DNA of 64,000 bases from an uncultured Acidobacteriota bacterium (GTDB lineage Bacteria > Acidobacteriota > Thermoanaerobaculia > Gp7-AA8): contig CAWGHO010000001.1 of the NCBI GenBank assembly GCA_963822445.1, positions 96,001 to 160,000 of the forward strand. Direction: 5' to 3'. Of the stretch, positions 1 to 64,000 are shown piece by piece. The notes beneath the pieces are model-generated. The model searched no databases, was not told where the DNA came from, and saw only the letters and a list, made by a program, of their open reading frames with translations. The first letter of the stretch is position 1. Every line of letters begins with the position of its first letter. The translations under genes were made by a program, and so were the position numbers.

Positions 1-539
1 CGAAAGCGCGCACCGGTTGACTCGATCCGCCCTAACCACTCAACGCGGTTCTCGTCGCTGAAGACCGAGCGACCCGGTGTTCGAATGCCTCGTGCGCGGA
101 ACAACGCTTTGATCCGCAGCATCGTCCGAGTGGCATCGTCGACCAGGTTCATGTAGCAGCGAACCAGCTCCTTCAGGGTGAGCGTGTCGTGCAGCGCGTG
201 GAACACCGGCGTGAGCGCACCCAGCCGAAGCAGCTCCGACAGGTGGTCGGCATCCAGCTGATCACTTCTCTTCGACACCTCACTTCGGCCACGCGTACAG
301 CACACCACCATTCTCTCGGCATGCGGCACGATCAGATCGTGCAGCCACTGCGCCTGTGTTCCTTCCTCGAGCGCCACCCGCACACGTGATCCGAGTCCTC
401 TCACGAGATTCACGATCGCCGATCCCTCCGTCGGTATCGTGGCCCGCATTCGGATCGCGCCATCCTCGCCTCTGACACTCGCAACGATTGTTGCCTGGTG
501 AACGTCGAGAGCGAGATACTGAATCGCCTGATGTTTCAT
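1..539 (-). CDS. IS110-family (DEDD) transposase/recombinase, N-terminal part; runs off the window start
   Basis: Manual translation from ATG 539: MKHQAIQYLALDVHQATIV...VALEEGTQAQWL...KRSDQLDADHL. This shows the LDVH, E and D-x-x-D residues of the IS110 RuvC-like domain. SD-like AAGGAG lies upstream. Absent from the ORF track because no stop is in the window. Confidence 0.9.
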   Translation of the reverse strand, partial: MKHQAIQYLALDVHQATIVASVRGEDGAIRMRATIPTEGSAIVNLVRGLGSRVRVALEEGTQAQWLHDLIVPHAERMVVCCTRGRSEVSKRSDQLDADHLSELLRLGALTPVFHALHDTLTLKELVRCYMNLVDDATRTMLRIKALFRARGIRTPGRSVFSDENRVEWLGRIESTGARF

Positions 540-609
540 GGCAGCCGCTCCTTCCTTTCGTTTGTTGTTTCCAGCTCCAAACTTACAGGAAGGAGCGTGC
601 TCTCATCAT
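1..609 (-). mobile_element. IS110-family insertion sequence (partial); end near 605-611
   Basis: Transposase plus a ~70-nt non-coding end carrying an 11-bp inverted repeat (cgctccttcct 546-556 / aggaaggagcg 587-597). The element ends a few bases before GTTAGGC. The exact boundary is uncertain. Confidence 0.75.
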
Positions 610-611
610 GC

Positions 612-618
612 GTTAGGC
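612..618 (+). other. Integron core site (GTTRRRY) opening cassette 1
   Basis: GTTAGGC is the exact reverse complement of the inverse core GCCTAAC at 3350-3356. Confidence 0.75.
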
Positions 619-3541
619 CGACCGCACAGAACGGCAAAAACCGTCTCGATGTAGAATTCGTCCGAGGTCGCAATCACTGATGGGACGATATGCAGATCAA
701 ATCGCAGAGTTGGAGCTTGTGCGTCAAATCGATCGGAATGTTGGCGTCGACGGCATCTCACGCTCGGACGCGCAGAAGTTATCAGCCCTCGTTATGGAAG
801 TCGCCGACACCGCCGGCCCGCTCCTGAGTCGCATACCTGTTGTCTTTAAACAGTATACAGAGCATGACCTGGGTCATTCGCGTAATCTGATCGATCTGAT
901 GGGACGATTCATTCCACCGGACACGCTCCGCAATCTGAATGCGCTGGAGCTTTCGTTGCTAGTTATCGCCGCTCTTCTGCACGATATTGGCATGTTCGTC
1001 ACTGACGCAGAGAAATCTGATGTTCTTTTGTCGGACGCGTTCAGGGCGTTTGTGGCGGCTTCCCCCGAGCGGTTCCGAGTTCTAGAAGCATCATCATTGC
1101 TACCCAACCCGCGGCAGGCCATCGAAGATGCGGCACTGGCCGAGTTCTTTAGAAAACGCCATCCCGAGCGCGCGAAGGCTATCATTCAGAGTCTTTTTGC
1201 TGAACGTCTCGTATTCGCCGATGTAGAACTCGCTCCCCTCGTCGGCGACATCTGTGAGAGTCACGGTTGGCCCGTATACACAAGTGATGATCCTCGGCAG
1301 CCCGAGCGAGCAATCGCGAAGTCGCTGAAACGCATGCAGCCTGTAGGCGGATTACCGTTCAACCCCCAATACACCGCCTGTTGTCTGCGACTCGCCGATA
1401 TTCTCGACTTCGACCGCTCACGTACGCCGTTGGCATTACTTCGCACCATAACGGACGAGGTTTCTCAGCGCGAGTGGCTCAAGCATCTGCAAATCACTGG
1501 TTGGAGCATCCGAGCACACGAGATAGAATTCTACGCAGCGTGCCAGCACCCGGCTCATTATGTCGCGATTATGGAGTTTCTAGAATTGGTCGACCATGAA
1601 TTGCGCGACTGCCGACGACTAATCATGCGTGAAGCGCCGGCCGAAATTTCTGCGAAGTATGCTTTCCATCTGCCGCCCGCCGTCGAGCGAATGTACGTTG
1701 AGATGGCGGACAAGAGCTTCGCCGCCGGCGGATTTCGCTTCCGGCTCGATTACGAACGAATATTCAAGCTGCTTATGGATAGAAGCCTCTACCCTGACGC
1801 TAGCTTGTTCTTGCGGGAGTTGCTGCAAAATTCATTAGATGCCTGTAGGGTGCGTCGTGCAATGATTGAGGCTGAGGGTGCAGCTCAATATTATACGCCG
1901 TGTATTGTCATATCTGTAGGAGCGCGCACTTCGTCAGGTACGATCCTGAGCTTTCAGGACAACGGTATCGGAATGTCGGAAGACATTGTCAGAAACTACT
2001 TTGTGCAGATTGGGCGGAGTTACTACCGCTCGGGAGAGTTTAACGCGGTCCGGCATCTACTCGCGGATGCGGGGATTGAGATTGAAGCGACATCCCAGTT
2101 CGGAATCGGCTTCTTGTCCTGTTTCATGGTTGCGGACCACATTGAAATTGAGACATTTAGAGTCGGTGAGGTGCCGTTACGTGTCACAATCGAGGGGCCA
2201 ACGAAGTATTTTCTGGTTCGTCGTCTCGCTGCACCACCGCCGCCCCAGATTGCCGCTGTCGCCAAGACGTTAGACGAGGACGGCCCTCCGAAGTTCGTCG
2301 GCACGCGCGTCACGATTCGTATGCGTCCTGACGTGGATATTGACGTGCAGGCGCTTTTGGGCCGGTTTGCAGCGAACGTAGAGTGTGACGTCATCATTAA
2401 AGAAAAGAATCGGCGCGTGGTTCAACAGGCATGGATGTGGGAACGCCTGGCGGTTTTGCCGTCGGCGCTGCCCACTTCAGTAGGTCGTTCGGCCTATGGT
2501 GACCTCGTACCCGAGCCCCAGGCTGTCCCTTGGGCGCCTAAGTTTGATGACGTCCTGATGGCGATCGATGTTCCTCTCGACGACACACAATTGCCTGGCC
2601 GCCTGAGAGGCAAGGCGTGGTTCTGGTTTATCAGAGGGCACGACGGCGGTCCAACACCTTCTCGCGGCTTTCTGCGGATCGGAGCTGACATTCGCCCGGA
2701 GGGCTTGCCGAAGATTGCATCATCGTTTATCGACACAATCGCCAAGTATCTCGATGACTATATCGAACAAGACAAACTCGATCTCACTGAAATATCGAGG
2801 CTAATCGGTTCGGGCGCAGGCGCAACTCTAGCGGAATGGTGGGAACAAAGGAAACCTGAACAACGTCGAGCTCTTCTTGCGTGGTACATCCATCCTATTA
2901 AACGTGATACGAAGTGGTTCCAGAGCGGCGATGCCTTGCGAGCACTACTGTCGCGCGATGACGCGTGGCTGAAGCATCCTGTCAGCTATACCGACGGAGT
3001 TGGAAACACCTTCCCACAGAGTATTGCACTACACGGTGTCGAGGTCACAGCGGGCATTACGCGCTGGGACGCGATGGTGGGCTTTGCGCGGAGACTACCG
3101 ATCCTTAAATTCATGGCGGGTTTCCGCGTCGATGTTAGGCGCGATGCACCGACCCCGGCCGCCAATCGATTATTTTTTGATCCGCAGGAGGGAGCCAAGA
3201 TTGCAGTTCCATTGCTTAACGCATACCTACGGCGTGCCCAACACCTTGTCGAAACACATCCGGACGATGCGGATTGGGCCGTTTGGTACTCTAGCTTTAT
3301 AGACGCAACAGAACGGTCCGCTTATGCGTCACAACTCACATATCGGACGGCCTAACTACTGCCCGAAGCTGTCGCGGCCCGGCTTCGGTCCCGGCGGCCG
3401 AGCCGCCTACATTTTCGCCGGCGTGACGGCGTCACAGCGGTTGCAGTTCGGCAGGCGTTGCGTACACCTTCTTGCCGGCAACCGCTGCGCCGCTTGGGCT
3501 TCGGCACGCGGGCCCTGCCCACGCAGCTTAGGCGATAGACG
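613..3541 (+). mobile_element. Integron gene cassette 1
   Basis: A single ORF between core site 612-618 and attC 3350-3547. The ORF stop TAA lies inside the inverse core. Confidence 0.8.
680..3355 (+). CDS. HD-domain (HD-CE-like) + HSP90/GHKL ATPase fusion protein
   Basis: HD-like motifs YTEHDLGHS, ALLHDIGM and RLADILDFD. GHKL motifs LRELLQNSLDA, DNGIGM, SQFGIGFLSCF and GTRV. The C-terminal ~300 aa are not recognised. Confidence 0.85.
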   Translation: MGRYADQIAELELVRQIDRNVGVDGISRSDAQKLSALVMEVADTAGPLLSRIPVVFKQYTEHDLGHSRNLIDLMGRFIPPDTLRNLNALELSLLVIAALLHDIGMFVTDAEKSDVLLSDAFRAFVAASPERFRVLEASSLLPNPRQAIEDAALAEFFRKRHPERAKAIIQSLFAERLVFADVELAPLVGDICESHGWPVYTSDDPRQPERAIAKSLKRMQPVGGLPFNPQYTACCLRLADILDFDRSRTPLALLRTITDEVSQREWLKHLQITGWSIRAHEIEFYAACQHPAHYVAIMEFLELVDHELRDCRRLIMREAPAEISAKYAFHLPPAVERMYVEMADKSFAAGGFRFRLDYERIFKLLMDRSLYPDASLFLRELLQNSLDACRVRRAMIEAEGAAQYYTPCIVISVGARTSSGTILSFQDNGIGMSEDIVRNYFVQIGRSYYRSGEFNAVRHLLADAGIEIEATSQFGIGFLSCFMVADHIEIETFRVGEVPLRVTIEGPTKYFLVRRLAAPPPPQIAAVAKTLDEDGPPKFVGTRVTIRMRPDVDIDVQALLGRFAANVECDVIIKEKNRRVVQQAWMWERLAVLPSALPTSVGRSAYGDLVPEPQAVPWAPKFDDVLMAIDVPLDDTQLPGRLRGKAWFWFIRGHDGGPTPSRGFLRIGADIRPEGLPKIASSFIDTIAKYLDDYIEQDKLDLTEISRLIGSGAGATLAEWWEQRKPEQRRALLAWYIHPIKRDTKWFQSGDALRALLSRDDAWLKHPVSYTDGVGNTFPQSIALHGVEVTAGITRWDAMVGFARRLPILKFMAGFRVDVRRDAPTPAANRLFFDPQEGAKIAVPLLNAYLRRAQHLVETHPDDADWAVWYSSFIDATERSAYASQLTYRTA

Positions 3542-3547
3542 TTGGGC
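3350..3547 (+). other. attC recombination site 1 (198 bp)
   Basis: R'' GCCTAAC, 5-nt spacer TACTG, L'' CCCGAAGC, then TGTCG ... CGCA, L' GCTTAGG, spacer CGATAGAC, R' GTTGGGC. Extra unpaired bases fall at the expected positions. There is an internal IR cagcggttgc 3435-3444 / gcaaccgctg 3478-3487. Confidence 0.85.
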
Positions 3548-3588
3548 GGACGTTGGCGCAAATCATTCGCACCCAGCCGCACACTTCG

Positions 3589-4672
3589 ATGACCTGTTAA
3601 CCTAAGACGTACGAGGAACGTTTTACTGCTGCTCGGAGTATGTTTGCTCTCGTTGCCGTTCCTCAACGCGCACGCGAGTGGTCGACGTCGCGCCGTATCG
3701 CCAGGTGGCTCGCTCGTCGGTCCACCTCATCCAGTACGACTCGGAACAATTCCCTCCGATGCCGAGATTGTCTACCATCAGGATCAACTTATTTATGTGA
3801 CGAATCGCCAGCGTACGGTCGTCACCCAAATCACATTTGACAATCCCAGACGGTGGGAGCACGTAGCCCTTTCGCACGATCGGCGCTTCGTAGTAGCCAA
3901 CGAGCAATTGCCGAACCCAGCCGGCGAAGCTGGTGGTTTTTCGCGGCTTTGGATCTTCGACCTGAGGGCCGGAACCGAAGCTCGTCTGCTTCCTGATTTT
4001 CTTACGGCGGGGAATGGCGGCGTCGATTGGGACGCTCAAGGATTCATCTTCTTCGCAGCGAAAGAGAAAAATGTAGTTCCTCATCCAGAGTCTCGTGCCG
4101 ACTTCCTCGCCACTGCGGGAGCCAACGATATCTATCGAATTCGCTACGACGGAAGCAGTCTTCGACGCCTTCTCAACACCTCTCTCGCCGGCGAGGCTGA
4201 TGTCTCCGTCTCGGAGGACGGTTCTCTGGTGACCTTTCGCTCGCAGCCCCTCGACGATGAGACTCACACAGAAGTCTGGTTTGAACGCCGATGGCTCGAA
4301 TCCAGGCCTGGTCTATCGAGGTGGGGCGAATCGGGTTAGCGGCGTCCATGATCCGGAGGTTTCCCCCGACAACTCCTACATTGTATTCAGCAAGGTCAAC
4401 GCGGATGTGCCACCCAACTTTCCTGAGAATCCGGACGCAAACACGGCACATGACATCTGGCGTATAAGGATCGACGGAACCGATGCAAGGCGCTTGACGC
4501 GCGCCGGCCCCATCTCGATCACGCCCCGATTGGAGGGGCGACGAGATACTCTTCCTGCACATCAGCGAAACCGAGCGCTATGCTGGCTTAGCTGTTGTAA
4601 CAGTGGATGCCACGGACCAAACTCCTATACGCCTCGGCTCAGGTCCCCAACATCCCCAAGTGGATTCCGTAG
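3589..4672 (+). pseudogene. Secreted TolB/PD40-like beta-propeller protein (cassette 2), frameshifted (real decay or assembly error)
   Basis: Signal-like PVNLRRTRNVLLLLGVCLLSLPFLNAHA. Repeats IYRIRYDGSSLRRL, VSEDG, PEVSPDN and IWRIRIDGTDARRLT are spread over several frames. Shifts occur near 3592, 4280, 4527 and 4648. Confidence 0.7.
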
Positions 4673-4695
4673 CTAGGTGACTCAACCGATTCGCC

Positions 4696-4857
4696 GCCCA
4701 ACTACTGCCAGGAGCTGTCGGCGGGGTTCACCGCTCCCGGCGCTGAGGCGCCTCTTGTCTCCCCGAGACGCACGGCGCCGCATGCATCCGGGGCCTCGCC
4801 ACCGCTGAGGCGACGAATGTCAGACGCACGCAGGTCGGCGTGACTAACTATTTGGAT
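4696..4857 (+). other. attC site 2, right half degenerate
   Basis: GCCCAAC (complement of GTTGGGC at 3541), then TACTG CCAGGAGC TGTCG, nearly the same left arm as attC1. The right arm only partly matches (cgcaggtc ... tttggat). Confidence 0.6.
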
Positions 4858-5015
4858 AGCGGCCTTCTTGGTGGCAAACAAATCGGCGCCCCTGTTTGAA
4901 TGACTTACAGATGCAGGCAGGTCCTAGGGCTCCCCAAGAGAGCATCCGAATGCGCACTACCTTTGTGATCAACACAACTTTGAGCGGTGCGTGGTGGTCA
5001 CATCACGATCTGATG

Positions 5016-5309
5016 TCAAAACGGACAGCTGACGTCATACCACACACCACCATAGTAAATCTGGCACTTCGTCCAACCTGTACCCGTGGCGCAATCGGTA
5101 TGAGTCCAAACGCGTGCGCTCGACGGGTAACCCCACCAGTCGGTGGTGTCGTCGCAATAGAAATATCTGTAGCCCGATATGACCGTCCATGAGGTGTTGT
5201 AGTAGTCGTACAGATCTTCGGATGTCCGAGCCTGGGCGACTGGCGTGGTACCTAGCGCGAGAACGAGCGCCAGCACTGCGGCAAAGTAGCTACGCTTCTT
5301 CGTTTTCAT
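5016..5309 (-). CDS. Small secreted Cys/aromatic-rich protein (DUF6289-like)
   Basis: Signal peptide ending AQA; YY...G.....C.....WG pattern; 4 Cys; purine-rich RBS. Confidence 0.75.
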   Translation of the reverse strand: MKTKKRSYFAAVLALVLALGTTPVAQARTSEDLYDYYNTSWTVISGYRYFYCDDTTDWWGYPSSARVWTHTDCATGTGWTKCQIYYGGVWYDVSCPF

Positions 5310-5656
5310 GACACGTTTCCTTTCCCACGCACCGCGGGCTAATACTACCTGAAGGCCGGAAGGATGTACGTGGCCGACTCGCTGAGCTTGCTAAGTACCT
5401 CAGCTACGAGTCATTCGGACGGAAGAAACCTGTTGCAGGGAGGTGGGCGATCGCGACAGGCCGAGGGCGTCGAATTTCGTTGCCGAGCACGGTACGCATG
5501 GCGCGCGTCAGCGGGAGAAAGCATAGCGTCAGTGGAGACCGGCGCCCACCTACTGCCAGCAGCGGACGGCGGCCCGCTCCAGATGTACGAACGATGGTAA
5601 GTGTTCCTGCGGCGCCCGTGCAGAATCATGCCGCACAGACGGTCGAGTGGAGCGAG

Positions 5657-5941
5657 CTAATCCGGCTCGCAGATGCCGCAGGACCAAGACGTCGTGCTGC
5701 AAGAGTGAATGGCACCTCCGCAGCTATTGTCGCCCCAGCACGAATAGGTTCCGTCGCACTCCAGGGTGCACTCGCCGACGAGCACAGGGCCCCCTGACGT
5801 GCACTCAGTACCGTGACAGATGACGGGCCGTGTGTAATAGCTGGTGATGTAGCCGAATGGAACCGGCGGGCACGCTGCTTCCAGCGCAAAAGCAGCGAGC
5901 AGAATCGCGAAGGCCAACATAATGCGTCCACGACGTTTCAT
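5657..5941 (-). CDS. Small secreted Cys-rich protein (DUF6289-like)
   Basis: GGAGG RBS before ATG 5941; signal peptide; YY...VGECTLECDGTYSCWG; 10 Cys. Confidence 0.75.
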   Translation of the reverse strand: MKRRGRIMLAFAILLAAFALEAACPPVPFGYITSYYTRPVICHGTECTSGGPVLVGECTLECDGTYSCWGDNSCGGAIHSCSTTSWSCGICEPD

Positions 5942-6204
5942 GGTCTTGTCCCTCCGAAGTTTCCTTTTACTGTGTGTGCTACCTCGCACCGTGGCCAGTC
6001 TGGACAGCTGCTCACTGGCTCAACAAAGTGTTTGGCTTTCATGCCTGACGACGATCATTGGTGCGCCCAGCGGTGCCCGGTCTCTTGCGACGTCCACCGA
6101 AACGCGATGACGGAAAGCGCGTTCACGACGTGCTGCAGCGAACCATCACGACCGGGCATGGTATCATGACGGACACCCAACCACCCTTACCTCCCGGAGG
6201 ATTT

Positions 6205-6507
6205 ATGAGAGCTCGTCGTGCAGCGGTCGTCCTCATCATCGCCACAATCTGCGCGGTGGCCACGCCCACAAGCGAGTCCAACGCCAACGCGAACTGCTAC
6301 TACAACCTCGCCTGGACCACGCAGTACTGGTATCCGAATTCTTGCGGCCCCGGTCCTCACCCGCCCGGGACCATCTGCAACGATGTGCTGACCCTTGCTG
6401 GCGAGTCGGGCGTCGACTGTGCCGGGAATGCCTGGTCGTCGGGCGATACGAATCCGGCCCTTTACCAGACCCATTCCTACGAAGTGTGCGAGCCGATCTG
6501 CGATTGA
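6205..6507 (+). CDS. Small secreted Cys-rich protein
   Basis: GGAGG at 6196-6200; signal peptide; YWY...AGESGVDCAG; C-terminal CEPICD resembles CGICEPD of the neighbour. Confidence 0.75.
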   Translation: MRARRAAVVLIIATICAVATPTSESNANANCYYNLAWTTQYWYPNSCGPGPHPPGTICNDVLTLAGESGVDCAGNAWSSGDTNPALYQTHSYEVCEPICD

Positions 6508-6782
6508 TTTTCGTCGGCTGATCGAACGCGTGCTGAGGGCGAACGAAGCCGATCAGTCGATCTTCTGTCGCACTTCTGCAGTACCGCGCTGTAACGCCAG
6601 CAACTGGCGGATGCGTCGAGGATCGCGCTCGACGCCAAACGATCGTTCCCTGCTCATCGTGCGGCCAGCATTAGGGTGAGCCTATGCTTCGCGGGGTCGC
6701 AGGCTTCCAGTTCCGAAATGAAATGGAGGCTGGTCCTGGCGGCCGGCAGATCCAGTTGCTGTTCGAACCTGCCGCGTAGAAG

Positions 6783-6860
<78 letters not shown>

Positions 6861-6953
6861 CCGAGCGCGAGCCGCGAAGACGGCGGATGATAGCGGATCA
6901 TCGCCGACCAGGAAACGCGACGACTGCCCTCTCGAATTGCGCGAGGCGTCGCG

Positions 6954-7775
6954 TCATCGTTCAAGCCGCGCGATCACCGGAGCGTAGTCGATGCCCAGGC
7001 CGCTGTTCTCCGACGCCCAGAGCGTGCAGTTAAGGACGTTCCCGCCGTAGTTGTTCTCCACGTCCAGCGGCGCTCCGCGGGCGATGAGGGCGTCGACGGT
7101 ATCGAGGTGCCCGTAGAACGCCGCCCAGTGCAGCGCGGTCATGCCCTGATTGTCTTTCGCGGCGAGATCGACGTTCTGTTGCGCGAGGAGGTCGGCGATC
7201 TTCGTATGACCGAAGGCAGCGGCCCAGATCAGTGCAAGCTCGATCGCCATCGTGTCCTTCCGCTCCACGAAGTCGTGCACGAGATCTTCCCGGCCCATCG
7301 CCGCCGCGGTTGGGAGCGTGTCGACGCGCGCCCCGCGCCGCACGAGCGCTTCCATCGTGTCGGGATAGTGAAAGGTGATGGCGGTGACCAGCGGCGAGCC
7401 GTCGTCGGCGAGGCCGTTGATCGCCGCGCCGTAATCGAGCAGCAGCTCGGCGAGCGCAACCTGCAATCCGGCGCGCGCGGGATGCACGCTCGACACGGTG
7501 AGGTCGAGCGTCGTCGAATTTCCGGCGTAGGCATCGCTGACCGCGTCGACCTCCGCACCGGCATCGAGCAGCATCCTCGCGATCTCCACGGCATTGGGCG
7601 GCGTCTTCTGCAGCTCATCTTCGACGCCGTTCGCGGAGACGTAATGCAGGAGCGTCGAGCGATGTGATCGCGTGGACCGTTCGCGGATCAACGCTGGATT
7701 TTCGCGAAGGAGTGCGGCGAGCGTGGTCGCATCGCCGGTGATGATGGCGTCGACGGCCCGCTCGAACTCACTCAT
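6954..7775 (-). CDS. Ankyrin repeat protein
   Basis: TLLHYV, LLDAGAEVD and GMTALHWAAFYGHLDTVDALIARGA repeats. The start overlaps the upstream stop (ATGA). Confidence 0.85.
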   Translation of the reverse strand: MSEFERAVDAIITGDATTLAALLRENPALIRERSTRSHRSTLLHYVSANGVEDELQKTPPNAVEIARMLLDAGAEVDAVSDAYAGNSTTLDLTVSSVHPARAGLQVALAELLLDYGAAINGLADDGSPLVTAITFHYPDTMEALVRRGARVDTLPTAAAMGREDLVHDFVERKDTMAIELALIWAAAFGHTKIADLLAQQNVDLAAKDNQGMTALHWAAFYGHLDTVDALIARGAPLDVENNYGGNVLNCTLWASENSGLGIDYAPVIARLER

Positions 7776-9163
7776 TTCTTCGGTACGAGTGCCATCCCGC
7801 ACTTCGGACAAGTCCCCGGAATCGCGCTCACGACCTCCGGATGCATCGGGCAGGTGTACATCGTTCCTTCCTGATGAACCGGCTCGGGCATGAAGCGCGG
7901 GAGCCGCTCCTCGCCGACCTTCCAGGCCAGCGTGCCGCGCGGCGGCTGATACCAGCCCGGATCCTTTCCCTCGGTGAACTCGTCGCGCACTTTGATGATC
8001 GTGAACATGCCGCCCATGTCGATCGGGCCGTATGGACCGACGCCGCCGCGCATGGGGATGCTGTTGCGCGGCGCGGGCATCTGGTGCTCGGACATCTCCC
8101 CCATCCCCTTCTGCCCCATCACCATCGTGCCCGGCACGAGGTCGTTGATCTTGCCGGGCACTTCGCCGGTGTCGACGCCGAGGAGGTTGGGAAGGTCGTG
8201 GCCCATCTGGTTCATCACGTGATGGGTCTTGTGGCAATGGAACGCCCAGTCGCCTGGATTGTCGGCCGTCAATTCGATGTCGCGCGTCGTTCCAACCGGC
8301 ACGTTCACGGTGTTCTCGGGGATCCAGGCCGTCTCCGGAATCGGTCCGCTGTCGGTCGCGGTCACGTAGAAGAGATGTCCGTGGATGTGAATCGGATGGG
8401 AATCCATCGACAGATTCGCCAGGCGGATGCGCACGCGATCGCCCGTGCGGACGATCATCGGCGTCGTCGCCGGGAACACCTTGCTGTTCATGGTGAACGT
8501 GTTGAAGTCGAGCATCACCGTCGGGTCGGGCGTCGCAGTGCCCGGCTTGATCGCCCACTCGTTCAGAAAGATGGCGAAGTCGCGATCGACGCGGCGCACC
8601 CGCTCGTCGCGCGGATGGATGATGAAGAAGCCGTGCATGCCCATGGCGATCTGCACCATCTCGTCGAAGTGCGGGTGGTACATGAGCGTGCCGGTCTGCC
8701 GCAGGGTGAACTCGTAGGCGTACGTTTCACCGGGCTCGATCTTCGGCTGATTGAGACCGCTGACGCCGTCCATCCCGCTGGGGATCAGGAAGCCGTGCCA
8801 GTGAACGGAAGTGCCCTCGGGCAGCTTGTTCGTGACGAGGATGCGGACGCGATCGCCTTCGAATGCTTCGATGGTCGGGCCGGGCGTCACGCCGTTGTAG
8901 CCGAAGCAATTCACGACGAGCCCCGGCGCGAACTCGCGCTGCACCGGCTCGGCGATGAGGTGGAAGACCTTCACGCCGTTGTCCATCCGGTGATGGAGCT
9001 TGTTGCCGTCGGGCACGACCACCGTCGCGCGGCCCGACCGCCGCCGCGCCGGCAAAAGCCGCGGCTCGGCCTCGGCGGAACGCGCCTCAGTGCTCCGCGT
9101 TACGCCGGCCGATGCCGCGATTCCGGCCAGAGTCGCGGCCAGTGCTTTCCGTCTCGAGATCAT
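7772..9163 (-). CDS. Tat-exported multicopper oxidase with C-terminal heavy-metal-binding domain
   Basis: SRRKAL Tat motif; HWHG, YHPH, HPIHIHGH, FHCHKTHH; YTCPMHP...CPKCGM. Confidence 0.92.
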   Translation of the reverse strand: MISRRKALAATLAGIAASAGVTRSTEARSAEAEPRLLPARRRSGRATVVVPDGNKLHHRMDNGVKVFHLIAEPVQREFAPGLVVNCFGYNGVTPGPTIEAFEGDRVRILVTNKLPEGTSVHWHGFLIPSGMDGVSGLNQPKIEPGETYAYEFTLRQTGTLMYHPHFDEMVQIAMGMHGFFIIHPRDERVRRVDRDFAIFLNEWAIKPGTATPDPTVMLDFNTFTMNSKVFPATTPMIVRTGDRVRIRLANLSMDSHPIHIHGHLFYVTATDSGPIPETAWIPENTVNVPVGTTRDIELTADNPGDWAFHCHKTHHVMNQMGHDLPNLLGVDTGEVPGKINDLVPGTMVMGQKGMGEMSEHQMPAPRNSIPMRGGVGPYGPIDMGGMFTIIKVRDEFTEGKDPGWYQPPRGTLAWKVGEERLPRFMPEPVHQEGTMYTCPMHPEVVSAIPGTCPKCGMALVPKK

Positions 9164-10457
9164 TCGTGGCTCCCACTCCATTCATCGCGCGCTCGAATTC
9201 ATTGCGCGCCTGCCAGTATTCACGTTGCACGTCCGCCAGCTCCCGCCGCGCCACGGTCTCATCCTGTCGCGCGCGAAGCACGTCGTAGAGGCCGAGGAGC
9301 ATGGTGTTCTGTTCGAGCTTGGTCAGCTCGACGATGCGCGTGCGCCGCGGGACGATCACGTCGCGGTAGTACTCGACGCGTGCGCGGGCCGCGAGCAGCC
9401 GCTCGCGTGCGACGCGGACTTCCGAGGCGGCCTGGACGCCGAGCGCGGCGAGAGTCTGTTCGGCGCGTGTCAGTTCCGCCTGAGCGCGGGCACGCCGCGC
9501 CGTTCCACGATTGAAGATCGGGATGGGGACTTCGATGCCCGGGCCGGTGGTGATCTCCCCTTCCGGCTCGCGCTCGCGATGAACGTCGGCGACGATCTCG
9601 CCCATGCCTTCCAGGCGGGAGAGGCCGAGGAGTTGGCGCAGCGCGTCGAGCTCGCGCGTGGCGACGATCAGATCGAGCCGCCGCGTCGCGAGATCGAGCT
9701 CGGTCATCTCCGGCTCGCGATCGGGAAGCGGCGGAAAGTCGGCGGCGACTGTCCATTCGATCGACGCGTCGCGCAGTCCCATCGCGCGGAGCAGTGCTTC
9801 GCGCGCGACGAGCAGTTCCTCTTCGTCGCGGGACAGCGTGACCTTGGCCTGTTCGTACGCGGCCTGATGATGCTCGAGCTCGAGATCGGTGATGTTGCCG
9901 GCCATGTGTTGCCGCAACGCCAGCTCCGCCGCGGTTCGCGCTGCTTCAGTGGCGGTGCGGCTCGCGCCGAGTTTCTGCGTTGCCGCGAGCAGCGTGTAGT
10001 AGTCATCGCGAACGCCGGCGGCAAGTGCGAGGACTTCCGCGGCCACACGGCTCTTGGCCGCTTCGAACGCGGCGCGTCCTGCCGCACGACGACGCGGAAG
10101 CTGCACGAGATCGAGCAGCGATTGAGCGATCGTGATCTCGAACGGGTTGTACGGCCGCTTGGGAACGCGCCATTCGAACTCGAGGATGGGATTGCTGATG
10201 GTGGTCGCGTCGAGAAGGTCCGCGCGGGCGACGTCGAGCTCGGAGAGCACGACCTCGAGGCGGGGGTTGTTCGTCAACGCCACCGCTACTGCTTCATCGG
10301 CGGTGAGCTCACCGGCCAGAAGCTCGGTCACGCTTCCGCTGGCGAGCGTGAGATTGGTGCGCTCGCGAAAGGTCTGCTGCACCTCGGCCCGACCCGCGTC
10401 GCGGGGAACGCTCACGCAGCCAGTGAATGCGAGGATGAGGATCAGCCCGCGCTTCAC
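9087..10457 (-). CDS. TolC-family outer membrane lipoprotein (copper module)
   Basis: Lipobox FTGC; AVAVALTNNPRL; IPIPIFNRG; helical heptads. GTG start inferred. Confidence 0.85.
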   Translation of the reverse strand: MKRGLILILAFTGCVSVPRDAGRAEVQQTFRERTNLTLASGSVTELLAGELTADEAVAVALTNNPRLEVVLSELDVARADLLDATTISNPILEFEWRVPKRPYNPFEITIAQSLLDLVQLPRRRAAGRAAFEAAKSRVAAEVLALAAGVRDDYYTLLAATQKLGASRTATEAARTAAELALRQHMAGNITDLELEHHQAAYEQAKVTLSRDEEELLVAREALLRAMGLRDASIEWTVAADFPPLPDREPEMTELDLATRRLDLIVATRELDALRQLLGLSRLEGMGEIVADVHREREPEGEITTGPGIEVPIPIFNRGTARRARAQAELTRAEQTLAALGVQAASEVRVARERLLAARARVEYYRDVIVPRRTRIVELTKLEQNTMLLGLYDVLRARQDETVARRELADVQREYWQARNEFERAMNGVGATNDLETESTGRDSGRNRGIGRRNAEH

Positions 10458-10951
10458 TACTTCGAGCCCTTCCTGACCAGGGACATCCCGCATTTCGGGC
10501 AGGTGCCCGGTTTCGACGACGTGACCTCGGGGTGCATCGGGCAGGTGTAGACGACGCCAGCGGGGGCTTTCTTCGCGGCGGGCTTCTTCGCGGCCGGTTT
10601 CTTCGGCGAGGCTTTTGGTTTGGGTGCCGGTTCCGGATCGTGGTGGTGATGGATCGCGGCGGGGGCTGGCGCCGCCGGCGCCGGATGCACGTGCGTTTCG
10701 CCGGCGAACTTGGACGCGTCGGCCGCGGACGCGGCGACCACCACGTCGAACTCGTCCGCGGTCAGGGTCGAAGCCGGATTGACAGTGGCCATCTCGCCGG
10801 TCGAGCGCGGTCCGGCCTCGATCGGCAGCGAGACCGAAGCGGGCGGCGCCGCGGTTCCGATGCCCGTGACCGGACCCCACAGGCCGCCCGGCGGGATGAC
10901 GATCTGGGCCATCACCACGGCCGCTGCAAGTACCGTAACTCCCATCATCAC
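10457..10951 (-). CDS. Heavy-metal-binding domain protein
   Basis: His tract HHHH; YTCPMHPEV...CPKCGM; AAGGAG RBS. Confidence 0.8.
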   Translation of the reverse strand: MMMGVTVLAAAVVMAQIVIPPGGLWGPVTGIGTAAPPASVSLPIEAGPRSTGEMATVNPASTLTADEFDVVVAASAADASKFAGETHVHPAPAAPAPAAIHHHHDPEPAPKPKASPKKPAAKKPAAKKAPAGVVYTCPMHPEVTSSKPGTCPKCGMSLVRKGSK

Positions 10952-11007
10952 AACTCCTTCACCGCATGCAAGGTGACGGCCGCCGAGGCTGTGCTACCCT
11001 CCGCGCC

Positions 11008-11666
11008 GTGCAACTGTGGACGGCGTTTTTAGAGGCCGGGTGGGTGGGGAAAACCGTCCTGGCCATCCTCCTCATTTTCTCAGTCATCTCCTGGGCGGTC
11101 ATGATCGTGGTCTGGCAGCGCTTCCGGCGCTCGCAGCGCGCTTCCCGCCGGTTCGTCGTCGATTTTCCGCAAGGCCAAACGGCTCGCCGACGTGCAATCG
11201 GCCGTCGGTCCGCTCGCACATGCCGCGCTGGTCGGCCTGTTCCGCGCAGGATACGCGGAGATCGAGGCCCAGATCGCCCACCATGAGGGAAAACAGACGG
11301 TGAAGTCGGTGGAGAGCGTGGAGCGCTCGCTGATCCGGGCGACGCGCATCGAAGCCTGCGCGCCTCTCGCGATTCGTCCCGTTCCTGGCCACTACCGCCG
11401 CGGCCACGCCGTTCATCGGCCTCTTCGGCACGGTCTGGGGAATCATGGAAGCCTTCGGCACCATCGGCGCGACGGGGTCGACGTCCATCACCGCGGTCGC
11501 CCCGGGCATCAGCGAAGCGTTGATCAACACCGCCGCCGGCCTCTTCGCCGCCATTCCCGCGCTTCTTGCATACAACCACTTCGTCGGACGGCTCCGTTCG
11601 GCCAAGGGGGAGATGGAAGATTTCACGCTGGAGTTCCTGAATCTGACGGAACGCAACTTCACGTGA
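11008..11666 (+). CDS. tolQ: TolQ (MotA/TolQ/ExbB), two apparent frameshifts
   Basis: Three consecutive frames give [16 protein letters not shown] and [22 protein letters not shown]...[15 protein letters not shown]. Shifts near 11165 and 11357. Confidence 0.85.
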
Positions 11667-11688
11667 GACTGGTGCGTCTAACAAAAGC

Positions 11689-12126
11689 ATGGCTTTGAGA
11701 CTGGGTGAGAGCGACGAGATGTCGGACTTGTCGGAGATCAACGTCACTCCGCTCGTCGACGTCATGCTGGTCCTGCTGATCATCTTCATGATCACGGCCC
11801 CGATGCTGCAGCAGGGGCTGGACGTGTCGCTTCCCGAGGCAGAGGGCAAGAGCTTCGAGCTCGCGTCGAACAATCCTTCGAAGATCACCATCAGCAGCGC
11901 GGGTGTGGTGTACGTCGACGGCACGTCCGTCGGCTCGCGGGACCTCGAGCTGACGCTGGGACCGATGCTGCGCTCGAAGCGGATCAAGCGTGCGCTGCTG
12001 GAGGCGGATGAGACCGTGCCGTACGGGAGGGTTGTGGCGGTGCTCGATGTGATGAACCGCGCGGGTGTGCAGCAGCTCGGCATGATCACCCAGCCGAAGG
12101 AGCGGAATGCAGGACCGCGTCGCTGA
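11689..12126 (+). CDS. tolR: TolR/ExbD
   Basis: EINVTPLVDVMLVLLIIFMITAP motif. Confidence 0.92.
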   Translation: MALRLGESDEMSDLSEINVTPLVDVMLVLLIIFMITAPMLQQGLDVSLPEAEGKSFELASNNPSKITISSAGVVYVDGTSVGSRDLELTLGPMLRSKRIKRALLEADETVPYGRVVAVLDVMNRAGVQQLGMITQPKERNAGPRR

Positions 12127-12844
12127 CGTCCTGGCCCAGCGCGCCGCGCTGGATCGTGGCGCCGGCGTAGGTGTGGCCCTCTCCGTCCTTCTGCACGGCG
12201 GCCTGGCCGCACTGGTGATCTACAGCGCGCTGCACGCATCGCCGCCGATACCGGCGACGATGGTCAACATCCAGTTCGCGAAGATGCCGGCGATGACGAA
12301 GGCCGAGGCTAAGCCGGTGGCGAAGCCGGCGCCGGCCGTCCCCAAGATCGAAGAGCCGAAGCCGGTCATCGCGGAGCCGAAACCGGAGCCCCCGGCGGCC
12401 ACGCCTCCGCCGAAACCAACGAAGAACACCGTGCCGCTCTCCCCTTTCGGCCAATCGACGAAAAAAGGCGCGGAAACTCCGGCCACCGTTCCCCCGCCTA
12501 CCGCCGACCGCCTACCGCCTACCGCCCCGGAAGTTCCGGTCGGCGGCTCCGGCATCACCGGCCTGGAAGGCGGCGACTTTCCGCACACCCTCTATCTGGC
12601 GGGCATGCAGCGGAAGATCGGCGGCAACTGGTTCCGTCCCGCGGTACCGGCGGGAACGCAGGTCGTCATCTATTACCGCATCCAGCGCGACGGCAAGGTC
12701 ACGGACGCGGTCATCGAGACGCCCAGCGGCAACAGCACCTTCGACCGCGCCGCGCTGAGCGCCGTCCGCAGCGCGAATCCACTCAATCCATTGCCTTTTG
12801 CCTACTCCGGCCAGTACCTGGGAGTGCACTTAACCTTCAGATGA
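12107..12844 (+). CDS. TolA/TonB C-terminal domain protein
   Basis: TM helix with SxxxH; Pro-rich linker; SGNSTFDRAALSAV; position in the tol operon. Confidence 0.85.
   Translation: MQDRVADVLAQRAALDRGAGVGVALSVLLHGGLAALVIYSALHASPPIPATMVNIQFAKMPAMTKAEAKPVAKPAPAVPKIEEPKPVIAEPKPEPPAATPPPKPTKNTVPLSPFGQSTKKGAETPATVPPPTADRLPPTAPEVPVGGSGITGLEGGDFPHTLYLAGMQRKIGGNWFRPAVPAGTQVVIYYRIQRDGKVTDAVIETPSGNSTFDRAALSAVRSANPLNPLPFAYSGQYLGVHLTFR
12494..12528 (+). repeat. CCGCCTA heptamer array inside the tolA/tonB coding region
   Basis: ccgccta ccgccga ccgccta ccgccta ccgcccc; same unit as the intergenic element at 40974-41051. Confidence 0.7.
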
Positions 12845-14118
12845 AAAGACTCCTTCTCGTCTCTCTGCTTGCCGTTCCCGCGTTCGCCCAGACCGACGTG
12901 AGCGGGGTCATGAACCCGGAGCTGGCCACGCAGGTCATCCGGATGGCGGTTCCCTTCCCCGAGCTGAATCCGCCCAATGCGCCGTCCCCTTCGCCTGTCG
13001 ATCCGGCCGAGGTGCGGACCGGGTTCTTCGGGCCGCTGACGCGGGACATCGCTTACTCCGGCATCTTCGCCATCGCGCCGCTGCCGCCTGGCGTGCCGGT
13101 CAACGGCGAGCTGCTCAAGCGCATCAACGCCCAGCATCATCTGAAGCTGAACGTCTGGAAGGAGAACGGCGAGTACGTCGTGGAGGCCCGCCTGTTCGAT
13201 GCCGCGGACACCAGACAACTCGAAAAGCGGTATCGCTCCCCCGCCGGCGCGCTGGGCCGCACCGCGCACATGCTCGCCAACGAGCTATTGCGCGCCGTCA
13301 GCGGCAGTCCCGGCGTCTTTCTCTCCCAGATCGCCTTTGCCTCGAATCGCACCGGCAACTGGGAGATCTGGCTGATGGACTGGGACGGCTCGAATCAGCG
13401 CCGCATCACCAATCACGGCGCGCTGTCGATCCTGCCGAGCTGGGCGCCGGACAACGAGCGGATGGTCTACACGTCCTTCGCCCGCGGCACGAGCGACATG
13501 TACATCATCAATCGCCGCGGCGGAAAGACGTTGCGGCTCAACTCCGGTCTGGCGCTCAACACCTCCGCAACCTTCTCGCCGGTCGGCAACGACATCGCCT
13601 TCGTCGGCTCGGTCCGCGGGAACCCGGACATCTATCTGATCAAGGACGACGGCTCGAACGTCCGCCGCCTGACGAACAGCGGCTCGATCGAGTCCACGCC
13701 GGAGTGGAGTCCGAACGGACGGCAGATTTCCTTCACCTCCGGCCGCGGCGGCACACCGCAGATTTACGTGATGGACGCGGAAGGCTCGAACGTGCGCCGC
13801 ATCTCCCACGACGGCAGCTGGAACGACGACGCGAACTGGTCGCCGGACGGCGAGAAGATCGCCTACACCTCGCGCGTCAACGGCCGCTTCCAGATCCGCA
13901 TCGCCAACCAGATCACCGGCGAGAACCGGATCGTGGCCGCCGGAGAAGGATCGAACGAACAGCCGACCTGGTCGCCGGACGGCAAGTGGATCGCCTTCCA
14001 GTCGAACCGCACCGGCAAGTGGCAGGTCTACCGGATGCGCGTCGACGGCAGCGATCTCCTGCAGCTGACCTTCGACGGAGAGAACAAGGAACCCGATTGG
14101 TCGAAGAAACCTGAGTGA
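12841..14118 (+). CDS. tolB: TolB
   Basis: Signal peptide; RTAHMLANE; multiple PxWSPDG PD40 repeats. Confidence 0.92.
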   Translation: MKRLLLVSLLAVPAFAQTDVSGVMNPELATQVIRMAVPFPELNPPNAPSPSPVDPAEVRTGFFGPLTRDIAYSGIFAIAPLPPGVPVNGELLKRINAQHHLKLNVWKENGEYVVEARLFDAADTRQLEKRYRSPAGALGRTAHMLANELLRAVSGSPGVFLSQIAFASNRTGNWEIWLMDWDGSNQRRITNHGALSILPSWAPDNERMVYTSFARGTSDMYIINRRGGKTLRLNSGLALNTSATFSPVGNDIAFVGSVRGNPDIYLIKDDGSNVRRLTNSGSIESTPEWSPNGRQISFTSGRGGTPQIYVMDAEGSNVRRISHDGSWNDDANWSPDGEKIAYTSRVNGRFQIRIANQITGENRIVAAGEGSNEQPTWSPDGKWIAFQSNRTGKWQVYRMRVDGSDLLQLTFDGENKEPDWSKKPE

Positions 14119-14119
14119 G

Positions 14120-14197
14120 AGTCGTTAGTCGTTAGTGATTAGTCGTTAGTAGAACGCGTCCGGGCTACTAACCACTAACGACTAACCACTAACGACT
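14120..14197. repeat. Inverted tandem-heptamer hairpin (GTCGTTA x4 / TAACGAC x4)
   Basis: 4 units + GTAG, a 12-nt spacer, then CTAC + 4 inverted units; some variant units. Confidence 0.9.
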
Positions 14198-14235
14198 ACG
14201 CACTGATAACATCGGAAAAAGGGAGTGGAACAGCA

Positions 14236-14829
14236 ATGAAAAAGACTTTTGTGGCGACCCTGGTGATCCTCCTGGTCGCGCTCGTGCCCGCATGCAAATC
14301 GCGCAAGACGCCGAAGCCGGTAGTGACCGCCACGGTCGCTGATACGGCACCGCCGGAGATCGCGCCGCCGCCCTTGCAGGACACGACCCCGCGCGTCGAT
14401 CCGCCGACCGATTTCGTCAACGACACCCCGGTGCGCGAAGAGATCATGCCCGCCGATGTCGAAATGGCGAATCGCATGGCTCAGGAGCGCGGCTACATCC
14501 GCGACGCCTTCTTCAACTACGACGAGTCGACGCTCGATGACGCCGCGCAGTCGGCGCTCAACGCGTCCGCGACGTGGCTCAAGAGCGCGCAGGGATCGGG
14601 CTACAAGCTCCTCGTCGAAGGTCATTGCGACGAGCGCGGCACCGAGCAGTACAACCTGGCCCTCGGCGATCGCCGGGCGAACATCGCCCGCGACTACCTG
14701 GTCACCCTCGGCGTCGACGCCAGCCGCATCCGCACGGTCAGCTACGGCGAAGAGCGCCCGTTCGAGGAAGGCCACGACGATTCGGCGTGGGCCCAGAACC
14801 GCCGGGCCCATCTCGTGCTCGTGAGATAG
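14236..14829 (+). CDS. pal: Peptidoglycan-associated lipoprotein Pal
   Basis: Lipoprotein Cys; EGHCDERGTEQYNLALGDRRA; SYGEERP; NRRA. Confidence 0.95.
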   Translation: MKKTFVATLVILLVALVPACKSRKTPKPVVTATVADTAPPEIAPPPLQDTTPRVDPPTDFVNDTPVREEIMPADVEMANRMAQERGYIRDAFFNYDESTLDDAAQSALNASATWLKSAQGSGYKLLVEGHCDERGTEQYNLALGDRRANIARDYLVTLGVDASRIRTVSYGEERPFEEGHDDSAWAQNRRAHLVLVR

Positions 14830-14831
14830 AA

Positions 14832-15683
14832 ATGCGAATCGCTTCCACCATCCTGATCGCAGCCGCGACGCTTCTCGCGTCCGGCTGCATCTCGACCTCG
14901 GACTTCGAGGCCGCTCAGCGGCAGATCGCGGAGCTGCAGGAAGAGCTGGCGTCGATCAAACGCACGGCCTCGAGCAAAGAGGAAGTGCAGAACGTCAACG
15001 TCCGCATCGCCGAGCAGACCGAGCAATTGCTGCGGTCGAACGCGCAGCTCATCGCGCGCGTGGCCTCGATCGAAAGTGAGATCCAGACCACCCAGGGCGG
15101 CATCGAGCAGTCGTCGCATCGCCTCGATCAGCTCACCCAGCAGCTCGGCAAGGCCCAGCGCGACCTCGACGACATGAAGTCGCTGATCGCGGCCATGCAG
15201 GCACAGCCGGCGACCCCGGCAACTGCCGATTCGGCCGCGTCCGCGCCTGCCCCGTCGGGAGGACAGGTCAATGTTCCCGCCCCGCCCGCCGCATCCGGCG
15301 ACCCGATGGAGATCTACCAGGCCGCCTACCGGGACTACCAGCGCGGCAACTTCGACCTGGCCATCGAAGGCTTCCGGGACTTCCTCAGCGTCAACAAAGT
15401 GGCCGATCTGTCCGACAACGCCGAGTACTGGATCGGCGAGAGCCTCTTTTCCCAGAAGAAATATCGCGAGGCCATCGAGCAGTTTGATGTCGTCGTCTCG
15501 AAGCATCCCCGATCCGACAAAGTTCCGGGCGCTCTCCTCAAAAAGGGTTTCTCGTACATCAGCCTCGGCGAACGGGCTCAGGGCGTCGTGCAGCTGCAGT
15601 ACGTCGTGCACGAGCATCCCCGGTCGCAGGAAGCAGCGCTGGCGCGGCAGCGGCTCAAAGCGCTCGGGATCGAAACAAGGTAG
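14832..15683 (+). CDS. cpoB: Tol-pal system protein CpoB/YbgF
   Basis: Lipobox ASGC; coiled coil; TPR region NAEYWIGES, KVPGALLKKG; follows pal. Confidence 0.9.
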   Translation: MRIASTILIAAATLLASGCISTSDFEAAQRQIAELQEELASIKRTASSKEEVQNVNVRIAEQTEQLLRSNAQLIARVASIESEIQTTQGGIEQSSHRLDQLTQQLGKAQRDLDDMKSLIAAMQAQPATPATADSAASAPAPSGGQVNVPAPPAASGDPMEIYQAAYRDYQRGNFDLAIEGFRDFLSVNKVADLSDNAEYWIGESLFSQKKYREAIEQFDVVVSKHPRSDKVPGALLKKGFSYISLGERAQGVVQLQYVVHEHPRSQEAALARQRLKALGIETR

Positions 15684-15730
15684 AATGCCGCGTTTTTCGT
15701 AGCACCCATCAATTTCAGTAGGAGCATTTC

Positions 15731-15997
15731 ATGGCGAATATTCGCTCGGCCGAGAAGCAGAGACGGCAGGCCGAAAAAAGTAAGGCGCGGAACCGCGCCG
15801 GCACGTCGAAGCTCAGGAGCGCGCTGAAGAAGGCTCGCACCGGGGTCACCGGCGGCGATGCCGACAAGGACACGCTCGCGGCAGGATTCTCGGCAGTGGA
15901 CAAGGCCGCCAAAAAGGGCCTGATCAAGAAGAACACCGCCAGCCGCTACAAGGCCCGCCTCGCGGCAGCCTCGAAGCGCGGCGCCGCCGAGAAGTAA
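15731..15997 (+). CDS. rpsT: 30S ribosomal protein S20
   Basis: MANIRSAEK...DKAAKKGLIKKNTASRYKARL. Confidence 0.97.
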   Translation: MANIRSAEKQRRQAEKSKARNRAGTSKLRSALKKARTGVTGGDADKDTLAAGFSAVDKAAKKGLIKKNTASRYKARLAAASKRGAAEK

Positions 15998-16022
15998 ACC
16001 CAGACGCATCGACGGTTTCCAG

Positions 16023-16049
16023 CGGCGCACCTGCGGGTGCGCCGTTTTC
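16023..16049 (+). terminator. Probable intrinsic terminator after rpsT
   Basis: cggcgcacc-tgcg-ggtgcgccg followed by tttt. Confidence 0.65.
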
Positions 16050-16053
16050 GTTC

Positions 16054-16308
16054 ATGAACATCGACGACGAGTTCTCGCTGACCCCCGAGGAAGAACGCCA
16101 GCTGATCGAGGCCCTGATGCAGCGCGCGGCCGAGGATGGAACGCTGGGCCGCGACGACCTGCAGTCGGTGACGCGCCACTTTCTCGAAGACGTGCTCCAG
16201 GGAGCGATGATCCCCGACGAGCTGCTCGACCAGGTCGTTGCCGCCTATCGCGCCCGCGGACGTCTGGCCATGAGCGAGGACGGCGGGCGTTACACGATCA
16301 CCCTCTGA
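16054..16308 (+). CDS. Hypothetical acidic protein
   Basis: 84-aa ORF with host-like codon usage that fills the gap. Confidence 0.6.
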   Translation: MNIDDEFSLTPEEERQLIEALMQRAAEDGTLGRDDLQSVTRHFLEDVLQGAMIPDELLDQVVAAYRARGRLAMSEDGGRYTITL

Positions 16309-16342
16309 AAACAAAAAGGGCGAGGCACGCGGCCTCGCCCTT
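16308..16342 (-). terminator. Intrinsic terminator for the minus-strand protease gene
   Basis: On the minus strand: aagggcgaggc-cgcgt-gcctcgccctt, followed by a T run. Confidence 0.8.
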
Positions 16343-16365
16343 CGAGTGTTGCCTGCGATTCGTGA

Positions 16366-17250
16366 TTACTTGCCGCTGTTGCGGTTGTTGCGCGGCTCTT
16401 CGACGCGCGCGAACGGATCGAACGGTGCCCAGAAGACGTCGGTCACGAGGAGGCCGTGCTCTTCGCCACCGTGGTTCGGGCTGATCTCGCGCTCGAAGCG
16501 AATGCCGCGGCCTTCGCTGTCCCACGCGACCGGGGTGCCCCAGCTCCACGGCTGGAGATAGTCGTCGCCGAGGCTCGGCAGGGTCTGGCCGCTGCGGCTG
16601 ATCGAGTCGGTCATGACGTCGTAGGTGGAGTACCAGCTGTTCGTCGGATCGGTGTGGTTGTAGATCGAGTCGAGCTGCGCGAAATCATGCGCATTCGGGG
16701 CGCGATTCGACTTCGCGCCGCCCGTGCCGCCGCCGTCCGGATAGGCGGTGTAGTCCATGCACGAGCCGAGGTTGGTGTTGTTGTTGTTCTCGTCCTGGTG
16801 GCCGAGGCCGAAGTCATGGCCGACTTCCTGGCACATGACCAGGTCGCGCCATCCCGGCGTGTTGTAGAACGACTGGGCATAGTACGTGTCGTTCATCTTC
16901 GCGGTGCCCTGGGCGATGTGGTTCGAGCCCTGGCCCGTCAGCCAGATCTGGGCGATTCCCAGCCAGCCGTTCTGACCATAGGCGCCGTTGCAGACTTCGA
17001 TGCGTCCGGCGGTCGGCGCGCAGCTCGAGTTCGTGCCGCCCGAAACCTTCGAGAGATTCAGCTTCGAGGAGTTGTTCCAGTCGTTGATCGCTTCGGTCAG
17101 GTAACCAGACCACGCCGAGGTGGTGTTGTCGCCGACCTTGATGTTCATCGGGAAACCGGTGCTGCTCCAGTGATACTTACGCCACGCATGCCTCGCGGAG
17201 GCCGGAACTGCAAGGGCCACAAGAACCAGGACGATGAGGAAACGACGCAT
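16366..17250 (-). CDS. Secreted metzincin-like Zn metalloprotease
   Basis: Signal peptide; QEVGHDFGLGH; Met-turn SCMDY; AGGAG RBS. Confidence 0.8.
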   Translation of the reverse strand: MRRFLIVLVLVALAVPASARHAWRKYHWSSTGFPMNIKVGDNTTSAWSGYLTEAINDWNNSSKLNLSKVSGGTNSSCAPTAGRIEVCNGAYGQNGWLGIAQIWLTGQGSNHIAQGTAKMNDTYYAQSFYNTPGWRDLVMCQEVGHDFGLGHQDENNNNTNLGSCMDYTAYPDGGGTGGAKSNRAPNAHDFAQLDSIYNHTDPTNSWYSTYDVMTDSISRSGQTLPSLGDDYLQPWSWGTPVAWDSEGRGIRFEREISPNHGGEEHGLLVTDVFWAPFDPFARVEEPRNNRNSGK

Positions 17251-17333
17251 CGAATCTCCTTTTGACTACCGTCTGAGTTTCTTTTGGAGGGGCACCGACC
17301 CCTCCGATCCACTACTAGCTGACCGACCACTAA

Positions 17334-17375
17334 GGCAACGGCTCTGCCATTGGTGCCAAAAATGTCAACTCGTTG
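17334..17375 (-). promoter_or_regulatory. Putative sigma54 promoter with adjacent IHF-like site
   Basis: Minus strand TGGCAG-AGCCG-TTGCC (17334-17349) has -24/-12 spacing. TGTCAACTCGTTG (17363-17375) resembles WATCAANNNNTTR. Confidence 0.5.
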
Positions 17376-17540
17376 TAAGCAAAAAGCTTACGCTCATGAG
17401 TCAGCTTGCGCAAAGGGTCACATCCGATACCAATGGCGCAATTCCTGACCCGCCAAAGGGTACAAGTTAGGACCTTTTGCCGATTTGAGAGGTAGGGATA
17501 CTACTGTCGGTGTCACTCCCACGATGGAGGAGGATTTTCC

Positions 17541-17963
17541 ATGGCATGGCGCGTAGCGAAGAGTCTCGCCAGGTTGCGGGATCAGGTGAACAAGAAGTGG
17601 CCGAAGCGGCGGACCCAGAACGACGGCACGATCGGCGACGAGGCCCACCAGAGCAACACCTCAGATCACAACCCCTGGGTCAAGGACGGCAGCAAGGGCG
17701 TGGTCACCGCTCTCGACATCACCCACGATCCGGCGAACGGCTGCGACGCGGGCAAGATCGCCGAAGCCATCCGGAGCAGTGAAGATCCGCGCGTGAAGTA
17801 CATCATCTGGAACCGCCGCATCTGCAGCTTCCAGAAAGTCGGCACCGCGAAAGCGTGGACCTGGCGGAAGTACACCAAGAAGAACCCACACACCGAGCAC
17901 GTGCACATCTCGGTTCGGTCGATGAAGGAGCAGTACGACGCGACCGAGCCGTGGAAGCTGTAG
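17541..17963 (+). CDS. Probable Zn cell-wall peptidase domain (M15/LAS-like)
   Basis: SDHNP...ALDIT...HTEHVHIS metal-ligand pattern; GGAGGAGG RBS. Confidence 0.6.
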   Translation: MAWRVAKSLARLRDQVNKKWPKRRTQNDGTIGDEAHQSNTSDHNPWVKDGSKGVVTALDITHDPANGCDAGKIAEAIRSSEDPRVKYIIWNRRICSFQKVGTAKAWTWRKYTKKNPHTEHVHISVRSMKEQYDATEPWKL

Positions 17964-18058
17964 TTACGGGGTTACGGGGTTTCGGGGTTACGAGGAGGAA
18001 CCGGCCTCACTCCGAAATCTCATCACCCCGTAACCTCGTAACCCCGCGACCTCGTAAC
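17963..18058. repeat. Inverted tandem-octamer hairpin (GTTACGGG x4 / CCCGTAAC x4)
   Basis: 4+4 units between convergent genes. Confidence 0.9.
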
Positions 18059-18060
18059 CA

Positions 18061-18570
18061 TCAGAATCCTTCCAACAGATTCGTAACCAGCCCTTCCGCG
18101 AACCGGACGGCGATCTCCTGGATGGCGCGGGTCTCCTGGTCGAAGGCGTCGGTGTTGGCGACGTTCACTTCGTAGTTCTCTGTGAAGCGGTACTGGTCGT
18201 TCTTCCAGAGGACCTTGTCGTCGTTGCGGTGATCGAGGAGCTCGATCTTCGCGGTGATCGACACCTGGTAGCGCGTGGCGCGGCCCTGGTCGAAGGCGAT
18301 CGGGTAGATGCCGAAGCTGTCGATCGAGCCGCGGAGGATGACGTGGGCCTGCTTGGAGTCGGTGACGATCTGCAAGCGCCCGCGCGAGACGAACTCCTGG
18401 GCGACGGCCTGCGTCACGCGCTGCTCGAGCTCGACGCGCGTGGTGCGGTTCACGAACGCCGGCACTTCGATCGTGCGGATGGACGGATCGAGAAAGTTGC
18501 TGCGCCCGACCAGCGCGTAGCCGCACGACATCAGGAACAGCAGCGGAGCCAGGAAAAGGATGCGTTTCAT
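18061..18570 (-). CDS. lptE: LPS assembly lipoprotein LptE
   Basis: Lipobox MSCGY; IRTIEVPAFVNRT; downstream of leuS. Confidence 0.85.
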   Translation of the reverse strand: MKRILFLAPLLFLMSCGYALVGRSNFLDPSIRTIEVPAFVNRTTRVELEQRVTQAVAQEFVSRGRLQIVTDSKQAHVILRGSIDSFGIYPIAFDQGRATRYQVSITAKIELLDHRNDDKVLWKNDQYRFTENYEVNVANTDAFDQETRAIQEIAVRFAEGLVTNLLEGF

Positions 18571-19338
18571 TCAGCGGCGGTATGTCACGCGCAACTGAAG
18601 GTCGTCAAGCGGCTTCCCCTTCAGTTTTTCGAAGCGCTCCATGTCGTACTCCCAGACCAGCGTGTTCCCCTCTTTGCGCGTGGCGTTGTGGGAGACGATC
18701 GTGAACGGCGCGGTGATGCGGTAGACGACGCGCATGTTGCCGAACGCGTCCCGCACCAGCTTCTCCATCGCCGGATCGAGCTTCGGCGCATCGGCAGCCT
18801 GTTCCTTCACCGACTCCGCCGGATTCAGCGCCTTGCTGCGGAAGGTGATCGTGTCCCCCTTCTCGATCAGCTCGAGGCCTTCGAACGGCGAGTCGACGAT
18901 GTTCTTCTGCGTCGGGTCAGCGCCTTCCTTCGACGGGAACTTCACACCGACGAGGTTATTGATGCGATCGAAGGCGAACTTGAAGTCGGAGACGACCCCG
19001 AACTCCTTCTCGGTGAACTTCATGTCCAGGAGGTCGACGCCTTTCGGCAGCCCTTTTTTGACTTCCTCGCGCGACGGCGGCTCACCCGGACCACTCCCCG
19101 ACTTCGACTTCTTGAACTCGGCCTTCGCCTTGGCCAGCTCCGCGGCGGTGAGCGGCCCTTTCTTGCCTTCCATTTCTTTGGCGAACTGCGCCATCACCAC
19201 GACCATCGGCTCGAGGTCGACGCCGAGGCGGAAGTCGGCCGTGCCGGAGAGATTTTTCTGGAGGTTGATCGACTGCTCGATCTCGAAGCAGCCGGCCGTG
19301 AACAGAAGAAGAACGAGAGCAAACGCTGTTTTTTTCAT
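18571..19338 (-). CDS. Hypothetical lipoprotein (LppM-like)
   Basis: Lipobox TAGC; IVSHNAT...GNTLVWEY. Confidence 0.7.
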   Translation of the reverse strand: MKKTAFALVLLLFTAGCFEIEQSINLQKNLSGTADFRLGVDLEPMVVVMAQFAKEMEGKKGPLTAAELAKAKAEFKKSKSGSGPGEPPSREEVKKGLPKGVDLLDMKFTEKEFGVVSDFKFAFDRINNLVGVKFPSKEGADPTQKNIVDSPFEGLELIEKGDTITFRSKALNPAESVKEQAADAPKLDPAMEKLVRDAFGNMRVVYRITAPFTIVSHNATRKEGNTLVWEYDMERFEKLKGKPLDDLQLRVTYRR

Positions 19339-21827
19339 CGCACCACCACGTTGACCAGTTTCCCCGGGACGTAGATTTTCTTGACGACTTCCTTGCCGGT
19401 CACCCACTGCTGGATCTTGTCGTTTGCGGCCACTGCATCCATGACCTGCTGCTCGCTGGGCGGCGCCGGAACTTCGACCTGTCCGCGCAGCTTACCGTTG
19501 ATCTGCACCGCGATCACGACGACGTCTTCCTGCATCAGCGCGCGATCGGCCACGGGCCATTTCGCCGTCAACAGAAATCCCTCGTTCCCCAGCATCGACC
19601 ACAACTCCTCGGTGATGTGAGGCGCAAACGGATGGAGCAGCTTGAGCAGCACCTCGTACGGCTCGCGCGATGGTGCTTCGCCGAGGGTGTTCGAGAACTC
19701 CATCAGCGCGGAGATGGCCGTGTTGAACTCGAACCGCTCGATGCGCGAGGTCACCGCGTCGATGGTCTGGTGCATCTTGCGGATCACGTCCGGCGATGAC
19801 TCGCCGCCTAGGCGCGTGCCCATGTTCCAGACCCGGCCGAGGAATCGCGATGCGCCGACCACGCCCTCGTCCGACCAGGCCGCTTCTTTTTCGGGTGGCG
19901 CAATGAACAGGGTGTAGACGCGCTCCGTGTCGGCGCCATAGCGCTCGATCAGCTCGTCCGGCGGCACGACATTGAGGCGCGACTTCGACATCTTCGTCAC
20001 CTCGGCCGTGAGCAGCTCCTCGCCGCGATACGGCTTGTCGCCCTTCCACTCCACTTCGGCGGGCGATACCCACGAGCCGTGCGCGTCCTTGTAGCCTTCC
20101 TTGGTGATGACGCCCTGATTGAACAGGCGGGTGAAGGGCTCCTCGAAATCGATCAGCCCCATGTCGTGAATCGTGCGGGTGATGAACCGCGCGTAGAGCA
20201 GATGAAGGATGGCGTGCTCGATGCCGCCGATGTACTGATCGACCGGGAGCCAACGATTGGCCAGGGCCGGGTCGAAGATCTTCTCGTCGTCGCGCGGGGT
20301 GATGAAGCGGAGGAAGTACCAGGACGAGTCGACGAACGTATCCATCGTGTCGGTCTCGCGCCGCGCGGCACCGCTGCATTGCGGACAGGTCGCGTTGACG
20401 AAGGCCTCGTGCTTCGCGAGGGGGTTGCCTTCCCGGCCGGTGAACGGGACGTCCAGCGGCAACGTCACCGGCAGTTGGTCCTCGGACACGGGCTGCAGGC
20501 CGCAGCGATCGCAGTACAGCATCGGGATGGGCGTGCCCCAGTAGCGCTGCCGGGAGATCAGCCAGTCGCGCAGACGGTAGCGCACCGTGCCCTTCCCGAT
20601 CCCCCGCTCTTCGATGATGGCGATGATCTCCTCGATGGCCTGCGGCACCGGGAGACCGGTGATGGGGCCGGAGTCGACGCTGACGCCGGTGTCGTCTTTG
20701 AAGGTGAACGCCTCGTCGAGCGCGTCGAGCTTTTCGCCTGAAGCGGGACCGACCACCACGCGAATGGGCAGGTCGTACTGCTTCGCGAATTCGAAATCGC
20801 GCTGATCGTGCGCGGGGACGGACATGATCGCGCCCGTCCCGTACTGCGGCAGCACGAAGTTCCCCAGCCAGATCGGGATCTCTTCCTCGGTGAACGGATT
20901 GATCGCGTACTTGCCGGTGAACTTCCCTTCCTTCCCCGCTTCCTGCCGCTCCAGCGCGCTCTGATTGCGCACGCCGGTGATCCACTCCTCGATCTCCGCG
21001 CGATCGGGATGCTCGGCGATGAGCGTGGCCACGTCGGGATGCTCCGGCGCGAGGACCATGAACGTCGCGCCGTAGATCGTGTCGGGCCGCGTGGTGAAGA
21101 TGCGGATCGGCTTGTTCAGCGCCGGCATCGGAAACTCGACGTCGGCGCCCAGCGAGCGGCCGATCCAGTTCCGCTGCATCAGCTTCACCTTCTCCGGCCA
21201 GTGCTCGAGCGTGTCCAGACCGGCATCGAGCCGGTCCGCGTAATCGGTGATTTTGAAGAACCACTGCGAAAGCTCGCGCTGTTCGACCAGCGCGCCGCAC
21301 CGCTCGCAGCGGCCGTCGACGACCTGCTCGTTTGCCAGGACTGTCTGGTCCTGGGGGCACCAGTTCACGGGCGCCGTTCCGCGGTACGCGAGACCGCGCT
21401 TGTAGAGCTGGAGGAAGAGCCACTGGTTCCAGCGGTAGTACTCGGGCTCGCAGGAGGCGATCTCTTTCGACCAGTCGTAGAGGATCCCCCAGCGCGCGAA
21501 CTGCCGCTTCATCCGCTCGATGTTGGCCAGCGTCCAGGGCCGCGGATGCGTCCGGTTCTTGATCGCGGCGTTTTCCGCGGGCAGACCGAACGCGTCCCAG
21601 CCCATCGGGTTGAGCGCGGCGCGGCCCTGCATGCGGAAGTAGCGGTAGACGGCGTCGCCGAGGATGTAGTTGCGGCCGTGTCCGACATGGAGGTCGCCGG
21701 ACGGATAGGGAAACATGTTCAGCATGTAGAGCTTGTCACCGGGGGCGCGGACGTCTATTTCGGCCACGCGCGCTTCGGCCCAGCGTTGTTGCCATTTCGG
21801 TTCGATTTCGGTGGGGCTGTATTGCAT
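19335..21827 (-). CDS. leuS: Leucine--tRNA ligase
   Basis: MFPYPSGDLHVGH, DWLISRQRYWG and KMSKS. Confidence 0.98.
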   Translation of the reverse strand: MQYSPTEIEPKWQQRWAEARVAEIDVRAPGDKLYMLNMFPYPSGDLHVGHGRNYILGDAVYRYFRMQGRAALNPMGWDAFGLPAENAAIKNRTHPRPWTLANIERMKRQFARWGILYDWSKEIASCEPEYYRWNQWLFLQLYKRGLAYRGTAPVNWCPQDQTVLANEQVVDGRCERCGALVEQRELSQWFFKITDYADRLDAGLDTLEHWPEKVKLMQRNWIGRSLGADVEFPMPALNKPIRIFTTRPDTIYGATFMVLAPEHPDVATLIAEHPDRAEIEEWITGVRNQSALERQEAGKEGKFTGKYAINPFTEEEIPIWLGNFVLPQYGTGAIMSVPAHDQRDFEFAKQYDLPIRVVVGPASGEKLDALDEAFTFKDDTGVSVDSGPITGLPVPQAIEEIIAIIEERGIGKGTVRYRLRDWLISRQRYWGTPIPMLYCDRCGLQPVSEDQLPVTLPLDVPFTGREGNPLAKHEAFVNATCPQCSGAARRETDTMDTFVDSSWYFLRFITPRDDEKIFDPALANRWLPVDQYIGGIEHAILHLLYARFITRTIHDMGLIDFEEPFTRLFNQGVITKEGYKDAHGSWVSPAEVEWKGDKPYRGEELLTAEVTKMSKSRLNVVPPDELIERYGADTERVYTLFIAPPEKEAAWSDEGVVGASRFLGRVWNMGTRLGGESSPDVIRKMHQTIDAVTSRIERFEFNTAISALMEFSNTLGEAPSREPYEVLLKLLHPFAPHITEELWSMLGNEGFLLTAKWPVADRALMQEDVVVIAVQINGKLRGQVEVPAPPSEQQVMDAVAANDKIQQWVTGKEVVKKIYVPGKLVNVVVR

Positions 21828-21859
21828 AGGGAGGGGGAGTATAGCGAGCGAATATACTG

Positions 21860-23488
21860 ATGACTCCCGTGCGACTCCTCGCCGTGCTGCTGTTTCTGTC
21901 CGCCTCGCTATCGGCGCAGACGCTGAGCGAGACATTCGAGGTTCACGTCCTCGAAGTCGAAGCGGTCGTTCTCGATCGCGATGGCGAGCCCGTTCGCGGC
22001 CTGACCCGCGCCGACTTCGAAGTGAAGATCGACGGACAACCGGTCGACATCTCGAACTTCTACGCCGTCGATCGCGGCGGAATCGTCGATGAGACACCGG
22101 ACCCCGCGGGAAGCGAATCCGACAACCGCATTCCGACGCGCCTCGTGGTCGTGTTCGACGACCTCCACCTCCGCCAGGCCGGCCGCAAACGCGCTCTCGA
22201 TGCGCTCAAGAATTACGTGCAGTCGTCGATGGACGAGAAAACGACGACGATGCTCATCCGCTGGAACGGGACCATGCGGACGCGCGTGGAGTCGAGCGGC
22301 GATGCCCGCACGCTGATGCGCGCGATCGGCGAGCTGGAGCGCGAAACCGCGCTGCTCCTGCACGCCGACTCCGAGCGGCGCCGGGTGATGCGCCAGATCG
22401 ACGACGTCATCCTCCATCCCGTCCCCGGCTATCAGGACACCCAGGCCACGATCGCGCTGCGCGCCGCGGTGCGTTACGTGGAAGAGCGGACGCGCGACGC
22501 GGAGAACACGATGAAGGCGCTGTCGTCGCTGATCTCGCTGCTCTCCGGCTTCGAAGGGCGGAAGACCCTGCTCTTCATCTCCGAATCGATGCCGCAGCAG
22601 CCGGGCGTGGAAGTCCTCAACTACGCGCGGCAGGTCCTGACCCGCAATCCCGTGTTCGGATTCGACCTCGAGCGCGAATCAGGCGGCGCCGCCCTCAGCG
22701 ACTTCCGGTACGACCAGGGCAATGCCTTCCGCGAGCTGGTGTCGCTGGCCCAGAGCGCGGGGGTGGTGTTCTCGTCGCTCGATCCCGGCGGCGTGCGCGC
22801 GAATGAAGGAACCGGCGCCGAGTACGCGACCGGACTGGGGCAGCTGGACGCGCTCTTCATCCGCGGCAACGATTCCTCCGGCGCGCGAATGATCGCGAAC
22901 GAGACCGGCGGCCGCTACGTCTCGAATCAGAACGACCTGAAGAACGCCATCGCCATCCTCACCGACGACGTGACGACGTACTACTCGATCGGCGTCCGCC
23001 CGCAGGATCGGAAGCGGGTCGTGAATGTGTCGGTGCGCGTGCGCGGACGCGATGATCTGCGCGTTCTCACGCCGCGCCGGCGCGACGTCACCTCCGGTCA
23101 CGAAGCAATCGCCTCCGCGATCCGCGCCCGCCTCTACTCACGCGAAGAAACGAACCCCCTCGGCATCCGCCTGTCCGTCGGCACACCCTGGCCTCGCGGC
23201 CAGCGTTGCGTAGCATCGATCGGGATCACCGTGCCGACCGCGAAGCTCGCTCCCATTTCCGGGAACGAGATCGCCGTTCACGCGATGGTGGTCGATGACC
23301 GCGGCAAGGAGTCGAAGGTGCGCAGCAGCACGCACGCGATCAACACCGCCGGCGAGTCGACGTCGATTCCCATCGAGTTCGGTCTGAACGCCCGGCGCTA
23401 TGTGATGTCGTTCGCCATCATCGACAAGATGACCGGCGAGACGAGCTACATGCAGGGCTCGATCGACGCGTCGGTCTGCGGACGCTGA
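21860..23488 (+). CDS. VWA domain protein (acidobacterial VWFA-related)
   Basis: VLDRDGEPVRGLTRADFEV, GRKTLLFISE, IANETGGR and YYSIG. The start could be GTG 21869. Confidence 0.85.
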   Translation: MTPVRLLAVLLFLSASLSAQTLSETFEVHVLEVEAVVLDRDGEPVRGLTRADFEVKIDGQPVDISNFYAVDRGGIVDETPDPAGSESDNRIPTRLVVVFDDLHLRQAGRKRALDALKNYVQSSMDEKTTTMLIRWNGTMRTRVESSGDARTLMRAIGELERETALLLHADSERRRVMRQIDDVILHPVPGYQDTQATIALRAAVRYVEERTRDAENTMKALSSLISLLSGFEGRKTLLFISESMPQQPGVEVLNYARQVLTRNPVFGFDLERESGGAALSDFRYDQGNAFRELVSLAQSAGVVFSSLDPGGVRANEGTGAEYATGLGQLDALFIRGNDSSGARMIANETGGRYVSNQNDLKNAIAILTDDVTTYYSIGVRPQDRKRVVNVSVRVRGRDDLRVLTPRRRDVTSGHEAIASAIRARLYSREETNPLGIRLSVGTPWPRGQRCVASIGITVPTAKLAPISGNEIAVHAMVVDDRGKESKVRSSTHAINTAGESTSIPIEFGLNARRYVMSFAIIDKMTGETSYMQGSIDASVCGR

Positions 23489-23489
23489 C

Positions 23490-24030
23490 ATGCATCCCGA
23501 GCAGCAACGCGCGCTCGACTACCTCGCGCGAAAAGGGACGAACGCGACGGTCGAGGAATTGCGGCAGCAGGTTCGCCATGCCTTCAGCGCGATCGAGGCG
23601 GAGCTGGACGCCGTGACGTATGGATGTGCGCGACACCGCGCCGGCTCCCGGGAAATGGTCGCCTCATCAGATCCTCGATCATCTGATCCTGAGCCACGGC
23701 CCGGCGATGCCTCAACTGGCGAGCCTGCTCGCGGGAATCACTCCCGAAGGTGTGGCCATCCCCGCCGATCTCGACACACCTCCTCATCTGCTGAAGTCGT
23801 GGGAGGAGCTCCGCGCGCAACTCGGCGCGATTCACGCGGAGATCCAGGACCTGATCGCTCGCGCGGATGACAACGTGTCCCTCGAGCCGAAGGCGCTCAT
23901 CGAGATGGTGGTGAAGGTCGACGGCCAGCCCGTGCACTGGCACGCCGAGGTGGACTGGAAGGCGTTCGTGCAGGGCATCCGGGTGCATGTGCTCGAGCAT
24001 CGGGAGCAGCTGCGGCGGACAATCGGTTGA
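23490..24030 (+). CDS. DinB-family protein, one apparent frameshift near 23617
   Basis: PAPGKWSPHQILDHL...HVLEHREQL; the N-terminus is in another frame. Confidence 0.7.
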
Positions 24031-24043
24031 CCCATAAGGACTG

Positions 24044-24062
24044 GTATGACTTATCATCATAC
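24044..24062. promoter_or_regulatory. Probable TA operator overlapping the -10 box
   Basis: Inverted repeat GTATGA-N7-TCATAC spanning TATCAT (24052-24057). Confidence 0.55.
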
Positions 24063-24064
24063 TC

Positions 24065-24304
24065 ATGGGTAAGGCCAAGATCGCCATCACCGTAGACGAG
24101 CAGGCGCTCGCCGAAATCGACCGTCTCGTTGAACAGGGCGTGTTTCCCAACCGAAGCAAGGCCATCGAGGATGCGGTTCAGGATCGAATTGCGAAGCTGC
24201 ATCGATCGCGGCTCGCCCGTGAGTGCGCAAAGCTGGATGTAAGCGAGGAGCAGGCTCTGGCAGACGAAGGTTATGCCGGCGAGACTGAATGGCCAGAATA
24301 CTGA
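24065..24304 (+). CDS. Ribbon-helix-helix antitoxin
   Basis: KIAITVD...[12 protein letters not shown]; overlaps the toxin start. Confidence 0.88.
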
Positions 24305-24627
24305 GGGGAGAAATCTACTGGGCTGGGCTCAACCCCGCTGTTGGGCACGAACAAGGCGGACAGCGTCCCGTTCTCGTCCTCAGTCACGATGTCTTCAACG
24401 ACCGGTCCGGGATCGTCATTGCCATCGCCATCACCAGTCAGCAGCCCAAAGCGGGATTTCCGCTCACGCTGGAGATCACGACGGCGAAGTTGCCGAAACG
24501 CTCATGGGCTCGAATCGGGCAGATACGCACGCTTTCAGTCGAGCGACTTGGCAAGCGGATGGCGCGCATCGCCCCTGAAGAGTTGGAACGGATCGTCGAA
24601 GGACTCAACGAGATCATCGCCGACTAG
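24289..24627 (+). CDS. mazF: PemK/MazF endoribonuclease toxin
   Basis: RGEIYWA...[14 protein letters not shown]...[10 protein letters not shown]. Confidence 0.92.
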
Positions 24628-25064
24628 TTCCCCTCATACACAAACGTCGCCGGCCCATCATTCTCCAGGCTGACCACCATCATTTCCCGGAAGCGTCCCG
24701 TCTTCACCTCGATGCCGGTCGACGCGAGATCGGCGAGGAAGAGGTCGAAGAGCTCGCGGGCGCGGTTGGGCTCTTCGGCGTTGTCGAAGCTCGGGCGGCG
24801 GCCGCGGGCGAGTGAGCCGGCCAGGGTGAATTGGGACACGGCCAGAATCGCGCCGCCGCTTTCGGCCACGTCGTGGTTCATCTTCCCCGCGTCGTCGCTG
24901 AAGATGCGCAGCTCGCGGATCTTCTTTGCCGCGTCGCACATGGTCTGCTCGGTGTCCCCTTTTTGGACGGCGGCGAGGATCAGGAGACCGGCGCCGATCT
25001 CCGAGACGACCTCCTCGCCGACGGTCACGGAAGCGCGGCGAACGCGCTGAATCACGCACTTCAT
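24624..25064 (-). CDS. dtd: D-aminoacyl-tRNA deacylase
   Basis: MKCVIQRV, SQFTL, GRRPSF and NDGP. Confidence 0.95.
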   Translation of the reverse strand: MKCVIQRVRRASVTVGEEVVSEIGAGLLILAAVQKGDTEQTMCDAAKKIRELRIFSDDAGKMNHDVAESGGAILAVSQFTLAGSLARGRRPSFDNAEEPNRARELFDLFLADLASTGIEVKTGRFREMMVVSLENDGPATFVYEGN

Positions 25065-25181
25065 CGGGACCGATTCTACCGGCCGTAGAAAACGCTTCCC
25101 TGGCGCACGGCAGCAGTTAGAATCCGCCATTCCACGCTGCGCCGCTTCCCTCCACACGAAGCGCGAAGGAGAAATCACCAC

Positions 25182-25616
25182 ATGATCAACAAAGTCATTC
25201 TGGTCGGGCGTCTGGGAAAGGATCCCGAGATCCGCTCCACACCCCAGGGCACCTCGGTCGCCAAGTTTTCGCTGGCCACCGACGAGAAGTTCACCGACCG
25301 CGCCGGCGAGAAGCAGGAGCGGACCGAGTGGCACAACATCGTGGCCTGGGGAAAGCTCGGCGAGATCTGCGGCCAGTACCTGAAGAAGGGCAAGCTCGTC
25401 TACATCGAGGGCTCGATCCGCACCGACAGCTGGGACGACAAGGAGTCGGGCCAGAAGAAGTACCGCACCGAGATCGTGGCCAGAGACATGAAGATGCTCG
25501 ACCGCCGCGATGAAGCCGGCGGAGGCGGTGGCGGCTACAGCTCGTCCCGCGGCGCCGGCAAGTCCGCTCCGTCCGGCGGCGACATGATGGAGGACGACGA
25601 GGAAGTGCCGTTTTAA
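25182..25616 (+). CDS. ssb: Single-stranded DNA-binding protein
   Basis: [19 protein letters not shown] and acidic tail EEVPF. Confidence 0.97.
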
Positions 25617-25621
25617 GAAAT

Positions 25622-25715
25622 GGTTGCTGAGTTGCTGGGTTGCTAGGTTGCTGAGTTAGAAGCAAGCGACTCGGCGGAGCACCCAGCAACTCAGCAACCG
25701 AGCAACTCAGCAACC
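25622..25715. repeat. Inverted tandem-octamer hairpin (GTTGCTGA x4 / TCAGCAAC x4)
   Basis: 4+4 units fill the ssb-hydrolase gap. Confidence 0.9.
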
Positions 25716-25719
25716 CACA

Positions 25720-26907
25720 ATGATCAAACTCCTCCCCCTCCTCCTCACCCTCGCCGCCGCCCTCCCCTCTCTCGCCGAGCCTGCGTGGATCAACGTCGAC
25801 TCGAAGATTTATGCGCGCGAGCGGAGTGTGTTGCTCAGCCTTCCCAAGTCGTACATGGCCGGCGGGAAGCGCTATCCGGTGCTGTACGTCACGGATGCGA
25901 CGCAGCAGGGACTGCACACGGCGGCGACGGTGGAGGCGCTGAGCGCGATCGGGCGGATGCCGGAGATGATCGTCATCGGCGTGTGGCATCAGGACCGGAT
26001 CAACGAGCTGACGCCGACCAGGGTCCCCCAGGCGACGGTCGACGGCGATGTCCTCCGCTTTCCGACGAGCGGCGGCGCGGCGAAGCTCCTCGCCTTCCTC
26101 GAGACCGAGCTCATTCCGGAGATCGATAAGCGCTACCGCACCGAGCCCTTTCGCATTCTCGGGGGGCACTCGTACGGCGGCATGTTCGCGCTCGACGCGC
26201 TCTTCACGAATCCGAAACTCTTCAACACCGTCATCGCCATCAGCCCGACGGTGTGGTGGGACAACAAATACATCCTTCGCCGCGCGCAGCAGTTCGTGCA
26301 GGCGAATCCCGAGGTGAAGTCGACGATCGCCCTTGCCGTCGGGAAAGAGTCCGCGTCGATGAACGCCGGCTTCGAAGAACTGAAGGCCGTCTTCACCCAG
26401 CCGCCGAAGAGCACGTCCGTGCACACGTTCTACTTCGAGAACGAGGATCACTTCAGCACGCCGATCCCGGCGACGTACTCCGCGCTGCGCAAGATCTTCG
26501 CGCCCTGGCTCTTCAAGATCGAATCGCCTGATGACCCGATGAAGCTGTGGGCGCGCGCGCAGGCTCACGCGCAGGAGCTGAGCAAGCAATACGGCTACCG
26601 CGTGGGTGTCGCCGAGGACACGGCGAACGAGATCGGATACATCCTTCTTCGCGCAAGGCGGTTCGAACAGGCTCTGGAAGTCTTCCAGGCAAACGTCGCC
26701 GCGAATCCCGCCTCGGCCAACGCGTACGACAGCCTCGGCGACATGTACAACGCCGCCGGCGACACGCAGAAGGCCTGGCAGAACTACGAGCGCGCCGTGG
26801 CGCTGGCCAAGAGCAGCAAGGATCCGCTCCTCGGTGCGTTCGAACAGAAGCTGGCCGATTTCAAGCGACGCAATCCGGCGATGTTTCCGCCGCAGATCCG
26901 GCGGTAG
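25720..26907 (+). CDS. Secreted alpha/beta hydrolase (IroE-like esterase) with TPR
   Basis: YPVLYVTD, GHSYGG, ENEDH; C-terminal ANAYDSLG TPR. Confidence 0.88.
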   Translation: MIKLLPLLLTLAAALPSLAEPAWINVDSKIYARERSVLLSLPKSYMAGGKRYPVLYVTDATQQGLHTAATVEALSAIGRMPEMIVIGVWHQDRINELTPTRVPQATVDGDVLRFPTSGGAAKLLAFLETELIPEIDKRYRTEPFRILGGHSYGGMFALDALFTNPKLFNTVIAISPTVWWDNKYILRRAQQFVQANPEVKSTIALAVGKESASMNAGFEELKAVFTQPPKSTSVHTFYFENEDHFSTPIPATYSALRKIFAPWLFKIESPDDPMKLWARAQAHAQELSKQYGYRVGVAEDTANEIGYILLRARRFEQALEVFQANVAANPASANAYDSLGDMYNAAGDTQKAWQNYERAVALAKSSKDPLLGAFEQKLADFKRRNPAMFPPQIRR

Positions 26908-26910
26908 CGG

Positions 26911-27420
26911 CTAGACCCGGTACCGCTCGCGCAACACCTTCAGATGGTGCCGCTCGTGGCCGGCGATGATGAACGCCAGCGCGCACACGGTGACCGGGCT
27001 GTTGTTCGCGGTGCCGCGGCGATTCCAGTCCTCCTCGCGGAGGTTACGGAAGAAGACGATGTTCGCGCGGCGATTCAGCGCGTACAGCTCGGCCAGGTCG
27101 CCGATCTTCCAGTCGTCGAAGTTCGCGTTCTTCATGTACTCGTTCTCATCGAACCCCGGCAGCGAGCTCTGATCGCCGCGGGCGATGCACAAGGCCCGGT
27201 AGCCGAAGACGCGCTCGGCATCGGTGACGTGGCCGAACACTTCCTTCACGCTCCACTTCCCTTCGGCATACCGATACGCGCCACGGGCATCGTCGATCGA
27301 GGCCATGAGCTTCTGCGTCTCCGACGACTGCGTCTCGATCACCGAGAGCACATCCTCCTCGGGCACGAGCGAGACGTAGTTCGCGTAGAACGAGGCGTAG
27401 TCGGTCGGCTCTGGTCGCAT
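26911..27420 (-). CDS. DinB-family protein
   Basis: YAEGKWSVKEVFGHVTDAERVFGYR...GHERHH. Confidence 0.9.
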   Translation of the reverse strand: MRPEPTDYASFYANYVSLVPEEDVLSVIETQSSETQKLMASIDDARGAYRYAEGKWSVKEVFGHVTDAERVFGYRALCIARGDQSSLPGFDENEYMKNANFDDWKIGDLAELYALNRRANIVFFRNLREEDWNRRGTANNSPVTVCALAFIIAGHERHHLKVLRERYRV

Positions 27421-27425
27421 GGGCG

Positions 27426-27800
27426 TCAGTCTAATCGGATGAAGGTCTTGTAGTGATCGCGGGTGTACCAGGTTTCACCGTTCCGACCCTTCACCACGCG
27501 GCGTGCTCCGCGATTCTTCGCGCCGGGCGTGGGGACGGTGTACTCGCGGTAATAACCGTTCGGTTGCTGGGGCAGACGGCGCTCGCGATTGCCGAATGTC
27601 GCGCCGTCCTGCCGGTAGGGAAACGGACCCCCGCGATCGATGAGGGCCAGGGTTGCGTCGAGTTGGGTCTGTTCGTCGCTGCGCACCTCGGTGCGCTGCT
27701 GCGGGCGGTCCGGCGATTCCGTTTTGCCGTTCCACCACGCGACGATCGCGACGGCGATGACCACGGCCAGGGCTGCGAGAGGGCTGGTTTTTCTTCGCAT
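27426..27800 (-). CDS. Guanyl-specific ribonuclease (RNase Sa/barnase-like)
   Basis: FGNRERRLP, YYREYTV, GARR and YTRDHYKTF; N-terminal hydrophobic segment. Confidence 0.92.
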   Translation of the reverse strand: MRRKTSPLAALAVVIAVAIVAWWNGKTESPDRPQQRTEVRSDEQTQLDATLALIDRGGPFPYRQDGATFGNRERRLPQQPNGYYREYTVPTPGAKNRGARRVVKGRNGETWYTRDHYKTFIRLD

Positions 27801-28162
27801 CACCAGACGAACACGAGATGGATGTCGGATTCGCAGTCCTGCGCCGCGGAAAGCCAGGCGTCGACGAGCATCCCCGCCACGGAAGGCGCATCGCGCCACA
27901 GACTCGCCGCGTCGTGGACGAGGAGCACGACGTCGCTGTCGACCTCGCGCAGGCACTCGTCGAAGGCGTCCCAGTTGTGGCCGAAGTAGTCGGGAAACTG
28001 GAGTGCCGAGGCGAGGGACCGGAAGAGGTCTTCCTCGCTTGCCCAGCCGCGGATCTCGCGCACGACGTCCCCGGCATCGGCGCGCAGTGCCGCCGCCGAT
28101 TCACCCGTCGCGAAATGCACCGGCAACGCGCCGACGATCATCGGCGGGGAGGGTAACACCAA
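27800..28162 (-). CDS. Barstar-family RNase inhibitor
   Basis: LQFPDYFGHNWDAFDECL; directly upstream of the RNase. Confidence 0.9.
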   Translation of the reverse strand: MVLPSPPMIVGALPVHFATGESAAALRADAGDVVREIRGWASEEDLFRSLASALQFPDYFGHNWDAFDECLREVDSDVVLLVHDAASLWRDAPSVAGMLVDAWLSAAQDCESDIHLVFVW

Positions 28163-28168
28163 CGAGCG

Positions 28169-30451
28169 TTAAGCCACGCGCACGACGACAAACGTGACGT
28201 CATCATTCGGCGCGCCCTCACCATTCCACTCCCGCGCCTTCGCGGCCAGCGACGCGATCACGTCATCCGCGGTCGCACCTTTCGCGGCCTCGGCAAACGC
28301 ATCCACCGTCGCGGTGTAGCCGAGCTGCTGTCCGGCTTCGTTCATCAGCTCCGGGAACCCATCGGTGAGGAACAGCACCGTATCGCCGGACTGCAGCTCG
28401 ACGTTGCTCTCGCCGTAATCCGTTCCGAGTGTTCCAAGGGGCGTCGCGCCGTGTGAAACCTCTTCGACTTCACCGGTCGCGCGCCGATGGACGAGTACCG
28501 GCGGCATGCCTGCCGAGGCGATCGTCAGGCGGCGTTTCTCGAAGCGGCCGAGCGAGAGGGCCATGGCCATGCGTCCGAGCTCCATCCGCTTGATCGTCTC
28601 CGCGGCGCTGCTGAGAAAGCTCGCCGGCGATGTGTCTCCCACGTACGCGGCGAAGAGTGTCTTCACCACCGTCACCATCGTGCCGGCCTTGGCGCCGTGA
28701 CCCGTCGCGTCGCCGACGGTCACCGACAGCACGTCGCCGAAGAGATGAAAGTCGTAGTAATCGCCGCCGACTTCGGTCGCCGTCTGAATGAACACCGCCA
28801 CGCCGTAGGCCTCGTGCTGCGGCACTTCCTTCGGCAGCATGGACAACTGGAAGCGCCGCGCGTCCTCGAGCTCGACCGACTTGCGCTCGTACTCGACCGC
28901 GAAAAGGCGCTGCTGCAACTCCTGTTCTTTGCGGGCCCGCTCCTGCTCGAGGAGCTTCTGCTGGTTGACGCTCAGGTCCTCGGCCATCCGATTGAACGCC
29001 CTCGCGAGCTGCCCCAGCTCGTTCTTGGTCTTCACCGGAAGGCGCGTCATCAGATCGCCGTGCGCGATGCGCTCCGCGCCGTCGGTCACGAGCTTGACGT
29101 CGCGGGTCAGGTGATTCGAGAGCGGCACGATGCCGATGAGCGCGAAGGCGATGAGCCCGAGTCCCAGCGCGAAGTTGCGCGCGGCCGTGTTTTTGAGATC
29201 GCCGAAGTTCTCGCCGACCGGGCGGGCCACGCCGATGCGCAGACCGCTCTGCGGATCGGTCGACGTCGACACGATCCAGCCCTCGATGCCCTTGACCGAG
29301 CGATTCTCGCGGATGCGCTTGGGAATCTGCAGGCGATCGAGGGTCTCGCGATGCGCGGGCGTGCGGGTGTAGACGTTGCCCTCACGATCGACGGCGAACG
29401 GGATCTCGCTGCCATCCTCGGTCGCGCTGCCGAGCACGCGCTGAATCACGTCCTCGGGGCTGACGCGCGCGGTGATCTGCCCGACCACTTCCCCCTTCTG
29501 CCGGACGGGCACGTTGTACTTCTTGCCGAGAATCAGCGAGGTGCGTTTGTCTGTCGCTTTCGTTCTCGCGGCGTCACTCGCCGTGCGCGCGCGAACGGCC
29601 GTCTGCGCGGCGGTGATCGCAGGCGCGACCGCCTCGGCGGCGGCCGGCGCGGGTGGCGCTGGCGGTGCCGGCTCTCCGCTCGCGACGCGACGGCGATCTT
29701 CCCGGGCGATGCGCTGCCGCTCACGAATGGTCGCGCGGTACTCGGCCATCGCCGCGCGCGACTGCGCCATCTGGGCTTCGTACTTCTTGCGATCCTCCTC
29801 GACGACTTCATTGAGCTTCTTCTGCACCGAGCGCAGTTCTTCTTCGACGTCGTCGCGCTCATCCTCGGGAAGGTTGAGATTGGCCATCTGCGAACCGAGA
29901 CGCGCGATCTCGTTGATCAGCTCATGCTGCTCTTCCGACATCACATGGCGCGGGATGGTCGGAGCTTCGGGAAGATCGATGACAAGAGGACGCTGCGGCA
30001 TCATCGGCGTGTGCATGGCGATGACCATGCGCGAGGAGTCCTGGGCCGGGATGTTGCCGTTCGCGTCGGGGTTCGGATTTGGATTCGGGTTCCCGCTCGA
30101 CTTCGCGGCCTTGCGATCGACCTCGGCGATGACGTGCGGCTCGGCGATGGGCTGAAACTCGAGCGCGTCGACGAAGCTCGCCGCCTCCCCCATCGCCGTG
30201 GCGATGTTGCCGGCATCGGGCGCGCCGGAGCTCGGGAGCGGCAGCGCGGAGACGAAGGTCATCCGCTGGTCGAGCTCGGCGCGGATCGCGCCGAGGCGGC
30301 GGTCCATCTGCTGGGTCAGGCGGTCGGCTTCGCGGCGGTACGCGGTCTCCAGGGCACGGCGCGACGAGTGGTACGAGTACGTCACGATCGCCGCGAGCGG
30401 AACGACCGCGAGCACAAACGCCGCGAGGATGAGCTGGGTCCGGATCCGCAT
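28169..30451 (-). CDS. Membrane SpoIIE/PP2C phosphatase with HAMP domain
   Basis: NELGQLARAFNRMA; VGGDYYD, GDATGHG, TDG and DDVT. Confidence 0.9.
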   Translation of the reverse strand: MRIRTQLILAAFVLAVVPLAAIVTYSYHSSRRALETAYRREADRLTQQMDRRLGAIRAELDQRMTFVSALPLPSSGAPDAGNIATAMGEAASFVDALEFQPIAEPHVIAEVDRKAAKSSGNPNPNPNPDANGNIPAQDSSRMVIAMHTPMMPQRPLVIDLPEAPTIPRHVMSEEQHELINEIARLGSQMANLNLPEDERDDVEEELRSVQKKLNEVVEEDRKKYEAQMAQSRAAMAEYRATIRERQRIAREDRRRVASGEPAPPAPPAPAAAEAVAPAITAAQTAVRARTASDAARTKATDKRTSLILGKKYNVPVRQKGEVVGQITARVSPEDVIQRVLGSATEDGSEIPFAVDREGNVYTRTPAHRETLDRLQIPKRIRENRSVKGIEGWIVSTSTDPQSGLRIGVARPVGENFGDLKNTAARNFALGLGLIAFALIGIVPLSNHLTRDVKLVTDGAERIAHGDLMTRLPVKTKNELGQLARAFNRMAEDLSVNQQKLLEQERARKEQELQQRLFAVEYERKSVELEDARRFQLSMLPKEVPQHEAYGVAVFIQTATEVGGDYYDFHLFGDVLSVTVGDATGHGAKAGTMVTVVKTLFAAYVGDTSPASFLSSAAETIKRMELGRMAMALSLGRFEKRRLTIASAGMPPVLVHRRATGEVEEVSHGATPLGTLGTDYGESNVELQSGDTVLFLTDGFPELMNEAGQQLGYTATVDAFAEAAKGATADDVIASLAAKAREWNGEGAPNDDVTFVVVRVA

Positions 30452-30499
30452 CTGGTCGATGGTAAGACGAACGAAACTACGAAAAGTTTAGTGGAGGGT

Positions 30500-30526
30500 G
30501 TACGGCGGGCGGGACTCCCGCCGTAC
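30500..30526. repeat. Short palindrome (REP-like or terminator)
   Basis: gtacggcggg-N7-cccgccgtac immediately after the LRR gene stop. Confidence 0.55.
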
Positions 30527-30527
30527 G

Positions 30528-33500
30528 TCACTGCATCTTCACCACCGGATCCCCTGTCGCCATGTCCGTGACCACGAGGAACGGCACGATCGAGCCGTTC
30601 CCGCCGATCACTTCGAATTCGACCGTGAGGTCGTGCAGGTCGCCGTAACCGTCGCGCTCGGTGCCGGTGAAGGAGCGCAGCAGCTCGGGCAGGAGCACTT
30701 GCTGTCCGGGGCCGAGATGGAACGTGCGCGTCGTCGTCGCAGTGACCAGCGAGTAGCTTTCGCCGATCAGGATGCGCGCCCGAACGGATACCGGCACGCC
30801 GCTCGTCTCGACGAGGCCGTAGCTCGTGCGGAAGGCCGTCGAGTCCTCGATGCTGGAGAAGACCTGGGATTGGCCGAGGCGGAGGCCCTGGGTCGCGGCG
30901 ACGACGGGGATGGCCGTGCCGAAGCTCCCGTAGTGCGAGCGCGCGGTGACGATCACCGAGCCGCGAATGGGAATGACCACAACGTGTGCAGTCGCTGCCG
31001 AGGTGGTTCCTCCGACATCGGGCAAGGTGATGGTCGTGCGCGGGGCGACGGTGATCGCACGCTCCGAGACGCCGCCGGTTGCGCCGACAACCTGCAGCGT
31101 CGCCCGCGCCTCGGTGACCAGCGGATTGAAGATCACCAGATCCGTGGCCGCGCGTCCTGCGGGCAACGTTTCCGGTCCGATGTCCATGCTTCTGACGCCG
31201 CGCCTTTTCCCACCGCCCGTTCCACGCGCGTCCGCGAAGGGAACGCGCACCGCGTCATCGCCCGCGTATCCGTAGTACCGGCTCCAGTCGACGACGCTCC
31301 AGCTGTCGCCGGTCGCGGCGTTGGTGATGCGCGCGTACGCCGTGATCGCGCCCGGCCCGCCGTTCGTGATGATCGCCGTCGCCGCGTTCGCTGGAATCGC
31401 ACCGCGCAGCTCGAGCAATCCGTACCCGTTCACGTTCTCGCTCCGGGCGCTGCCGGCGGCGTTCCCACTCGCATCGAGAAATTCGATGGCCACGCGCGAC
31501 GGGCCTCCACCAGTCTCCTGCACGAACAGATCAGCGCCGGCGACGACACCGGTCAGATAAATGCGCTGGTCGGCGGCGAGGGAACGATCGGCGCGGAAAA
31601 CCGGAATCGCGCCGCTGTACGTCCCCGCATCCGTCACCGCCGTGACCTTGGCCTCGGTGGCGATGCTCGCCCACTTCTGGCTGCGGATCTGGAGCGTGCC
31701 GACGCCGTTGGTGACGCCGTAGATATTCGCGGCGAGGTTGACGAAGTTCACCGATTCCGAGGTGCGCAAGGGCTGCAGCGAAGCGATGCTCGTTGCGGCG
31801 CCGCTCGAGAAATACAGCTTGAGATCGCCGATCGCGTTTCCGCTGAACGCATTCACCAGCGACACGTCGGAGCGCGCGTTGCCGCGATTGGCGATTCCGG
31901 GGATGAACAGCGGCATCTCGCCGGCGTTCAATCCGGGGATCGAGCCCGGCGTCACCGGCACCTTGGTCGTGTCGATGATGGTGACCTTCGAGACCGAGAC
32001 GCCGGTCGTGCCGTCGTGGAAATCGATCTTCGCCGCAGTCCCGCCGTCGACGTAAACGAGACTCAGATTCGCGGTGAGTGCACCGTCGGCGCCGGCGGGC
32101 CGCTTCGAGCGAACGATGCGGAAGTTGACCGAGCCGACGGTGCCGGGCGCGATCCGGATCGGCAGTGGATCGGGCACGACCCAGGGTTGGTCGGAGACGA
32201 CGATGCCCGTCAGCTCCGCGGTGCCGGTGTTGCGGAACTGGGCGATGCCGACCGAGTCCGAGCCGGGCTCGCCGGCGAGCTCGATGGTCGTCGTGACAGG
32301 TTGGGCCACGACCGTCCCCTCGGGTCGCTTGACCGAAAGAAGAACGGTGCTGACGGCCAGATCCTTCGCCGTCCCTTCGCCATGAATGAGGATGTAGGCG
32401 TAGTACGTGCCGGGCGGTTGAGGCGTCGTCTTGATGGCGATGGTGCGGCTCGCGCCGCCGGCGATGGCGAACTGCTTCGGCTCGAGGGTGAAGTACGCGT
32501 CGTCCGCGTGCTCGAGCGTGATGTCGGTGGGAAGATCGCCGAAGTTCGTCAGCGTGAAGCGATCCGCGACGACTTCCAAGCCATCGATCTGGACCGATCC
32601 TTCCGGTTGCTCGCTCACCACCACCTCGGCCGGCGCGACCACGCGCGGTTTGGTCCTCCCCTGCACGGCCGCGGACCGCTCGCTGATGACGAGGTTCTCC
32701 TGCTGGGAAACCGGATGCGACACGGTCGCCACCGTGAAGTAATAAGTGGTGTCCGGCTCGAGATTGCGGACCGTGACCGTGTTCTCAGACTTACTGATCG
32801 TCGTAGCCACGGCTGCCGCCGGACCGCCGGGAGTCTTCGACGCCACGACCTGATAGCCGCCGCCGTAGTAGTACCAGCGGATCGGCGTGAGGCTGAAGGT
32901 TGCGCTGCGATCGGTCGTCTCGACCAGCCGGAAGTTCGCCGGCATCACGGTCTGCGTGGCCTCGAAGTCGCCGTCGCCATGCTTGAGATTCACGAACGCG
33001 CGAACCGCTGGATCGTTCGAGTACAGCGCGTTGTACGCAAAGTCGGAGCTATGGTCCACGAGGCCGGTCATGCGCGTGATCTCGCTCGGGATTGGCCCTT
33101 CGAGCTTGTTGAACGACACCCCCAGGTACTGCAGCGCCGTCAGCTCGCCGAATTCGCGCGGAATCGGTCCGCTGAAGTGATTGCAGCAGAGACTGAGGTT
33201 GTAGGCCTTCTTCAGCTTCGCGAGCTCTTTCGGAAGCGGACCGTCGAAGTCGTTCTCGCCGATGGAGAGGAATTCGAGATTGGCCATGTTCCCCATCTCC
33301 GGCGGCAACGGGCCGGAGAAGGCATTGTTGACCAGCACGAGGAAGGTGAGATTCGTCAGCGAGCCGATGCTGCGAGGCAAAGGACCGCTGAGCTGGTTGT
33401 GGCCGACGACGAGGTAGACCAGGTTCCCGAGGCGGCTGAAATCGATGAGCGGACCGGTGAGCTGGTTCTCGCTGACGTCGAGGTAGTTCAGGTTCTCGAG

Positions 33501-34910
33501 TGCTGACAAGCCCGCAGGCAGCGGGCCTTCGAAGCGGTTGACGTTGACGAAGAAATCGGTGAGCTGGGTCCACTCGCCGATCCAGCTCGGGAGGTTTCCG
33601 CTGAGCTGGTTATCGGTCACCGTGAACTGCGTCACGTTGCTCAGCTTGCGGAACGTCTCCGGGATCGTCCCCGTGAGCCGGTTGGCGTTGAGGGAGACGA
33701 TCCGCAGCTTGACGAGATCGCCGAGTTGCGGCGGGATGGTGCCTTCGAGCTCGTTCGCGTAGAGCGAGAGGTACTCCAGATTCGCGAGCGCTCCGAGCTC
33801 CTGCGGAATCGGACCGGTCAGTTTGTTGCGGGCGAGATCGATCTCGCGCAGGTTCGCCAGCCCCGAGAGGCCGGGCGGAATCGAGCCCTCGAGCTGGTTG
33901 GACTGCAGCTCGAGCCTTTCGAGCGCCGCCATCTGGCCCAGTTCCGTGGGGATGGTGCCGGTGAGGGCGTTCGAGGAGAGCCAGAGAGTGTGCAGCTTCT
34001 TCAGATTGCCGAGCTCGCGCGGGAGGGACCCTGTGAATTCGTTGTCGCCGAGGAGCGCTTCTTCGAGGTTCGTCAGCCGCGCAATCGGCTGAATTGATCC
34101 TGTAAAGGCGTTGTCGGTGAGGTCGAGCGTTTTCAGGCTGGCCAGATCGCCGATGAAGTCGGGAAGCGGCCCGTCGAGCTGATTCACTTCGAGATCGAGG
34201 TCTTCCAGCGCGCGCAGCTTGCTGAAGGTCACCGGCAGCGGTCCGGTGAGCTGGTTGTAGCCGGCGCGAAAGGTGATCAGGGACGACAGGTTGCCGAGGG
34301 ATGAAGGGAGCGAGCCTTCGAGAAAGTTGTCGCCCACCGTCAGAAGTTCGAGCTTCGACAGCGATCCGAGCGCCGCGGGGATCTCGCCGCTGAGCAGATT
34401 CAACGTCAGGTTGAGCGCCTTCAGCTCTCTGAGATTCGCAAACGACGCCGGGATCTCACCTTCGAAATAGTTCTGCGAGAGTCCCAGTTCGACGAGCGCG
34501 GCCAGGTCTCCCAGCGCATCGGGCAGCTGGCCCTCGAACTGGTTGGCGTCGAGGTAGAGGATCTCGAGCTGCTTCAGTGCGCCGAACGACGCAGGGAGCT
34601 CGCCGCGAAGCTGATTGCCCGCGAACTGCAGCGACCGCACTTTCGAAAGGTTGCCGAGCGACGCCGGTAACGTCCCGTCGAGATTGTTGTAGTACAGGCT
34701 GAGATCGATGACGTTCGACTCCGTCTCGTCGCAGGTCACGCCGTACCAGTCGCACTCGGGCTCGTTGGAGAGCCACTTCGCGTTCTCGGTCCAGCTCGGG
34801 CCGTTGGTGGATTGATAGAGGTCGACGAGCGCGGAGCGCTCCGCGGAGGGAATGGCGGCGCTCGCGCCGGCTGCGATCAGCAGCGCGCAGGCGAGGACGA
34901 GGTGGCGCAT
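30528..34910 (-). CDS. Large secreted leucine-rich repeat protein with FN3/Ig-like C-terminal domains
   Basis: N-cap CDWYGVTC; more than 20 24-residue LxxLxLxxNxLxGxIP repeats; NLEPDTTYYFTV. Confidence 0.9.
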   Translation of the reverse strand: MRHLVLACALLIAAGASAAIPSAERSALVDLYQSTNGPSWTENAKWLSNEPECDWYGVTCDETESNVIDLSLYYNNLDGTLPASLGNLSKVRSLQFAGNQLRGELPASFGALKQLEILYLDANQFEGQLPDALGDLAALVELGLSQNYFEGEIPASFANLRELKALNLTLNLLSGEIPAALGSLSKLELLTVGDNFLEGSLPSSLGNLSSLITFRAGYNQLTGPLPVTFSKLRALEDLDLEVNQLDGPLPDFIGDLASLKTLDLTDNAFTGSIQPIARLTNLEEALLGDNEFTGSLPRELGNLKKLHTLWLSSNALTGTIPTELGQMAALERLELQSNQLEGSIPPGLSGLANLREIDLARNKLTGPIPQELGALANLEYLSLYANELEGTIPPQLGDLVKLRIVSLNANRLTGTIPETFRKLSNVTQFTVTDNQLSGNLPSWIGEWTQLTDFFVNVNRFEGPLPAGLSALENLNYLDVSENQLTGPLIDFSRLGNLVYLVVGHNQLSGPLPRSIGSLTNLTFLVLVNNAFSGPLPPEMGNMANLEFLSIGENDFDGPLPKELAKLKKAYNLSLCCNHFSGPIPREFGELTALQYLGVSFNKLEGPIPSEITRMTGLVDHSSDFAYNALYSNDPAVRAFVNLKHGDGDFEATQTVMPANFRLVETTDRSATFSLTPIRWYYYGGGYQVVASKTPGGPAAAVATTISKSENTVTVRNLEPDTTYYFTVATVSHPVSQQENLVISERSAAVQGRTKPRVVAPAEVVVSEQPEGSVQIDGLEVVADRFTLTNFGDLPTDITLEHADDAYFTLEPKQFAIAGGASRTIAIKTTPQPPGTYYAYILIHGEGTAKDLAVSTVLLSVKRPEGTVVAQPVTTTIELAGEPGSDSVGIAQFRNTGTAELTGIVVSDQPWVVPDPLPIRIAPGTVGSVNFRIVRSKRPAGADGALTANLSLVYVDGGTAAKIDFHDGTTGVSVSKVTIIDTTKVPVTPGSIPGLNAGEMPLFIPGIANRGNARSDVSLVNAFSGNAIGDLKLYFSSGAATSIASLQPLRTSESVNFVNLAANIYGVTNGVGTLQIRSQKWASIATEAKVTAVTDAGTYSGAIPVFRADRSLAADQRIYLTGVVAGADLFVQETGGGPSRVAIEFLDASGNAAGSARSENVNGYGLLELRGAIPANAATAIITNGGPGAITAYARITNAATGDSWSVVDWSRYYGYAGDDAVRVPFADARGTGGGKRRGVRSMDIGPETLPAGRAATDLVIFNPLVTEARATLQVVGATGGVSERAITVAPRTTITLPDVGGTTSAATAHVVVIPIRGSVIVTARSHYGSFGTAIPVVAATQGLRLGQSQVFSSIEDSTAFRTSYGLVETSGVPVSVRARILIGESYSLVTATTTRTFHLGPGQQVLLPELLRSFTGTERDGYGDLHDLTVEFEVIGGNGSIVPFLVVTDMATGDPVVKMQ

Positions 34911-34936
34911 GGAGTGAGTATACGAGCGGGGGCAAA

Positions 34937-35025
34937 TGGAGTGCGGCGGCTCTGCCGCCGCTTTCTCAGCGCGCGGAGCGCGCCTCCGGCGCTTGTTAAA
35001 GCGGCGGCAGAGCCGCCGCACTCCA
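34937..35025. repeat. REP-doublet-like element (GGAGTGCGGCGGC family)
   Basis: Perfect 28-bp inverted arms, each with an internal gcggcggc/gccgccgc palindrome. A partial TCAGCAAC array abuts it at 35025-35045. Confidence 0.85.
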
Positions 35026-35047
35026 ACTCAGCAACCGAGCAACCCAT

Positions 35048-36196
35048 TTACGTCCACTCCTCCCGCCCCGTCCGCCCCTTCCCCGGATTCCGCGAGTTCT
35101 TCCGGCGATCGACGTCCGGCACGACCACCTCGCGATGCGGGCGGGTGCGCTCGAACTCCTCGACGAAGCGCACCGCCTCATCGATCACGTCGTCCCATGA
35201 CGTAGGCAGAGGCGCGGCGGCGCGGAGGCGCTCGCAATGCGCGCGGTATTCGTCGCAGCGATGCAGGGCTTCGCTGAAACGGGCGCGGACGGTGTCGTCG
35301 TGCATCACCCGGCGGGCGATGAAGGTCTGCAGATCGGGGATGCGCTCGATGTGGCTGCAGAAGAGGATCACGTCGTTGCCGGCCATCAGCGCGAGCTCGG
35401 AGATTTCTTCGTACGAGCCGAGGTCGGAGACCGCGTGCATTTCCATGTCGTCGCTGATGGCGACGCCGTCGAAGGCGATGAAGTTGCGAAGCAGATCGGT
35501 GGTCATCCGCCAGCTGAGCGTCGCCGGCAGATCGGGCTCGTCGATCTGCGGATACGTGCCGTGGCCGATCATGATCGCGCCGGCGCGGTTGCCGAGCTTC
35601 TGAAACGGCACCAGGTCGTGCTCGACGAGGTGCGTCACCGGCACGTCGATCACGGTGGCGCCGTAGTGCGGATCCGCATTTCCGTAGCCGATGCCCGGCC
35701 AGTGTTTGAGACACGTCGCGACGCCCGCTTCGTGATGGCCGTCCATGAACGCGCCGGCGAGCTCGATGACCGTCTGCGGATCGGCGCCGAACGTTCGCCG
35801 CTCCAGCCCTTTCGGCGCGGCCGTTCCGCGGATGTCGACGACCGGCGCGAGATTGATCTCGATGTCGAAGTAACGCAGGGCCATCCCGATGACTTTGCCG
35901 AACCACTTCGACATCTCGACGGGCTGTTCCCCTTCGCCGAACGATTCCGCGCTGGGCAATCCCGGAACGAGGTGCCGCAGGCGATCGACGCGCCCGCCCT
36001 CTTCATCGATCATGAACAACGGCGGCCGCGACGAGATGCTCTTCACCTCGGCCACGAGATCGCGGAGCTGGTCCGCCGTGCCAATGTTCCGGCCGAAAAG
36101 CACGACGGCGTAGGGGCTCGACTCGAGCAGAATGCGCCGCTCGAGGTCGGTTAAGACCTTGCCGGTGAGACCGATACCGTAAATATCAGGCCGCAT
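35048..36196 (-). CDS. nagZ: Beta-N-acetylhexosaminidase (GH3)
   Basis: IDEEGGRVDR, KHWPGIG...DPH and SDDMEM. Confidence 0.9.
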   Translation of the reverse strand: MRPDIYGIGLTGKVLTDLERRILLESSPYAVVLFGRNIGTADQLRDLVAEVKSISSRPPLFMIDEEGGRVDRLRHLVPGLPSAESFGEGEQPVEMSKWFGKVIGMALRYFDIEINLAPVVDIRGTAAPKGLERRTFGADPQTVIELAGAFMDGHHEAGVATCLKHWPGIGYGNADPHYGATVIDVPVTHLVEHDLVPFQKLGNRAGAIMIGHGTYPQIDEPDLPATLSWRMTTDLLRNFIAFDGVAISDDMEMHAVSDLGSYEEISELALMAGNDVILFCSHIERIPDLQTFIARRVMHDDTVRARFSEALHRCDEYRAHCERLRAAAPLPTSWDDVIDEAVRFVEEFERTRPHREVVVPDVDRRKNSRNPGKGRTGREEWT

Positions 36197-38309
36197 TGCT
36201 GTTGCGCATCGTAGCAAACGGCCAGCCGACTCCTCCGATGCTGAGCAGGGCGAGCGCCGCAATCGTCCCGATGAGGCTCAAATAGAAGGTCATCGGCACA
36301 TACCGGACGACGACACGGTGGCGTCCGGCAGGGACATCAAACGCGATGAACGTGCCGTGAAGTTTCGTCAGCGGCACGCGCTCGCCATCGACGGTCACGC
36401 GCCACCCTGGCGCGAAGACCTGACTCGATTCGATGCGCGTCCGTTTTGCCGCGTCGATGTCGAACTCGAGACGCGCCGGTGATTTCTGCGCGATCGTGCC
36501 GATCCGGGCGTCGCCGAAGAAATGGCGATTCCAGCGCGCGGCTTCGAAGAGTTTTCCATCGGGACCCTCGTAGCGCAGCAGCCATGACGGCGATGGCGTG
36601 ACGGCCGGATCGGTGAGCAGGAAGCGGACGCCGAGGAAGGCGAGCTCGGGGCGATCGAGATCCTGGATGCGGCGGACGTCGCTCGTGTCCTGCACGGCGA
36701 TGCGCTCGAAGAATTGCGAGTACGAGCTCAGCGCCATCGGATCGCTGCCGCGGATGTCCTCGAATCCGTATTGCGCCGCGGCGTTGGGAAGGAACGTCCA
36801 GTCGTGACCGGCGATGCGCGATGGCTCGCCGCGCGAATGAGTCGCCAGCGCGTCGAGGATGCGCAGCTTCGGTCGATACCAGCCGCTGTTGGTGAGCGCG
36901 TTGAAGCCGGCGTTGAAAGCGAAGAGCTCGACGAGGATCGCCACGGCGGCCGCGGCCGGTCGTGCGCGGCCGAGCCAGAAGATCAGCAGGGCGATCACAC
37001 CGAAGCTCGTCGACCAGCCGAGGGTGACGTTCCATTTGGCGTCGAGCAGCCAGATTGCGGCGACGCAAACAAGTAGCGAGGCGAAGGCGATCGGAAGCAG
37101 GCGCAGACGATCGACGGTGCGCGCGGCGACGATGCCGGTGAAGAAGGCGATGACGAAGCGGAGGCGGTCGTTGGCCATCAGATTCAACGGCGGAATGGAG
37201 TTGATCGTGCGGCCGATCAGCGTCCAGTTCATGGCCACGAGGAAGAGCACGACGATCGCGACGAGAAGAATCACATCGCGCCGTTTGGGCCGCGAGAAAG
37301 GCGTCGCCAGAAGCAACGACAGCGGCAGCAGTCCCAGGTAGGTCGGGGCGACGATCGAGTAGTTGTAGATCCATTGCCACGTGCCGCGCGCCGGGTTGCC
37401 GAAGCCGTCGGGGTTGAGCAGCAGCCAGGCGAATGCAGTCGGGTATGGCGGATGGGTCACGCCGTGGAGTGTCGCCGCGCGGGTACTGAGCAGGGCCTGT
37501 TCTACGACGGGAACCCAGGCCGGCGCAGCAAGCAGCAGTCCGATCAACGCCGCCTTGAAAGGCCGCCAGGAAAACGGCGCCATGCCGATGAGAATGGCGA
37601 TCCCGATGTGCACCGCGCTTTCGGGATGCCCGCCACTCGCCGCCGCGGCGGTGATGATCGCGAGGAGCACGGTCCAGCGATGCCGCCCATCGCGCACACA
37701 TCCGCGCACCGCAAACGCGGCCGCGGGAAGCAGCGCGCTGACGCTGGTCATCGGGTAGTAGAGATAGACGGTCTGGAACACCGAGAAAGCGAAGATCGCG
37801 CTGCCGAACAGCGCCGCTGCCGGCGACACCTCTTCATCGCGGAGGAACAGGTAGCCGAAGAGCAACGCGACAAAGAGCTTCAGCCCGGCCATGGCTACGA
37901 GCTGCTTGGGCAACGCGACGAACAGCGTCGCCAGAAAGAGCGGCCCGAACGGCGCGGACTGGCCGTTGCCGAGGAGCGGATAGCCGGAGAACTGGTGGGG
38001 ATTCCAGAGCGGCAGTGTTCCCGCGGCCAGCTGCTCCCGCACGACCTGCATCCACGGCAGGATCTGCTTCACCGTGTCGTTCGTGAGCGGATTGCGCGCT
38101 TCGCTCACGCCGAGCACGCCGCGATACGGATAGCCGCGCATCACTTCGTCCAAAGGCACCGGCACTTTTTTCGTGAAGACCGCGCCGTGAAGAAATGCGA
38201 GCGTGAGGATCATCGCCAGCCCGGCGATCGACCAGGGAAGCGGTGCGTACCAGCGACGGATCGCGAGGACGATCAGGAGCGCGGGGAGGAGGATGCCGGC
38301 TAGAACCAT
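36186..38309 (-). CDS. YfhO-family membrane glycosyltransferase-like protein
   Basis: LPLWNPHQFSGYPL; many TM segments; PGWRVTVDG...VPAGRHRV. Confidence 0.85.
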   Translation of the reverse strand: MVLAGILLPALLIVLAIRRWYAPLPWSIAGLAMILTLAFLHGAVFTKKVPVPLDEVMRGYPYRGVLGVSEARNPLTNDTVKQILPWMQVVREQLAAGTLPLWNPHQFSGYPLLGNGQSAPFGPLFLATLFVALPKQLVAMAGLKLFVALLFGYLFLRDEEVSPAAALFGSAIFAFSVFQTVYLYYPMTSVSALLPAAAFAVRGCVRDGRHRWTVLLAIITAAAASGGHPESAVHIGIAILIGMAPFSWRPFKAALIGLLLAAPAWVPVVEQALLSTRAATLHGVTHPPYPTAFAWLLLNPDGFGNPARGTWQWIYNYSIVAPTYLGLLPLSLLLATPFSRPKRRDVILLVAIVVLFLVAMNWTLIGRTINSIPPLNLMANDRLRFVIAFFTGIVAARTVDRLRLLPIAFASLLVCVAAIWLLDAKWNVTLGWSTSFGVIALLIFWLGRARPAAAAVAILVELFAFNAGFNALTNSGWYRPKLRILDALATHSRGEPSRIAGHDWTFLPNAAAQYGFEDIRGSDPMALSSYSQFFERIAVQDTSDVRRIQDLDRPELAFLGVRFLLTDPAVTPSPSWLLRYEGPDGKLFEAARWNRHFFGDARIGTIAQKSPARLEFDIDAAKRTRIESSQVFAPGWRVTVDGERVPLTKLHGTFIAFDVPAGRHRVVVRYVPMTFYLSLIGTIAALALLSIGGVGWPFATMRNSNAA

Positions 38310-38389
38310 AGTCGTTAGTCGTTAGTGGTTAGTCGTTAGTAGAAACCATCGCCACGTCCTACTAACGACTAACCACTAACGACTAACGA

Positions 38390-38392
<3 letters not shown>
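38309..38392. repeat. Inverted tandem-heptamer hairpin (GTCGTTA x4 / TAACGAC x4)
   Basis: Perfect 34-bp arms including the variant GTGGTTA/TAACCAC; fills the whole mutS-yfhO gap. Confidence 0.92.
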
Positions 38393-40969
<2,577 letters not shown>

Positions 40970-40973
40970 GATT

Positions 40974-41051
40974 CGGTAGGCGGTTTGCGGTAGGCGGTAT
41001 GCGGGGGGGGACGGCTTCCACCGCCTACTGCCTACCGCCTACTGCCTACCG
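40974..41051. repeat. Inverted tandem-heptamer hairpin (CGGTAGG x4 / CCTACCG x4)
   Basis: 4+4 units; the right arm encodes the last codons and stop of the 41032-41376 ORF. Confidence 0.88.
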
Positions 41052-41376
41052 GTTTCCGGAGTCGGAGCAGGGTACCATCCTCGACTTTCAACTCCACCAC
41101 CAGTGCCTCGCGCAGCCGCGTGTGAGGCACCTTGTCGAGCAGCACCACCCACCGATCCTCGGCCGCCCCCTCCCCCGCCCGCGCCCGCGCGACGTGCACC
41201 ACTTCGTAGCCGTGCAGGCCGCGCTCGCGCGCAACGTCCACCGCCCGTATCCCCGCCTCGATCGAGAGGATGCGTCCCTTCGGCCGGGACGGATCTTCGA
41301 GACCGCGCACGGCGAAGAAGAGGATCGCGCAGACGAGGATCCACGCGGGGTAGAGCAGCCAGAACCGGCGGAACAT
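41032..41376 (-). CDS. Hypothetical membrane-anchored protein
   Basis: N-terminal TM helix; upstream of mutS. Confidence 0.65.
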   Translation of the reverse strand: MFRRFWLLYPAWILVCAILFFAVRGLEDPSRPKGRILSIEAGIRAVDVARERGLHGYEVVHVARARAGEGAAEDRWVVLLDKVPHTRLREALVVELKVEDGTLLRLRKPVGSRR

Positions 41377-41396
41377 GGGGCTGTATGATACGGACC

Positions 41397-41642
41397 GTGA
41401 CCCGCAGTGAGATCGCCGAAACGCTGGTGACCCTCGTCCGGAAGGAAAAAAACGTCTCCGAGGACCTGCTGCGACCCGAGTTGTCCCTCGCCGACGCCGG
41501 CATCGACTCCCTCGACTCCCTGACCATCCTCTTCGCCATCGAGGAGCACTTCAAGATCTCGATTCCAGATGACCGCGCCCGCGCGATCAAAACGTTCGGC
41601 GATTTGATCGACGTCGTGCAGGAGCGCGTTCCCGCCACGTGA
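41397..41642 (+). CDS. Acyl carrier protein
   Basis: GIDSLD phosphopantetheine motif; GTG start inferred. Confidence 0.9.
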   Translation: MTRSEIAETLVTLVRKEKNVSEDLLRPELSLADAGIDSLDSLTILFAIEEHFKISIPDDRARAIKTFGDLIDVVQERVPAT

Positions 41643-42844
41643 TCCGCGTTTTCATTACCGGTCTCGGAATCGTTTCTCCCTTCGGTCGCGGCAGCGGTGC
41701 AGCGCTCGACGCATTGCGCAACGCGCGCAGCGGTGTCCGCGCAATCACCAGCATCGACACCTCCGCGCTGAACTGCCGCATCGGCGGCGAGGTGCCGGCC
41801 GAAGCGCAGGAAGGTCTCCATCGCGGGCACGATCGATTCACGCGGCTTGCGCTCATCGCGGCCGAGGAGGCTGCGGCGCAGGCTGGAGACCTCGGCGCGG
41901 AGGCCGATCGCATCGGCGTCCTGATCGGCACGGGCCTCGGCGGATGCGAGACCCTCGACAACAGCTATCGCCGTCTCTACGCGGAAGGCGGACGGATTCC
42001 GCCGAATGCGATTCCGACGACGATGTACAACGCCGCCGCGGCCGCGGTCTCGGCGAAGCTCGGCGCGAAAGGTCTCGCCTACTCGGTCGTCTCGGCCTGT
42101 GCGTCGAGCGCGCATGCGATCGGCCTGGCCATGCAGGCCATCCGCTCCGGTCAGGCCGACGTGGTCATCGCCGGCGGGTCGGACGCGCCGCTCGTGCCGG
42201 GGATCATCCGTGGCTGGGAATCGCTGCGCGTGCTGGCCATCGACAACGAGCATCCCGAGGAAGCCTGCCGGCCATTCAGCGCCGATCGCAAGGGCCTGGT
42301 CCTTGCCGAGGGGGCGGCGGTTTTCGTTCTGGAGTCGGAGGAGAACGCCCGGCGCCGCGGCGCGGAGTTGATCGCAGAGGTCGTGGGATTCGGCGCGACG
42401 AGCGACGCCGGCCACATCACCGACCCCTCGGCCGACGGCGCCGCGCGCGCCATGTCCCTCGCGTTGAAGGACGCGCGGCTGAACGCGGACGACGTCGGGT
42501 ACATCAACGCCCACGGCACGGCCACGCGCGCGAACGATTCCACCGAGACCGCGGCGATCAAATCCGTTTTCGGCCAGTCCGTACCGCCGGTGAGCTCGAC
42601 CAAGTCCCTGCACGGCCACGCGATGGGTGCCTCGGGCGCGATCGAGATCGCCGCGTCGATCCTCGCCCTGCGCCAGGGCTTCCTCCCGCCGACCATCAAC
42701 CTGACCTCGCCCGACCCCGCCTGCGATCTCGACTACGTCCCCAACCAGCCCCGCGATGCCCGGGTCGGCGCGTTTCTTTCCAACTCCTTCGGATTCGGGG
42801 GGATGAACGCGGTCGTGGCAGTCCGTTTGCTTCACTCCGCCTGA
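41639..42844 (+). CDS. fabF: Beta-ketoacyl-ACP synthase II
   Basis: SACASS, NAHGTAT, KSLHGH and NSFGFGG. Confidence 0.9.
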   Translation: MIRVFITGLGIVSPFGRGSGAALDALRNARSGVRAITSIDTSALNCRIGGEVPAEAQEGLHRGHDRFTRLALIAAEEAAAQAGDLGAEADRIGVLIGTGLGGCETLDNSYRRLYAEGGRIPPNAIPTTMYNAAAAAVSAKLGAKGLAYSVVSACASSAHAIGLAMQAIRSGQADVVIAGGSDAPLVPGIIRGWESLRVLAIDNEHPEEACRPFSADRKGLVLAEGAAVFVLESEENARRRGAELIAEVVGFGATSDAGHITDPSADGAARAMSLALKDARLNADDVGYINAHGTATRANDSTETAAIKSVFGQSVPPVSSTKSLHGHAMGASGAIEIAASILALRQGFLPPTINLTSPDPACDLDYVPNQPRDARVGAFLSNSFGFGGMNAVVAVRLLHSA

Positions 42845-42864
42845 ATGCGGCTCGGAGGCAGGCA

Positions 42865-43221
42865 GTGATCGTAGAAAAGAAGCACCTCGAGAACTTCACG
42901 ATTCTTTACGTGGAAGGTCTGATCAAGCTGGGCGAGAGCGCCGAGTTCTTTTCCTCCGCCCTGGAGAACGTGCTCAAGAACGAGAGCACGAACGTCATCA
43001 TCGACTTCACCAAGATCGATTACATCGACTCGACCGGCATCGGTGAGCTGGTCGGCTACCTCGGCAAGTTCACGGGCCAAAACCGCAAGCTGATCCTGGT
43101 CAACCCTTCCGAGCGCATCCTGAAACTGCTCAAGCTGGCCAAGCTCGACGCCGTGTTCAAGATCTACAGCGCGGAAGACGAAGCCATCGCCGCGGAGAGC
43201 GGGACGCCCGCTCGCGCTTAA
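42865..43221 (+). CDS. STAS anti-sigma factor antagonist
   Basis: IDYIDSTGIGELV. Confidence 0.9.
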   Translation: MIVEKKHLENFTILYVEGLIKLGESAEFFSSALENVLKNESTNVIIDFTKIDYIDSTGIGELVGYLGKFTGQNRKLILVNPSERILKLLKLAKLDAVFKIYSAEDEAIAAESGTPARA

Positions 43222-43232
43222 TCGCTGCGCTC

Positions 43233-43326
43233 AGGCATGAGGTATGAGTGATGAGGTATGAGTAGCTTCGCTCTACTCACCACTCGATTACTCATACCTC
43301 ATCACTCATCACTCAACCTCATGCCT
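43233..43326. repeat. Inverted tandem-heptamer hairpin (GGTATGA/GTGATGA family)
   Basis: 4 units + GTAG on the left; CTAC plus inverted TCATACC/TCATCAC units on the right, with extra degenerate units. Confidence 0.85.
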
Positions 43327-43347
43327 CGTTCCCGGTAGACTTCCAGC

Positions 43348-44396
43348 GTGTCGGTTCCCCTCACGAACGTCTACCGCGGCCCGTACCTCGAGTCGACGCA
43401 TCGCGGCTCGATCGCGGTCGTCGACGCGACCGGACGTCTGGTGGCATTCGCGGGCAATCCCGGTCTCCGTTCCTGCCTGCGCTCGGCGGCGAAGCCGTTT
43501 CAGGCCATTCCCCTGCTCGAATACGGCGGGGTCGAAGAGTACGACCTGACTCCCGAAGAAATTGCTCTGACCTGCGCGTCGCATGGCGGCGAGCCGGTGC
43601 ATGTCGGCGCGGCGGCGGCGCTGCTGCGCAAGGGCGAGTTCGACGAGGAAGACCTGCTCTGTGCGCGCGCATCTCCCCTACGACGAAAAGGCCTCCGCCG
43701 AGCTGCGCGCGTCGGGCGAGCCGCCGTCGCCGCTGCACAACAACTGCTCGGGCAAGCACGCGGGGATGCTCCTCGCGACGCAGGCGATGGACGTCGCCAT
43801 CCTCGCGATACATCGACGCCGAGCACCCGCTGCAGCAGTTGATGCGCTCGACCGTCGCCGACTTCGCCGGACTGCAACCGGACGACGTTCCGATCGCGAT
43901 CGACGGCTGCGGCGTTCCCGCATTCTTCCTCTCGCTTCATCGCGCCGCGTTCGCGTACGCGCAGCTCATGAGCCGCACGCTCGATCGTTACGCCGAGAGC
44001 GCGAGCACGATCGTCGACGCCATGACCTCCTTTCCCGAGTACGTCGCCGGCAACTGGAGCATGACCACGCCGCTCATGGCTGCATTCGGCGGCGAGCTGC
44101 TGGCGAAGGAGGGCGCCGAGGGGTTTTACGCGATGGCGCTCGCGCCGTCGCTCTGCTCTGAATTGACCGATACCCTCCGCCTCCCCGATGATTGCGCGCT
44201 CGGCGTCGCACTTAAGATCGACGACGGCTCGATGGAGCGGGGTCGCAATCCGGTGATCCTTCGTCTCCTCGAGCTCCTCGGAATCGACCTCGATGCGCGG
44301 CCGGAACTGATGCCGTACCGGCAGTGGGACCTTCGGAATCACGCGGGAACGACAGTCGGCCAGGTCCGGGCCGAGTTTGAATTGGAGACTCTCTGA
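43348..44396 (+). CDS. L-asparaginase II-family protein, two apparent frameshifts
   Basis: RSAAKPFQA, CASHGGE, HNNCSGKHAGML, DGCGVP and KEGAEG across three frames; shifts near 43665 and 43800. Confidence 0.85.
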
Positions 44397-44806
44397 TGCG
44401 GAAAGTATTGATTGTGGCAGCGATGATCCTGGCCTCGTGCAAAACCGTGGGCGTCTCCATGACCCCCGGCGGATATGCCGAGGTTTCCCCGACCATCGCC
44501 AACGAAATGATTCTCGACTCGAGGCAGGTGGTCATCCTCGACGTCCGCCCGGCCAGCGAGTACCGCGGCCCGGAAGGGCACGTCGCCGGGGCGCTCAGCG
44601 CTCCGATGGACACCATCGAGCGGCAGCTTCCCGAGCTCCTTCCCTATCAGAACCAGACCGTTCTCATTTACGGCACCGGGGATACCGAGGGTGCCGAAGC
44701 CGCCCGTCTTCTGATCGTCGCCGGCTTCCGGAACGTGGTCCACATCTCGGGCGGACTCCGGGCCTGGATTGAACACGGGTATCGGACTGTTAACGCGCAC
44801 CAATGA
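44396..44806 (+). CDS. Rhodanese-like lipoprotein
   Basis: Lipobox LASC; ILDVR...GHVAGA...GGLRAW; the catalytic Cys position reads YG. Confidence 0.85.
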   Translation: MRKVLIVAAMILASCKTVGVSMTPGGYAEVSPTIANEMILDSRQVVILDVRPASEYRGPEGHVAGALSAPMDTIERQLPELLPYQNQTVLIYGTGDTEGAEAARLLIVAGFRNVVHISGGLRAWIEHGYRTVNAHQ

Positions 44807-45903
44807 AACGAGCCCTCGTCTTTTCGATCGCGTTCCTTCTCTCCAGCACCGCCGCCCAGGCCCAGGCCAAAGATCCGCTGACGCCGCTCCGCGGTTACCT
44901 CGCCCGCGTGCTGCCGAAGTGCCCGGGCGGAGTCATCACCATCGAGCCGCTGAACGCGCCGGTGAAGAACTTCAATGTCTACTCGGTGACCCTGCGGTCC
45001 AGCGACCAGTACTGCGGGACTCAGAAGTACGTCCTCCACTCGCCGGTCACCCAGCAGGTCCTGATCGGCAGCGTCGTCGAGCTGCCGTCGAACGGAAAGC
45101 CGGCCAACGTCCGCATCGCGGATGAGGCCGGCCGCCTGCTCAAGAAAGAGCTGGCCGTCACCGTCGCGCCGTTTCCTCTCCCGGACGGACTGAAGGCGGT
45201 CACCATGACCCGCGCGACGCCGTACGGACCGTTCGCGCTGTCCGGTTTCCTCGATGCGTCGGAGACGATCATGATCGTCGGCTGGCGGGGCAACCTGAAG
45301 ACCGATCCGACCGAGACGCTACGCCAGACCCTGAAGACGGAAACGGCCGTGCGCCGCGGGAAGAAGGACTCGAAGGTCGAGATCATCGAGCTGTCCGACT
45401 TCCAGTGCCCGACCTGCGCGCATGCGCACGAGAAGGTCGAGCCGATCATCAAGAAAGGCCTCGGCAACATCAGCTACGTGCGCATCGACCTGCCGCTTTT
45501 CGAGAATCACCAGTGGGCGATCCCCGCCGCGCTCGGCGCGCGCGCGATTCAGCGCGTGGCCCCGGCAAAGTACTGGGCGTACGTCGACTACGTCTTCAAG
45601 AACCAGGAAGCGATCGGCAAGCAGCCGTTCGACAAGGTGATCGAGGACTTCGCCGAGGACAACGACATCAGCTGGGCGGCCATCAAGCCGATCTACACCT
45701 CGAAAGAGGAGCGCCAGGCGCTGCTCGATCAGGTCAGCCGCGCGTATTCACTGGGAATCGCGTCGACCCCGACGTTCATCGTGAACGGCCAGGTCATGGG
45801 CTTCGGCCCGAGCGGCGAGTTCACGCTGGAAGCGATCAGGACGGCGATCGGGACGCCCGCGCCGGCGAAGGCACCGGCGAAACCGGCGGCGAAGAAGAAG
45901 TAG
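44803..45903 (+). CDS. DsbA/thioredoxin-domain protein
   Basis: SDFQCPTC; STPTFIVNG. Confidence 0.9.
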   Translation: MKRALVFSIAFLLSSTAAQAQAKDPLTPLRGYLARVLPKCPGGVITIEPLNAPVKNFNVYSVTLRSSDQYCGTQKYVLHSPVTQQVLIGSVVELPSNGKPANVRIADEAGRLLKKELAVTVAPFPLPDGLKAVTMTRATPYGPFALSGFLDASETIMIVGWRGNLKTDPTETLRQTLKTETAVRRGKKDSKVEIIELSDFQCPTCAHAHEKVEPIIKKGLGNISYVRIDLPLFENHQWAIPAALGARAIQRVAPAKYWAYVDYVFKNQEAIGKQPFDKVIEDFAEDNDISWAAIKPIYTSKEERQALLDQVSRAYSLGIASTPTFIVNGQVMGFGPSGEFTLEAIRTAIGTPAPAKAPAKPAAKKK

Positions 45904-45907
45904 CGTC

Positions 45908-46756
45908 CTAAAACAACCCGAAACTGATCTTCGCCGCGTAGCTCCGCTCTTCCGCCTGGGTCACCTCGACGATGATCTTCGGGATCATCAGCGAGATCCG
46001 CACTCCCGCGGTGTAGCGGTTGAAATCCGACTCGTGGACCAGCGGCGGCACGGCCACGAGCGTCGGCTCATTGTGAAACGGCTGCGCGGTCGTCTCGGCG
46101 CGCATGCGGCCGATCGCACCGTACGGCGTGATCGGACCGAAGCCTTTGGAGAGAAAGAGCTCCACGCCGTAGGTCGTAGCCTGGAAGTTATCGACGCCGC
46201 GCAGCTCCGAGTACGCACCGCGCACCGTCAGCGAAGGCACGGCCACCCCTCCGCGGATGATCGGCACATCGACGGCGCCACCGATGATCGAGACGTCGCT
46301 GTCCTGGATCTTGGCGTACGACGCCGAGACCGTCGCCACCGACAAACCCTTCGACGCCACCAGCTTCGGCACGGCCACGTAATTGCTGACCGTGAAGTCG
46401 TCGCGGACCGCGTTCTTCCAGTAGTCCGCGCCCGTGTCGACCGGCACCGCGGTCACGGCGACGCCGATGTCGAACCCCAGCAATCCGCGCGCGGACGCCG
46501 GCTCGACGGGCGTCGCGTAAATGCCCTGGGCCATGATCCGGGAGAACTTCGCGAAGTCCTCCTCGCTGATGTGATCGAAGACGAAATCGCTCTGCGCCTG
46601 CAGCGGCGCGGTAATCGCCAGAATCAGAAAAGCTGCGAGATGAAGTCGTTGCTTTGCAGAAACCCCGCGGCCGTGAAGGCGACCCGCCCCTCCGCCCGCC
46701 GCAGCCACCCTTCCGTCAGTCCGCGTTCGCTCCATGCAATGCCCTCCTGCCCGCAC
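45908..46756 (-). CDS. Hypothetical outer-membrane beta-barrel-like protein (start uncertain)
   Basis: Signal-like HLAAFLILAITAPLQA; alternating beta pattern; C-terminal Phe. Confidence 0.65.
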   Translation of the reverse strand: MRAGGHCMERTRTDGRVAAAGGGAGRLHGRGVSAKQRLHLAAFLILAITAPLQAQSDFVFDHISEEDFAKFSRIMAQGIYATPVEPASARGLLGFDIGVAVTAVPVDTGADYWKNAVRDDFTVSNYVAVPKLVASKGLSVATVSASYAKIQDSDVSIIGGAVDVPIIRGGVAVPSLTVRGAYSELRGVDNFQATTYGVELFLSKGFGPITPYGAIGRMRAETTAQPFHNEPTLVAVPPLVHESDFNRYTAGVRISLMIPKIIVEVTQAEERSYAAKISFGLF

Positions 46757-47718
46757 AGCTCCACGAGCTCGTCATAGTTTATGCCGCTGGTTCGCCGCAG
46801 ACTCAGGAACAGGGTCTCGCGCCGCGCTTCGTCGCCGCCCAGGGTCTCGCTGAAGTCGCGCGCCTCGGGTGAGGCAGCGATGTAGCGGCGGATGTCGCGC
46901 GTATTCGCGAATCGCTTGTCGTCGATGAACGAATGCGCGCCGAGACCGAAGCCGTGATACTCGCCACGAGTCCAGTAGCGGAGGTTGTGGCGGCATTCCT
47001 CACCGGCTCGCGCGAAGTTGCTGATCTCGTACTGGCCCAGGCCCGCGTTGCCGAGGTAGTCGATGGCGTCGATGTAGAGATCGGCGACGTCGTCATCTTC
47101 GGGCAGGGTCACCCGCTCGCGCGCGACCTGCACCTGCAGCGGCGTCCGCTCTTCCAGATCGAGCATGTACAGCGACAGGTGTCCCGCGCCGAGATCCACC
47201 GCCGTCGCGAGCGTTTCCCGAAACGACGCGCGCGTTTGCGCGGGCAGCCCGAGGATGAGATCGAGGTTGGTGCGGACGCCGCTTTCCGCCGCTACGCGAA
47301 CTGCGTCGATCGCCGCGCCGCGGTCGTGCACGCGTCCGATCGCGATCAGCTCTTCATCGTGAAAGGACTGCACGCCGATGGAGAGCCGGTTCACGCCGAG
47401 CTCGCGCCAGGCCGCGATGCTGCCCGCATTCACATCCTCGGGATTGGCCTCCATCGAGACTTCGGCATCCTCCGAAACCGCAAAGCGCTCGCGCAGGCGC
47501 GAAAAGATCCGTCGCAGGTTGTCGAGGCTCGTTCGCGACGGTGTTCCTCCACCGAGGTAGATCGTGTCGGCGGTCCGGCCATCGCCTCGCGCATCGATCT
47601 CCCGCAGCACCGCCTCGACGTACGCGTCCTGCAAAGCGAGATCGGTGGAGATCGCGAACGCGCAGTAGGTGCAATGGGTGGTGCAGAACGGCAGGTGTAC
47701 GTAGAGGCCGACGGGCAT
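46624..47718 (-). CDS. hemW: Radical SAM heme chaperone HemW
   Basis: YVHLPFCTTHCTYC, GGGTPS and YEISNFA...HNLRYW. Confidence 0.92.
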   Translation of the reverse strand: MPVGLYVHLPFCTTHCTYCAFAISTDLALQDAYVEAVLREIDARGDGRTADTIYLGGGTPSRTSLDNLRRIFSRLRERFAVSEDAEVSMEANPEDVNAGSIAAWRELGVNRLSIGVQSFHDEELIAIGRVHDRGAAIDAVRVAAESGVRTNLDLILGLPAQTRASFRETLATAVDLGAGHLSLYMLDLEERTPLQVQVARERVTLPEDDDVADLYIDAIDYLGNAGLGQYEISNFARAGEECRHNLRYWTRGEYHGFGLGAHSFIDDKRFANTRDIRRYIAASPEARDFSETLGGDEARRETLFLSLRRTSGINYDELVELCGQEGIAWSERGLTEGWLRRAEGRVAFTAAGFLQSNDFISQLF

Positions 47719-47742
47719 TGGCAGTCCTTTATAATCGCCGCG

Positions 47743-49488
47743 ATGTCCTCGGATTCCCCAACTGACGCTTCCACCCCCGCCCCGCGCCGCCGCAGGCGCC
47801 TGCTCTGGACGCTCCTCGGCGCCATGATTCTCGTCGGCCTGCTGCCGCTGGCCATCTCCCACTTCATCCTCATCCGCATCAATCGGGATTCGATGATGAC
47901 GCTGGAGAAGAAGTACCAGAGCCGCTCCGCGGTCTCGATCGCCAACGACATCCAGAATCTCTACTCGAACAACCGCCAGCAGCTGGCCAAGATCGCCGGA
48001 AGCATGCGCTCCCTGCAGAAGGCCCTCGGCACCGATCCCTTCCTATCCGCGAACGACTGGATGGGCGACTACATCACCAACGACAGCGACCTCATCGCCA
48101 TCCGCGCGCTGAACACGGCAGGTCAGGGTGCCGAGGCTGTTCCGGCGGATCTCACGCCCGCGGTGCTGGCCGAGATGATCCAGGCCCGCGACGTCGCCCT
48201 CGCCGGACAGGCGTCGACGGGACGCGTTCTCGATCTGACGCCGACCCATCCCGTGCTGGTCATGTCCGTTCCCGTATTCGATCAGGGCAAGCAGGTCATC
48301 GGCGCGATCGTGGGGCTGGTCAGCCTGCGCCGGATCGTCGATCGCATTCGAGAAGAAGGCAAAGGCGGGGTGACCGCGTTCGTCGTCGATGGCGAGGGCA
48401 GAGTCCTCATTCACAGCGAGCCGAGCGTTCAGGTCGGCCACCCGAATTTCTCGCATCTGAAGCTCGTGCAGGACTTCAAGCGCGCGCCGGCGCCGGTGCG
48501 TCTGACCGAGTCGTATGTGGACAAGCAGACCGGCGGCGGAACGAGCGTCATCGGCACCGTCGCTCCGGCGGCGTCGAATCTTGCCGTGATCGTGCAGAAG
48601 CCGGAGTCCACCGCGTTCGCTTCCGTCGATCAGATGGTCAGCGCGACCTGGCAGTGGGGCGCGATCGCGCTGATCCTGGCGATCATCGCCGCGATCTTCT
48701 TCGCTTCGGGCATCGCCCGCCCGATCCGCGCGCTCGCGCAGCGGAGTCACGAGATCGCCCAGGGCAACTACCAGCAGCGCGTCGAGCTGAAGACGCAGAA
48801 CGAGATCGGCGAGCTGGCCGACAACTTCAACACCATGTCCGAGTCGATCGAGCACGCGGTCGAGCAGCTGAAGAAGGCGGCGCAGGAGAATCACCTGCTC
48901 TTCCTCAACTCGGTGCGCATGCTCGCCGCGGCGATCGATGCGAAGGATCCGTACACGCGCGGACACTCGGAGCGCGTGGCCCGCTACTCCATCGCCATCG
49001 GAAAGAACCTGCAACTGCCGCAGAAAGAGATGCTGAACCTGCGGATCAGCGCGCTGCTGCACGACGTCGGCAAGATCGGCATCGACGACCGCATCCTCCG
49101 CAAGCCGGGCGCGCTTAGCGATGAAGAGTTCGAGATCATGAAAGGCCATCCCGCGAAAGGGGCGGCGATCATGAGCGGCGTCGCGCAGCTCATCGACATC
49201 ATCCCGGGCATGAAGTACCACCACGAGAAGTGGAGCGGCGGCGGATACCCGGAAGGTCTGGAAGGCGAGCAGATTCCGATGCAGGCCCGCATCGTGGCCA
49301 TCGCCGACACGTTCGACGCGATGACGACCAACCGGCCGTATCAGAAGGCGATGGAGATCGGCTACGTGGTCGAGAAGATCAAGAGCTTCGGCGGAACTCG
49401 CTTCGATCCGCGCGTGGTCGAGGCGTTCGTCAACGGCGTGAAGCGCGGCGACATCCAGATCGAAGAACAGGTAAGAGGCGCGGCCTGA
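47743..49488 (+). CDS. Cache-HAMP-HD-GYP phosphodiesterase
   Basis: AKDPYTRGHSERV, LHDVGKIG and HHEKWSGGGYP. Confidence 0.92.
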   Translation: MSSDSPTDASTPAPRRRRRLLWTLLGAMILVGLLPLAISHFILIRINRDSMMTLEKKYQSRSAVSIANDIQNLYSNNRQQLAKIAGSMRSLQKALGTDPFLSANDWMGDYITNDSDLIAIRALNTAGQGAEAVPADLTPAVLAEMIQARDVALAGQASTGRVLDLTPTHPVLVMSVPVFDQGKQVIGAIVGLVSLRRIVDRIREEGKGGVTAFVVDGEGRVLIHSEPSVQVGHPNFSHLKLVQDFKRAPAPVRLTESYVDKQTGGGTSVIGTVAPAASNLAVIVQKPESTAFASVDQMVSATWQWGAIALILAIIAAIFFASGIARPIRALAQRSHEIAQGNYQQRVELKTQNEIGELADNFNTMSESIEHAVEQLKKAAQENHLLFLNSVRMLAAAIDAKDPYTRGHSERVARYSIAIGKNLQLPQKEMLNLRISALLHDVGKIGIDDRILRKPGALSDEEFEIMKGHPAKGAAIMSGVAQLIDIIPGMKYHHEKWSGGGYPEGLEGEQIPMQARIVAIADTFDAMTTNRPYQKAMEIGYVVEKIKSFGGTRFDPRVVEAFVNGVKRGDIQIEEQVRGAA

Positions 49489-50240
49489 CCGGGCTCGTCC
49501 TCCTCGGTGTAGTGTGGGCCTCCGGCCTACTTCCGCTCCCCGCCGCCCAAGGTAGGCCGGAGGCCCACACTACACCGGCGAAGTCCGCGTGCGACCGGAG
49601 CGTCTACTACATCCTGCGCGGGCAGTACGACGCCGCGCTCCGCCAGCTCGACGGCGCGAAGACGAGCGGTGCATCGCCGGCGGCGGTCGAAAATCTCCGC
49701 GGCCTCGCGCTGCTGATGAAAGACGACGCCGCGAAGGCGTTGACGACGTTCGATCGCGCGCTGCAACTGGATTCGAAGCTGTCCGAGGCTCGGTTGAATC
49801 GCGGCCTCGCTCTTCTGCGTCTCGGAAAGTTCGCGGAATCGTCAGCCGAGATGCAGAAAGTGTTCGCCGATGAGACCTCACCCGTTCGCGCCGACGCGGC
49901 GTATCACAACGCCATCGCTCTCGATCGCCTCGGCCGCGCTTCCGATGCCGAAGCCTGGCTCGATCGCGCGCTGAAACTGAACGCGAAGCTTGACGCGGCG
50001 TTGCTCTACGCGGGGATGCTGCGCGAGCGTCGCGGCGATCTGCAGGGCGCGGGACGCGCGTATCTCGAGTACCTCAAAGCGCATCCTGAGTCGGCACTGG
50101 CCATGCTCCGCTTCGGCATTTCGGCACAGAAGTCGGGCAGCATCGAGGTGGCGAAGTCATACCTGCAGCGCGTCGTGCAGCTCGCGCCCGGATCGCCGGA
50201 AGCGATCGAGGCCCGCAAGTACCTGGTGATGTGGGAGTGA
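49485..50240 (+). CDS. TPR protein (start inferred at CTG overlapping the upstream TGA)
   Basis: TPR helices (EARLNRGLAL, AAYHNAIAL); hydrophobic N-terminus; AAGAGG upstream. Confidence 0.75.
   Translation: MTGLVLLGVVWASGLLPLPAAQGRPEAHTTPAKSACDRSVYYILRGQYDAALRQLDGAKTSGASPAAVENLRGLALLMKDDAAKALTTFDRALQLDSKLSEARLNRGLALLRLGKFAESSAEMQKVFADETSPVRADAAYHNAIALDRLGRASDAEAWLDRALKLNAKLDAALLYAGMLRERRGDLQGAGRAYLEYLKAHPESALAMLRFGISAQKSGSIEVAKSYLQRVVQLAPGSPEAIEARKYLVMWE
49505..49577. repeat. REP-like palindrome within the 5' part of the TPR ORF
   Basis: Perfect 26-bp arms cggtgtagtgtgggcctccggcctac; related to 53651-53721. Confidence 0.88.
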
Positions 50241-50241
50241 C

Positions 50242-50601
50242 GTGTTCAACCTGATCCTGAACGAGATGCTGGTCACCACGCGCGGCGCGCTGGCGGCGCT
50301 CTTCCTCGATTACGAGGGCGAGACGGTGGAGCTGGTCTGCGACCGCGATCTCAACGACCACGACCTCCGCATCCTCGGCGCCTACCAGGGCATCTTCCTC
50401 GGCCAGCTCCGCAACCTGTGTTCGCAAGCCGACGCCGGCGAGCCCCAGCGCTTCAAGATCGAGTTCCGCGAGACCCGCGTCCTGAGCTTCGACGTGAAGG
50501 ACGGCTACTACATCGTCCTCCTCGTCGACGCGACGGCAAACGAGGGAATGGCGTGGCGGAAGCTGGAGAAGTGTAGGGAGAGGTTGCTGGTCGAGATGTA
50601 G
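50242..50601 (+). CDS. Roadblock/LC7-like protein
   Basis: GALAALFLDYEGETV...YYIVLLV...GMA pattern. Confidence 0.7.
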   Translation: MFNLILNEMLVTTRGALAALFLDYEGETVELVCDRDLNDHDLRILGAYQGIFLGQLRNLCSQADAGEPQRFKIEFRETRVLSFDVKDGYYIVLLVDATANEGMAWRKLEKCRERLLVEM

Positions 50602-50707
50602 GTTTCGGGGTTCCGGGGTTGCGAGGTTCCGGGGTTGTCCTCGCAACATCGCCGAACCTAACGCCGAGCTCCTACCCCGTAACCCCGTAACCCCGCAACC
50701 CCGTAAC
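50601..50707. repeat. Inverted tandem-octamer hairpin (GGTTNCGG x4 / CCGTAACC x4)
   Basis: 4+4 units between convergent stops; same family as 17963-18058. Confidence 0.9.
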
Positions 50708-51006
50708 TACGATTCCAGCGCCTCCAGCGTCCCCAGAATCGTCTCGATGCGATCGCGGATCTCGCCGCGCTCCTTCCGGAACCGCTCGTGTTCTTCTTCG
50801 AGTGATTCCAGGCGCGAGGAGGTCTGGTCGGAGTCTTTCACCTGCGACTCGAGCTCTTCGACGCGGGCTCGGAGCTGGTCGCGTTCTTTGCGCAGTTCCT
50901 GGATGGTGGCGACGGCTTTTTCGACGCGGTCCCCGAGGCGGCTGAGGATCTCGGCTTCTTCGATTCCGGGGAGCGCGGACTGATCGTTGTCTCTGGTCTT
51001 CTTCAT
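50707..51006 (-). CDS. zapB: Cell division ZapB-like coiled-coil protein
   Basis: LSRLGDRVEKAVATIQELRKE...IRDRIETIL coiled coil. Confidence 0.65.
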   Translation of the reverse strand: MKKTRDNDQSALPGIEEAEILSRLGDRVEKAVATIQELRKERDQLRARVEELESQVKDSDQTSSRLESLEEEHERFRKERGEIRDRIETILGTLEALES

Positions 51007-51030
51007 GGCGGCGCGGATTCTAGTGCAGCA

Positions 51031-53628
51031 TCACCATCCGGTGGCTACGTGAATGTGCGCGTCGGAGGGTCCGGGCGTCCACTCGCTGAAGAGAAAGCGG
51101 CCGTCCGGCAGAACGTCGAAGTATCCGACGTCCGCGCCGGCCCGGAAAAGATCCGCGGTCACGACGTCGTCCCAACGTCCGGCGCGCGGCCTGGCGCTGA
51201 CGAACAGGTTGTCGGGCGTGACGTAGATCAGCTCGCCGTTGCCGTTCCACTGCGGGCTGTAACCGCCGCGGTTCGAGATCCGCGCCCGTTCCGCGGTGGC
51301 CAGGTCCAGCACGTAAATCTCAGCGGTCCCTGTCGGGTCGGACACGAACGCGAACCGCCGCCCGTCGGGCGAGATCTTTCCGAAATTTTCATTGAACTCG
51401 CTGCCGAGAATCGTCTCCGATTGCCCACTTCCGTCGAGCGTCGTGCGAATGATGTCGCGCTGCGTTCGCGGCTCGTTCGACATGTAGTAAAGCGCCTTTC
51501 CATCGGGCGACACGGCCATGGGTATCTGAAAGTTGCCCGGTGCGATGATGCGCGCCGGCCGCGTCTCCGACAGCGCCTGGCGGACCAACCGGGGAGTGCT
51601 CCCCGTACTCTGCCCATAGATCAGCGAGCGGCCGTCCGGCGTCCACAGCGGTTGAACCTCCATCCCCGGATCGCTGGTGAAGCGCTCCCGGACCCCGCGG
51701 ACGAGATCGTAGATCCAGATGTCCGCCAGACCGGTCGCCTGCGCGCGGACGCTTACCGCGGCCCTCCGGCCGTCCGGGGAGACATCCATGCCCAGGAGCC
51801 GGATGGTGTCGTCGACGACGCGCAGCTCCGTCCCCTGACGGTCGGCGATCAGCAACCGCTCCGCGATCGTGTTCGAGGTGTACACCACCGTCCCGTTTTG
51901 CGACACGTCGAATGCCGCTCCACCGGCCGGGAGGAAGAACGCGACCTGGTCGGCAATCACGGACGGATCTCCGCTCAGGCCTTTGCCGACCTCGAAGCGC
52001 TGCCAGAGCAGCTTCCCATCCCGCACGTAGAGCAGCCGATCGCCGCTGGTGCGGGCAACGGACACGTTCGTGAGGATCGGTGAGCCCGCCGGGGAATCGA
52101 GACTGGCGATCATCAGCTTCCGCACCATCGACCCGCCGAGCAGGGAGAGGTAAAGGAAGTGTTTCCCGTCCTCGAGGAGATACGGCCAGCCATGTGCCGC
52201 CTCGCCAGCCGACGCATCGAGCTTCGTGACCGCAACCGCTTCGCCCCCGGCCGCCGGCACGCGATAGACCAGGGGGCGCCCACCCGGCCGGTCGGTGAAG
52301 AGGATCGTGTCCCCCCGCCATGACGCGACCGCTCCGTTCGATTTCACGTCGCAGAGCGCGAAGGGAGTGCCGTCCGGCAACTTCCTCTTCCAGAGCTTCC
52401 CTCCGGCGCTGTAGCCCAGCCATGCGCCGTCGGGCGACCAGAACACACCGGTCGCATCGGCGGTGCCTTCGACCTTGTGCACGGCTGGCGAGTCGAGTGA
52501 GCGCAGGAAGATCGAAGTCTCGCTCCCTGTGTAAGCAACGAACGCGATCCTCGACCCGTCGGGCGAGATCGCCAGCGCGTTGGTCTCACCGCCGAACGGC
52601 AACAGGCGCGCGCTCGGCGGAAGGAGAATGCTGAATCGGCCGGTCGTCGTCGCGGCCGGTGCCGGTGCGGTCCGCCGCGCGATGAACCAACCGGTAAGTC
52701 CCGCGGCCACCGCGATGAGCGGGAGAACAACGACCATCGGCAAACGAACGCGCGAACGCGTGGTTGCAGGTTGCGCGGATGCCGACGGATCGCTGATCCA
52801 CCGCAGCTCGCGCCCGAGGTCGTGTGCGGATTGCCAGCGGTCATCGGGATTCTTCTCCAGCGCGGTTCTCACGACGCGATCGAGGAGCGGCGATCCGACC
52901 GCACCGGACGGAGGATCAGCGGAAAGGATCGATGCGATCAGCGCGGCCTGGGTGCTGCCCGAGAATGGCCGTCGACCCGTGGCCATCTCGAACAGGATCA
53001 CGCCCAGCGAAAAGATGTCGCTGCGATGGTCGACCTCCTTCCCCTCGACATGCTCCGGCGACATGTAGGGCAAGGTTCCGACGATCGTTCCTTCGGCGGT
53101 GAGCGGATCCCGTCGCGTGACCGTTTCCGATTGCCCCGAAGACTCGCGCGGCGCCTCGACCAGTTTGGCCAGGCCGAAGTCGAGAAGTTTCGCGCCGCCC
53201 GCCGTGATCATGATGTTGCCCGGCTTCAGATCGCGATGGGCGATCCCGCGGCGATGCGCGTGATGGAGCGCCTGGGCGATCTCCGCGCCGTAGCGCACGA
53301 CCTGTGTCAGCGGCAGTGGGCCTCGGGAGAGTTTGTCGGCGAGCGTCTCCCCTTCCAGGTACTCCATGACCAGGTAGTCGACGCCGTCGTGATGGCCGAT
53401 GTCGTACAGCGCGCAGATGTTGGGATGGCTCAGACCGGAGATCGCCTTGGCCTCGCGATCGAACCGGGCCCGCATCGTTCCCGAGGCGATGACCGGCGGC
53501 AGCACCTTGACCGCGACGGTCCGCTCGAGGCGCGTGTCGCGAGCGCGATAAACCTCGCCCATGCCGCCCGCGCCGATCGGCGAAAGGATTTCGTACGGGC
53601 CGAGGCTCGTGCCGCTTGCGAGATTCAC
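51031..53628 (-). CDS. Ser/Thr protein kinase with TolB-like/PD40 propellers
   Basis: GAGGMGEVY, HRDLKPGN, DFGLAK and YMSPE; TM segment; SPDG repeats. GTG start inferred. Confidence 0.92.
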   Translation of the reverse strand: MNLASGTSLGPYEILSPIGAGGMGEVYRARDTRLERTVAVKVLPPVIASGTMRARFDREAKAISGLSHPNICALYDIGHHDGVDYLVMEYLEGETLADKLSRGPLPLTQVVRYGAEIAQALHHAHRRGIAHRDLKPGNIMITAGGAKLLDFGLAKLVEAPRESSGQSETVTRRDPLTAEGTIVGTLPYMSPEHVEGKEVDHRSDIFSLGVILFEMATGRRPFSGSTQAALIASILSADPPSGAVGSPLLDRVVRTALEKNPDDRWQSAHDLGRELRWISDPSASAQPATTRSRVRLPMVVVLPLIAVAAGLTGWFIARRTAPAPAATTTGRFSILLPPSARLLPFGGETNALAISPDGSRIAFVAYTGSETSIFLRSLDSPAVHKVEGTADATGVFWSPDGAWLGYSAGGKLWKRKLPDGTPFALCDVKSNGAVASWRGDTILFTDRPGGRPLVYRVPAAGGEAVAVTKLDASAGEAAHGWPYLLEDGKHFLYLSLLGGSMVRKLMIASLDSPAGSPILTNVSVARTSGDRLLYVRDGKLLWQRFEVGKGLSGDPSVIADQVAFFLPAGGAAFDVSQNGTVVYTSNTIAERLLIADRQGTELRVVDDTIRLLGMDVSPDGRRAAVSVRAQATGLADIWIYDLVRGVRERFTSDPGMEVQPLWTPDGRSLIYGQSTGSTPRLVRQALSETRPARIIAPGNFQIPMAVSPDGKALYYMSNEPRTQRDIIRTTLDGSGQSETILGSEFNENFGKISPDGRRFAFVSDPTGTAEIYVLDLATAERARISNRGGYSPQWNGNGELIYVTPDNLFVSARPRAGRWDDVVTADLFRAGADVGYFDVLPDGRFLFSEWTPGPSDAHIHVATGW

Positions 53629-53650
53629 GTGTAGGCCGATGATATCCGCT

Positions 53651-53721
53651 CGGTGTGGTGCAGGCCTCCGGCCTGCCTTCGGGCGGGAGGACAAGGCAGG
53701 CCGGAGGCCTGCACCACACCG
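53651..53721. repeat. REP-like palindrome
   Basis: Perfect 29-bp arms cggtgtggtgcaggcctccggcctgcctt. Confidence 0.88.
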
Positions 53722-53722
53722 G

Positions 53723-54673
53723 CTAGAACGTCACCCGCGCCAGCACGCCCTCGGCGGCATCGTGCGGGTTGTTCTTCTTGCGGAGCACGTCCTCGAGCAG
53801 CGACTCGTACTCCTCGCGCGTGACCGTCCCGCCGATGAGTCGCTCCATGAACCGCTCTTTGAGGTGCGTCTCGATGCGGATGCGCACGCGATCGCGGTTG
53901 CGGCGATCGAGCTCGCCCGAAGCGGCGAGGTAATCGAAGTGCTTGATCAGCGCTTCATCGAGCTCGGTGATGCCCTGACCCTTCGAAGCCACGGTCTTGA
54001 CGATCGGCGGGACCCAATCCCCATGCTCTTCGACCAGCGACATCATCATCGTCACTTCGGTCACGGTCTTGTCCGCACCGGGGCGGTCGGCCTTGTTGAC
54101 CACGAAGACATCGCCGATCTCCATGATCCCGGCCTTGATCGCCTGAATGTCGTCGCCCATCCCCGGCACGAGCACGACCACGTTGGTCTGCACGGTCCGG
54201 ACGACTTCCACTTCGTCCTGTCCGACGCCGACGGTCTCCACCAGCACGACGTCGAAGCCGGCCGCATCGAGGATGTCCACGACATCGTTCGTCGCGCGGG
54301 CCAGACCGCCGAGAAAACCGCGCGTGGCCATGGAGCGGATGAAGACGCCGCGATCGGTGTACAGCTCGGCCATGCGGATGCGATCGCCGAGAATCGCGCC
54401 GCCGGTAAACGGCGAGGTCGGATCGACGGCGATGATGCCGACGCGCTTGTCCTGCGTGCGGTAGTACTTCGCGATCGCCGCGACGAGCGTCGATTTGCCC
54501 GCGCCCGGCGAGCCGGTGATACCGATGATCCGCGCGCGGCCGGTATCCATGTACAGCTGCGCGAGCAGCGACGTCACGGACGGGTCGTTCGACTCGACGA
54601 GCGAGATCGCCTGCGCCAGCGCGCGGTAGCGGCCCGAGCGGATTCCGGCGGTCAGCTCGCGGGTATCGGTCAT
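53723..54673 (-). CDS. meaB: Methylmalonyl-CoA mutase-associated GTPase MeaB
   Basis: GSPGAGKST, VDPTSPFTGGAILGDRIRM, ETVGVGQ and NKAD. Confidence 0.95.
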   Translation of the reverse strand: MTDTRELTAGIRSGRYRALAQAISLVESNDPSVTSLLAQLYMDTGRARIIGITGSPGAGKSTLVAAIAKYYRTQDKRVGIIAVDPTSPFTGGAILGDRIRMAELYTDRGVFIRSMATRGFLGGLARATNDVVDILDAAGFDVVLVETVGVGQDEVEVVRTVQTNVVVLVPGMGDDIQAIKAGIMEIGDVFVVNKADRPGADKTVTEVTMMMSLVEEHGDWVPPIVKTVASKGQGITELDEALIKHFDYLAASGELDRRNRDRVRIRIETHLKERFMERLIGGTVTREEYESLLEDVLRKKNNPHDAAEGVLARVTF

Positions 54674-54688
54674 GAGAGGACCGAGTCA

Positions 54689-54780
54689 GAAATGCAAAAT
54701 GCAAAATGCAAAATGCAAAAAGGTTGAATCGCTAGTTTTTCATGGACTTTTTGCATTTTGCATTTTGCATTTTGCATTTC
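54689..54780. repeat. Inverted tandem-heptamer hairpin (AATGCAA x4 / TTGCATT x4)
   Basis: Perfect 4+4 AT-rich units inside an operon gap. Confidence 0.92.
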
Positions 54781-54781
54781 C

Positions 54782-55927
54782 TCACCGCCCGGCGAGCAGG
54801 TTACGCGCGATGACCACCCGCTGAATCTCCGACGTGCCTTCCCCGATCGTGCAGAGCTTGACGTCGCGGTAGTACTTCTCGGCCGGGAACTCCTTGATGA
54901 AGCCGTAGCCGCCGAAGATCTGCACGCCTTTCTCGGTCGCGCGAACGGCAACCTCGGACGCGTACAACTTCGCCATCGCCGAGAACTGGGTGACCTTCTC
55001 GCCGGCATCCTTCACAGCCGCGGCGCGATGGGTCAGCAGACGCGCGGCCTCGATCTCCGTGGCCATGTCCGCGAGCATGAACTGGATGGCCTGGAAGCTC
55101 GAGATCGGCTGGCCGAACGCGGTGCGCTGCTTCGAGTAATCGCGGGCCGCCTCGTACGCGCCACGGGCGATGCCGATGGCCAGCGCGGCGATGGAGATAC
55201 GCCCGCCGTCGAGGACTTTCATCGCGTCGATGAAGCCGTAACCGATCTCGCCGAGGCGATTGGCGTCGGGGACGCGGCAATCCTCCATCACCAGTTCCGC
55301 GGTGTCGGACACGCGCATCCCGAGCTTGTTCTCTTTCTTGCCCGGGCGGATGCCTTTGCGATCCATCTCGATGGCGAAGGCGGTGATGCCGTGCTTCTGA
55401 TCGTTGCGATCGGTGACCGCGAGGACGACGGAGATGTCCGCGTAAGTCGCGTTGGTGATGAAGTTCTTCGTGCCGTTGAGCACCCAGTCATCGCCATCTT
55501 TGACGGCCATCGTGTTCATGCCCGAGGCGTCGCTGCCCGAGCCGGGCTCCGTCAGGCCCCAGGCGCCGATCCATTCGCCGGACGTCAGTTTCGGGAGCCA
55601 TTTCTTCTTCTGCTCGTCGTTGCCGGCCAGGTAGATGTGGCCGGTGCCGAGGGAGTTGTGGGCGGCGACGCTGAGGGCGAAGCCGCTGTCGATCACGGCG
55701 AGCTCTTCGATGACGTTCGAGTAGTCGATGTACGACAAGCCCGCTCCGCCATACTCCTCGGAGATGGTCACGCCGAGCATCCCCAGCCCGCCGGCGCGCT
55801 TGAACGTATCTACCGGGAAATGCTGGGCTTCATCCCATTCGGCCAGGCTCGGTTTGATCTCGCTCTCGGCGAAATCGCGCACCATCTGCTGGATCTGCAA
55901 CTGCTCGTCGGTCAGACGAAAGTCCAT
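54782..55927 (-). CDS. Acyl-CoA dehydrogenase
   Basis: [26 protein letters not shown] and [10 protein letters not shown]. Confidence 0.95.
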
Positions 55928-56078
55928 TCTCGAAGGCTCCTGAGTTTTCTCGGCGAGGGCGGCGGGTCAGGTGGAAACTGGGGCCGCGGAACAAGGCCGG
56001 GGCCGCGATTCTAGCGCATTCAACGAAACGCGCTTCGGGTGCGTATCATCGAGTTATTACGAGTGCCCCCAGGAGCCG

Positions 56079-56285
56079 ATGACCCGCTTTCTCGCCGTAG
56101 TCCTTTCCCTCGCTTTCGCCGCCCATCTCCGCGCCGGGACCGCTGATTTACGGGTCACGATGGCCGGGCCCGACCGGGTCGATCCGGGCAAGACCTTCTC
56201 CGGGAGCGTCACCGTCGAGAATGCCGGCCCGGACGCGGCGCCGAAAATTCAGGTGATCGGCTCGGCGTATCCGGAGGTTCAATGA
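56079..56285 (+). CDS. Short secreted ORF with a partial DUF11-like domain
   Basis: AGGAG RBS; signal peptide; ADLRVT...VTVENAGPDAA mirrors the start of the next gene. Confidence 0.55.
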   Translation: MTRFLAVVLSLAFAAHLRAGTADLRVTMAGPDRVDPGKTFSGSVTVENAGPDAAPKIQVIGSAYPEVQ

Positions 56286-58216
56286 AACGTCTCCTGCTCG
56301 TACTGCTCTTCGCGACCGCGGCCGCGGCCGCCGCGCAGACAGCGGACATCGCGACCAGTATCGAAATCACATCCATGCCCACTCCGCCGCGCCCCGGCGA
56401 CATCGTCACCTGGCGAGCGACGGTCCGGAACAACGGACCCGACGCCGCGACGAGCGTCGTGTTCAGGTCGACGCTGACGTTCAACCGGACCTGCACGGAC
56501 CAGATTCTGGCCATTCTCGCGGCGGGCGAGAGCCGCACCGTCGATTGCAGCCTGCCCCTGCCGGAGGAAACGTCCGGCGTCATCGAGGTCCTCGGTGCTT
56601 CGCAGGATGTGATCGATCCCGATCTGCAGAACAACCACACCCGGTTCGGTTTCGAGCTGTCGACGCCGCCCGATCTCTTCATCAACACCTTCCCGCCCCA
56701 AGTCGTCGACGCCGGTCTGCCGTTCGAGCTCCGCGTCTTCTACGGAAATCTGGCGAAAACCACGGCCACGGGCGTGGAGATCCAGATTCAGATTCCCGGT
56801 CTCGGCTCGGTTCTGAAAATGCCGGAGAACTGCACCGCATCTGGCCAACTGATCACGTGCAGGATCGGCGATGTCGCCGGCGGCCCGAGCCGTCTGGATT
56901 TCACCCTCGTCGCGCCGGACCAGTCCGCGCAACGCCTGCAGGTCGCTGCAGCGATCTACGGCGCCGAGAGCGATCTCGAGCCCGAAACGAACTACGCCGA
57001 GCGCGCAACCACGACTTACCGCACGTTCTTCGTGACCACGACCGCTGACGACGGACATGGCTCGTTGCGCCAGGCCCTGCACGACGCGAACGCCGGCTGT
57101 CGCGATCCGAATCCGCCCTGCAAGATCGCCTTCCGCATTCTGAACGCCGGCACGAAATGGTTGACCATCCGGCCCGAGTCGCCGCTGCCCGTGGTGAACG
57201 TTCCGGTCGCCATCGACGGAGCGGTCCAGGCGGCGTACATCAGCGATTCGAATCCCGATGGACCGGAGATCGAGATCAGCGGCGAGCGCGTGCGCGAGGG
57301 CAGCGGCATTCAGTCATCGCAGGTCTGCCTGATCGTCCGCGGCCTCACCATCAACGGCTTCCCCGCCAGCGGAATCCACCTCGGCGGCGGCGGTTGCAGC
57401 GAACAGCAGATCGTCGAAGGAAACTACATCGGCACCGATCCGACAGGGATGCGTGCCATTCCGAACATGCGCGGCATCACCTCCACCGGTCCATGGGGAG
57501 GCGATCCCTCCCCGATCCGCAACAACATCATCAGCGGCAACACGCGCTCGGGCCTCTTCATCCATTCGGGTGAATTCCGCATCGAGAAGAACATCATCGG
57601 ACTGACTCGCGATCTGAAATCGGGCCTCGGCAACGGCGCGAGCGGCATCTACCTCGGACCGGAGTCGAACGGCACCGACGTCTTCGACAACTACATCGGC
57701 TTCAATCAACACTTCGGCATTTCCCTCGATCGCGGCGCCGGCTATCGATCGATTCGCGGCAACTCCTTCCAGGCGAACTGGAACCTGGCCATCGATTACG
57801 GCCTCGATGGACCGACCGCGGACGTTCCTGACTTCAGCACGTCGGATCGTCCCGTTCGCCGACCGACCATCGGCCTCGCCTTCTACGACACCGCGGTGAA
57901 CAAGACCCTCATCGTCGGCGTCACGGAAACGAATCCCGATCGGCATCAGGTCTGGGTCGATCTCTACGCGAACGACGAACCGGACGACAGCGGCTACGGC
58001 GAGGGGCAGTACTTCCTCGGCACCACCCAGGCCGATTCGGACGGTCATTTCCGTTTCGTGATCGACGGCCGCCCGCCCGGCCCGTGGATCGCCGCGACGA
58101 CGACGCGCGTGAACATCATCGGCTTCGGACGCGCGCCCGAGCCGGAAGGGATTCACGGAAGCGGCCTGGTGTCGACGACCTCGGAGTTCAGCAGAACGGT
58201 CTTCGTGGTGGAGTGA
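56282..58216 (+). CDS. Secreted DUF11 + parallel beta-helix protein
   Basis: VRNNGPDAA, DPDLQNN, GSLRQAL, GNYIGTD, NIISGN and TSEFS. Confidence 0.8.
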   Translation: MKRLLLVLLFATAAAAAAQTADIATSIEITSMPTPPRPGDIVTWRATVRNNGPDAATSVVFRSTLTFNRTCTDQILAILAAGESRTVDCSLPLPEETSGVIEVLGASQDVIDPDLQNNHTRFGFELSTPPDLFINTFPPQVVDAGLPFELRVFYGNLAKTTATGVEIQIQIPGLGSVLKMPENCTASGQLITCRIGDVAGGPSRLDFTLVAPDQSAQRLQVAAAIYGAESDLEPETNYAERATTTYRTFFVTTTADDGHGSLRQALHDANAGCRDPNPPCKIAFRILNAGTKWLTIRPESPLPVVNVPVAIDGAVQAAYISDSNPDGPEIEISGERVREGSGIQSSQVCLIVRGLTINGFPASGIHLGGGGCSEQQIVEGNYIGTDPTGMRAIPNMRGITSTGPWGGDPSPIRNNIISGNTRSGLFIHSGEFRIEKNIIGLTRDLKSGLGNGASGIYLGPESNGTDVFDNYIGFNQHFGISLDRGAGYRSIRGNSFQANWNLAIDYGLDGPTADVPDFSTSDRPVRRPTIGLAFYDTAVNKTLIVGVTETNPDRHQVWVDLYANDEPDDSGYGEGQYFLGTTQADSDGHFRFVIDGRPPGPWIAATTTRVNIIGFGRAPEPEGIHGSGLVSTTSEFSRTVFVVE

Positions 58217-58232
58217 GGCGTAAACTCATTTC

Positions 58233-60569
58233 ATGGCACGCTGGCCCACCGTCCTTACGCTCGTTCTCTGGGCCCTGCCGCTTTCCGCCAGTGATTCGAA
58301 GACGGCCGCCGAGGATTACGCGCGGCTGCAGAAGTGGAAGTTCTCCGACGCCGTTCCGCTGCCTGCCGCCGTGACGATTACTCGCGACACGGCATCGTGG
58401 ACGCTCGACTCCGGCACCGTCCGCCTCATGGAACCGCTTCCCGACGGCACGATCACCGGAGTCGTCTTCGAGGGATCGGGCCGCTTTCGCATGTCCGTTC
58501 CCGACCGTTACGAGGGCGCGCAGCTGAAGCGATTCACCGGCAAGCGCGAGGTCGAAGGAATCGATCAGCCGTTCACCCAGCTGATCGTGCGCACGTCCGA
58601 TCCGGCGATCGCGAAGCTCTTCCCGGCCGCGACGGGCGGATACGCGGCATTTCCGCTCGCGCAGAAGCGACACGAGTTCTGGATCGAGCAACTCCGCCGC
58701 GACACCGACGCGGCCATCATCGCGGCGATGCTCAATCCGGGCATGACCGAGCTGGCCATCGACGCGAAGACGGCGGACTTCGACTGGCTGATGTACGAGT
58801 ACGACTCGTGGCGCACCGAAGAGATTGCACTTTCGAAGTGGCGCGGAACGTATCGCGAGACCTGGATTAGTCTCGATCGGGCCGAGCATCGGCAGCCGAG
58901 CGGACGTCCGGGCCGGCCACACGATCACGCTGCGCTGCTGCACGTCGATGTGAAAGCCGATCTGACCCGCCGTGCCAGAGGCGGCGAAGTCGGATTTCAC
59001 GGCCAGCACGCCATCAACGGCGAGTATCTCGTCGACGCGACGTATGCCGCGACGAAGACTCCGCTGAACGCGCTACGCGTCGACCTCTTCGCAACGGTGC
59101 GCGACCTGAAGATCACCGACGACGACGGAACGCCGGTCGCGTTCCTGCGGGACCACATCGGCAAGCGCTCGGTGAACATCGGCAACGTCGTTCACGACGA
59201 CGAGCTGGTGATCATTCTGCCCACGCTGTTGCAGCCCGGGCAGAAACGCACGCTCCACTTTTCCTACAACTGGGAAAGCGCGAACTACGCGCCGGGCGGT
59301 CCCTGGTATCCGATGATCGCCGAAGCTCTGCCCCAGTACCACACGGCGCGGCTCGAGCTCACCGTCAACAGGAAGAACGAAGCACGGGCCATGGGCCGCC
59401 TCGAAAAACGCTTCGAGAGCGACAACAGCGAAACCACGGTCTGGGTGATCGACAAGCCGGCCAAGGTCGTCACGTTCTCGACGGCCACCCGCTTCGAGGA
59501 AGTGAAGCTCGAGGTCCAGGGCATTCCGCCGGTGATCGCGTTCGGCCCCGACTTCCAGCTCGACAACCGCGACAAGATCCGCAACGTCGGCGCCGACGTC
59601 GCCAACAGCATGCAGTTCTTCCAGAACCTCCTCGGCGATCGCCTCGAGGTCCCGCAGTTCTACGTGACCAGCATCGCCTCCGGTCACGGCCAGGCCTTCG
59701 ACGGCTTTTTGCACATGAGCGAATTCACGTTCGCCGTCGATCAGCCCGGCGCCTCGGAGCTCTTCCGCGCGCACGAAGTGGCGCACGAATGGTTCGGTCA
59801 CAAGATCGGCTGGGGCTCGTATCGCGATCAGTGGCTCAGCGAAGCGTTCGCCGAATACGCGGCGATGATGTTCGTGCAGGGCTTCGTCAAGGGCGGTGCC
59901 AGACATTTCGACGAGATCCTCCGCTCGTATCAGGGCATCCTGAAAGGCGAGCCGTTCGCCGGCGGATTCTCGAAGTTCAACCGTCCGACCCTGGCGGCGG
60001 CGAACATGGATCGCGGCGAGCGCTCGCGCATCGGGCCCATCGGTCACGGCGGCCGCGCCACGACTTCCGAGGTGCCGGGCTACCTGCTGCAGAGCTACTT
60101 CAAGGGCCCGATGGTCCTGCACATGATGCGCATGATCCTCGGCTTCAAGACCGGCAACGACGATCTCTTCATCAACATCCTTCGCGATTACGTGCAGCTC
60201 GCGAAGGGCAAGGATGCGACGACGGACGACTTCCGCCGCATCGTCGAAAAGCACGTCGGCCCGGGCTGGGAGGGCTTCTTCGACTCCTGGGTTTACGGCG
60301 CGGAAATCCCGTCGTACACCTGGAACTACGCGGTCGCGCCGGCCGAGAACGGATTCAACCTGACCATCAACGTGAACCGGCGGGAGGTGTCGCCGGCCTT
60401 CATGACCATCATCCCCGTGCGGGTCGAGTTCGACGGCGGCCGGGTCGGTTACGTGTTTCTCGTGAACAAGGACGACCAGCAGACCGTGACGCACAAAGTG
60501 CCGTCGAAGCCGAAAAACGTCGTCTTTGCACCCGATTACTCACTCCTGGCCTCGGTCCGTCGCGAGTAG
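58233..60569 (+). CDS. M1-family aminopeptidase
   Basis: AHEVAHEWFG...WLSEAFAEY...YFKG. Confidence 0.9.
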   Translation: MARWPTVLTLVLWALPLSASDSKTAAEDYARLQKWKFSDAVPLPAAVTITRDTASWTLDSGTVRLMEPLPDGTITGVVFEGSGRFRMSVPDRYEGAQLKRFTGKREVEGIDQPFTQLIVRTSDPAIAKLFPAATGGYAAFPLAQKRHEFWIEQLRRDTDAAIIAAMLNPGMTELAIDAKTADFDWLMYEYDSWRTEEIALSKWRGTYRETWISLDRAEHRQPSGRPGRPHDHAALLHVDVKADLTRRARGGEVGFHGQHAINGEYLVDATYAATKTPLNALRVDLFATVRDLKITDDDGTPVAFLRDHIGKRSVNIGNVVHDDELVIILPTLLQPGQKRTLHFSYNWESANYAPGGPWYPMIAEALPQYHTARLELTVNRKNEARAMGRLEKRFESDNSETTVWVIDKPAKVVTFSTATRFEEVKLEVQGIPPVIAFGPDFQLDNRDKIRNVGADVANSMQFFQNLLGDRLEVPQFYVTSIASGHGQAFDGFLHMSEFTFAVDQPGASELFRAHEVAHEWFGHKIGWGSYRDQWLSEAFAEYAAMMFVQGFVKGGARHFDEILRSYQGILKGEPFAGGFSKFNRPTLAAANMDRGERSRIGPIGHGGRATTSEVPGYLLQSYFKGPMVLHMMRMILGFKTGNDDLFINILRDYVQLAKGKDATTDDFRRIVEKHVGPGWEGFFDSWVYGAEIPSYTWNYAVAPAENGFNLTINVNRREVSPAFMTIIPVRVEFDGGRVGYVFLVNKDDQQTVTHKVPSKPKNVVFAPDYSLLASVRRE

Positions 60570-60583
60570 AATTCGACCAAATC

Positions 60584-61135
60584 ATGAAGCCCCGGACCCT
60601 CGCACTTTTCTTCCTTCTCGCCGCGCTGTCGTTGCCGATGCTTGCTGCAAACCGAACGCAGAACGCGCCCGCGCCCAGCCCGAAGCCTTTGCCCGGATTC
60701 CGGGGTGAGTTTCAGGCGCAGCTCGCCGAGGTCGAGGAGAAGATCATTCAACTCGCGGAGGCCACTCCGGCGAGCAAGTACAGCTGGCGTCCGGCCGGCG
60801 ACATTCGCTCGATCAGCGAGGTGTACATGCACATCGCCGGCGGCAACTACTTCCTCTCGACATTCCTCGGCGCCCCCGCACCGGCGCACGTGGGCGACAT
60901 CGAGAAGAAGATCACCCGCAAGGCGGATGTGATCGCCGAGCTGAAGCGCTCATTCGATCACCTACATGCCGCCGCGGAGAACGCGACCGATCTGGACAAG
61001 CAGGTGAAGATGTTCGGCAGCACGAGGACGAGCCGCAGCGTGCTGATCACCGTCCTCAATCACCTGCACGAACATCTGGGGCAGTCGATTGCGTACGCAC
61101 GGATGAACGGGGTCGTGCCGCCGTGGTCGCATTGA
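60584..61135 (+). CDS. Secreted DinB-family protein
   Basis: YSWRP...SISEVYMHIA...HLHEHLGQSIAYARMNGVVPPWS. Confidence 0.9.
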   Translation: MKPRTLALFFLLAALSLPMLAANRTQNAPAPSPKPLPGFRGEFQAQLAEVEEKIIQLAEATPASKYSWRPAGDIRSISEVYMHIAGGNYFLSTFLGAPAPAHVGDIEKKITRKADVIAELKRSFDHLHAAAENATDLDKQVKMFGSTRTSRSVLITVLNHLHEHLGQSIAYARMNGVVPPWSH

Positions 61136-61760
61136 TCACCGAGTCCGGAATCTCGACCTTCACCCGCCCATCGTCGATCGGCTCGCCGTACGCGAGCCGC
61201 ACCGGCACCACCCCCGCCCACAACGGCAGCGCGTAATCCTCTTCGTCGTCGACCGGGCCGCCCGTCCGAACTTTCGCCGAGGCTTCTTCGATCGGCATGG
61301 CCAGGACCATCGTCTGGCGCAGCTCTTTCTCATTCGCCGGTCGCGATTCCGACGAGCGGCCGCGCAGAACGTGCTCCACGAGTGCGTCGAGAGCGATGAG
61401 CTTCTCCTCGCGATCCGTCACTTCGCGGGCCGTACCGAAGATCATCGCCGAGCGGTAGTTCATCGAGTGATGGAACGCCGATCGGGCGATGACCAGGCCG
61501 TCGACGATCGTGACGGTCACGCACGCTTCCACGCCATTGCGAAGGGAACGGAGCATGCGGCTGGCCGCCGAGCCATGGAAGTAGAGCGTGTCGCCCTGCC
61601 GCCAGTGGATGGTGGGGATGACCACCGGCGCGCCGTCGACGACGAATCCGGCGTGACAGATCAGGGCTTCGTCGAGGATGGCGTAGACCATGTCGCGGTC
61701 GTAGACGCCGCGGGTGGCCAGACGCTTGACGGTGGTGCGCTCGGTTTGCAGTGTGCTCAT
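61056..61760 (-). CDS. Pyridoxamine 5'-phosphate oxidase-family flavin-binding protein
   Basis: LYFHGSAASRM, ARSAFHHSMNYRS and SAKVRTGGP. Confidence 0.9.
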   Translation of the reverse strand: MSTLQTERTTVKRLATRGVYDRDMVYAILDEALICHAGFVVDGAPVVIPTIHWRQGDTLYFHGSAASRMLRSLRNGVEACVTVTIVDGLVIARSAFHHSMNYRSAMIFGTAREVTDREEKLIALDALVEHVLRGRSSESRPANEKELRQTMVLAMPIEEASAKVRTGGPVDDEEDYALPLWAGVVPVRLAYGEPIDDGRVKVEIPDSVINATTAARPRSSVRTQSTAPDVRAGD

Positions 61761-61783
61761 TGTTCTCGTACAATCTTTCTCGT

Positions 61784-63091
61784 ATGCTAGTACAAAAGTA
61801 CATCAGCGGAACGACTACCGTCAACATCGCCGGATCGGTCGAACAGGCTGTGTCGTCAGGAAAAATGGCGGCGGGCACGCAGTTGCCACCGGTCCGCACG
61901 CTGGCCACGCAGCTCCGGGTGAGTCCGGCCACCGTCGCCGCCGCGTACCGGCTGCTGCAGGACCGGGGTGTCGTGGTCGCCGATGGACGCCGCGGCACAC
62001 GCGTGCGTCCAGCCTCGCCGATCGCGATGCCGGCGGAGGCTCGGGTGCCCGCGGGGGTGCGCGATCTGGCTGGAGGAAATCCCGATCCTCGCCTGCTCCC
62101 CGATCTCGCCGCGGCCATGAAGCGGATGACGCTCGAACAGCGCGTCTACGGCGAGGATCTCAACGATCCGGCGCTGCTCGAGCTCGCGCGCGAGTCGTTC
62201 GCCGCTGATTCCGTACCCGCGGCGCATCTCTCCATCGTCAGCGGCGCGCTCGACGGCATCGAGCGCGTTCTGCGCGAGCATCTGCGCGCCGGCGATCGCG
62301 TGATCGTCGAAGACCCCTGCTTCACGGGCGTGCTCGATCTCCTGAATGCGCTGGCACTCGTCGCCGTGCCCGTCCCTGTCGACGATGATGGGCTCGAACC
62401 TGCCGAGTTGCGCCGGGCGATGCGGTCCTGCTCGGCGATGATCATCACGCCCCGCGCGCAGAATCCAACCGGTGCCGCGCACTCCGCGCGTCGCGCCCGG
62501 GAGCTTCACGCGATCCTCGCCACCCGTCCCGACCTGCTGCTCATCGAAGACGACCACGCCGGCCCTGTTGCCGGCGCGGACTATCGAACGCTGGTCGACG
62601 AATCACGCGAGCGCTGGGCCGTCGTACGCTCCGTCTCGAAATCTCTCGGACCGGACCTCCGCCTGGCCATGCTCGCCTCGGACGCGAGAACACACGCCCG
62701 CGTCGAAGGGCGGCAGACCCTCGGCATCCGCTGGGTCAGCCACATCCTCCAGCGCCTGGTCGTGGCTTTGTGGCGCGATCGCGCGCCGGCTCGTGCAAAT
62801 CGCGCCTACACCGAACGTCGTGACGCGCTGCTTCGGGAATTGCGCCAGCGCGGAATCGACGCGCACGGCACGTCGGGACTGAATGTCTGGATTCCTATCG
62901 CCGAGGAGAGCGCGACGGTGCAGGCGCTTCTGCAGCGAGGCTGGGCGGTCAATGCCGGCGAGCGGTATCGCGTGAAGAGCGGGCCGGCCATTCGCGTGAC
63001 CGTCGCCGAGCTGGAACCGAAGGATGCAGCACAATTCGCGGCGGATCTGCGCGCGGTGATCTCACCGGCGCGACGCGGGAGCAAAGCGTAG
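61784..63091 (+). CDS. MocR/GntR-family PLP-dependent regulator (PtsJ-like)
   Basis: LPPVRTLA...VSPATVAAAY HTH; PRAQNPTG, EDDH and SVSKSLGPDLR; GTACA repeats around the start. Confidence 0.9.
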   Translation: MLVQKYISGTTTVNIAGSVEQAVSSGKMAAGTQLPPVRTLATQLRVSPATVAAAYRLLQDRGVVVADGRRGTRVRPASPIAMPAEARVPAGVRDLAGGNPDPRLLPDLAAAMKRMTLEQRVYGEDLNDPALLELARESFAADSVPAAHLSIVSGALDGIERVLREHLRAGDRVIVEDPCFTGVLDLLNALALVAVPVPVDDDGLEPAELRRAMRSCSAMIITPRAQNPTGAAHSARRARELHAILATRPDLLLIEDDHAGPVAGADYRTLVDESRERWAVVRSVSKSLGPDLRLAMLASDARTHARVEGRQTLGIRWVSHILQRLVVALWRDRAPARANRAYTERRDALLRELRQRGIDAHGTSGLNVWIPIAEESATVQALLQRGWAVNAGERYRVKSGPAIRVTVAELEPKDAAQFAADLRAVISPARRGSKA

Positions 63092-63093
63092 CG

Positions 63094-63696
63094 ATGTCAT
63101 TCACCAACCTCCTTTTCTTCGCGGCGATGGAGCTCGTCCTCTGTCTCACCCCCGGCCCCGCCGTGCTGCTGGTCGTTTCGCAGGCGATGAAGCGAGGGTT
63201 CCGTCCATCGCTCCGCGGCGCGCTGGGCATCCTCACTGCGAACGCAATCTACTTCGCGCTCTCCGCGGCAGGCCTCGGCGCACTGCTCATGGCATCGCGC
63301 ACGGTCTTCGAGATCATCAAGTGGATCGGCGCCGGCTATCTCGTTTTCATGGGCCTGCGCATGATCGTCAGCAAGTCCGTGGAGCAGGAACCGGAGCAGA
63401 TCGCGCGCGACGACAGCTTCCGTCAGGCGCTCTTCGTCCAGCTCGCGAATCCGAAGGCGGTGGTCTTCTTCACCGCCCTTCTTCCCCAGTTCATCGACGC
63501 GCACGGCCCCGTGACCCTGCAGTTCTTCACCCTCGGCGTGATCTCCACGGTCATCGAGTTTCCGGTGCTGGCCATGTACGCCTTCGCCGCGGATCGCGGG
63601 CGCGCCGTCTACGCGCGGCACACGCGCTGGATCGAGAGGATTGCCGGAGGTTGCCTGGTCGCGGCCGGGTTGAAACTGGCCGCGACCAGACAGTGA
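63094..63696 (+). CDS. LysE/RhtB-family exporter
   Basis: LTPGPAV, KWIGAGYL and LANPKA. Confidence 0.92.
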   Translation: MSFTNLLFFAAMELVLCLTPGPAVLLVVSQAMKRGFRPSLRGALGILTANAIYFALSAAGLGALLMASRTVFEIIKWIGAGYLVFMGLRMIVSKSVEQEPEQIARDDSFRQALFVQLANPKAVVFFTALLPQFIDAHGPVTLQFFTLGVISTVIEFPVLAMYAFAADRGRAVYARHTRWIERIAGGCLVAAGLKLAATRQ

Positions 63697-63706
63697 GAGT
63701 GAGCCG

Positions 63707-64000
63707 TTACTGCACGTTCAGCGCGGTGTCATCCACGACGAACGAGGTCTGCAGCGAGCTGTCCTCGGTCGCATAGAAGCGAACGCGGACGCTGAGACCG
63801 CGGTACGCGGAGAGATCGAACGACTTCTGCACGTAGGTCGTGTTTTCGTTCAGGTTCGAGTACGTGGCGAGCGTCGTGTAGGTCGAGCCGCCGTTCGTGC
63901 TGATCTGCACGTTCAGCTTGTCGTAGGCGATGCTGGTGGTCGTCTCGGCGGAATCGATCCGCACCCAGAACGAGAGCGTGGCGGTGGTGGCCGTCGAGGG
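63707..64000 (-). CDS. C-terminal beta-sandwich of a secreted protein (often found on peptidases); partial
   Basis: ATLSFWVRIDSAET...TLATYSNLN...FDLSAYRG...TSFVVDD. Confidence 0.7.
   Translation of the reverse strand, partial: PSTATTATLSFWVRIDSAETTTSIAYDKLNVQISTNGGSTYTTLATYSNLNENTTYVQKSFDLSAYRGLSVRVRFYATEDSSLQTSFVVDDTALNVQ

Follow-up and report, generated by a model that had tools for sequence, protein, structure and literature searches.

The first 611 bases of the window, by which we mean the whole stretch of 64,000 nucleotides that was analysed (G000:C1:96001-160000), are the left (5') part of an insertion sequence (IS) of the IS1111 type within the IS110 family, with its transposase on the minus strand. 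Our preferred explanation, which we consider likely, is an RNA-guided insertion at an attI-type site that heads a cassette array devoid of an integrase gene, by an IS copy that is frameshifted. Positions to the left of the window are given in the coordinates of locus L002, which takes in a further 12 kb on that side and in which each window coordinate is raised by 12000 (Table 1).

The element, its ends and its recombinase gene

The IS was delimited by comparison with its relatives, since both ends could be located in 16 of 21 oriented copies (L026, from an unpublished genome, is among the 21 but outside the 16) and likewise in 61 of 80 further loci. When read in the orientation of the transposase strand, all copies start with GCAT.TTGAAAGC directly after an RYYYAAC box and finish with ...TTGACAATCGCTTTCATAGAAC, beyond which the sequences of the copies are unrelated. 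AAC is found on the IS strand at both junctions, and the subterminal repeats ATGAGAGC/GCTCTCAT are set five bases in from either end. In contigs from four soil-metagenome runs, which are 88-95% alike, the similarity is lost at L002 11066/7 and 12623/4, and their loose ends fall exactly there. These contigs represent relatives and not this copy, and their loose ends are independent support for the IS ends; all sequencing runs with matches had small shares, at most 0.10, and no RNA run was among those listed. Because relatives place the end at window 611, the IS abuts the GTTAGGC box that opens the first cassette. The first-pass annotation, made from the window alone, had noted an IS110-family element at the window start that runs against the cassettes and stops close to this box, with only IS sequence and no attC half to the left of it inside the window; all of these points were borne out, the transposase lying on the minus and the cassettes on the plus strand. 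The layout of the ends is that of the IS1111 group, that is, a left end of 72 nt, a right end of 406 nt and subterminal inverted repeats (7-17 bp in the group).

Both the first 640 bases of the window and the protein were found once in the 6.0-Mb genome, which thus has a single copy of the IS. A second IS110-family element, 25% identical and 1466 bp long, is present in three copies that are 99.9-100% identical; two of them share the left flank GGACGCCGG, and none of the three lies in an integron site. On the minus strand at L002 11061-11088, TTGACG of the right IS end and TAGTAT of the flank make up a promoter-like site (9/12, spacer 16), with no other in the 2.1 kb that was searched; it points out of the IS to a Rieske/DUF2231 gene 390 bases away. 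Further left, an intergenic stretch of about 40 bases (L002 10845-10885) has counterparts, as 87-93% identical repeats, at unrelated places in at least seven genomes of the same genus.

The N-terminal DEDD (RuvC-like) domain of the IS110 family and IS1111 group, PF01548, was detected with 33.4 bits in the window part of the transposase and with 29.7 bits in the full ORF (L002 11490-12539, minus strand; cut-off 29), and the C-terminal Transposase_20 domain, PF02371, with 44.3 bits in the full ORF (cut-off 21.3). The NCBIfam model NF033542 gave 111.7 bits against a cut-off of 140, as scored on the in-frame part of 290 residues only. The protein is 57-68% identical to relatives of 354-355 residues, and these full-length proteins switch frame near residue 290 when aligned on this copy, whose tail past about that residue is out of frame. 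Compared with this copy, the contigs of all four metagenome runs contain one extra base after L002 11674, and therefore either this copy has undergone a one-base deletion or its assembly contains an error there. With a one-base deletion in its recombinase gene, the copy is probably immobile by itself.

Table 1. Positions of the element, its predicted RNA, the cassette array and related sites. Plain numbers are window coordinates; C1, C2 and C3 are contigs of the same genome.
Feature	Position	Strand	Remarks
Whole IS	C1:95067-96611 = L002 11067-12611		1545 bp; ends from relatives and metagenome contigs
Left IS part within the window	1-611	-
Right IS end, ...TTGACGATCGCTCTCATAGAAC	L002 11067-11088
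Far flank, GCCTAAATACTA	L002 11055-11066		read as left half of the attI-type site
Left non-coding end	540-611	-	72 nt; subterminal inverted repeat and hairpin covering the ribosome-binding site
Subterminal inverted repeat, GCTCTCAT	599-606		pairs with right-end copy
Transposase gene, first 179 codons	3-539	-	ATG at 539; PF01548 and PF02371; runs leftward past the window
One-base deletion in transposase gene	L002 11674/5
In-frame stop of transposase gene	near L002 11473
Bridge/seek RNA core (predicted)	L002 11269-11414	-
Target guide AUACUAGU	L002 11388-11395
Target guide GCCUAAC	L002 11347-11353
Donor guide AAGCGU	L002 11316-11321
Donor guide AUAGAAC	L002 11277-11283
R box GTTAGGC	612-618	+	recombination-site box opening cassette 1; left target-guide match
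Core GTT	612-614	+	repeated at both IS junctions (AAC on IS strand)
Cassette 1 ORF	680-3355	+	891 aa; HD-CE domain and HSP90/GHKL-type ATPase domain
attC 1 (GCCTAAC...GATAGAC-GTTGGGC)	3350-3547	+	198 nt
attC 2	4696-4825	+	degenerate R' box (GTCAGAC)
attC 5' fragment	near 5546
AATAnnAGTTAG site	C2:2119398		attI, 350 bases past intI stop and before first cassette (GAAATAGAA/GTTAGGCCGAC)
AATAnnAGTTAG site	C2:494831	-	head of integrase-less array
AATAnnAGTTAG site	C3:161315	-	head of integrase-less array
Second IS110-family element, approximate starts	C1:330088, C3:254275, C3:745377

A predicted guide RNA and its match to the flanks

The first-pass annotation had expected a guide RNA in the short end seen in the window or, preferably, at the far end outside it, and had suggested folding both. 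The far end proved to be the right place: the 406-nt right end, which lies 3' of the transposase gene, encodes a predicted bridge (seek) RNA with the target and donor loops of the IS1111 group, and its guides match both sides of the target. The 72-nt left end folded with -33.7 kcal/mol (z -6.08; none of 200 shuffles was equally stable) into a hairpin over the ribosome-binding site; it offers no loop matching the target and was rejected as the seat of a guide.

An alignment of 52 distinct sequences, covering 190 bases in and about the conserved portion of the right end, yielded a consensus fold with two internal loops, in which 98.4% of the cells form standard pairs and 16 of the 29 pairs show compensatory changes. 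None of 500 shuffles reached these values, and slid partners paired to at most 47%. The single-sequence fold was no more stable than shuffles (z 0.70), and a search of Rfam gave no match at E up to 1. In the target loop, the 5' strand consists of a variable stretch followed by GU(U), and the 3' strand bears GCCUAAC. In the donor loop, the 3' strand AUAGAAC equals the right IS end, and the 5' strand AAGCGU is complementary to AC+GC.T of the left end; elements whose left end begins with ACAAC have GUGU instead of GCGU in this guide. Within each loop, the order of the guides is reversed relative to IS621.

The IS1111-group element comprises a DEDD/serine recombinase gene and, in its right end, the predicted two-loop RNA. 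One strand of the target loop, GCCUAAC, is identical to the R box that opens cassette 1 when this box is read on the bottom strand, and the other, AUACUAGU, can pair with AC+TAGTAT, which forms the A/T-rich left part of the site. As the guides match both halves, we propose that recombination directed by the RNA placed the IS at the AAC/GTT core of AAATACTA/GTTAGGCCGAC (here and below, the slash in a site marks the junction). We infer that this RNA is transcribed and directs the recombinase.

Guides were compared with flanks in 48 of the 52 elements, namely those with 12 flank bases on each side, the right match being anchored on the core. In this copy, 8 contiguous bases match on the right and 7 on the left. 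A right match of seven or more contiguous bases was found in 23 of the 48 self pairs as compared with 0.85% of 2246 non-self pairs, and a left match of seven or more in 37 of 48 as compared with 24%. Ten elements with unusual left flanks carry matching guides (GGGCTAC, GGATGAC, TCCCTAC in the public locus L060, GCGCAAC, GGCCGAC and others). Guides and flanks co-vary across the relatives. The rule for the right guide is not strict, as fewer than six contiguous bases match on that side in 22 of the 48 elements. L104 and L105 have the guide AAAUACUAGU, yet they are located in attC (match of 2), a right match of only 2 was also found in L084, which is in attI, and in L066, and a metagenome copy whose guide appears to be the same is flanked by ATCTAAAA/GTT, which agrees with the guide in about 6/10 bases. 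Because poor right matches are so numerous, the left guide and the core look dominant and the right guide permissive. A T at L002 11396 in all four metagenome runs would make the guide of these relatives AAAUACUAGU, with a 10-base match to the window's site, though the comparison covers the best-supported differences only and the rest of the guide is putative in the metagenome copies.

The cassette array and the interrupted site

The GTTAGGC heptamer alone is not above chance (three matches versus 2.5 expected; 46 of 100 shuffles reach three), and it takes its meaning from context, not from frequency. The ORF of cassette 1 terminates within GCCTAAC-TACTGCC...AGCTGTCG, the 5' end of the attC family of this genome, whose full form is GCCTAAC-TACTGCC-AG.AGCTG...AGCTYAGGCGATAGAC-GTTAGGC. 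Cassette 1 is real, the cassettes run on the plus strand, and the IS is antisense to them. The same attC family is found downstream of the single integron integrase gene of the genome (TIGR02249, 456 bits, C2:2118113-2119048, plus strand; the only one of nine matches above the cut-off), where the attC-opening motif has 63 exact plus-strand copies in about 105 kb (C2:2.1216-2.2264 Mb) and GGCGATAGAC precedes 50 attC R' boxes of this main array. This large chromosomal integron (C2:2118113-2226400) has intI and its cassettes on one strand; its attC sites, at about 130-200 nt, are unusually long and belong to a few sequence types.

Several features of the window's array and its surroundings were recorded in passing. 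The protein of cassette 1 scored 178.6 bits for HD-CE and gave a weak partial PADLOC match to the DRT UG24 model; the gene may have a role in defence. Cassette 2 (3644-4676) resembles a frameshifted beta-propeller gene, with overlapping plus-strand ORFs at 3644-4339 and 4257-4676. A tRNA-Arg(CCT) gene lies on the minus strand at 6783-6860, about 2 kb past the last full attC (4696-4825), and the cassette-like region between attC 2 and this gene contains small ORFs on both strands with signal-peptide-like starts. Two types of tandem arrays of 7-8-base units (ACTAACC/ACTAACG and CCCCGTAAC-like) are each present at two distant places of the window (14151-14220 and 38345-38400; 18009-18058 and 50674-50715).

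With the IS removed, the junction is AAATACTA/GTTAGGCCGAC, or, in a longer plus-strand reading, ...CAGCCGCCTAAATACTA/GTTAGGCCGACC. This reconstituted site is unlike the 3' ends of attC sites (GGCGATAGAC/GTT) and resembles the attI beside intI of this genome, the sites that head two further integrase-less arrays and the attI of related genomes. Apart from the IS-split site, AATAnnAGTTAG occurs at only three places in the genome, all of them of these kinds (Table 1). Thirty intI loci were scanned, namely that of this genome and 29 from related genomes (two of them, L126 and L129, unpublished), and in many of them an A-rich pattern precedes the first GTTRRRY box after intI, e.g. GAATACTA/GTTGGGC in L148. 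The window's site has the form of a simple site, i.e. a GTTRRRY box that follows non-attC sequence, without an attC stem. No attC body was found on either IS flank, and the 12-base far flank is not followed by TACTGCC...AGCTGTCG...GCTY. Given the likeness to the AATAnnAGTTAG sites and to the intI-proximal sites of related genomes, and the lack of an attC body, we read it as an attI-type simple site heading an integrase-less array and not as an attC. It does not lie between an intI gene and a first cassette: neither an intI gene nor a remnant of one was detected within 4 kb upstream of it, or of the heads at C2:494831 and C3:161315, and the only intI of the genome is on another contig, so the name attI rests on sequence likeness. 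The integrase-less arrays at these two heads, both on the minus strand, open with attI-like AAATAnnA/GTTAG.

The first-pass annotation had instead assumed that the IS entered a complete attC and split it, so that the R''-L''...L' part should be found beyond the far IS end. Such insertions would be in keeping with the habits of the family, many relatives adjoining the RYYYAAC box of a real attC (e.g. L050, L052, L092 and L103), and the far flank does open in an attC-like manner, GCCGCCTAA.TACT. This likeness, however, is limited to 12 bases, the flank being only GCCTAAATACTA; no attC body extends leftward from it, and no attC motif is present in C1:84001-95066, the upstream sequence up to the IS. 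When scored for pairing with a far-end attC, this copy reached at best -1.5 (p 0.38), no better than shuffles. Its target guide fits the present junction with 8 contiguous bases, as against 3 of 6 for the lineage's attC, and fits neither TACTGCC nor GTCTATCGCC. The attC left half that was to be sought beyond the other IS end is absent, and we regard the splitting of a complete attC as extremely improbable. What holds of the earlier idea that the element is programmed against the lineage's attC is its aim at integron recombination sites; attC as the target of this copy does not. Nor do other copies sit in unrelated places, since the relatives occupy related targets, several of them attC. Since integron sites have two core boxes in inverted orientation, a flank with an attC-like start need not belong to an attC, and the present site is a clear case in which it invites misreading.

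A decayed attC deserves separate consideration: an earlier loss of L''...L' might have joined R'' plus TACT to R', and the IS might have landed later in the remnant. The far flank agrees in 13/15 positions with the opening 15 bases of the attC consensus of the lineage (GCCGCCTAACTACTG), which counts against reading the site as attI, and a 136-aa plus-strand ORF that ends 14 bases upstream of the GCCTAA box looks like a cassette ORF. But this ORF belongs to no Pfam family and lies within the 390 bases upstream of the divergent Rieske gene, no further attC stands upstream of the candidate remnant, and attI sites beside intI share the site's form. Moreover, L093 and L104, which are only distantly related, have the same guide (AAUACUAGU-like), as soil copies apparently do; the target type is therefore a recurrent one and no single remnant. 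A decayed attC thus appears to us quite unlikely.

Arrival of the array together with the IS, by transfer or rearrangement, would move the insertion to another place, possibly a true attI whose integrase was later lost. Synteny with genomes of the same genus ends at the start of the Rieske gene, where homology stops and beyond which no empty pre-insertion sequence was recovered from them, and in one of them (G121) the genes beyond the array are 350 kb away and inverted. Further in favour of it, the IS is single-copy and frameshifted and has a long branch (0.44) in the recombinase tree. No remnant of an integrase is left at the locus, however, and joint arrival concerns only the place of the event and is compatible with insertion at an attI-type site; we hold it to be a possible course of events, though on balance an unlikely one.

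The site heads an array of two to three cassettes without its own integrase gene, and the IS lies antisense to the cassettes. Cassettes can enter genomes at attI-like secondary sites. The GTT triplet of the site is what we take to be the crossover point of the integrase, and for this reason the IS would separate the array from upstream sequence and occupy the place where cassettes are added. Both the use of the site by an integrase and the effect of the IS on the array are thus presumed, the former from sequence.

Relatives and comparison with known systems

Transposase relatives (E<=1e-40) were detected in 27 of 127 genomes of the order, a count that takes in this genome and two unpublished ones, G093 and G094. 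The unpublished genomes G093, G094 and G037 are the source of L026 and L040 in this survey and of L126 and L129 among the intI loci, and none of our conclusions rests on them. In a collection of species-level genomes, 188 stretches were found, most of which belong to Acidobacteriota (Thermoanaerobaculia and others) or Gemmatimonadota, with a best identity of 68% and nothing closer; the relatives that we aligned or tested are mostly from uncultured soil bacteria. Scanning metagenomes with the 18-base right end gave 38 loci, mostly distant relatives, among which only L170 has an attI-like flank. Among the IS110-family genes of plasmids (300 matching records in the 72,556 plasmids of PLSDB), the best tblastn identity was 29.6%, so the element is not a close relative of these, and, as judged by sequence against the plasmid members (<30% identical), its lineage is new.

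Two relatives on Gemmatimonadota contigs, L093 and L084, do lie between an integrase gene and a first cassette. Their intI genes, whose products are 58% and 55% identical to IntI of the window's genome, are on the opposite strand and separated from the right IS end by 110 and 225 nt; after the integrase gene come the attI left half, the antisense IS and the first cassette, in the same order as in the window. Similar A/T-rich flanks are found in L066 and L170, both on short contigs. Among the relatives adjoining attC, L050, which has the same genus and attC family as the window's genome, is inserted directly after R'' in the sense direction, and L053 and L103 apparently lie at the far end of the attC as seen from a nearby intI; since the two attC boxes are inverted repeats, either end offers RYYYAAC on one strand. 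The test for a far-end attC was positive for 5 of 55 distinct elements at p<=0.01 and for 8 at p<=0.05; it is a weak test, and many more elements show a GTTAG box by eye. No such pairing was found for this copy, L084 or L093. A duplex-energy variant was noisier and was not used. In L054 (and L042) and in L061 (and L029), the right IS end is followed by internal sequence of the IS itself, which in L054 starts directly after the DNA coding for the left guide (GCCTAAC/CACAGG); the guide-coding DNA seems to act as a landing place for a further copy, from which nested or tandem partial copies result.

In a tree of 53 recombinases, L093, L104, L066 and L084 form one group (support 89/80) within Gemmatimonadota, and the window's element has its long branch inside a 100/100 clade of Acidobacteriota. 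Its donor-loop stems are of the Acidobacteriota type. Although the element belongs to this different clade, L093 comes closest to it in the target loop (here CUCGG.A.AUACUAGUCCG, GCUGAGG, AACUCUAGG), which is nearly the same in both; an exchanged target module and convergence are both plausible explanations. With L093, L084 and L066 of the Gemmatimonadota clade in sites of this kind, and L104 joining them by its guide type, we tentatively suggest, with slightly less than even confidence, that some IS1111 elements of soil Acidobacteriota and Gemmatimonadota are programmed for attI (bottom strand), insert at the crossover triplet and cap the array.

The principle of such targeting is not new, because RNA-guided attC targeting by IS1111 elements is already published. 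The accessible parts of the literature describe IS1111-attC elements with seekRNA matches to attC, the seekRNA lying downstream of the transposase gene and two short segments of it matching the two target strands, with the top-strand match 5' of the bottom-strand match (PMC11187229). They also describe the short left end, the long right end containing the RNA and the subterminal repeats of IS1111 elements (PMC11208160), an antisense position near the 5' end of attC (PMC3001079) and ISPa21 in attC sites of class 1 integrons (PMC11616780). As far as these parts go, the present element and the IS1111-attC group (ISPa21, ISPst6, ISKpn4, ISPa25) are alike in their aim at integron sites and in the place of the RNA and the order of its guides. 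They differ in that this copy, with no attC body on either flank, is in an attI-type site and not in an attC, in which several of its relatives do lie, and in that L050 follows R'' in sense whereas the published elements are antisense. The accessible account of the bridge RNA of IS621 and the IS110 group (Durrant et al. 2024) shows the same target and donor loops, two guide strands in each and a shared core. Here, in contrast, the RNA follows the gene on its 3' side, (A)AC seems to form the core, and no Rfam model matches. Group IIC-attC introns, according to the accessible part of PMC3001079, resemble the IS in being mobile, specialised on integron sites and antisense to cassettes, but they are retroelements that read the folded attC and are related to it neither in sequence nor in mechanism.

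In the accessible parts of the IS1111, seekRNA and bridge-RNA literature on integrons, a body of work taken without Tetu and Holmes 2008 and Post and Hall 2009, we found no description of insertion into attI. To the known systems, the present data add a new landing place, with attI instead of attC in some elements, and a natural series (48 elements tested for guides against flanks, 52 aligned) in which target guides change with the flanks, a field record of RNA reprogramming. If some elements are indeed programmed for attI, their insertion would block cassette capture at the one site that no integron can do without, and transcription from upstream may no longer reach the array; this would bear on why some chromosomal arrays stay static. 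Of these results, the variant directed at attI and the series of relatives with co-varying guides and flanks most deserve to be retained.
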